A stretch of 25,013 nucleotides of DNA from an uncultured Thermoplasmata archaeon (lineage in GTDB: Archaea; Thermoplasmatota; Thermoplasmata; Halarchaeoplasmatales; Halarchaeoplasmataceae), in contig CAYNQI010000015.1 of the NCBI GenBank assembly GCA_964399335.1, forward strand, positions 1-25,013. The letters run 5' to 3'. Every line of letters starts with the position of its first letter. The stretch's first letter is position 1. A model generated the notes under the pieces. That model had not been told where the DNA came from and did not search any database. It was given only the letters and a program-made list of their open reading frames with translations. A program made the translations under genes and the position numbers. Shown here in pieces: positions 1-25,013 of this stretch.

Positions 1-171
1 GGGACTAAATTCGCAGTATTGAGTTCTTACGAAAAAATAAAGGATGAATTACTGGACAAGTATGGTGGTGGGAATCTAGAAGATTGCAGTGTTTGTGGTG
101 AACCAACCATAGAGGGAAAATGTAAAACATGTGAGATGTTGGATGCGCTGGATCTTGAAATTTCAGAATAA
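1..171 (+). CDS. 3' end (partial) of a TIGR00269/NcsA/TtuA/Ctu1-family tRNA 2-thiolation protein
   Basis: Frame 1 reads GTKFAVLSSYEKIKDELLDKYGGGNLEDCSVCGEPTIEGKCKTCEMLDALDLEISE*. The GTKF..L.SYEKI stretch followed by a C-terminal CxxC-GEPT-x-CxxC zinc finger is typical of this family. Not in the supplied ORF track because it is truncated at the window edge. Confidence 0.8.
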   Translation, partial: GTKFAVLSSYEKIKDELLDKYGGGNLEDCSVCGEPTIEGKCKTCEMLDALDLEISE

Positions 172-207
172 TTAAATACTTTGTGAACATTAAATAATTC
201 GGGAAAA

Positions 208-555
208 ATGATCTGGTGGATCCTAACAGCGGTAATGTTGATAATTCTTAACGTTCTTACTTTATTTGTTTTTAATAGTTACCAGGAAAAAACCAGTTCC
301 TATGCACCAGACCTTTTTTGGTTGATCATGCTTATTTTAGGTATAGTAATAGCTTATTCAATTTTTCATTTAGACAAGCTCAGTCAAAATGGATTATTTG
401 TGTTAGCTGGGTTCCATATCGGTTTTATTATCTCAGTTAGATTGATAATCGGCAAGGAGGCTGAAAGAGAGGTCGTTGGTGATATGACCGAGGATGAAAA
501 GATCGAATGGAGAGAATCTTCTTTCGATTATAAAGATACAAAGAAGTACAAATAA
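208..555 (+). CDS. Hypothetical membrane protein (about 3 TM helices, charged C-terminal tail)
   Basis: 115-aa ORF with three hydrophobic segments (WWILTAVMLIILNVLTLFVF; LFWLIMLILGIVIAYSIF; GLFVLAGFHIGFIISVRLII) and an acidic/basic tail. Confidence 0.7.
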   Translation: MIWWILTAVMLIILNVLTLFVFNSYQEKTSSYAPDLFWLIMLILGIVIAYSIFHLDKLSQNGLFVLAGFHIGFIISVRLIIGKEAEREVVGDMTEDEKIEWRESSFDYKDTKKYK

Positions 556-628
556 AGATAAAAACTCAATTTTTTCGATTGGAAAGATTTTTATTGGTTT
601 AATCATTACATAAATTAAGGGTGATATA

Positions 629-865
629 ATCTCCGGAAAGAGGAAGGAAACTTATAAGAAGGGAGACCAAGTCCATTTCATACTCACTGAAGACTTTGTA
701 GAGACTTATAACGAATTCATCGATTATTGTGATGAACACTCCATAAATGCTTCTAGTGCTATAAGAAAAGCAATTGAAGATTGGTTAGAGGATAAAAAAG
801 AAGAGTCAGACCGGTTGAATAGATTTAAAAAAACTGAATATTGGAAAAACAAGAAAAGAAAGTAG
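629..865 (+). CDS. Putative ribbon-helix-helix (CopG/Arc/MetJ-like) DNA-binding protein, 78 aa, apparent non-canonical ATC start
   Basis: Open frame from the stop at 611-613 to TAG at 863-865: (M)SGKRKETYKKGDQVHFILTEDFVETYNEFIDYCDEHSINASSAIRKAIEDWLEDKKEESDRLNRFKKTEYWKNKKRK. It shows the beta(VHFIL)-helix-turn(SIN)-helix(ASSAIRKAIEDWL) pattern. SD GGTGA at 620-624 lies 4 nt before ATC. A TATA-like TTTTTATT lies at about 588-595. Confidence 0.7.
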   Translation: MSGKRKETYKKGDQVHFILTEDFVETYNEFIDYCDEHSINASSAIRKAIEDWLEDKKEESDRLNRFKKTEYWKNKKRK

Positions 866-873
866 TTTATATC

Positions 874-1416
874 CTATAAATCCTTTAGATAATCAAGCAA
901 ACTATCCATAGCACGTCCCCTATGGCTTATTTTGTTTTTTTCTTTGGTCCACATCTCAGCGTATGTTTGTTCTCTGCCTTCAGGCCGAAATATCGGATCA
1001 TACCCGAAACCCTTTGTTCCGAGTTTTTTCTTTGTAATATATCCAAAAGATTCACCTTTGAATAGTTTCATTTCTTTCCCGATAAATCCGATAACACATT
1101 CAAATCTAGCTTTTCGGAGATCAATATTCTCTAAAAGTCTTAAAATACCGTCGCAACCCAAAGTTCTCATCACGTAAGAAGAGTAAACTCCAGGGAATCC
1201 TTTGAGCTTTTCAATGAATAAACCACTATCATCTATGATCAATGGTGCATGCTCCTTTAAATCATCTATAGCGTACTCCACTACATCCTCTAATTCATCC
1301 GCTTGTATTTCCGGATAATCAATGTTTAACATTTCAATTTCATAGTATTTACTCAGTTTATCCTTATATTCCTTGTACTTTCCTTCATTGGATGTTACAA
1401 CATTCAGAATTTTCAT
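874..1416 (-). CDS. rdgB: Non-canonical purine NTP pyrophosphatase (Ham1/RdgB, XTP/dITP diphosphatase)
   Basis: Motifs TSNxGK, PEIQ, DDSGL, GFPGVYS, GFGYDPIF and KNKISHRGRA. Confidence 0.95.
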   Translation of the reverse strand: MKILNVVTSNEGKYKEYKDKLSKYYEIEMLNIDYPEIQADELEDVVEYAIDDLKEHAPLIIDDSGLFIEKLKGFPGVYSSYVMRTLGCDGILRLLENIDLRKARFECVIGFIGKEMKLFKGESFGYITKKKLGTKGFGYDPIFRPEGREQTYAEMWTKEKNKISHRGRAMDSLLDYLKDL

Positions 1417-2075
1417 TGGTATCTACCTCTAGATTCGATCTTTTTCACCCTGTCTATAGTTTCTTCTGCCCCACTAAACACTTCTCTATATCCCTCTAAA
1501 ACTTCCTCATACAGTTTGAGAGGATCATCATGAACACTTATCAGTGCTTCTCTCATAAGATGAAGGTCGACTCCCATATCTTCGATAGAAGAATCTTGTT
1601 CACCCAGACTGAAATCTATGAAGCAAAAACTTTCACTTTCCGGTGAGAAAAGTATATTCGAAGTGGTAAGATCACCATGAGTCACACCTGCTTCGTGCAG
1701 TCTTCCGATATGTTTTCCGATAATTTTCAAATCGACTTGGTATCCTTCATTTATGGCATCCATCACTCTTGGCCCGTTGAAATACTGGATTATCATGGTT
1801 TTATCTTCAAGTCTCAGATCATATATGATCGGAACCGGCACTCCTGCACTTCTAGCCAAGACCATCAATTTAGATTCTTTCTTGATCCTGGATTTACGTA
1901 TACCATCGTCTAATTTAGGATGCCTGTAACCTTTCTTGACTCTCTTCTTGACCACAGCATCCCTACCGAACCAATCTACCCTCCATATCTCAGCTTCTGC
2001 TCCCCTGCTAAGTAGTTCTTTTACTTTGATATCTATGATAGGAGAATTCAGTTCTAGTGTTGGGTTTTCTTTCAT
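1413..2075 (-). CDS. bud32: KEOPS complex kinase/ATPase Bud32 (stand-alone)
   Basis: RGAEA G-loop, KKRVKKGYRHPKLD, HGDLTTSN catalytic loop, IDFSLG, C-terminal RGRY. Start reassigned from 2210 to the ATG at 2075 (220 aa) to avoid overlap with rph. Overlaps the rdgB start by 4 nt. Confidence 0.92.
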   Translation of the reverse strand: MKENPTLELNSPIIDIKVKELLSRGAEAEIWRVDWFGRDAVVKKRVKKGYRHPKLDDGIRKSRIKKESKLMVLARSAGVPVPIIYDLRLEDKTMIIQYFNGPRVMDAINEGYQVDLKIIGKHIGRLHEAGVTHGDLTTSNILFSPESESFCFIDFSLGEQDSSIEDMGVDLHLMREALISVHDDPLKLYEEVLEGYREVFSGAEETIDRVKKIESRGRYQ

Positions 2076-2166
2076 ATCTACCAAAAATAGTTTTTCAGAT
2101 ATAGAAGTTTTCCTTTTTGACCCAAGGTTTAAATCAGTGTACACAATTTTTTGGATAGGTGTATCC

Positions 2167-2883
2167 ATGGAAAAACAAGAACGAGAGAATGACCAGATAC
2201 GTGAAACCAAGATAACCCCGGATTATTTAGAAAATCCCACTGGTTCGGCTTTGATAGAGACTGGGAAAACCAAAGTGATATGTACTGCTATGGTTGAAGA
2301 AAGTCTACCCCCCTGGATCCAAAACAACGACGAGATGGAACAGGGATGGTTGACTGGAAGATACGGTATGCTGCCAGGAAGTGGTGAAAGCAGGATCAGA
2401 CGTGAGAGAAGAGGGGCTAAAGGCAGGACCAAGGAGATCCAGAGATTGATAGGAAGGGCCTTAAGGACCTGTTTAGACCTTAAAAAGTTAGGGCCTAGAA
2501 CTATCTGGATCGATTGTGATGTAATACAAGCTGATGGCGGCACTAGGACAGCATCGATCACGGGCAGCTGGGTAGCTTTAAGATTGGCGATAAATAAATT
2601 GATTGAAGATGGTTCCCTTGATGAAGATCCAATAATCAGACAGGTAGCAGCCACCAGTGTAGGTTTAGTAAAAAATGAAATTTTGTTAGATCTTGCTTAT
2701 AAAGAGGATTTTTCCGCCCAAGTAGACATGAATGTTGTGATGGATACTGATGGAAAATATGTTGAGATCCAGGCAACCGGTGAGGAGTCCGTTTTCACCA
2801 GAGAACAGCATGATAAGATGCTGGACTACGCGGAGAAAGGTATCAAGGAATTGATAAAAATCCAGAAAGAAGCTTTCAGTTGA
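2167..2883 (+). CDS. rph: Ribonuclease PH, bacterial type
   Basis: YGMLP, GRTKEIQRLIGRALR, IDCDVIQADGGTRTASITG and DMNVVM...VEIQATGE are bacterial RNase PH signatures. Start at ATG 2167 after AGGTGT; the track start at 1936 is over-extended. Confidence 0.92.
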   Translation: MEKQERENDQIRETKITPDYLENPTGSALIETGKTKVICTAMVEESLPPWIQNNDEMEQGWLTGRYGMLPGSGESRIRRERRGAKGRTKEIQRLIGRALRTCLDLKKLGPRTIWIDCDVIQADGGTRTASITGSWVALRLAINKLIEDGSLDEDPIIRQVAATSVGLVKNEILLDLAYKEDFSAQVDMNVVMDTDGKYVEIQATGEESVFTREQHDKMLDYAEKGIKELIKIQKEAFS

Positions 2884-2888
2884 TGTGT

Positions 2889-3779
2889 ATGCACAAGATG
2901 ATGAATCAGTTCGAAGGCATTTATCCTGCCGCCATTACTCCATTTGACAAAGATGAAAATCTCGATGAACCTAAACTTATCGATTTCTTAGATTTTCTCA
3001 TAGATGGAGGCATACACGGAATATACCTACTAGGAACGAACGGTGAAGCACCACTATTAGATATGAAAGAGAAAAAAAGGGTCATAGAATTAGCAGTGGA
3101 ACATATAGATGGTAAAATTCCGATAATCGCAGGAACGATGTGCAACAGCACTAAGAAGACAATCGAACTTTCAAGATGGGCTGAAGAGAAAGGAGCGGAT
3201 GGAGTGCATGTAATCGTCCCATACTACTTCCCATCCCCTCGTAAATCTTTAGTTAAACACTTTAAAGATATTGCCAAAGAGACCAGTTTGCCCATATTCA
3301 TCTACTCTATACCACAACGGACTGGAAATGATTTAGATATGGAAACTTTGAAAGAAATATCAAAGATCGATAATGTAGCTGCCCTGAAAGACAGCTCAGG
3401 AGACCTAGCCTTCTTTTACTCTGCTGTTGAAGAGATAAATGATCTTCAGTTCTTCGGTGGTAATGATTCATTGATCTATTCTTACCTCACAATGGGTGGA
3501 AGTGGTGCTGTAACTGCTGCTGGTAACGCTTTTCCAGAACTGGTTTCATCGATTTACGATCATTTCGTAAAAGGTGACCTCCAAAAGGCCAAGGAAGCAC
3601 AAGATAAAGTTCTTAGGATCAGTGATGCTATGAAAAAAGGCCCTTATCTATCCGGAGTGAAAGAAGCATTGAAATTGAGAGGGTTGGATTTTGGAGAAGT
3701 TAGAAAACCTTTAGAACCTTTCTCACAGGAAGAAATCACTTTATTGAAGAAAGAGTTGAATGAATTAGATTTATTGTGA
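2889..3779 (+). CDS. DapA/NAL-family class I aldolase (DHDPS/KDG-aldolase-like)
   Basis: GIYPAAITPF, GTNGE, YSIPQRTG (catalytic Tyr), LKDSSGD (Schiff-base Lys) and GAVTAAGN. Start uncertain (2883/2889/2898/2901). Confidence 0.88.
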   Translation: MHKMMNQFEGIYPAAITPFDKDENLDEPKLIDFLDFLIDGGIHGIYLLGTNGEAPLLDMKEKKRVIELAVEHIDGKIPIIAGTMCNSTKKTIELSRWAEEKGADGVHVIVPYYFPSPRKSLVKHFKDIAKETSLPIFIYSIPQRTGNDLDMETLKEISKIDNVAALKDSSGDLAFFYSAVEEINDLQFFGGNDSLIYSYLTMGGSGAVTAAGNAFPELVSSIYDHFVKGDLQKAKEAQDKVLRISDAMKKGPYLSGVKEALKLRGLDFGEVRKPLEPFSQEEITLLKKELNELDLL

Positions 3780-3789
3780 GGTGATGTAC

Positions 3790-4542
3790 GTGAGTAAAAA
3801 TGAAGATTTGGAGGGCAAAGCCGCAATAATCACAGGGGCTAGCTCGGGTATAGGTAAAGCGGTAGCTGAAAAGTTCGCTGAAGAAGGCTGCAACCTTGTA
3901 TTAGCTTCTAGGACTGAAACTAAATTGAACGATGTTAAAAGATCGATTCGATCCAAGACATCCGATATCAAAATATTGACCGTCCCCACGGATATCAGAG
4001 ATGAACAGCAGGTGAAAGAGATGGTCGAAAAGTGCGTTAATAAAATGGGACGGTTAGACATTCTAGTCAACAACGCTGGCATCATCAGGTATGGTCAGCT
4101 TGAGAACTTCTCTAGCGAAGATTTTGATGACGTCATGGAAACTAATGTTTACGGAACGTTTTATGCAACAAAAGCAGCTTTACCCCATTTAAAAAAGTCA
4201 AAAGGGAACCTGATCTTCATCGGAAGCTTTGATTCGAATCATCCCAGATCATTCAATCCTATTTACTGTTCGAGCAAATGGTGGGTCAAAGGTTTTGCTC
4301 ATAGTGTCGAATCTATCGTTGGAAAACATGAGGTTGCGGTCACTTTGATCAACCCCTCCGAAGTTAGAACTAAAATACCTGATGAAGCTGGACAAGCATA
4401 TAAAGAGAAATTTGACCAAGGAGAAGTCACAGAACCTGAAGAGATAGCTGAGGCAGTACTCTTTGCAGCAAAACAAAGTAAAACAACTACTTTGAGTCAG
4501 ATCGATATATACCGAAGGAATAAGTTGTCAGATTTCTTCTAA
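3790..4542 (+). CDS. Short-chain dehydrogenase/reductase (SDR)
   Basis: TGASSGIG Rossmann motif, NNAG, and catalytic YxxxK (YCSSK). GTG start at 3790 lies 5 nt after SD GAGGTGA. Confidence 0.92.
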   Translation: MSKNEDLEGKAAIITGASSGIGKAVAEKFAEEGCNLVLASRTETKLNDVKRSIRSKTSDIKILTVPTDIRDEQQVKEMVEKCVNKMGRLDILVNNAGIIRYGQLENFSSEDFDDVMETNVYGTFYATKAALPHLKKSKGNLIFIGSFDSNHPRSFNPIYCSSKWWVKGFAHSVESIVGKHEVAVTLINPSEVRTKIPDEAGQAYKEKFDQGEVTEPEEIAEAVLFAAKQSKTTTLSQIDIYRRNKLSDFF

Positions 4543-4543
4543 A

Positions 4544-6586
4544 TCACAGTTTGACTTTGATATACTTACCTTCATCCCTGATAAAATTAAAAAATGAATC
4601 GTAAACTGGATGTTCAGATAGAGTGGTTGAATCACCGATTATTATCAATTTTCTTTTAGCCCTGGTGATACTAACATTCAATCTTCTAAGATCTTTTAGA
4701 AATCCAATTTTTCCCGAGTCATTGCTTCTTGTCAATGATAAAATGATGGCCTCTTTTTCCCTACCTTGGAAACCATCAACAGTATCTACTTCTATATTTT
4801 CGTTTTCTATGTTTGACTTGATATTTTCTTTCTGATCATCATATGGTGTGATAACCCCAATATCAATTCCTGGCACCCCACATCCTACAAGTTCTTTTAC
4901 TATTTTCGTTACGAGTAAAGATTCACCGGGATTTTCTCTTGAATTAGACCCTTCTCTAGATCGTTCTTCCATATTTCCAAGTGTATCCATGAACACTAAC
5001 GGTTCTTTTGGGTCGATCACATCTGAAAACTTACCCCGAGGTGTTTTATTTAAGATGTCGTCTAATGTATGTTCCTTGACAGATTCATGTGCTTCGATCA
5101 GTCCATCATAGAATGCATCATCAGAAAAATGCATTATCTTTTCATTCATCCTGTACTGAACCTGTAACAGGGTTTTGATCTCAGGCCCGTACATTGCTAT
5201 CAATCGTTCGAACAAGGTATCGGCAAGTCCTTCCTCTTTAGCCTGCAAATTTTTGATGGTAGGTGGTAATTGTTTGTGATCTCCAGCCATGATGATCTTT
5301 TCCGCTTTGATTAAGGGAATCAAACATGAAGGTTCAGTTGCCTGGGTTGCTTCATCTATAACACATAAGTCAAATTCTTTTCCTTTTAATACTTCGCTTC
5401 CAGCCGATGAATTTGTAGTGCACACAACATCACAATTTGTGATTATTTCCTTGACAGCTTTATCTTCTAACCGGTCAACCTTTTCGAACAGTTTGTCGAT
5501 CTTCTCCTGGAGTTCCAATGACTTAGCCATCTCTTGGATCTTATCCTTTGGTACCCCACGAGAGCCCTTACCTTTCTGAGCTAGTGACTTTATAGCTTCG
5601 TTGCTCAACCCTCTTCTCCACCGACCGCTTGGATAAGTATACGTTTCCTGTTCCTCTTTGAATTCTAACGCTTGCTCCCTGAATTCGTCAGCCTTTTGGA
5701 AGTTTGAATTATCCTCTAATAGGTAATCTAAAGTATGGTCTCTTAAAAGGGGATTCACCCTTGCTGGATGCCCCACTCTAACAACGTTTCTACCTTTATT
5801 CACGAGATGTTCGACTAGATTGTCAACGGCTGTATTAGAATCTGCACAAGCCAAAACACTTCGAGGTTCATCTACAGCTTGTTCGATCACTTCTACACAA
5901 GTGATAGTTTTACCAGTGCCAGGTGGGCCATGTATCAGATGTATATCGTCGGATTCAAGTGCATTTTCAACAGCATTTTTTTGGCTTTCGTTCAATTCTT
6001 GATTGATAAAATAAATATTTTCGACATCGTTTCTTTCCAAGTCATTTTTTGTAAGAAGTTTACTCACCGTTTTTCTCTTTTTTCCCTTTAGACCAGGAAT
6101 AGAATTGACAGCATCGAACATACGTTGGTATGTTATATCGTTCACATAAAGGTCGACTCTCACTTTATCGAAAATCCAGTCTGGAGGTTTTTCCTCGAAG
6201 GCAGTCGTAAGTGAGTAACCAGTTTTCTCTATAACAGTTCCAGAAGGATTATCATCGGATAGTGGTTGACTTTTACTTACCCTGATAAGGTCTCCAACAC
6301 TTATCTCAGTTTCTGGCAACCCATCTCTTCTCACAAATTTTACGATATGTTTATTTCCTAAACCACTACCTTCATCCCTGGCTCTTGTATTCAATATAGC
6401 CCGACCTTTATTTTGCCTTTCATAACCACTCAAATACTTCATTTCGTTTTCGTGGAGTTTCATCTCTTCTTCTCTTTCTAACTCTACTAATCGGGTAAAA
6501 TGTTGAACGTACCTATCTTCAGAAAATTCTTTAAATTTAACCTTTTCAATATCCCCAGGTTCAACTATTGTAGTTTGTTTTTCCAT
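4544..6586 (-). CDS. IGHMBP2/DNA2-NAM7-family SF1 helicase (TIGR00376-like)
   Basis: LNESQ Q-motif, HGPPGTGKT, DEATQ, GDHKQLPP, QYRM, VDGFQGREKE and RRLNVSITRAK. SD GGTGA upstream. Confidence 0.92.
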   Translation of the reverse strand: MEKQTTIVEPGDIEKVKFKEFSEDRYVQHFTRLVELEREEEMKLHENEMKYLSGYERQNKGRAILNTRARDEGSGLGNKHIVKFVRRDGLPETEISVGDLIRVSKSQPLSDDNPSGTVIEKTGYSLTTAFEEKPPDWIFDKVRVDLYVNDITYQRMFDAVNSIPGLKGKKRKTVSKLLTKNDLERNDVENIYFINQELNESQKNAVENALESDDIHLIHGPPGTGKTITCVEVIEQAVDEPRSVLACADSNTAVDNLVEHLVNKGRNVVRVGHPARVNPLLRDHTLDYLLEDNSNFQKADEFREQALEFKEEQETYTYPSGRWRRGLSNEAIKSLAQKGKGSRGVPKDKIQEMAKSLELQEKIDKLFEKVDRLEDKAVKEIITNCDVVCTTNSSAGSEVLKGKEFDLCVIDEATQATEPSCLIPLIKAEKIIMAGDHKQLPPTIKNLQAKEEGLADTLFERLIAMYGPEIKTLLQVQYRMNEKIMHFSDDAFYDGLIEAHESVKEHTLDDILNKTPRGKFSDVIDPKEPLVFMDTLGNMEERSREGSNSRENPGESLLVTKIVKELVGCGVPGIDIGVITPYDDQKENIKSNIENENIEVDTVDGFQGREKEAIILSLTRSNDSGKIGFLKDLRRLNVSITRAKRKLIIIGDSTTLSEHPVYDSFFNFIRDEGKYIKVKL

Positions 6587-6626
6587 AAAAAATCACCAGA
6601 AAATAAAAAATAAAAAGTTTGTTTTT
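6587..6626 (-). terminator. Oligo-T-rich stretch after pcn (possible archaeal terminator; also carries the helicase SD)
   Basis: The minus strand reads ...CTTTTTATTTTTTATTTTCTGGTGATTTTTT-ATG immediately after the PCNA stop. Confidence 0.4.
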
Positions 6627-7364
6627 CTATGAGCTTTCTATCCTTGGTGCTAATAAGTAGACCACTTTTCCGTCACCATCAGCGAATTCAAAACGCATCT
6701 TAACTGGATAATCTGCACCTAATTCCATATTAATTGGTGTATTACTTCCTACACATTTTATCATGCTTGAGAAGTAATCCAAAGCAAATAAAGATCTAAC
6801 CTTTTCATTAGCTTCGATTTTATCTAATTCATCGGCCTCAAGTTTTAATCTTACCATATCCTCATCTTCTTCAGATAAAATTTCAAAACCGTCAGGACCA
6901 GCTATGATAGATATATGATCAGATATGTTTTGAGATGCTTTGATACCTTTTAGTAGATGTTTTCCTTTGAGTGTTAAGTTAATAGGTAAATCCAACTGTG
7001 GTACGTTTGGATCGGTCATCCCGGCGGTATCCAATAATGGCATCTTTTGGGTGATATTATCTACATCCATAATTAGTCTATTTTCATCTTCATTATGGGT
7101 AATAGTTACAATATCACCTGAACCGGCTAGTTTGAGGAATTGATCAATTTTTGAAAGATTCAATCCCAATTCAGTTTCTTCGGCTTCGAAATTTTCGAAA
7201 GCATCCTTACTTAGGTTCAAATCGACCATTGCAACGTGTGCAGGATCAACCGCCTTTAAAGAAACTCCTTCTTTATCTAAATTTAGTTTTACTTCATCCA
7301 CTATCGTTCCAACTATTTCAATCAAGTCTTTCAATATCTCTGATTTGATTTCAGCGTTTAACAT
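6627..7364 (-). CDS. pcn: DNA polymerase sliding clamp PCNA
   Basis: AVDPAHVAMVDL, LGLNL, FALDYF, YPVKM and C-terminal YLLAPRIE; 245 aa. Confidence 0.97.
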   Translation of the reverse strand: MLNAEIKSEILKDLIEIVGTIVDEVKLNLDKEGVSLKAVDPAHVAMVDLNLSKDAFENFEAEETELGLNLSKIDQFLKLAGSGDIVTITHNEDENRLIMDVDNITQKMPLLDTAGMTDPNVPQLDLPINLTLKGKHLLKGIKASQNISDHISIIAGPDGFEILSEEDEDMVRLKLEADELDKIEANEKVRSLFALDYFSSMIKCVGSNTPINMELGADYPVKMRFEFADGDGKVVYLLAPRIESS

Positions 7365-7508
7365 GGTAGTCCCCTTAGGAGAAAGAGTATTTCATCTCGG
7401 CATATAAGGATTATGGTTGTAAAATATAGTTTTATTAAAAGAAATATGTTTCAATTATGATATGTATGGTAAAGGTTTATAGGTAATAAATCGAATTATA
7501 ATATTGTT

Positions 7509-8513
7509 ATGGACTTAGATATGGATATGGACTTAAGATGGGGTGACCTACATGCCCCAAATAAACGATATTCTAATTATGGTGATATCCATAATGTTTT
7601 CCATAATCTTAATAATGCTCCTCTTAATCAATATCAAAGAACAGTAGTCCTAAAAAATGGGATCTACATAGAGAGAGGTATAAGGAAAAAGTACGGGAAT
7701 AAAACAAGTTTTATCGATAAAATAAAAAGATATTTTAACCCATATATAGACAAAGCCTTTGGCTGTCTTAAACAGAGAATTTCACCTCCCTCTGGTGAAG
7801 TGATTGAAGATGTGACTAAATCTTATGTTTTAAACACAACTGAGGATGACTTCGAATACTTTGATGATACTTTAAAAGCGTATTATAGTGATGAACCCGA
7901 TACTGTATATGCGGTGTGTTATTCTTTAAAACGTAGTCCCGTTCAAGACCTTAAAGAATCGGCAGTGATTTTAAGGCAGAGCTATTTAAAAGATAGTATC
8001 AACAAACTAGTAAGGAAAGATATAGGTTCGGGGGTAACTCATCTGATGATGACATCAGAAGGTGAAAAAAAGACCTCGAGGGCTTTAGAAGAAGCTTACA
8101 AGACCTCAAAATTCGCTTGTAAAAATATACCTTTTGATAGTTACTGGTTGGTTAGTCCAGTGTCCTATAATATAATGTTGAAAGATCATATTTGGTATGA
8201 TTGCCTAAGGAAGAGGGAGTTATACAAAATAATCAAAGCTATAGCGTCACTCGATCACAAATTAGACTATTGGGATAAAAAACATTTGAACGGATATGTT
8301 GGGGCTGGTAAGGTACTTGATAATTTTGGAAAGTTTGCCCGGGATAATTATGATAGCCCAAAAAATATGGAATTCATGCTTGACATGACAAAGATATACC
8401 CTGAAAAGGCAGATGAAATCGCTGAGGATATTTACGAAGAACTTTCACATAAAAAGTTAAATTATTTATCCTTTGAAAAAAAGGCAGAGGCTATTGTTCA
8501 GAGTCATATGTAA
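7509..8513 (+). CDS. Hypothetical protein (no family recognised)
   Basis: 334-aa uninterrupted ORF filling the gap between pcn and rfcS. TTTATA lies about 26 nt upstream of the ATG. Confidence 0.7.
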   Translation: MDLDMDMDLRWGDLHAPNKRYSNYGDIHNVFHNLNNAPLNQYQRTVVLKNGIYIERGIRKKYGNKTSFIDKIKRYFNPYIDKAFGCLKQRISPPSGEVIEDVTKSYVLNTTEDDFEYFDDTLKAYYSDEPDTVYAVCYSLKRSPVQDLKESAVILRQSYLKDSINKLVRKDIGSGVTHLMMTSEGEKKTSRALEEAYKTSKFACKNIPFDSYWLVSPVSYNIMLKDHIWYDCLRKRELYKIIKAIASLDHKLDYWDKKHLNGYVGAGKVLDNFGKFARDNYDSPKNMEFMLDMTKIYPEKADEIAEDIYEELSHKKLNYLSFEKKAEAIVQSHM

Positions 8514-8529
8514 TGGCCTTTGTAGTCGT

Positions 8530-9474
8530 TCATATGGACTTTATCCAGGCTAGTAAATTTTTCAAATGAATCTCGTCGTTTGCCCCTTCTAATAATTGAT
8601 AATCTATTTCTGCCATTTTATTGACGATCTTCATCCTGATTTTTTCATCCATGGGTATCTTGAATAATTCCTCATGTAGCTTCACTAAAACTTCCCTTCC
8701 AGATAATCCTTCATCGATCATCAAATCGTAAAGTTTTTCTCTCACCTCTAGAAAATTTTTTCGAAATGAATCTCTTAGGAGTTTATTTATCTCTTCTAAA
8801 CCAGTAAGATTACTATGATCGATAAGAGCTTCTTCTGTGATCTTATCTGAAGATACTGCTGATAGTTGTAAAAGATTGGTTATCTTTCTTAAATTTCCCT
8901 TTCCGTAATTAATCAGGAATTTAATTGCACCTTCTTCGACCTGCAGACTCTCCTCTTTTATTATTATATCTAACCAGGATTTTACGTGGTCTTTACTCAA
9001 AGGCCTAAAATGCAGTTGTACACACCTTGATCTTATCGGGTCAATGATCTTAGATGAATTATTACATGAAAGTACAAATCTCACGTTTTCTGAATATTTT
9101 TCTAATATCCTTCTAAGGGCCGATTGGGCTTCGTTTGAAAATGACTCAGCTTCGTCGATAAATATGATCTTAAAATTTTTTTTGGTGAGTGATGTAGTCA
9201 TAGCTGCATTTTTAACTTCCTTACGTACAGCTTTGATCCCTCTTCTATGACTAGCGTTCAACTCTAAAAAATTTCCTTCCCAGTCGTTTCCATAAATATC
9301 CTTTGCCAAAGCTATAGTCGAGCTGGTTTTTCCAACCCCTGATGGACCAACAAGAAGAAGATGAGGCAAACTCTCCTCTTCTTTGTATTTTTTTAACTTG
9401 TCAATTACCTGATACTGGTTTATGATTTCACTTAAAGAATCTGGTCTATATTTCTCAGTCCAAAGTTCATCCAT
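8530..9474 (-). CDS. rfcS: Replication factor C small subunit (divergent)
   Basis: WTEKYRP, LPHLLL-GPSGVGKT, LELNAS, IIFIDEAE, AQSALRR, RFVLSCN.SSKII.PIRSRC and the C-terminal GLSGREVL...EGANDEIHL collar domain. Confidence 0.9.
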   Translation of the reverse strand: MDELWTEKYRPDSLSEIINQYQVIDKLKKYKEEESLPHLLLVGPSGVGKTSSTIALAKDIYGNDWEGNFLELNASHRRGIKAVRKEVKNAAMTTSLTKKNFKIIFIDEAESFSNEAQSALRRILEKYSENVRFVLSCNNSSKIIDPIRSRCVQLHFRPLSKDHVKSWLDIIIKEESLQVEEGAIKFLINYGKGNLRKITNLLQLSAVSSDKITEEALIDHSNLTGLEEINKLLRDSFRKNFLEVREKLYDLMIDEGLSGREVLVKLHEELFKIPMDEKIRMKIVNKMAEIDYQLLEGANDEIHLKNLLAWIKSI

Positions 9475-9524
9475 GATATTTCAACAACGCATTCTGATTA
9501 ATTATAATTTACGAAACATTCAGT

Positions 9525-10841
9525 TTATTCCACTTTATCGATCAGAATGACTGTAATATCATTTACATTAGTATTACTTTCAAATTCAATAGAATCTCCC
9601 AACTCATCGAAAAATCTTTGAGAATCATGTTTTTTTAAAAGTTCTTTAGCATTTAGTTTACAGCGTCTTATAGATGAAGTATCCGCTATTGCACCAGCCT
9701 TTCCTCGCCCATCGGTTCCATCAGAATCTACACTAGCTACAACAATTTTCTCTCTGTTCATGATTTCCATAGCAAAACCCAATACAAATTCTCTGTTGGG
9801 TCCTCCCTTAACATCGGAATTAGTTATGTCACTAATCTTCACAGTTGATTCACCACCAATAACTAAAGCAGCTGGAGGTTTAATAGGATTAAGTGAATCC
9901 TGAATTTCCTTTGCAATACCGGAGAAGGATTTGGCCACTTCCCTTGCCTCTCCAGAATTTTGAGATGTCATTATCTTTGTATTAAATCCCTCTCTTTCAC
10001 CGGTCTTTTTCATTTCCCGTAACGCTAACAAATTATTTCCTATCAAATAATTTTCAGCTTTGACCACCTTTGGCGTCTCCTGAACATTCTCATCTATACC
10101 CATCTTTATGTGTTTTCGAATACTTTTAGGTATCTTATCCCAGAGTTCAAAATCTACAAGGATCTCTTTTGCATCTATGGATGTAGTTTCATCTGGATGA
10201 GTGGGGCCAGAGGCGATATCAGTCAGATGATCTCCAACAACATCTGATAAGATGAGTGATACTACCGTCCCGTGCTGACTGCATAATTCCCCGAATTTTC
10301 CCCCTTTTACTTTAGAGATATGTTTCCTAATCGTGTTTATCTGATGAATATTGGCACCAGAATTGATCAGCAGACGGTTTAACTGATTTACATCTTTTAA
10401 CGAAATTCCATCTACTGGATAGGTGAAAAGTGATGAACCACCACCGGATATCAATACAATAAATAAACAATCTTCTTTTTGTTCAACTTTCGATATCATC
10501 TCCCGGGATGCGTTCAAACTATTTTTTCCTGGATATGGATGGTCTCCTTCTTTTATCTCGATGGTATCTTTTTGACGCTTAGATCTTACTCGCTTTTCAG
10601 TGATCACTAAACCATCATCTGGATCTAACTTTTCACAGCCAGATGCCATAGCTATCGATGCTTTACCTATACCTAATACCACTATTTCTTTGAAATCGCC
10701 ACGATTAAATACCCTATCACAGATTTTTATTTTATCATTATCAGTATAAATATTTTGATCTGTGAGTTTATAAGGATCGGCAGCTTTAACTCCGGTTTTT
10801 ATCATCTTTAAGGCAATCTCTTTAATCTCTTTCATTCTCAT
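9525..10841 (-). CDS. gck: Glycerate 2-kinase (GckA/TtuD, MOFRL family)
   Basis: GIGKAS, HPYP, LISGGGSSL, INTIRKHISKVKGG, SDVVGD..IASGPT, GGESTV, GGPNRE, DSDGTDG and TNVND. Confidence 0.92.
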   Translation of the reverse strand: MRMKEIKEIALKMIKTGVKAADPYKLTDQNIYTDNDKIKICDRVFNRGDFKEIVVLGIGKASIAMASGCEKLDPDDGLVITEKRVRSKRQKDTIEIKEGDHPYPGKNSLNASREMISKVEQKEDCLFIVLISGGGSSLFTYPVDGISLKDVNQLNRLLINSGANIHQINTIRKHISKVKGGKFGELCSQHGTVVSLILSDVVGDHLTDIASGPTHPDETTSIDAKEILVDFELWDKIPKSIRKHIKMGIDENVQETPKVVKAENYLIGNNLLALREMKKTGEREGFNTKIMTSQNSGEAREVAKSFSGIAKEIQDSLNPIKPPAALVIGGESTVKISDITNSDVKGGPNREFVLGFAMEIMNREKIVVASVDSDGTDGRGKAGAIADTSSIRRCKLNAKELLKKHDSQRFFDELGDSIEFESNTNVNDITVILIDKVE

Positions 10842-11009
10842 TAAACTTGCACCTATTTTTCGATGTTAGATTAAGGTATATAACATATAAATAATTAAAG
10901 TACAATTTGGTATAGGGACTAATTTTTGCGTGAAATCGTCTATAACCTCCCAAAATTGTTAATACAACCTATTGAATTTGTTTCATCAAGCGATAAGAAG
11001 GTTGATACC

Positions 11010-11291
11010 ATGGATGATGAGAATACTGTATTTATAGGAAGTAAGGAAACGATGAGCTATGTGATGGCAACGATGGAACAGTTCAATAAAGGAAGCGATG
11101 AAGTAGTGATAAAAGCTAGAGGCAGAGCTATCAGTAAGGCAGTCGATGTTGCTGAGATCACAAAGAACCGCTTTTTACAGGACACAGATATCACAGACAT
11201 CGTCACGGATACCGAAGAATTGGACAACAAAGAAGGATCTGGTAGTACTAATGTCTCTTCAATAGAGATAACTATGAAGAAAACAGCTTAA
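11010..11291 (+). CDS. albA: Chromatin/RNA-binding protein Alba
   Basis: VFIG.K..M.YV, IKARGRAISKAVDVAEI..NRF and NVSSIEI. Start at ATG 11010 after AGGTTGAT (93 aa); the track start at 10926 is over-extended. Confidence 0.95.
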   Translation: MDDENTVFIGSKETMSYVMATMEQFNKGSDEVVIKARGRAISKAVDVAEITKNRFLQDTDITDIVTDTEELDNKEGSGSTNVSSIEITMKKTA

Positions 11292-11365
11292 GGAAAATAG
11301 CTGTAATCTATTAAACACTGGATTGTCTTTGTTATAAATCGTTTAATTACCTAATCTTAGGGTTA

Positions 11366-11420
11366 AGGGATATAATAGTTTAGCATATCCCTAAAAAACT
11401 ATTTCTTATTTTATTTTTTC
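11366..11420 (+). terminator. Hairpin plus T-rich tract between the convergent alba and usp genes
   Basis: AGGGATAT (11366-11373) / ATATCCCT (11385-11392) form an 8-bp stem with an 11-nt loop, followed by TTTCTTATTTTATTTTTT. Confidence 0.4.
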
Positions 11421-11476
11421 GTTATATAGATTAAATCTTAAGTCTTGATAATCTACATAAGACTTAGATTTCGGCT

Positions 11477-11932
11477 TTAAACTTCATTTGCTTTTACAAC
11501 AGCAACAGTTGCTTTGGTATGTTTTATAACTCTGTTAGTAGTACTACCAAGGAAAAGCGAAGATATGCCTGACCTGCCATGAGATGATATATATATTATA
11601 TCATTCTTATCAGCTAGCTTACAGATCTCTTTATATGGGGTACCTTCCACCAATTTTGTTTTTAATTCAACCCCTATCTCATCAGCCTCTCTTTTGACTT
11701 TATTTAGAATTTTTTCACCTTGTTTTTTTAAACCGTTTCTGATTGCTTCATGAGCCCCAACATCAACGTCTGCCATTTCATATCCTATATAACTTTGAGA
11801 ATAGCTACTAGGGGATAAAACATAGATGGCAACTGCAGGTATACCGAATTTTTTGGCTGCTTTTAAACCCTCTTCTACACCAACGTGAGCTAGTTCCGAG
11901 CTGTCAGTTGGTAAGATAACTTTTCCATACAT
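11477..11932 (-). CDS. Universal stress protein (UspA family)
   Basis: KVILPTDSS, EGTPYKEI, SSHGRSG...LGSTTNRVIK...VAVVK. Confidence 0.93.
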   Translation of the reverse strand: MYGKVILPTDSSELAHVGVEEGLKAAKKFGIPAVAIYVLSPSSYSQSYIGYEMADVDVGAHEAIRNGLKKQGEKILNKVKREADEIGVELKTKLVEGTPYKEICKLADKNDIIYISSHGRSGISSLFLGSTTNRVIKHTKATVAVVKANEV

Positions 11933-12046
11933 ATATAATATATGAACTTTGATGGTTGTAAATATTTCGGTTTTAGAACAAGTAACAAAATATATTCAGA
12001 GTATTTTCCAAATGATTTATTTATGAGATGTCCATAAATCATCTTG

Positions 12047-12760
12047 ATGGAAAAGCTAAAAGGTTTAGACCTTGAAGGGAAGTTAGTATTGGACGCTGGT
12101 ACTGGCGCAGGCAATATGACTAGATTCTTAGAAAATTGGGGCGCAAAAGTGATCTCTATAGATTTAAATCAAAGATGGCAATTTGATTGTAAAACTAGTG
12201 TTCAAAAAACCCAATTCATAACTGGTGACCTATCTGACATGACTTTTTTGAAAAATGATTGTTTTGATTATGTGATCTGTAATTTTGTGGTTAGTGCACT
12301 ATCCGAAACTAAGAATTTACTTTTAACTTCTGTACTTAGAGAATTTTACCGCGTGTTAAAAGAGGATGGGATGCTGGTCATCATAGATTACCATCCATTT
12401 AGACCAGACGATACACCATCTTCATTACATGATGTCCAAACACAATTATGGAGGATGGAAAATGCAATTTCCGAATTACTTGGGGAAGGACATCTAGAAG
12501 AAATACATCCTGAGATCCTGGCAAAAGAATTGAGATCCATCGGTTTCAAGGATACAGATTTTTCTATATTGATGGAAGAAGTGCCGTGGCCTATAGATCT
12601 GTTAAAAGAACATGAAAGTTTGATTATAAAGGATATTGAGGAATTAGATGATCAAGATCTAGAAGAATCTTTTAAAAAGAAGCTTAAAAGATTGATGGGC
12701 AGGGCTGAATCTGAACAAATTAGATCTGGTTCGATATACGAACTTAGAGCTGAACTATAA
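12047..12760 (+). CDS. Class I SAM-dependent methyltransferase
   Basis: VLDAGTGAG motif I, ISID, GDLSDM.F..DCFDYV and VLKEDGMLVIID. TTTATTTA lies 23 nt upstream of ATG 12047. Confidence 0.88.
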   Translation: MEKLKGLDLEGKLVLDAGTGAGNMTRFLENWGAKVISIDLNQRWQFDCKTSVQKTQFITGDLSDMTFLKNDCFDYVICNFVVSALSETKNLLLTSVLREFYRVLKEDGMLVIIDYHPFRPDDTPSSLHDVQTQLWRMENAISELLGEGHLEEIHPEILAKELRSIGFKDTDFSILMEEVPWPIDLLKEHESLIIKDIEELDDQDLEESFKKKLKRLMGRAESEQIRSGSIYELRAEL

Positions 12761-12813
12761 GAAACCAAAAATTTATATTACTTGATTCATATTCTATATC
12801 GAGGGTTGATAAC

Positions 12814-12894
12814 TTGGACAATAGTATCAAAGCAAAACTGATCTTGATAACTTTAGTTATATTGAGTTTGTTACTAACCTGGTTCACTTTCTAA
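12814..12894 (+). CDS. Putative 26-aa single-TM microprotein
   Basis: TTG start gives MDNSIKAKLILITLVILSLLLTWFTF*. GAGG SD at 12801-12804 and an AAAAATTTATATTA TATA-like element at about 12767-12780. Overlaps the mptA 3' end by 11 nt. Confidence 0.45.
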   Translation: MDNSIKAKLILITLVILSLLLTWFTF

Positions 12895-13771
12895 GTTCGC
12901 CGAAAGTGGTCACTCTCTCTGCGAAAGCATTATGCTTATGAATAGACTCTTCGCTTTCGCTTTTCACATCTACATGAGTAAAATCGGGTAGATGACTGTA
13001 TTTTTCTAAAAGATTTGATAAAATGTCCCTTACTACATCTTCCACAAATTTCGGATTCTCATGGGCCTGCATAACAACCGCTGCTTCGTCGTCTCGTTTT
13101 AAAATTTCATGAGTAGGTGAAGAAAGTGAATCCTCGATTATATATATCAGATCATTAACCTCGATAGATTCACCATCAGGAACTTCTATCATAACTGTGC
13201 TTTTGTTTCTCTGGTTGTGGGTGATGAAAGGTATCTTATCCAAGGAATTTTTTAAATCGGGATATCTCTTGATGTAGAGATTTCTTACTGTTTCCATAGC
13301 ACATGGACACGCATTTAATCCTAAAACGGTGACACCGATATATTTTCTTAATTCACCTTCTCTATAAGCTTCCGCTCTAGCTTTTATTTTATAATTCTCT
13401 AAACTAGATCGTCCTTTAGGGGATTCTTTTTCCAAAAAATAATCGGCACTGATATCGACTTCAGAATATGCAGCATATTCATGCCGATCTAATAATATTT
13501 CACACATCTGGGCTGTTAGATTCTCTAAACCTTTTACCGGCTCTCTTACGCTCTTATCAACAACCTCTCCAGTCACTTCAACATTACGGGACATATGTGA
13601 GCCTTTTTGCTCCGATGGAAGATCGACATAAACGTCTATCTCTGCATTCAAAGTAATATCCCCCCATGGTCTTCTAACAACTATAGGTTTTTTGACACCA
13701 GTAACTCCTACTCGGGTGATTTTGAACCGTTTTTCAGCTTTCATATTTTGTACGTCGCCGGAAGAATTCAT
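12884..13771 (-). CDS. mptA: GTP cyclohydrolase MptA (FolE2 family)
   Basis: DVQ, RVGVTGVKKP, KGSHMSR, ACPCA, THNQR, ILKR.DE, NPKFVEDVVR and ESIHKHNA. Confidence 0.95.
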   Translation of the reverse strand: MNSSGDVQNMKAEKRFKITRVGVTGVKKPIVVRRPWGDITLNAEIDVYVDLPSEQKGSHMSRNVEVTGEVVDKSVREPVKGLENLTAQMCEILLDRHEYAAYSEVDISADYFLEKESPKGRSSLENYKIKARAEAYREGELRKYIGVTVLGLNACPCAMETVRNLYIKRYPDLKNSLDKIPFITHNQRNKSTVMIEVPDGESIEVNDLIYIIEDSLSSPTHEILKRDDEAAVVMQAHENPKFVEDVVRDILSNLLEKYSHLPDFTHVDVKSESEESIHKHNAFAERVTTFGELRK

Positions 13772-13795
13772 ATTACTAACTCAATTCAAGGTGAT

Positions 13796-13802
13796 TATTA
13801 AA
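13796..13802 (-). promoter_or_regulatory. Putative TATA box for a leaderless mptA transcript
   Basis: Minus-strand AAAAGGG-TTTAATA ends 24 nt before the mptA ATG, and no SD is present. Confidence 0.45.
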
Positions 13803-13810
13803 CCCTTTTG

Positions 13811-14326
13811 TTAGTGTTTAATTTTATCTTGTATCCTTTTAAGCACTAATAAAGAACTATCCAACTCTCCTTTTTCCATAAAGTCAATTGTTTTATTTAA
13901 CAATACTTTGAACTCTGAAAAGTCATCTTTAGATATGTCTAAATCATCATAATCTTTACTTCCCTTCTCTATACCGTCTAAAGTCTCGATCAAGGGTTCA
14001 AAGATTTCTTTAAAAGCATTGTTTATTAATTCCTCTGCTTCATCAAAATCCCCAACCTCTAGCTGTTCTCTAGCTTTACTAATCTTTTTATTGCATGCTA
14101 AAGTATTGATATCGAATTTTTCAGCCCAGAAGATCATGTTATACACCAGGGTAAATTTTTTCCTGATCTCGTTTTCAGTTTTATTTATAGTATCTTTGAT
14201 GGTAAGTTCATTTCCACAGATAGGACAAACCCTCAATTCTATCAAAATATCAGAATTACATTTTTCGCAAACAATTCCCCTTTCTTGATCATTATCGTTC
14301 TGGTTATCCATCGACTTGGATAGCAT
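13811..14326 (-). CDS. Zinc-ribbon / helical hypothetical protein
   Basis: N-terminal CEKC-x10-CPICG, followed by amphipathic helices (KKISKAREQLEVGDFDEAEELINNA; GELDSSLLVLK). Confidence 0.75.
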   Translation of the reverse strand: MLSKSMDNQNDNDQERGIVCEKCNSDILIELRVCPICGNELTIKDTINKTENEIRKKFTLVYNMIFWAEKFDINTLACNKKISKAREQLEVGDFDEAEELINNAFKEIFEPLIETLDGIEKGSKDYDDLDISKDDFSEFKVLLNKTIDFMEKGELDSSLLVLKRIQDKIKH

Positions 14327-14354
14327 AAAGTCAGTAAATATACTTTTTGAATAA

Positions 14355-15266
14355 TCAGATATCTAAATATTCTAATTCAGCTTCAAATTCATCTAAATGG
14401 TCTTTTTTTATAGTTTTTGGATCTACAGCTAAGATAAAAATACCATCTTCTATGGAAGTTATATCTTGTATCTCAAGTATCGTTTTCAAAAGATCTTGAA
14501 ATTTAAGATGAGAGAGGAGATACTCTATTCCATGAAGCATAAAGATACCTTTTTTCATTTTCATAAACGTCGAAGAAATTTTGGGTGCTTGTTTGCAAAA
14601 ATCACGAGGTTTTATAGTGTTAATATCCTCAGTTCCTTCTACAGAACTCATCCAAAAGATAGGGAATTGAATTTCTTGATGTTTATCTCTAATTTTCGAA
14701 GGAAAAATTCTAGTAAAGCATAAACCGGGTATGTCTTGTTTTAAAGCCTGTGTAAAAATTTGAAAAGTTTCACTAGCGTCTTTTGAATTATCCTGGATCA
14801 TATACGATTTACCGAAGTTTAAATCTGTTAGATCACTACTTTTCTTCTCTATACCCCGTAATTCAGAAAAATCGTCTTTAACCTTTTTATCAGATTTTAT
14901 AACTTTATAGTGTCCTTTTCGTATTTTTGCTACATGATGATCTCCTAATAGACCAGATACTATACCCGCAGTATAGCCTGCTAGAAAATGGTCATCATCG
15001 ATATTTGAATCAAATGGTTTGATCTCGATAGGATCATCTACATTGACGTCAAGTTTTGTTATACCTGAATGGATCGCGGTTAGAACGACTTTAGTTTTCA
15101 GTTCGTCATGCTCACATTTTTCTCCACTCAATTTCACGGTTTCTTTACCCCATTCGTAACCAAGATGGTATATAGCAAAGTTCGCTTCTTCTATATCCCC
15201 AATTTCTTCTATAGTCATCCGAAGATAGGGTATAATTCTTGTTGGCATCGAAACTAGGTCTGTCAT
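14355..15266 (-). CDS. V4R-like domain fused to DUF835 (degenerate KaiC/RecA-like) domain
   Basis: The N-terminal YHLGYEWGK...HSGIT...HFLAGYTAGIVSGLLG resembles the V4R core. The C-terminal SYMI...GLCFTR..P...IFWMSS...I.P...IFMLHGIEYL....F...L..I.D......ILAVDP is the DUF835 pattern. The ATG overlaps the upstream GTPase stop (ATGA). Confidence 0.75.
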   Translation of the reverse strand: MTDLVSMPTRIIPYLRMTIEEIGDIEEANFAIYHLGYEWGKETVKLSGEKCEHDELKTKVVLTAIHSGITKLDVNVDDPIEIKPFDSNIDDDHFLAGYTAGIVSGLLGDHHVAKIRKGHYKVIKSDKKVKDDFSELRGIEKKSSDLTDLNFGKSYMIQDNSKDASETFQIFTQALKQDIPGLCFTRIFPSKIRDKHQEIQFPIFWMSSVEGTEDINTIKPRDFCKQAPKISSTFMKMKKGIFMLHGIEYLLSHLKFQDLLKTILEIQDITSIEDGIFILAVDPKTIKKDHLDEFEAELEYLDI

Positions 15267-15892
15267 TTTTTATCCCTCTTTGATAATATCTTTCCTAAGG
15301 AGTGAAATGCTTCTTCTACATTTTCTCCAGTTTTAGCACTAGTAAAATAATATGGAAAATCGAATCCTACTTCTTTTTTCTTTTCTTTTGCCCAATTCCA
15401 AAGGTCCTCAGGTGAAACTCTAGAAAAGTCAGGTAGTTTATCATATACATCTTGGTAGAAGTCAATCATTTCCTTATGTTCTTTTTTTAAATAGGTTTCA
15501 ATATCCTCGTACATACTACTCTCGTAACCTTCGATGAGGTCAAATTTGTTTCCTATGATAACGAAAGGAATGTCACCTGTGATCTTGAAAACATCCGATA
15601 CCCAGTTATCGAGATTTGTAAATGTTTTGTAACGTGTTTGGTCATAAACTATAACAGCTCCATCTGCTCCTGAATAATGAGATGCATGAAGATCTTCATT
15701 CATTTTCTGGCCGTAAATATCCCAAAGAAGAAATTTTAAATCTAAATCTGGTATCTCTTTTTTCTTAACGTTGACTCCTATAGTTGCAATATATCTGTCA
15801 TCGAATTTCTGTTCAACGAATCTTCGAACCAGGGAGGTCTTTCCAACGCCCCCGTCACCTAAAAGTAAGATTTTTGCAGATTTAGATCCCAT
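15263..15892 (-). CDS. Rab-like small GTPase 1 (with an insert of about 37 aa between G4 and G5)
   Basis: G1 GDGGVGKTS, G2 ATIGV, G3 WDIYGQ, HYSGADG, G4 NKFD and G5 TSAK. Confidence 0.93.
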   Translation of the reverse strand: MGSKSAKILLLGDGGVGKTSLVRRFVEQKFDDRYIATIGVNVKKKEIPDLDLKFLLWDIYGQKMNEDLHASHYSGADGAVIVYDQTRYKTFTNLDNWVSDVFKITGDIPFVIIGNKFDLIEGYESSMYEDIETYLKKEHKEMIDFYQDVYDKLPDFSRVSPEDLWNWAKEKKKEVGFDFPYYFTSAKTGENVEEAFHSLGKILSKRDKK

Positions 15893-15913
15893 GGTATAAC
15901 AGCTTCAAGATGG

Positions 15914-15921
15914 TATAAAAA
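15914..15921 (-). promoter_or_regulatory. TATA box of the GTPase1-V4R/DUF835-Zn-ribbon operon
   Basis: Minus-strand TTTTTATA matches the archaeal TATA consensus and ends 21 nt before the ATG at 15892, consistent with a leaderless transcript. Confidence 0.55.
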
Positions 15922-16005
15922 TGTATGTAGGTATTTATCAATAAATTTATCAAAGCTGGCAAACATAAGCAAAATATAATTAATCCTAGGGTTATGAATA
16001 AGTAG

Positions 16006-16818
16006 ATGAAAGGCAAGGTTGTTAAAAGAAAGGTCAATCTATTAGGTCCTCAAGGTGTCGGTAAAACATCACTTATCATGAGATATGTTAAGAATGTTTT
16101 TGGGGATGAATACCTCAAAACTATTGGTACTAACATTTACACTAAGGACATATCATTTGAAGAAGGAGATATAAAACTAATAATTCAAGATATAATGGGA
16201 GAAAGTGGGTTTAAAACAGTTCGGGAAGGAGCTTACAAAGGCTCTACAGGGGCTATCGCTGTAGCCGATATTACTAGAACTGAAACTTTGAATAATTTAT
16301 TGAATGATTGGATCCCCAGATATAAACGGTCATCTAGTGATGACAATCCCATCTTATTAGCGGTAAACAAGTTCGATCTTGAAAGCAAAAACATATCTAC
16401 AGATCAATTAGAGGATGTTTACAATCTATTTGATCATGTCATCTTTACTTCAGCAAAGACTGGAAGGAATGTAGAATATCTTTTCAAAGAACTAGCATCT
16501 AGAGTTATATACAATATGCAGTTATCAGCTAGAGACATTGAAGATATCATTTTAAGTTATAAGTTGAATACGCCTAAAGAAATGTTAGACGCGTTGTTAT
16601 CTATAAGCTCTCATTTAGGTGAAATGCCTTATAATATACGTGAAGGTCTACTTCAAGAAAGCGGAATAAACAAATTTGATCTTGATGAAGAGATTTTCTC
16701 TATCGAAGAGGATAAGGTTTTGAAATTTGCAAATGTGTTGATGTATTGGTATGATGAAAAAGAAGTAAAACGCGCTCATAAATTGATACAAAAAGTTGTA
16801 GATGAATATAAAGATTAG
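16006..16818 (+). CDS. Rab-like small GTPase 2 with a helical C-terminal extension of about 100 aa
   Basis: G1 GPQGVGKTS, G2 KTIGT, G3 QDIMGE, AYKGSTG, G4 NKFD and G5 TSAK. Residues from about 170 to 270 form an extra domain. Confidence 0.92.
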   Translation: MKGKVVKRKVNLLGPQGVGKTSLIMRYVKNVFGDEYLKTIGTNIYTKDISFEEGDIKLIIQDIMGESGFKTVREGAYKGSTGAIAVADITRTETLNNLLNDWIPRYKRSSSDDNPILLAVNKFDLESKNISTDQLEDVYNLFDHVIFTSAKTGRNVEYLFKELASRVIYNMQLSARDIEDIILSYKLNTPKEMLDALLSISSHLGEMPYNIREGLLQESGINKFDLDEEIFSIEEDKVLKFANVLMYWYDEKEVKRAHKLIQKVVDEYKD

Positions 16819-16880
16819 AAGATTAGTTGATAAAGAGGCACAATTTACTAATAGTTGATATGACCAATTAATTAGTGAAG

Positions 16881-18719
16881 ATGAACCGAAATAGGGGGAA
16901 ATATATAACGCTCGTGGCATCTGCTGTCATATTGTTGACTCTTTTAATCAGTCCTATATATAGCTCATCACCACTAAACTTTTTTGAGGAGTCAGGTGAA
17001 GAGATAAGAACCCTTTCACAAGGACCTTGGCCATCCTTTGGTAGGGATAAAAGTAACACTCGTTTAAGTCCTTATAATACTAGTCATATAGATGGAACAT
17101 TAAACTGGAGTAGAGAAGTTGGTTTAGCAATAAGGTCATCTCCCGCTATTGGATCTAACGATGTGTTATATTATGGCGGTTACGATAATACTCTTTATGC
17201 AGTTGACGTGGATGATGGCGAGGAGAAATGGAGTTACACAACTGGTGGTATAATCATATCTTCTCCGGCTGTATCTGAAGATGAGACCATTTATTTTGGT
17301 TCTGGTGATAATCATATTTATGCTTTAAATCCCGACGGAACTTTAAAGTGGAGATATGAAACTGGAGAAGTGGTATATTCTTCTCCAACAGTAGATGAAG
17401 ATGGTAATGTTTATGTTGGGTCCTATGACGGTAATCTATATTCTATAAACGAGGATGGGGAGCTTAATTGGAAATTTAGTTCAAGATCCTGGTTATGGTC
17501 ATCACCTTCTATTTCTGAAGAAGGTATCGTCTACGTAGGTTCTGGTGATAATAATCTTTATGCTATCGATAAGACTGATGGAGCAGAATTATGGAATTAC
17601 AGCACCGGGGGTTACATCTATTCATCCCCAGCCATCGGAGAAAATGGAATATATTTTGGTTCTTATGATGGTACTCTTTATGCATTAGATCGTGATGGTG
17701 ATCTCAAATGGAATTTTGATTCTGATTCCCGTATACATTCATCTCCTGCAGTTGACCAAGAGGGGACGATTTACTTTGGTTCAAGAGATGGTGAGATGTA
17801 TGCAGTGAGGGACGGTTTAAAACTATGGTCTTTTGAAACAAGTGATGGTATCAGGTCATCTCCAGCAGTAAGTGCTGATGGTTATATCTACTTTGGTTCT
17901 TCTGATGGTTTTATTTACTCTTTGAACAGTGTTGGTGAAAAAGTTTGGTCATACGAAACTGATCGTGGTGTTTATTCATCACCTGCCATAGGTGAAGACG
18001 GGAAAATATTTGTAGGCTCTCTGGACGGAGTGATGCATTCATTTACTGGTACTGACAATGATTTGGACCTAGATATCGAGATTTGGCGTGAAGTAGAGAT
18101 CTCTGTAAAGATGTCTGGACGTATCAATAATCGATTATCAGTAGTTCTAGAAAAAGATGATGATGTATTAGAAAATATGGAATTGATTAGGGAACCAGGC
18201 AAACCACAGACAGATACGATCACTATCCGATATAAAGAGTTAAATGATTACACTTTAAATTTGGAATATTTATCTGAAGAAAAGGGTTCAAATCCTGTAT
18301 GGATAAAGTTTTCTTCCGGCAATAGGTCTAACACGATATTTGAGAATTTCAACTATTACCATGAGCAAGGACATGAGAAATCTTATGATATCAATGAAGA
18401 AATTGATGATATGGTATCGAAAGTAAGAGAAATTCATTTTTCAATAGGCGGTGAGCTGGATATAGACGAAATTTCATCTAGTGAATGGAATTTTGGTGAT
18501 GGAAACACGAGTGAAGGAGTATATGTTGTTCACAGATATTCCTCATCAGGCGTATACAATATAACCTTAAACGTGTTTTATGAGGATGGGACTATCATTT
18601 CTTTAGAAGATATTGTAATAATAGACGATAGCTTGGATGAATCATGGCATAGAAGTTATTACAGTGCAGCATCAAATGCCTACTCAAGAAGAGGATATCT
18701 AGATCTTAGACCTATATGA
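16881..18719 (+). CDS. Secreted PQQ-type/BamB-like 8-bladed beta-propeller protein with C-terminal PKD domain
   Basis: Signal peptide (MNRNRGKYITLVASAVILLTLLISPIYSS). Eight W-x-Y/F-x-T...SSPA(I/V)...IYFGS.DG.LYAL repeats at about 17106-18044. PKD motif EWNFGDG...HRYSSSGVYNITLNV at about 18482-18625. Confidence 0.9.
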   Translation: MNRNRGKYITLVASAVILLTLLISPIYSSSPLNFFEESGEEIRTLSQGPWPSFGRDKSNTRLSPYNTSHIDGTLNWSREVGLAIRSSPAIGSNDVLYYGGYDNTLYAVDVDDGEEKWSYTTGGIIISSPAVSEDETIYFGSGDNHIYALNPDGTLKWRYETGEVVYSSPTVDEDGNVYVGSYDGNLYSINEDGELNWKFSSRSWLWSSPSISEEGIVYVGSGDNNLYAIDKTDGAELWNYSTGGYIYSSPAIGENGIYFGSYDGTLYALDRDGDLKWNFDSDSRIHSSPAVDQEGTIYFGSRDGEMYAVRDGLKLWSFETSDGIRSSPAVSADGYIYFGSSDGFIYSLNSVGEKVWSYETDRGVYSSPAIGEDGKIFVGSLDGVMHSFTGTDNDLDLDIEIWREVEISVKMSGRINNRLSVVLEKDDDVLENMELIREPGKPQTDTITIRYKELNDYTLNLEYLSEEKGSNPVWIKFSSGNRSNTIFENFNYYHEQGHEKSYDINEEIDDMVSKVREIHFSIGGELDIDEISSSEWNFGDGNTSEGVYVVHRYSSSGVYNITLNVFYEDGTIISLEDIVIIDDSLDESWHRSYYSAASNAYSRRGYLDLRPI

Positions 18720-18810
18720 ATGATAATTTGTTTTATTTACGAAAGGATTAAGTACGATATAATTACAAATCTAATAAGTTGAGTAAAATCTAGAATTAGA
18801 GGTATTAAAC

Positions 18811-21800
18811 GTGCAAACTGAAGATATAATCTCGGCATGGTTGATATGCTTGTTATTTCTCCCTACAGTAGGAGCTACAAGTCCATATTCTAATGAGATC
18901 TTAGATGATGATTTGCATGATCTAGAAGTAAATATATCCCCCGAATCTGTTTTAAACACTTCACAGGAAAAGCCTAGTGATCCTATCCCATATGATGGGG
19001 AAATAGGCTTGAATTCTACACCAAAATTATCTGTTTCAGTCGATCATCCTGATGGCTTAGACATGGATGTTTCATTTTATAATAATGATACTGATCTACT
19101 TATAGAAACAGTTCACAGCGTTTCAAGCGGTGAAAGAGCAGAGGTCATTTGGAACAATCGAAACCCTGAAACTCAGTATAACTGGCATGTAGTTGTCGAT
19201 GATGGTGAAAACGAAACTGAAGGAGGTCCTTGGAGTTTTACAACGGCTGGAATCGATTATGTTGAGATCACTGACGAAGTAAATGGTACTGCTCTAGATG
19301 ACCAAGATGTACCACCAAATTTTGAGCATTGGGGATATCTTTCAACCTACAATCATACATACGGTTTTTTTGATAACCCAACAGGAGATTGGGATGCTAG
19401 TGGTGACGCAGAGCTTTTAGAGGCTAACGAATTAGGTTATAACGGGATAGATGTCGGAGATACAGCAGGAGATGTGTGGTTCAATGTTACATCATTACGT
19501 GATGGATATCAAGCTAGTGTGAAATATAATGTTATCATAGATGGTGTAGATTATATCGAGATCACCGATTCACCCGGAGGTCAATCTCTAGATGATGAAT
19601 CCGTCGAGATCGGTCATCGGGTAAGAGGATATTGTTCAGTATACAATGAATCTAGCGGTTATCTTTATACTGTTGAAGGCAATTGGTCTGCAGAAGGTGG
19701 AGACTCTTTTTTACTCGAAGAGAGTACAAACGAATCCAATGTCATAGATGTAGGTTACGAAGCTGGTCCGGTCTGGTTAAACCTTAGTTACGAAGAATTT
19801 TCTGATAGTGTCCAATTCGAAGTTCTCACACCTGAACCAGATGAAATAATAATCACTTCAGAACCAGATGGAGAACCAGTAATCTATGGAGAAGTGCCAG
19901 TTGGATACGAGGTATGGGGTGATGCATCAGGTTACAACGAAACTTCAGGGTATATAGGTACAGTTGAAGTAGACTGGAGTGTTGAATACGAGGAAGGCAT
20001 GGATCCAACTTTAGGACCGTCGCCTTCAGAAGCAAGCTGGATTGATGTAGGAACTTCTTCGGGAGAGCTCGAATGGAAAGCATCTTACTCAAGGAATAAC
20101 TACTGGGTAAATGATACGGTTGTATTTGTTGTTGAACCTCCAAATATAGATCACATCGGGATCACAGATGATGGCGAGGAGATATCAGGAGGTTCCGTAC
20201 CAGTGAACCATACGGAGGAAGTAGAACTATCCGCTTTTAATGAAACCTCAGGTTTTATTGAATTTGTTAACGGTGATTGGACCGTGGAAGGCGGTGATGC
20301 ATTTTTACTCAACGGTACTTCGGGAACTGAAAATATAATAAATGTGGGAACTATACCTGGGGAAGTTGTTCTCACTGCCCAATATAACGATTTTGAGGAT
20401 GAAGTCGTTTTCGACGTAAAGGACCCTACGATAGACCATATCTTTATCGTAAAAAACAAGGAAGAGCCGACAGATTCAATCATTGAAGATATCAATCTAG
20501 ATGCAGGAGAAGATTTGAGAGGTTACTCTGCTGGATTTAATGATACAATAGGGTTTGTTGAACTGGTGGAGGTTGACTGGTTCGTTGAAAACTACGACGG
20601 AGCTGAAGCTGAGGTCAGCCCTAGTACAGGTAACACTAGTGTATTTCAAGCTGGTCCGTATGGTGGCGAAGCTGAGTGGATAGCTGAATATTATGATTCC
20701 ATTAATTTCACTGTATCTGTAAGTATCAATGCACCGTCTATCGATAAAATTCAATTGATGGACGAAGCGGGTGGGACCGGTAGTGTGGTTGAAAACATCA
20801 CTTTAGACCTGGATGAAAACATCACATTGTATTCAGCTGGATATAATTACACATTCGGTTATCAAAGGGATGTTGAGTGTGAATGGATTTTGGATAACGA
20901 TGAGATCGGTTACTTAAATGAAACTTTTAGTGAAACATCTACATTTTTTTCTAGTGGATTGGGTGCCGGCAGTATTACAGTTCATCACGGGATGATCTAT
21001 AACTCTTCTACAATAGAGGTAGTTGATTACAGAACTCCAAAAATCCAGGGTGAAATACCAGATTTAGAACTTGAGAAGGATTTTGGAATTCATGAGATCG
21101 ATTTATCCGATCTCGCCTTTGATGAACATGATACTCTATCAGAGATGGAATGGTATATTACGGGATACAACAGTAACGTGATCTCAGTTTATGGCGAGAA
21201 TCAAACAGGGAACCATATAATATCCCTTTTATCCAGGGAGAATGCAGTTGGTTCGATGGAAGTTACATATTGGCTTGTAAACAGTGCTGGTAACAAAGCT
21301 TCTCAAAGGGCATGGATAAATGTGACCACTATTTATGAATCACCAGAGATCAGAAGATGTCCAGATCTATATGTTTTACATGATGAACCTTACCGATTCG
21401 ATTATTCTCCTTACATAATTTATGATGAAAATCGGTTTGATGAGTTAATCTTAGAGACCGATGATACTGAATATACTGATGTCAGAGGTTTGAGAGTAAC
21501 CTATGAATACCCAAGAAGTATGCTTGGTGAAGAGAGATTGGTCACCATCACGGTTTCTGACGGTCAGGAAAGTGTTTCAACAACGATCACAGTCACAGTC
21601 ACATCTAATACACCCCCTGTTGAAGTAGAAAAGTTACCTGATTTAACGATAGATCAGGGTGAGACTAAAGAGAGCGTTTTTGATCTAGATGATTATTTTG
21701 AAGATCCAGATGGTGATCCACTTTACATGAGTTATGGTTATACATACTTGACGATCACTATACATGACGACCATACAGTTGATATCCGTGCAGATGGGAA

Positions 21801-23244
21801 CTGGCATGGGGTCGAGAGGGTGACATTTAGAGCTAAAGATCCTGTTGGGGCCATTGTAGAACAGACTATCAATGTAACAGTTTTCCCTGTAAATTATCCT
21901 CCTGAGATCAAAGAGCTACCACCGTTTGTAGTTCGATACGATGAGCCCTATGTTTTCGACTTAGAATTCTATATCAATGACCCTGATAACGAAACTCATG
22001 AATTGACCATAACTACAGATAGTCCAGACCATGTTTCGGTAAGTGGTACTAAATTGATCATGAACTACCCCAGAGAATTAGGTGATATGGAGGTCAATTA
22101 TACAGTACCTTTAGAGGTGTATGTATCAGACGGGATCGATAGCGTTTCAGAGGTCACCACCGTTAAGGTAGGGACCTACTATCCTCCAGAACTAGTTATA
22201 CCTCTTCATGATGTAGCATTCAAAGAAAATGAACGATTGATCAATGCTTTCGAACTAGACAATCATTTTTTAGATAGACAAAATGATACTATGTATTTTA
22301 GCTCGGGGAATGAAAACATAGAGGTTGTTATCCATGAAAATAGCTCAGTTGATTTTTATGCTCCAGAAAATTGGAATGGCCAAGAATTGATAACGATCAG
22401 AGCAACTAATTCTGTTGGTGCATTGATGGAAGATTCATTAACTGTTACGGTAATACCAGTTAATAACCCACCAAAGATTTCCGATATACCTTTACAGGAA
22501 GGTGTCGTTGGTCAGAGTTGGATACTTGATATAGACCATTACATATCAGATATAGATAACGAATCTCACGAGTTGGAAGTGATCGTTGATGACCCTAATG
22601 TTCAAGTTTTTGGCCATAAACTATTATTTGAATACGACGATCCTGGCGAATATAATGTAACAATCATGGTCAGTGATGGTTTGGATACTACTACAGGTTA
22701 TTTAGAAGTTAAGGTTGTAGATGATGAAAGTAGCGATATTGCAAATCTTTTATTTTTATTAGGCTTAATCCCAATCGGTATAGTCGGTGCTGTTTTTTAT
22801 TTGAGAAAGACTAAATATACTATAGAAGATATCTTTTTGATACATGATTCTGGGGTTTTAATTAAACACATCACAAGGACATTAAAGGCTGAAAGAGATG
22901 AAGATATATTGGCCGGCATGTTCACCGCAGTGCAAAATTTTGTAGATGATGCCTTCGCTGAAAATGATAGTGAAAGTTTGAAAAAGATGGAATACGGTGA
23001 CAAAAAGGTCCTTGTTCATAAAGGTAAACATGTCATTTTAGCCGTCTTTATTTCTGGAGACGAACCTAAATGGACTCTAGAAGGGATGAAAAACCTCGTG
23101 TCAGATATAGAAGAAAGGTATGGTGAATCCGTCGAAAACTATTCTGGAGATATCAGTGAATTAAAAGATATTGAAAACATACTTAAATCCCTCCATCAAG
23201 GCAGAGGAAAGTATCGTCAAGGGGATTGGAAGAAGTATAAATGA
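18811..23244 (+). CDS. Giant single-pass surface glycoprotein: signal peptide, FN3/Ig-like domain, 6 repeats of about 100 aa, 6 cadherin-like repeats, TM helix, cytoplasmic longin-like domain
   Basis: GTG start 7 nt after GAGGT. Repeats are visible by eye. TM IANLLFLLGLIPIGIVGAVFYL (about 22738-22803) is followed by RKTK. The C-terminal region of about 135 aa has longin secondary-structure order. Confidence 0.88.
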   Translation: MQTEDIISAWLICLLFLPTVGATSPYSNEILDDDLHDLEVNISPESVLNTSQEKPSDPIPYDGEIGLNSTPKLSVSVDHPDGLDMDVSFYNNDTDLLIETVHSVSSGERAEVIWNNRNPETQYNWHVVVDDGENETEGGPWSFTTAGIDYVEITDEVNGTALDDQDVPPNFEHWGYLSTYNHTYGFFDNPTGDWDASGDAELLEANELGYNGIDVGDTAGDVWFNVTSLRDGYQASVKYNVIIDGVDYIEITDSPGGQSLDDESVEIGHRVRGYCSVYNESSGYLYTVEGNWSAEGGDSFLLEESTNESNVIDVGYEAGPVWLNLSYEEFSDSVQFEVLTPEPDEIIITSEPDGEPVIYGEVPVGYEVWGDASGYNETSGYIGTVEVDWSVEYEEGMDPTLGPSPSEASWIDVGTSSGELEWKASYSRNNYWVNDTVVFVVEPPNIDHIGITDDGEEISGGSVPVNHTEEVELSAFNETSGFIEFVNGDWTVEGGDAFLLNGTSGTENIINVGTIPGEVVLTAQYNDFEDEVVFDVKDPTIDHIFIVKNKEEPTDSIIEDINLDAGEDLRGYSAGFNDTIGFVELVEVDWFVENYDGAEAEVSPSTGNTSVFQAGPYGGEAEWIAEYYDSINFTVSVSINAPSIDKIQLMDEAGGTGSVVENITLDLDENITLYSAGYNYTFGYQRDVECEWILDNDEIGYLNETFSETSTFFSSGLGAGSITVHHGMIYNSSTIEVVDYRTPKIQGEIPDLELEKDFGIHEIDLSDLAFDEHDTLSEMEWYITGYNSNVISVYGENQTGNHIISLLSRENAVGSMEVTYWLVNSAGNKASQRAWINVTTIYESPEIRRCPDLYVLHDEPYRFDYSPYIIYDENRFDELILETDDTEYTDVRGLRVTYEYPRSMLGEERLVTITVSDGQESVSTTITVTVTSNTPPVEVEKLPDLTIDQGETKESVFDLDDYFEDPDGDPLYMSYGYTYLTITIHDDHTVDIRADGNWHGVERVTFRAKDPVGAIVEQTINVTVFPVNYPPEIKELPPFVVRYDEPYVFDLEFYINDPDNETHELTITTDSPDHVSVSGTKLIMNYPRELGDMEVNYTVPLEVYVSDGIDSVSEVTTVKVGTYYPPELVIPLHDVAFKENERLINAFELDNHFLDRQNDTMYFSSGNENIEVVIHENSSVDFYAPENWNGQELITIRATNSVGALMEDSLTVTVIPVNNPPKISDIPLQEGVVGQSWILDIDHYISDIDNESHELEVIVDDPNVQVFGHKLLFEYDDPGEYNVTIMVSDGLDTTTGYLEVKVVDDESSDIANLLFLLGLIPIGIVGAVFYLRKTKYTIEDIFLIHDSGVLIKHITRTLKAERDEDILAGMFTAVQNFVDDAFAENDSESLKKMEYGDKKVLVHKGKHVILAVFISGDEPKWTLEGMKNLVSDIEERYGESVENYSGDISELKDIENILKSLHQGRGKYRQGDWKKYK

Positions 23245-23304
23245 GTTTAACTTATCCATGTCATTTATATAGCTCCTAATTCTCATGTAAATATAGTGAA
23301 TTAT

Positions 23305-23598
23305 ATGCCAACAGAAGAAGAAATTATCGATAGGTTAAAAGAAGTCATGGACCCACATACAGGAACAGATGTCTATTCTATGGGATTGATCTCTGATCTT
23401 AAAATAGAGGATGGTTCTGTGAGTTTGACCTTCACACCAACAACACCCTTTTGTCCTATGGGAATCCAATTGGCTGTTAAAATAAAGGAAAATCTTTCTT
23501 CAATGGAAGATCTTTCTGAAGACGATGTTTATGTTAAGATCGAGGGACATATAAATCAGGATGCGATAAATAAGAAATTATCACCTCAAGGTGAATGA
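23305..23598 (+). CDS. DUF59 / SufT / CIA2-like iron-sulfur cluster assembly protein
   Basis: IIDRLKEVMDP..G.DVYSMGLI and TPTTPFCPMG. TTTATATA at 23264-23271. Alternative GTG start at 23296. Confidence 0.9.
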   Translation: MPTEEEIIDRLKEVMDPHTGTDVYSMGLISDLKIEDGSVSLTFTPTTPFCPMGIQLAVKIKENLSSMEDLSEDDVYVKIEGHINQDAINKKLSPQGE

Positions 23599-23599
23599 T

Positions 23600-24460
23600 T
23601 TGGAACTACATCCGAACTGTGTTCCCTGTGTCCTAAAAAGAGTTTTGTTTGAAGCACGTTTAGTTGATCCATCTAAAGAAAGAGAGGTAGTTGAAAACGT
23701 GTTGGACATCCTTTCAGAAGATTTTGAAGAAGGGGCTGTATCTGCTGAGATTGCTACCAAGATACATGGAAAGGTTTACGAAATACTTGGTACAGACGAT
23801 CCTTATCATGAGCTTAAAAAAAGAAGTAACATGGTAGCTGAAAAACTATTGCCCAAAGCAAAAAAGTTAGTTAAAAAGAAAGGCTTTAGAGGTGCTGTTT
23901 TAGCTTCGATAGCTGGAAATGTTTTAGATTTCGGATACAGGGATGATATGAACACCCCAGAATATTTAGAAAAGGAATTCGATAACATAGTTGCAGAAGG
24001 ACTAGGTTGGGATGATATAGATGAAATTGAAGAACTAGTGGAAAAAGGTGAAGATATTGTATTCTTTACAGATAACACCGGAGAAGTAGTTTTTGATACT
24101 CTTTTGATGGAAAGAATAAAGGAATATGATGTTCATCTTACTGTGGTCGTGAAAGGGGAGCCTATACTCACTGATGCGACTATGGATGATGCTATTAAAT
24201 ATGATATAGATGAGATCGCTGATCAACTTGAAACGACAGGGGGATATGCAGTTGGTGTTGATTTTAATAAATTAGATTCAGAATTGCTGAGAAAATTGGA
24301 AGAGACTGATCTTATTATCGCTAAAGGTATGGCAAATTGGGAATCATTTTCCGAAAAAGATTATAGACCGATCGCTTTTTTAACTAGAAGCAAATGTAAG
24401 CCGGTCTCTAAGACCATGGGAGTACCTTACAACGTTAATGTTGCCAAGTTATTTCAGTGA
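23600..24460 (+). CDS. DUF89 / ARMT1-like damage-control phosphatase (subfamily with N-terminal CxxC)
   Basis: MELHPNCVPC, DPY..LK..SN, AGNVLD, FTDNTGE, KG.PIL.DAT, IAKGMANWES and KC. TTG start 5 nt after GGTGA (alternative GTG at 23591). Confidence 0.92.
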   Translation: MELHPNCVPCVLKRVLFEARLVDPSKEREVVENVLDILSEDFEEGAVSAEIATKIHGKVYEILGTDDPYHELKKRSNMVAEKLLPKAKKLVKKKGFRGAVLASIAGNVLDFGYRDDMNTPEYLEKEFDNIVAEGLGWDDIDEIEELVEKGEDIVFFTDNTGEVVFDTLLMERIKEYDVHLTVVVKGEPILTDATMDDAIKYDIDEIADQLETTGGYAVGVDFNKLDSELLRKLEETDLIIAKGMANWESFSEKDYRPIAFLTRSKCKPVSKTMGVPYNVNVAKLFQ

Positions 24461-24988
24461 AGAATAACGGTAACCCGATAAGGTTTCAGCGACTACAGTC
24501 CAAGGTTTCATCATCCTATCTGATATAGAAACTATTTCGTCTGCCCATTCGTAAACTGGGCTGACAAAGTCTCCCGACGGGAACCCTCCTATTATTACGA
24601 TATAATCTTTAGTCCTTGAAAATACTTTGGAAGGATCCTTTTTGGTTCCCTTTGGGGACATTGCAATTTTTTTACCGACTTCATCTTTTAGAGCTTCGGC
24701 CAATGTTTGTTCATTAAATGAGATATTTTTTGCCTTGTAGCCTTGAACGATACCAATGATCAATCTTTTGAAATCTTTTAATCTGTCTGGTATCTTTGCA
24801 TCTGCTTCGAATCTAAAAACTTTATTCTCTCTTGTATGTATTATAGTTCTTATTTCACGTTCTTCTGCCAATCTACAATTCTGGGCTAGAAGTAATGAAA
24901 AATGTATTAAATCAGGGCGTGAATCTTCTAACTCGATATCTTGAGGACCGGTCTTCAACATACAATCAGCTAATACTAATGTTAACAT
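24449..24988 (-). CDS. Nep1/EMG1-like SPOUT methyltransferase, shortened and divergent
   Basis: RPDLIHFSLL, IIHT, IIGGFPSG trefoil-knot motif and ISD.MMKPWTVV. 179 aa. SD GGTGA 4 nt before the ATG. Confidence 0.8.
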   Translation of the reverse strand: MLTLVLADCMLKTGPQDIELEDSRPDLIHFSLLLAQNCRLAEEREIRTIIHTRENKVFRFEADAKIPDRLKDFKRLIIGIVQGYKAKNISFNEQTLAEALKDEVGKKIAMSPKGTKKDPSKVFSRTKDYIVIIGGFPSGDFVSPVYEWADEIVSISDRMMKPWTVVAETLSGYRYSSLK

Positions 24989-25013
24989 TTTGTCACCATC
25001 TATTCTTCTCGAA

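Follow-up and report, generated by a model that had tools for sequence, protein, structure and literature searches.

The question raised by this locus is what a longin-like domain does when it is attached to a giant surface protein in an archaeon outside the Asgard group. In eukaryotes, the longin fold docks and controls Rab-type switches, and longin and roadblock domains together with small GTPases are 'eukaryotic signature' parts common to Asgard archaea and eukaryotes; a longin census of Lokiarchaeum by Klinger et al. in 2016 reportedly arrived at 41 longin-like domains. The window analysed here, i.e. the whole stretch of 25,013 nucleotides from an uncultured salt-lake archaeon of the Thermoplasmata, contains a gene that seems to combine such a domain with a very large ectodomain, in the neighbourhood of two small GTPase genes.

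Architecture of the surface protein

According to the ORF list and the translation, the frame 18811-23244 (+) is uninterrupted over 1477 aa. Its parts are the following, where A1 denotes the alignment of 29 sequences on which the AlphaFold2 (AF2) model of the tail was built:

18811..23244, + strand: whole gene, 1477 aa, single-pass surface protein with a predicted cytoplasmic longin-fold tail (ORF and translation)
18811..18876, + strand: signal-peptide-like N-terminus, a hydrophobic core followed by VGA (hydrophobic segment kept in orthologues)
18877..22740, + strand: ectodomain, about 1290 aa, Ig/cadherin-like repeats (Pfam Big_9, Cadherin_4)
22741..22803, + strand: single TM helix ANLLFLLGLIPIGIVGAVFYL (translation)
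22804..22818, + strand: basic juxtamembrane linker RKTKY, 5 residues, leading from the TM helix to strand 1 (translation, model)
22819..23199, + strand: predicted longin-fold domain b-b-a-b-b-b-a-a, tail residues 6-132 (AF2 on A1, Foldseek, VIA-align)
23200..23244, + strand: C-terminal basic/aromatic peptide G-K-Y-x-x-G-D-W-K-K and stop codon (alignment A1)

The hydrophobic N-terminal segment is conserved in the orthologues P0155-P0160, P0005 and P0006 and probably ends in a cleavage site. In the ectodomain, which matches Big_9 (E 3.7e-8) and Cadherin_4 (E 2.5e-5), acidic residues greatly outnumber basic ones (259 D+E versus 48 K+R), and there are 34 N-X-S/T sequons. A preliminary description of this DNA had spoken of an extracellular adhesin of about 1300 aa; the size holds, whereas the term 'adhesin' goes back only to the Ig/cadherin-like repeats. 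The same description placed an RKTK stop-transfer after a TM helix, in agreement with the translation of 22738-23244, which comprises the TM helix, the RKTKY linker and a tail of 146 aa.

The tail is 60-88% identical among orthologues in Thermoplasmatota MAGs, the nearest named records being Ca. Saliniplasma and Ca. Natronoplasma, both from this phylum, on which grounds an Asgard origin of the window was rejected. G17, L19, D32 and A42 are invariant in A1, a helix motif D-x-D-I-x-x-G-M-x-x-A-x-x-x-F and a loop with aromatic-x-G-D are conserved, and the C-terminal G-K-Y-x-x-G-D-W-K-K motif recurs in orthologues as well as in distant members (e.g. P0004, P0050, P0038, P0097). Since identity in the compared loci is consistently higher in the tail than in the ectodomain (77% versus 64-69%, 60-64% versus 39-51% and about 40% versus 29-32%), the ectodomain evolves faster than the tail.

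Unlike the acidic ectodomain, the tail is charge-balanced. Across the tail family, a basic linker after the TM helix is the rule, and 95 of the 150 relatives listed have a TM helix no more than 45 aa upstream of the domain, with a mean net charge of +1.7 after and -0.6 before this helix. By the positive-inside rule and by its composition, the tail is thus predicted to be cytoplasmic, in agreement with the location assumed at the outset, and the gene would encode a type I surface protein. As only the five residues of the basic linker separate it from the TM helix, the domain would be immediately apposed to the membrane on its cytoplasmic side.

A predicted longin fold

When AF2 was given the tail sequence alone, the resulting model was unusable (pLDDT 45), and the model based on A1 (pLDDT 88.9, pTM 0.84) was used instead. 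In this model, DSSP assigns strands to tail residues 6-14 (TIEDIFLIH), 19-24 (VLIKHI), 59-64 (LKKMEY), 67-73 and 77-84, and helices to residues 33-53, 89-111 and 123-132. Every element of the b-b-a-b-b-b-a-a order that had been read from the sequence is thereby reproduced; there is no helix before strand 1, and the TM helix ends 5 residues upstream of it.

The best Foldseek matches, which extend over nearly the whole tail, are zeta-COP, AP sigma, sedlin and Sec22b (TM 0.74, rmsd 3.0). In a VIA-align comparison with the entire PDB, the best 25 rows are all longin folds (Z 12.8-9.9, 116-137 residues aligned), including VAMP7 (12.8), Sec22 (12.7), AP2 sigma (12.6), sedlin (12.4), Fuzzy/CPLANE (11.9), a Lokiarchaeota longin (10.3) and Mon1-Ccz1. 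Roadblock/MglB proteins align over 91-101 residues, about 30 fewer than longins, with Z 8.3-9.2; SRX/SR-beta reaches Z 8.7-9.8; and GAF, PAS and profilin have no entry among the 50 all-PDB matches listed. Longin, roadblock, profilin and GAF domains have a five-stranded core in common (PMC4917890, PMC10933270), and the preference of the preliminary description for longin over the other three agrees with the ranking by both programs on a confident model. The assignment of the tail as a longin-fold domain is therefore supported at the level of a predicted structure.

By sequence, this relationship is hardly visible. Identity to the solved longins in the VIA-align comparison is just 4-14%, and when the PDB was searched by sequence and by profile, the matches did not rise above chance (e.g. 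ISWI, de novo helical bundles). The tail, which in the window has no Pfam match at E <= 10, is not covered by any Pfam or NCBIfam model, and the curated longin families (Pfam Longin, Sybindin, Sedlin_N, Clat_adaptor_s, Fuz_longin_1) give no significant match. Among the A1 members there are sub-threshold hints of Fuz_longin_1 in two of 29 (best E 7.8e-4) and of Robl_LC7 in three of 29 (E >= 0.04).

The domain can be compared with several better known systems. With the eukaryotic longin platforms (TRAPP Bet5/Trs23/sedlin, Mon1-Ccz1, Fuzzy-Inturned, FLCN-FNIP, AP/COPI sigma and zeta) it has in common the predicted fold over 120-135 residues (Z 9.9-12.6) and a link to Ras-superfamily GTPases, which is genetic in the case of the window. 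These platforms, however, are soluble subunits of multi-protein complexes, whereas the tail is covalently anchored under a giant ectodomain and belongs to no Pfam longin family by sequence. The individual structures that match best are longin SNAREs (VAMP7, Sec22b, Ykt6; Z 11.1-12.8), which likewise carry a cytoplasmic longin on a membrane protein. Their order is longin, SNARE motif and C-terminal anchor, whereas here the TM helix precedes the domain, a SNARE coiled coil is absent and the protein ends 14 residues past helix 3, and identity as a longin SNARE was rejected. MglB with MglA, along with Asgard roadblock and longin proteins (PMC10933270; PDB 8yqg, 9jq8, 7f8m), offers the example of a prokaryotic regulator with the same superfold that is encoded beside a small GTPase. 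A Roadblock/LC7 (MglB-like) identity was nevertheless discarded, because the tail lacks the N-terminal helix of the helix-first order a-b-b-a-b-b-b, Robl_LC7 hints are confined to the three A1 members and the structural matches are shorter and weaker. Asgard longins as published are described as soluble or as fused to GTPases, and neither as receptor tails nor from Thermoplasmatota (PMC10933270).

A large family with several architectures

Among 1.84 billion representatives, phmmer finds 3979 relatives of the tail at E <= 0.001, of which 1717 have E <= 1e-10. The receptor architecture is not peculiar to the window gene: a surface protein with a single TM helix and a cytoplasmic domain is the commonest architecture of this large family, and a bacterial counterpart was described in 2014 (PMC4316618). 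The proteins that bear the domain are almost all secreted and very large (500-5000 aa). In the window genome, there is one membrane-tail copy along with six soluble copies in AAA_16/TPR STAND-type proteins. At least five of these proteins carry the domain as an insertion in the ATPase, between the Walker A and Walker B motifs; the sixth copy is at a contig end, where Walker A and the domain are visible before the cut-off. The same insertion between the Walker motifs occurs in a Heimdallarchaeota ATPase. Other architectures are a 4TM protein with tandem domains, a soluble protein of 2373 aa and a fusion to DUF835, and for these three (P0026, P0107, P0022) no GTPase neighbours were found.

Linkage to Ras-family GTPase genes in archaea

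The neighbouring genes in the window include the following:

13811..14326, - strand: zinc-ribbon protein, 171 aa (weak DZR_2 match; syntenic in the related loci L013, L015 and L029)
14355..15266, - strand: DUF835 (inactivated KaiC-like) protein (Pfam DUF835, E 1.3e-21)
15263..15892, - strand: Ras-family GTPase 1, 209 aa (Pfam Ras, E 2.2e-34)
15893..16005, no strand: divergent intergenic region of 113 bp between the GTPase genes (ORF coordinates)
16006..16818, + strand: Ras-family GTPase 2, 270 aa (Pfam Ras, E 2.8e-30)
16875..18719, + strand: secreted PQQ-type beta-propeller and PKD protein (Pfam Beta-prop_ACSF4, PQQ_2, PKD)

Pfam thus identifies as Ras-family genes the two that had been called Rab-like and placed 6 kb away; the receptor gene starts 2-3 kb from them, and the distance to its tail is indeed about 6 kb. 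GTPase 1, which is conserved in nine related loci and shares 30% identity with bacterial genes annotated as 'Rab family GTPase', has WDIYGQ as its G3 motif and an insertion between G4 and G5. GTPase 2 has DIMGE as G3, without the catalytic Gln, and a helical C-terminal extension of about 100 aa; its gene is the first of a rightward string, and this upstream position relative to the receptor gene is conserved in L013, L017 and L029. In neither GTPase translation is there a C-terminal Cys or lipid-anchor motif. Between GTPase 2 and the receptor gene sits the propeller gene, whose product carries a hydrophobic anchor at its N-terminus and lacks a TM helix at the C-terminus. The DUF835 gene overlaps that of GTPase 1 by 4 nt and is syntenic in nine loci. 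The 160-aa N-terminal domain of its product (14787-15266) has no Pfam match even at E 10. That this half is a copy of the tail domain was dismissed (hhalign probability 0.8%); it was also considered as a possible V4R domain, for which Pfam gave no match at E <= 10, the V4R matches of the genome being elsewhere. The window encodes no GGDEF/EAL, cyclase or histidine kinase output enzyme.

Is this neighbourhood more than coincidence? The window genome has just five Ras-family genes, and four of them are located within 3 kb of a domain-bearing gene, at two separate loci (the window and contig C69; permutation test, P about 0.0015). Its five true Robl_LC7 genes are all away from the tail locus. Related loci were searched with the single window protein as the query; of the 20 that had sufficient flanking sequence, 18 contained a Ras-family gene within 10 kb. 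The arrangement varies, from GTPase-propeller-receptor in the window to GTPase-receptor in L031 and a receptor followed by three GTPases in L036. The link of the tail to Rab-like genes is therefore much stronger than could be seen from the window sequence alone, yet the majority of tail-family genes do not adjoin a GTPase gene, and a hand count in a phylum sample found a family gene within 10 kb of only about 15-17 of 96 Ras genes. Among 81 Thermoplasmatota genomes, the domain occurs in 18 and the Ras family in 18, with 17 having both and 62 neither, although these genomes are mutually related, so that statistics on this count overstate their independence. This co-occurrence is all-or-none in about nine taxonomic families and independent of genome size.

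Homology to bacterial Group 1 Rup systems

In bacteria, tblastn with the tail as the query matched four records of plasmids or chromids at E 4e-13 to 5e-15, with 30% identity across 86% of its length. In all four, a homologue of GTPase 1 is found 1-2.6 kb from the domain, the GTPase gene being directly downstream of the domain-bearing gene and annotated as 'Rab family GTPase' in both records with a gene call. The A1 profile matches residues 190-323 of the Mesorhizobium protein (E 2e-32, TM helix at 325) and residues 309-441 of the Nostoc protein (E 2e-28, TM helix at 448). The bacterial domain, for which neither Pfam nor NCBIfam has a match, directly precedes the TM helix of an OmpA-type ('OmpA family') protein, in which Pfam finds OmpA or BON, and the operons include cyclase or histidine-kinase output genes (cf. 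PMC4316618). Judged by these matches, the tail is a homologue of the cytoplasmic domain in the membrane protein of bacterial Group 1 Rup (Rup1) systems. Wuichet and Sogaard-Andersen (2014) called this domain 'of unknown function', the longin fold having gone unrecognised (PMC4316618).

Like the Rup1 membrane component, the window protein has the homologous domain next to a single TM helix and is encoded beside a Rab/Rup-type GTPase (PMC4316618), and GTPase 2 resembles Rup1 GTPases in being without the G3 glutamine. The order of parts, however, is inverted: cytoplasmic domain, TM helix and periplasmic BON/OmpA in bacteria, but ectodomain, TM helix and cytoplasmic domain in the window, where there is no OmpA domain and Pfam gives Big_9 and Cadherin_4 in the N-terminal ectodomain instead. 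The accompanying genes differ as well. Coiled-coil and cyclase/kinase genes were undetected in the window, in which no similarity was found to the bacterial-type companions (the coiled-coil protein and the N-terminal region of the cyclase); DUF835, zinc-ribbon and beta-propeller proteins are encoded in their place, of which the first two, when compared by BLASTP with the proteins encoded next to the bacterial domain, gave E >= 0.4.

Possible functions of the tail

With modest confidence, we favour the idea that the tail is a membrane-fixed docking or regulatory platform for the adjacent Rab/Rup-like GTPases. As these carry no lipid-anchor motif, a longin tail held against the inner face of the membrane could give them a membrane site. 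The tail might, in addition, contribute to a GEF or GAP, in this case probably as a longin dimer, comparable to Mon1-Ccz1, TRAPP, FLCN-FNIP or the roadblock protein MglB, and events at the Ig-like ectodomain might thereby be coupled to an intracellular GTPase switch. Direct binding of a GTPase, the direction of signalling, a role as GEF, GAP or scaffold, and dimerisation are all presumed in this scheme, and a like fold is no proof of like function.

Longin and roadblock domains are typically dimeric at work (PMC10933270), and the tail might instead be a general homo- or heterodimerisation module, with the six AAA_16/TPR STAND-type paralogues as its main partners and GTPases acting further downstream or only in some systems. 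The ratio of one membrane-tail copy to six soluble copies, the insertion of the domain into STAND ATPases, including that of Heimdallarchaeota, which is just as consistent with a general protein-interaction module, and the many family genes that are not beside GTPase genes would all agree with such a role. We consider it unlikely, however, since it leaves the near-perfect co-occurrence with the Ras family unexplained, as well as a GTPase adjacency that is conserved in archaea and bacteria, with no STAND paralogue among the annotated GTPase-linked neighbours of either. The two ideas are also compatible, as a heterodimeric longin could bind a GTPase.

Still less probable, in our view, is a role of tail and GTPases in producing or positioning the giant surface protein (targeting, insertion, pole or vesicle sorting), in analogy to the SRX longin of SRP receptor alpha with the SR-beta GTPase or to sorting by longin SNAREs. 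SRX/SR-beta does appear among the structural matches, and the near confinement of the domain to very large secreted proteins would be in line with it. On the other hand, the output genes in the operons of the bacterial homologues point to signalling (PMC4316618), the soluble STAND and DUF835 fusions need no targeting, and the majority of the large surface proteins in these genomes are presumably tail-less. That the tail is a PAS-, GAF- or profilin-like sensor of small molecules or lipids appears very improbable: the common ancient core could account for the likeness to longins, and the domain would be suitably flat on the membrane, but the 25 best structural matches are longins throughout and the GTPase linkage would again have no explanation.

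Overall, our data reveal a predicted longin-fold family with thousands of relatives and no database model. Its member in this non-Asgard archaeon is fixed to the membrane below a giant surface protein, and its link to Rab-like GTPase genes is seen in the phyletic pattern, in an adjacency that is conserved though rearranged and in the homology to a bacterial operon. If the tail binds or regulates a GTPase as a platform, it would be a first candidate partner and membrane anchor for prokaryotic Rup/Rab-like GTPases, with a simple wiring from receptor to switch that is testable in culturable bacteria (Mesorhizobium, Nostoc), and the partnership of longins and GTPases would have an origin older than Asgard archaea. 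A more far-reaching proposal, which we make tentatively and with more doubt than conviction, is that a receptor with a membrane-apposed longin together with a Rab/Rup-like GTPase represents an ancient prokaryotic transmembrane signalling unit, common to Thermoplasmatota, Asgard archaea and bacteria (Rup1), in which the tail serves as a cognate GEF/GAP platform controlled by the ectodomain. Eukaryotes would then have inherited their longin-GTPase partnership from a widespread surface-sensing module, rather than this partnership being Asgard- or eukaryote-born.

If the GTPase link is true, a new domain family entry would also be justified, which would annotate thousands of proteins now called 'hypothetical' or 'Ig-like domain-containing'. 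In other genomes, a propeller of the kind encoded in the window itself carries the longin tail (P0020, P0177, P0180), and in the Methanomassiliicoccales genome with locus L036 the longin tail continues directly into a fused double zinc ribbon.

A predicted longin-fold domain as the cytoplasmic tail of a receptor-like protein

The window is archaeal by its marker genes (PCNA, RFC small subunit and a folE2-type GTP cyclohydrolase), and among named records those closest to it are MAGs of Thermoplasmatota (Candidatus Saliniplasma, Candidatus Natronoplasma), recovered from hypersaline and soda-lake sediments. The receptor-like protein that it encodes is laid out as follows:

18811-23244, + strand: receptor gene, an ORF of 1477 aa
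22741-22803, + strand: single TM helix (from the translation), following the ectodomain
22804-23241, + strand: tail of 146 aa with a charge-balanced composition

A hydrophobic, signal-peptide-like N-terminus, which is kept in orthologues, precedes an ectodomain of approximately 1290 aa with Pfam matches to Big_9 and Cadherin_4, 34 N-X-S/T sequons and 259 acidic versus 48 basic residues. The tail, whose sequence changes more slowly than that of the ectodomain at all evolutionary distances sampled, is joined to the TM helix by a basic linker (RKTKY). A TM helix immediately precedes the domain in 95 of its 150 best relatives, with a mean net charge of -0.6 before and +1.7 after this helix; by the positive-inside rule, this pattern places the tail in the cytoplasm, as the preliminary description had proposed. 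A conserved basic/aromatic end peptide, G-[KR]-Y-x-x-G-D-W-[KR], follows the longin domain at 23200-23241 and recurs in orthologues and more distant family members (29-row alignment A1), and may serve as a short linear motif or as a tip that binds the membrane.

Sequence searches of Pfam, NCBIfam and the PDB returned no match to the tail, and they do not support its inclusion in a curated longin sequence family. From the single tail sequence, AlphaFold2 reached a pLDDT of only 45; with A1, i.e. own-genome paralogues and short relatives, as input, it gave a pLDDT of 88.9 and a pTM of 0.84, with all five models at 86-89. The predicted order is b(6-14) b(19-24) a(33-53) b(59-64) b(67-73) b(77-84) a(89-111) a(123-132), in which every element of the b-b-a-b-b-b-a-a order previously read from the sequence is present. 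With this model, Foldseek against the PDB ranked zeta-COP, AP sigma subunits, sedlin, Sec22b (TM 0.74, rmsd 3.0), Ykt6 and Mon1-Ccz1 at the top. In a second, independent scan of 48,161 chains, longin-fold domains filled all 25 best rows with 116-137 residues aligned (Z of 12.8 for the VAMP7 longin, 12.7 for Sec22, 12.6 for AP2 sigma, 12.4 for sedlin and 11.9 for Fuzzy/CPLANE), and a Lokiarchaeota longin (8yqg) matched at Z 10.3. Roadblock/MglB/LAMTOR entries ranked lower (Z 8.3-9.2, 91-101 residues aligned, last helix missing), and GAF, PAS and profilin were absent from the matches listed. Longins thus lead both structure searches, in line with the earlier longin reading, for which roadblock, profilin and GAF were the folds to compare. 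Sequence echoes are weak: Fuz_longin_1 is matched in two of the 29 A1 members (E 7.8e-4) and Robl_LC7 in three, and a language-model neighbour cluster in which 22% of members match Fuz_longin_1 bears the name Roadblock/LAMTOR2. The confident model, both structure searches and the agreeing weak echoes together support a predicted longin fold of the tail.

A large family with diverse architectures

Of the 3979 relatives that phmmer found with the tail as query among 1.84 billion cluster representatives (E <= 0.001), 1717 also reached E <= 1e-10. The commonest architecture, seen in 84 of the 95 relatives noted above with a TM helix next to the domain, is that of the receptor, i.e. a big secreted protein, TM helix, basic linker and C-terminal domain. 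The ectodomains include Big_9/cadherin-like Ig, PKD, fn3, He_PIG and PQQ beta-propellers, and public sources call the proteins nothing more specific than 'Ig-like domain-containing', 'PQQ-binding-like beta-propeller repeat' or 'hypothetical'. Other members combine four TM helices with two tandem domain copies (~570 aa), are soluble giants with two or three copies (~2300 aa), are fused to DUF835 or carry the domain inserted in AAA_16 ATPases. A FEN1-type flap endonuclease gene adjoins two very different members, one of 575 aa that combines a tandem pair of domains with four TM helices (L042:266-3029), the other soluble, 2373 aa long and ending in DUF5915, again with two domains (L045:5319-13499); this may reflect a conserved position or coincidence.

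The window's own genome, 1.57 Mb in size and 80% complete, contains seven domain copies, of which only the receptor tail is a membrane tail. Five paralogues (C21:5968-9072, C48:1165-4284, C88 and C117 among their sites; loci L002-L004, L006-L008) are STAND-type AAA_16-plus-TPR ATPases of about 1000 aa, with the domain after Walker A (GxxGxGK[ST]R) and, in all four that are long enough to show it, before Walker B (LxDLxWxD); the fifth, truncated by a contig edge, shows Walker A followed by the domain. The insertion between the two Walker motifs recurs in a Heimdallarchaeota AAA ATPase (P0111). The remaining paralogue, on contig C69, has the domain at the head of a TPR protein.

Linkage to Ras-family GTPase genes

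Around the receptor gene, the window contains:

13811-14326, - strand: zinc-ribbon protein
14787-15266, - strand: N-terminal 160 aa, i.e. half, of a DUF835 protein
15263-15892, - strand: GTPase 1, with ~40 extra residues between G4 (NKFD) and G5 (SAK)
16006-16818, + strand: GTPase 2
16875-18719, + strand: secreted PQQ beta-propeller/PKD protein without TM helix or tail

GTPase 2, the propeller gene and the receptor gene form a one-strand string, separated by 56 and 91 nt. On the opposite strand, GTPase 1, the DUF835 protein (4-nt overlap) and the zinc-ribbon protein diverge from them across a 113-bp intergenic region. Similar propellers of related genomes (P0020, P0177, P0180) bear a TM-plus-longin tail themselves, so both split and fused forms exist. 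In Pfam, nothing matches the N-terminal half of the DUF835 protein, even with hits up to E 10 admitted, and this half shows no relationship to the tail family. GTPase 1 ends in a polybasic stretch (SKRDKK) and keeps DIYGQ as its G3 motif, whereas GTPase 2 has DIMGE; neither has a C-terminal cysteine for a lipid anchor.

The own genome has only five Ras-family genes, i.e. two in the window, two on C69 and one on a 1.9-kb contig. C69:48-4178 (L010) forms a second longin-GTPase locus of this genome, in which the gene of a 788-aa longin-plus-TPR protein is flanked by two Ras-family genes, one divergent (277 aa, gap of 93 nt) and one convergent (282 aa, gap of 916 nt); like GTPase 2, both products carry C-terminal extensions. 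If the three loci are placed at random, the probability P that at least two of them lie no more than 3 kb from a family gene is ~0.0015. Among 31 related loci from other species, with tail identities from 87% down to 29%, 20 extend far enough past the receptor gene, and 18 of these have a Ras-family gene within 10 kb. Rab-like neighbours, noted at the outset, recur at these loci, and four of the five own-genome Ras genes lie near a family gene. Gene arrangement changes with evolutionary distance: L031 has a GTPase gene directly upstream of the receptor gene, and on a Methanomassiliicoccales chromosome (CP070739.1; L036:5780-13893) three tandem Ras-family genes (278, 290 and 298 aa) follow the gene of a 1706-aa receptor with longin tail. 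In the latter, a double zinc ribbon is fused C-terminally to the longin domain, which ties the window's zinc-ribbon gene to the same system.

Across 81 evenly drawn Thermoplasmatota genomes (Ras family counted at E <= 1e-15), the domain occurs in 18, the Ras family in 18, both in 17 and neither in 62, and the two genomes with only one of them represent weak matches. This co-occurrence is all-or-none in about nine taxonomic families and independent of genome size, with both present in small 1.4-Mb genomes and neither in several of 3-4.5 Mb. Physical linkage does not hold everywhere: a hand count in two tables places a family gene no more than 10 kb from about 15-17 of 96 GTPase genes, with direct adjacency in ~10 (rough chance expectation, 7% and 2%), counts that are raised by genome relatedness and lowered by fragmented assemblies.

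A bacterial counterpart

A tblastn search of 72,556 plasmid records with the tail matched four (one Mesorhizobium, two Rhizobium, one Nostoc flagelliforme) at 30% identity over 77-86% of the tail (E 4e-13 to 5e-15), and GTPase 1 matches the same records 1-2.6 kb away. In two of these records, the annotated order is hypothetical protein, 'OmpA family protein' and 'Rab family GTPase'; next come an adenylate/guanylate cyclase in Mesorhizobium and, in Nostoc, a small hypothetical protein before an ATP-binding protein that may be a kinase. In the Mesorhizobium protein, the A1 profile covers residues 190-323, which end just ahead of the sole TM helix (325), and in the Nostoc protein it covers residues 309-441, ahead of a TM helix at 448; BON and OmpA domains lie on the other side of the membrane. 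The domain is flush against the membrane whichever end is tethered.

Wuichet and Sogaard-Andersen (PMC4316618) described this arrangement as the Group 1 Rup neighbourhood; they treated the domain as unknown and noted that the GTPases lack the G3 glutamine, as does GTPase 2 but not GTPase 1. What the two systems have in common is limited to the pairing of a longin-type membrane protein with a GTPase; the other genes of the window cluster show no similarity to the bacterial Rup1 neighbours. In the published work consulted, archaeal longin domains are soluble or GTPase-fused proteins of Asgard archaea (PMC4917890, PMC10933270, PMC10936438), and a full-text, non-exhaustive literature search found no published description of a longin-fold receptor tail, of the tail family in Thermoplasmatota or of the archaeal-bacterial homology of its domain.

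Possible function of the tail

In eukaryotes, longin dimers form the catalytic or docking core of GEFs and GAPs for Rab, Rag and Arf GTPases, and in bacteria the roadblock protein MglB fills the corresponding role for MglA (PMC10933270). The best-supported reading is that the tail is a membrane-fixed platform, which would recruit the GTPase encoded nearby and regulate it as a GEF or GAP, possibly through dimerisation, and via which the ectodomain would be coupled to the GTPase; binding, dimerisation, GEF versus GAP activity and the direction of signalling are what we infer. The main rival, that the domain is a general dimerisation module joining the receptor to the STAND ATPases that carry the same domain, is compatible with such a platform. 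A role of tail and GTPases in biogenesis or sorting, or of the tail as a ligand sensor, seems less likely.

Elsewhere in the own genome (C7:1925-2358), a V4R-domain gene (E 1.5e-9) directly adjoins a Roadblock/LC7 gene (E 4.6e-11), a further small case of a TRAPP-like part next to a regulator of GTPases, away from any Ras-family gene.
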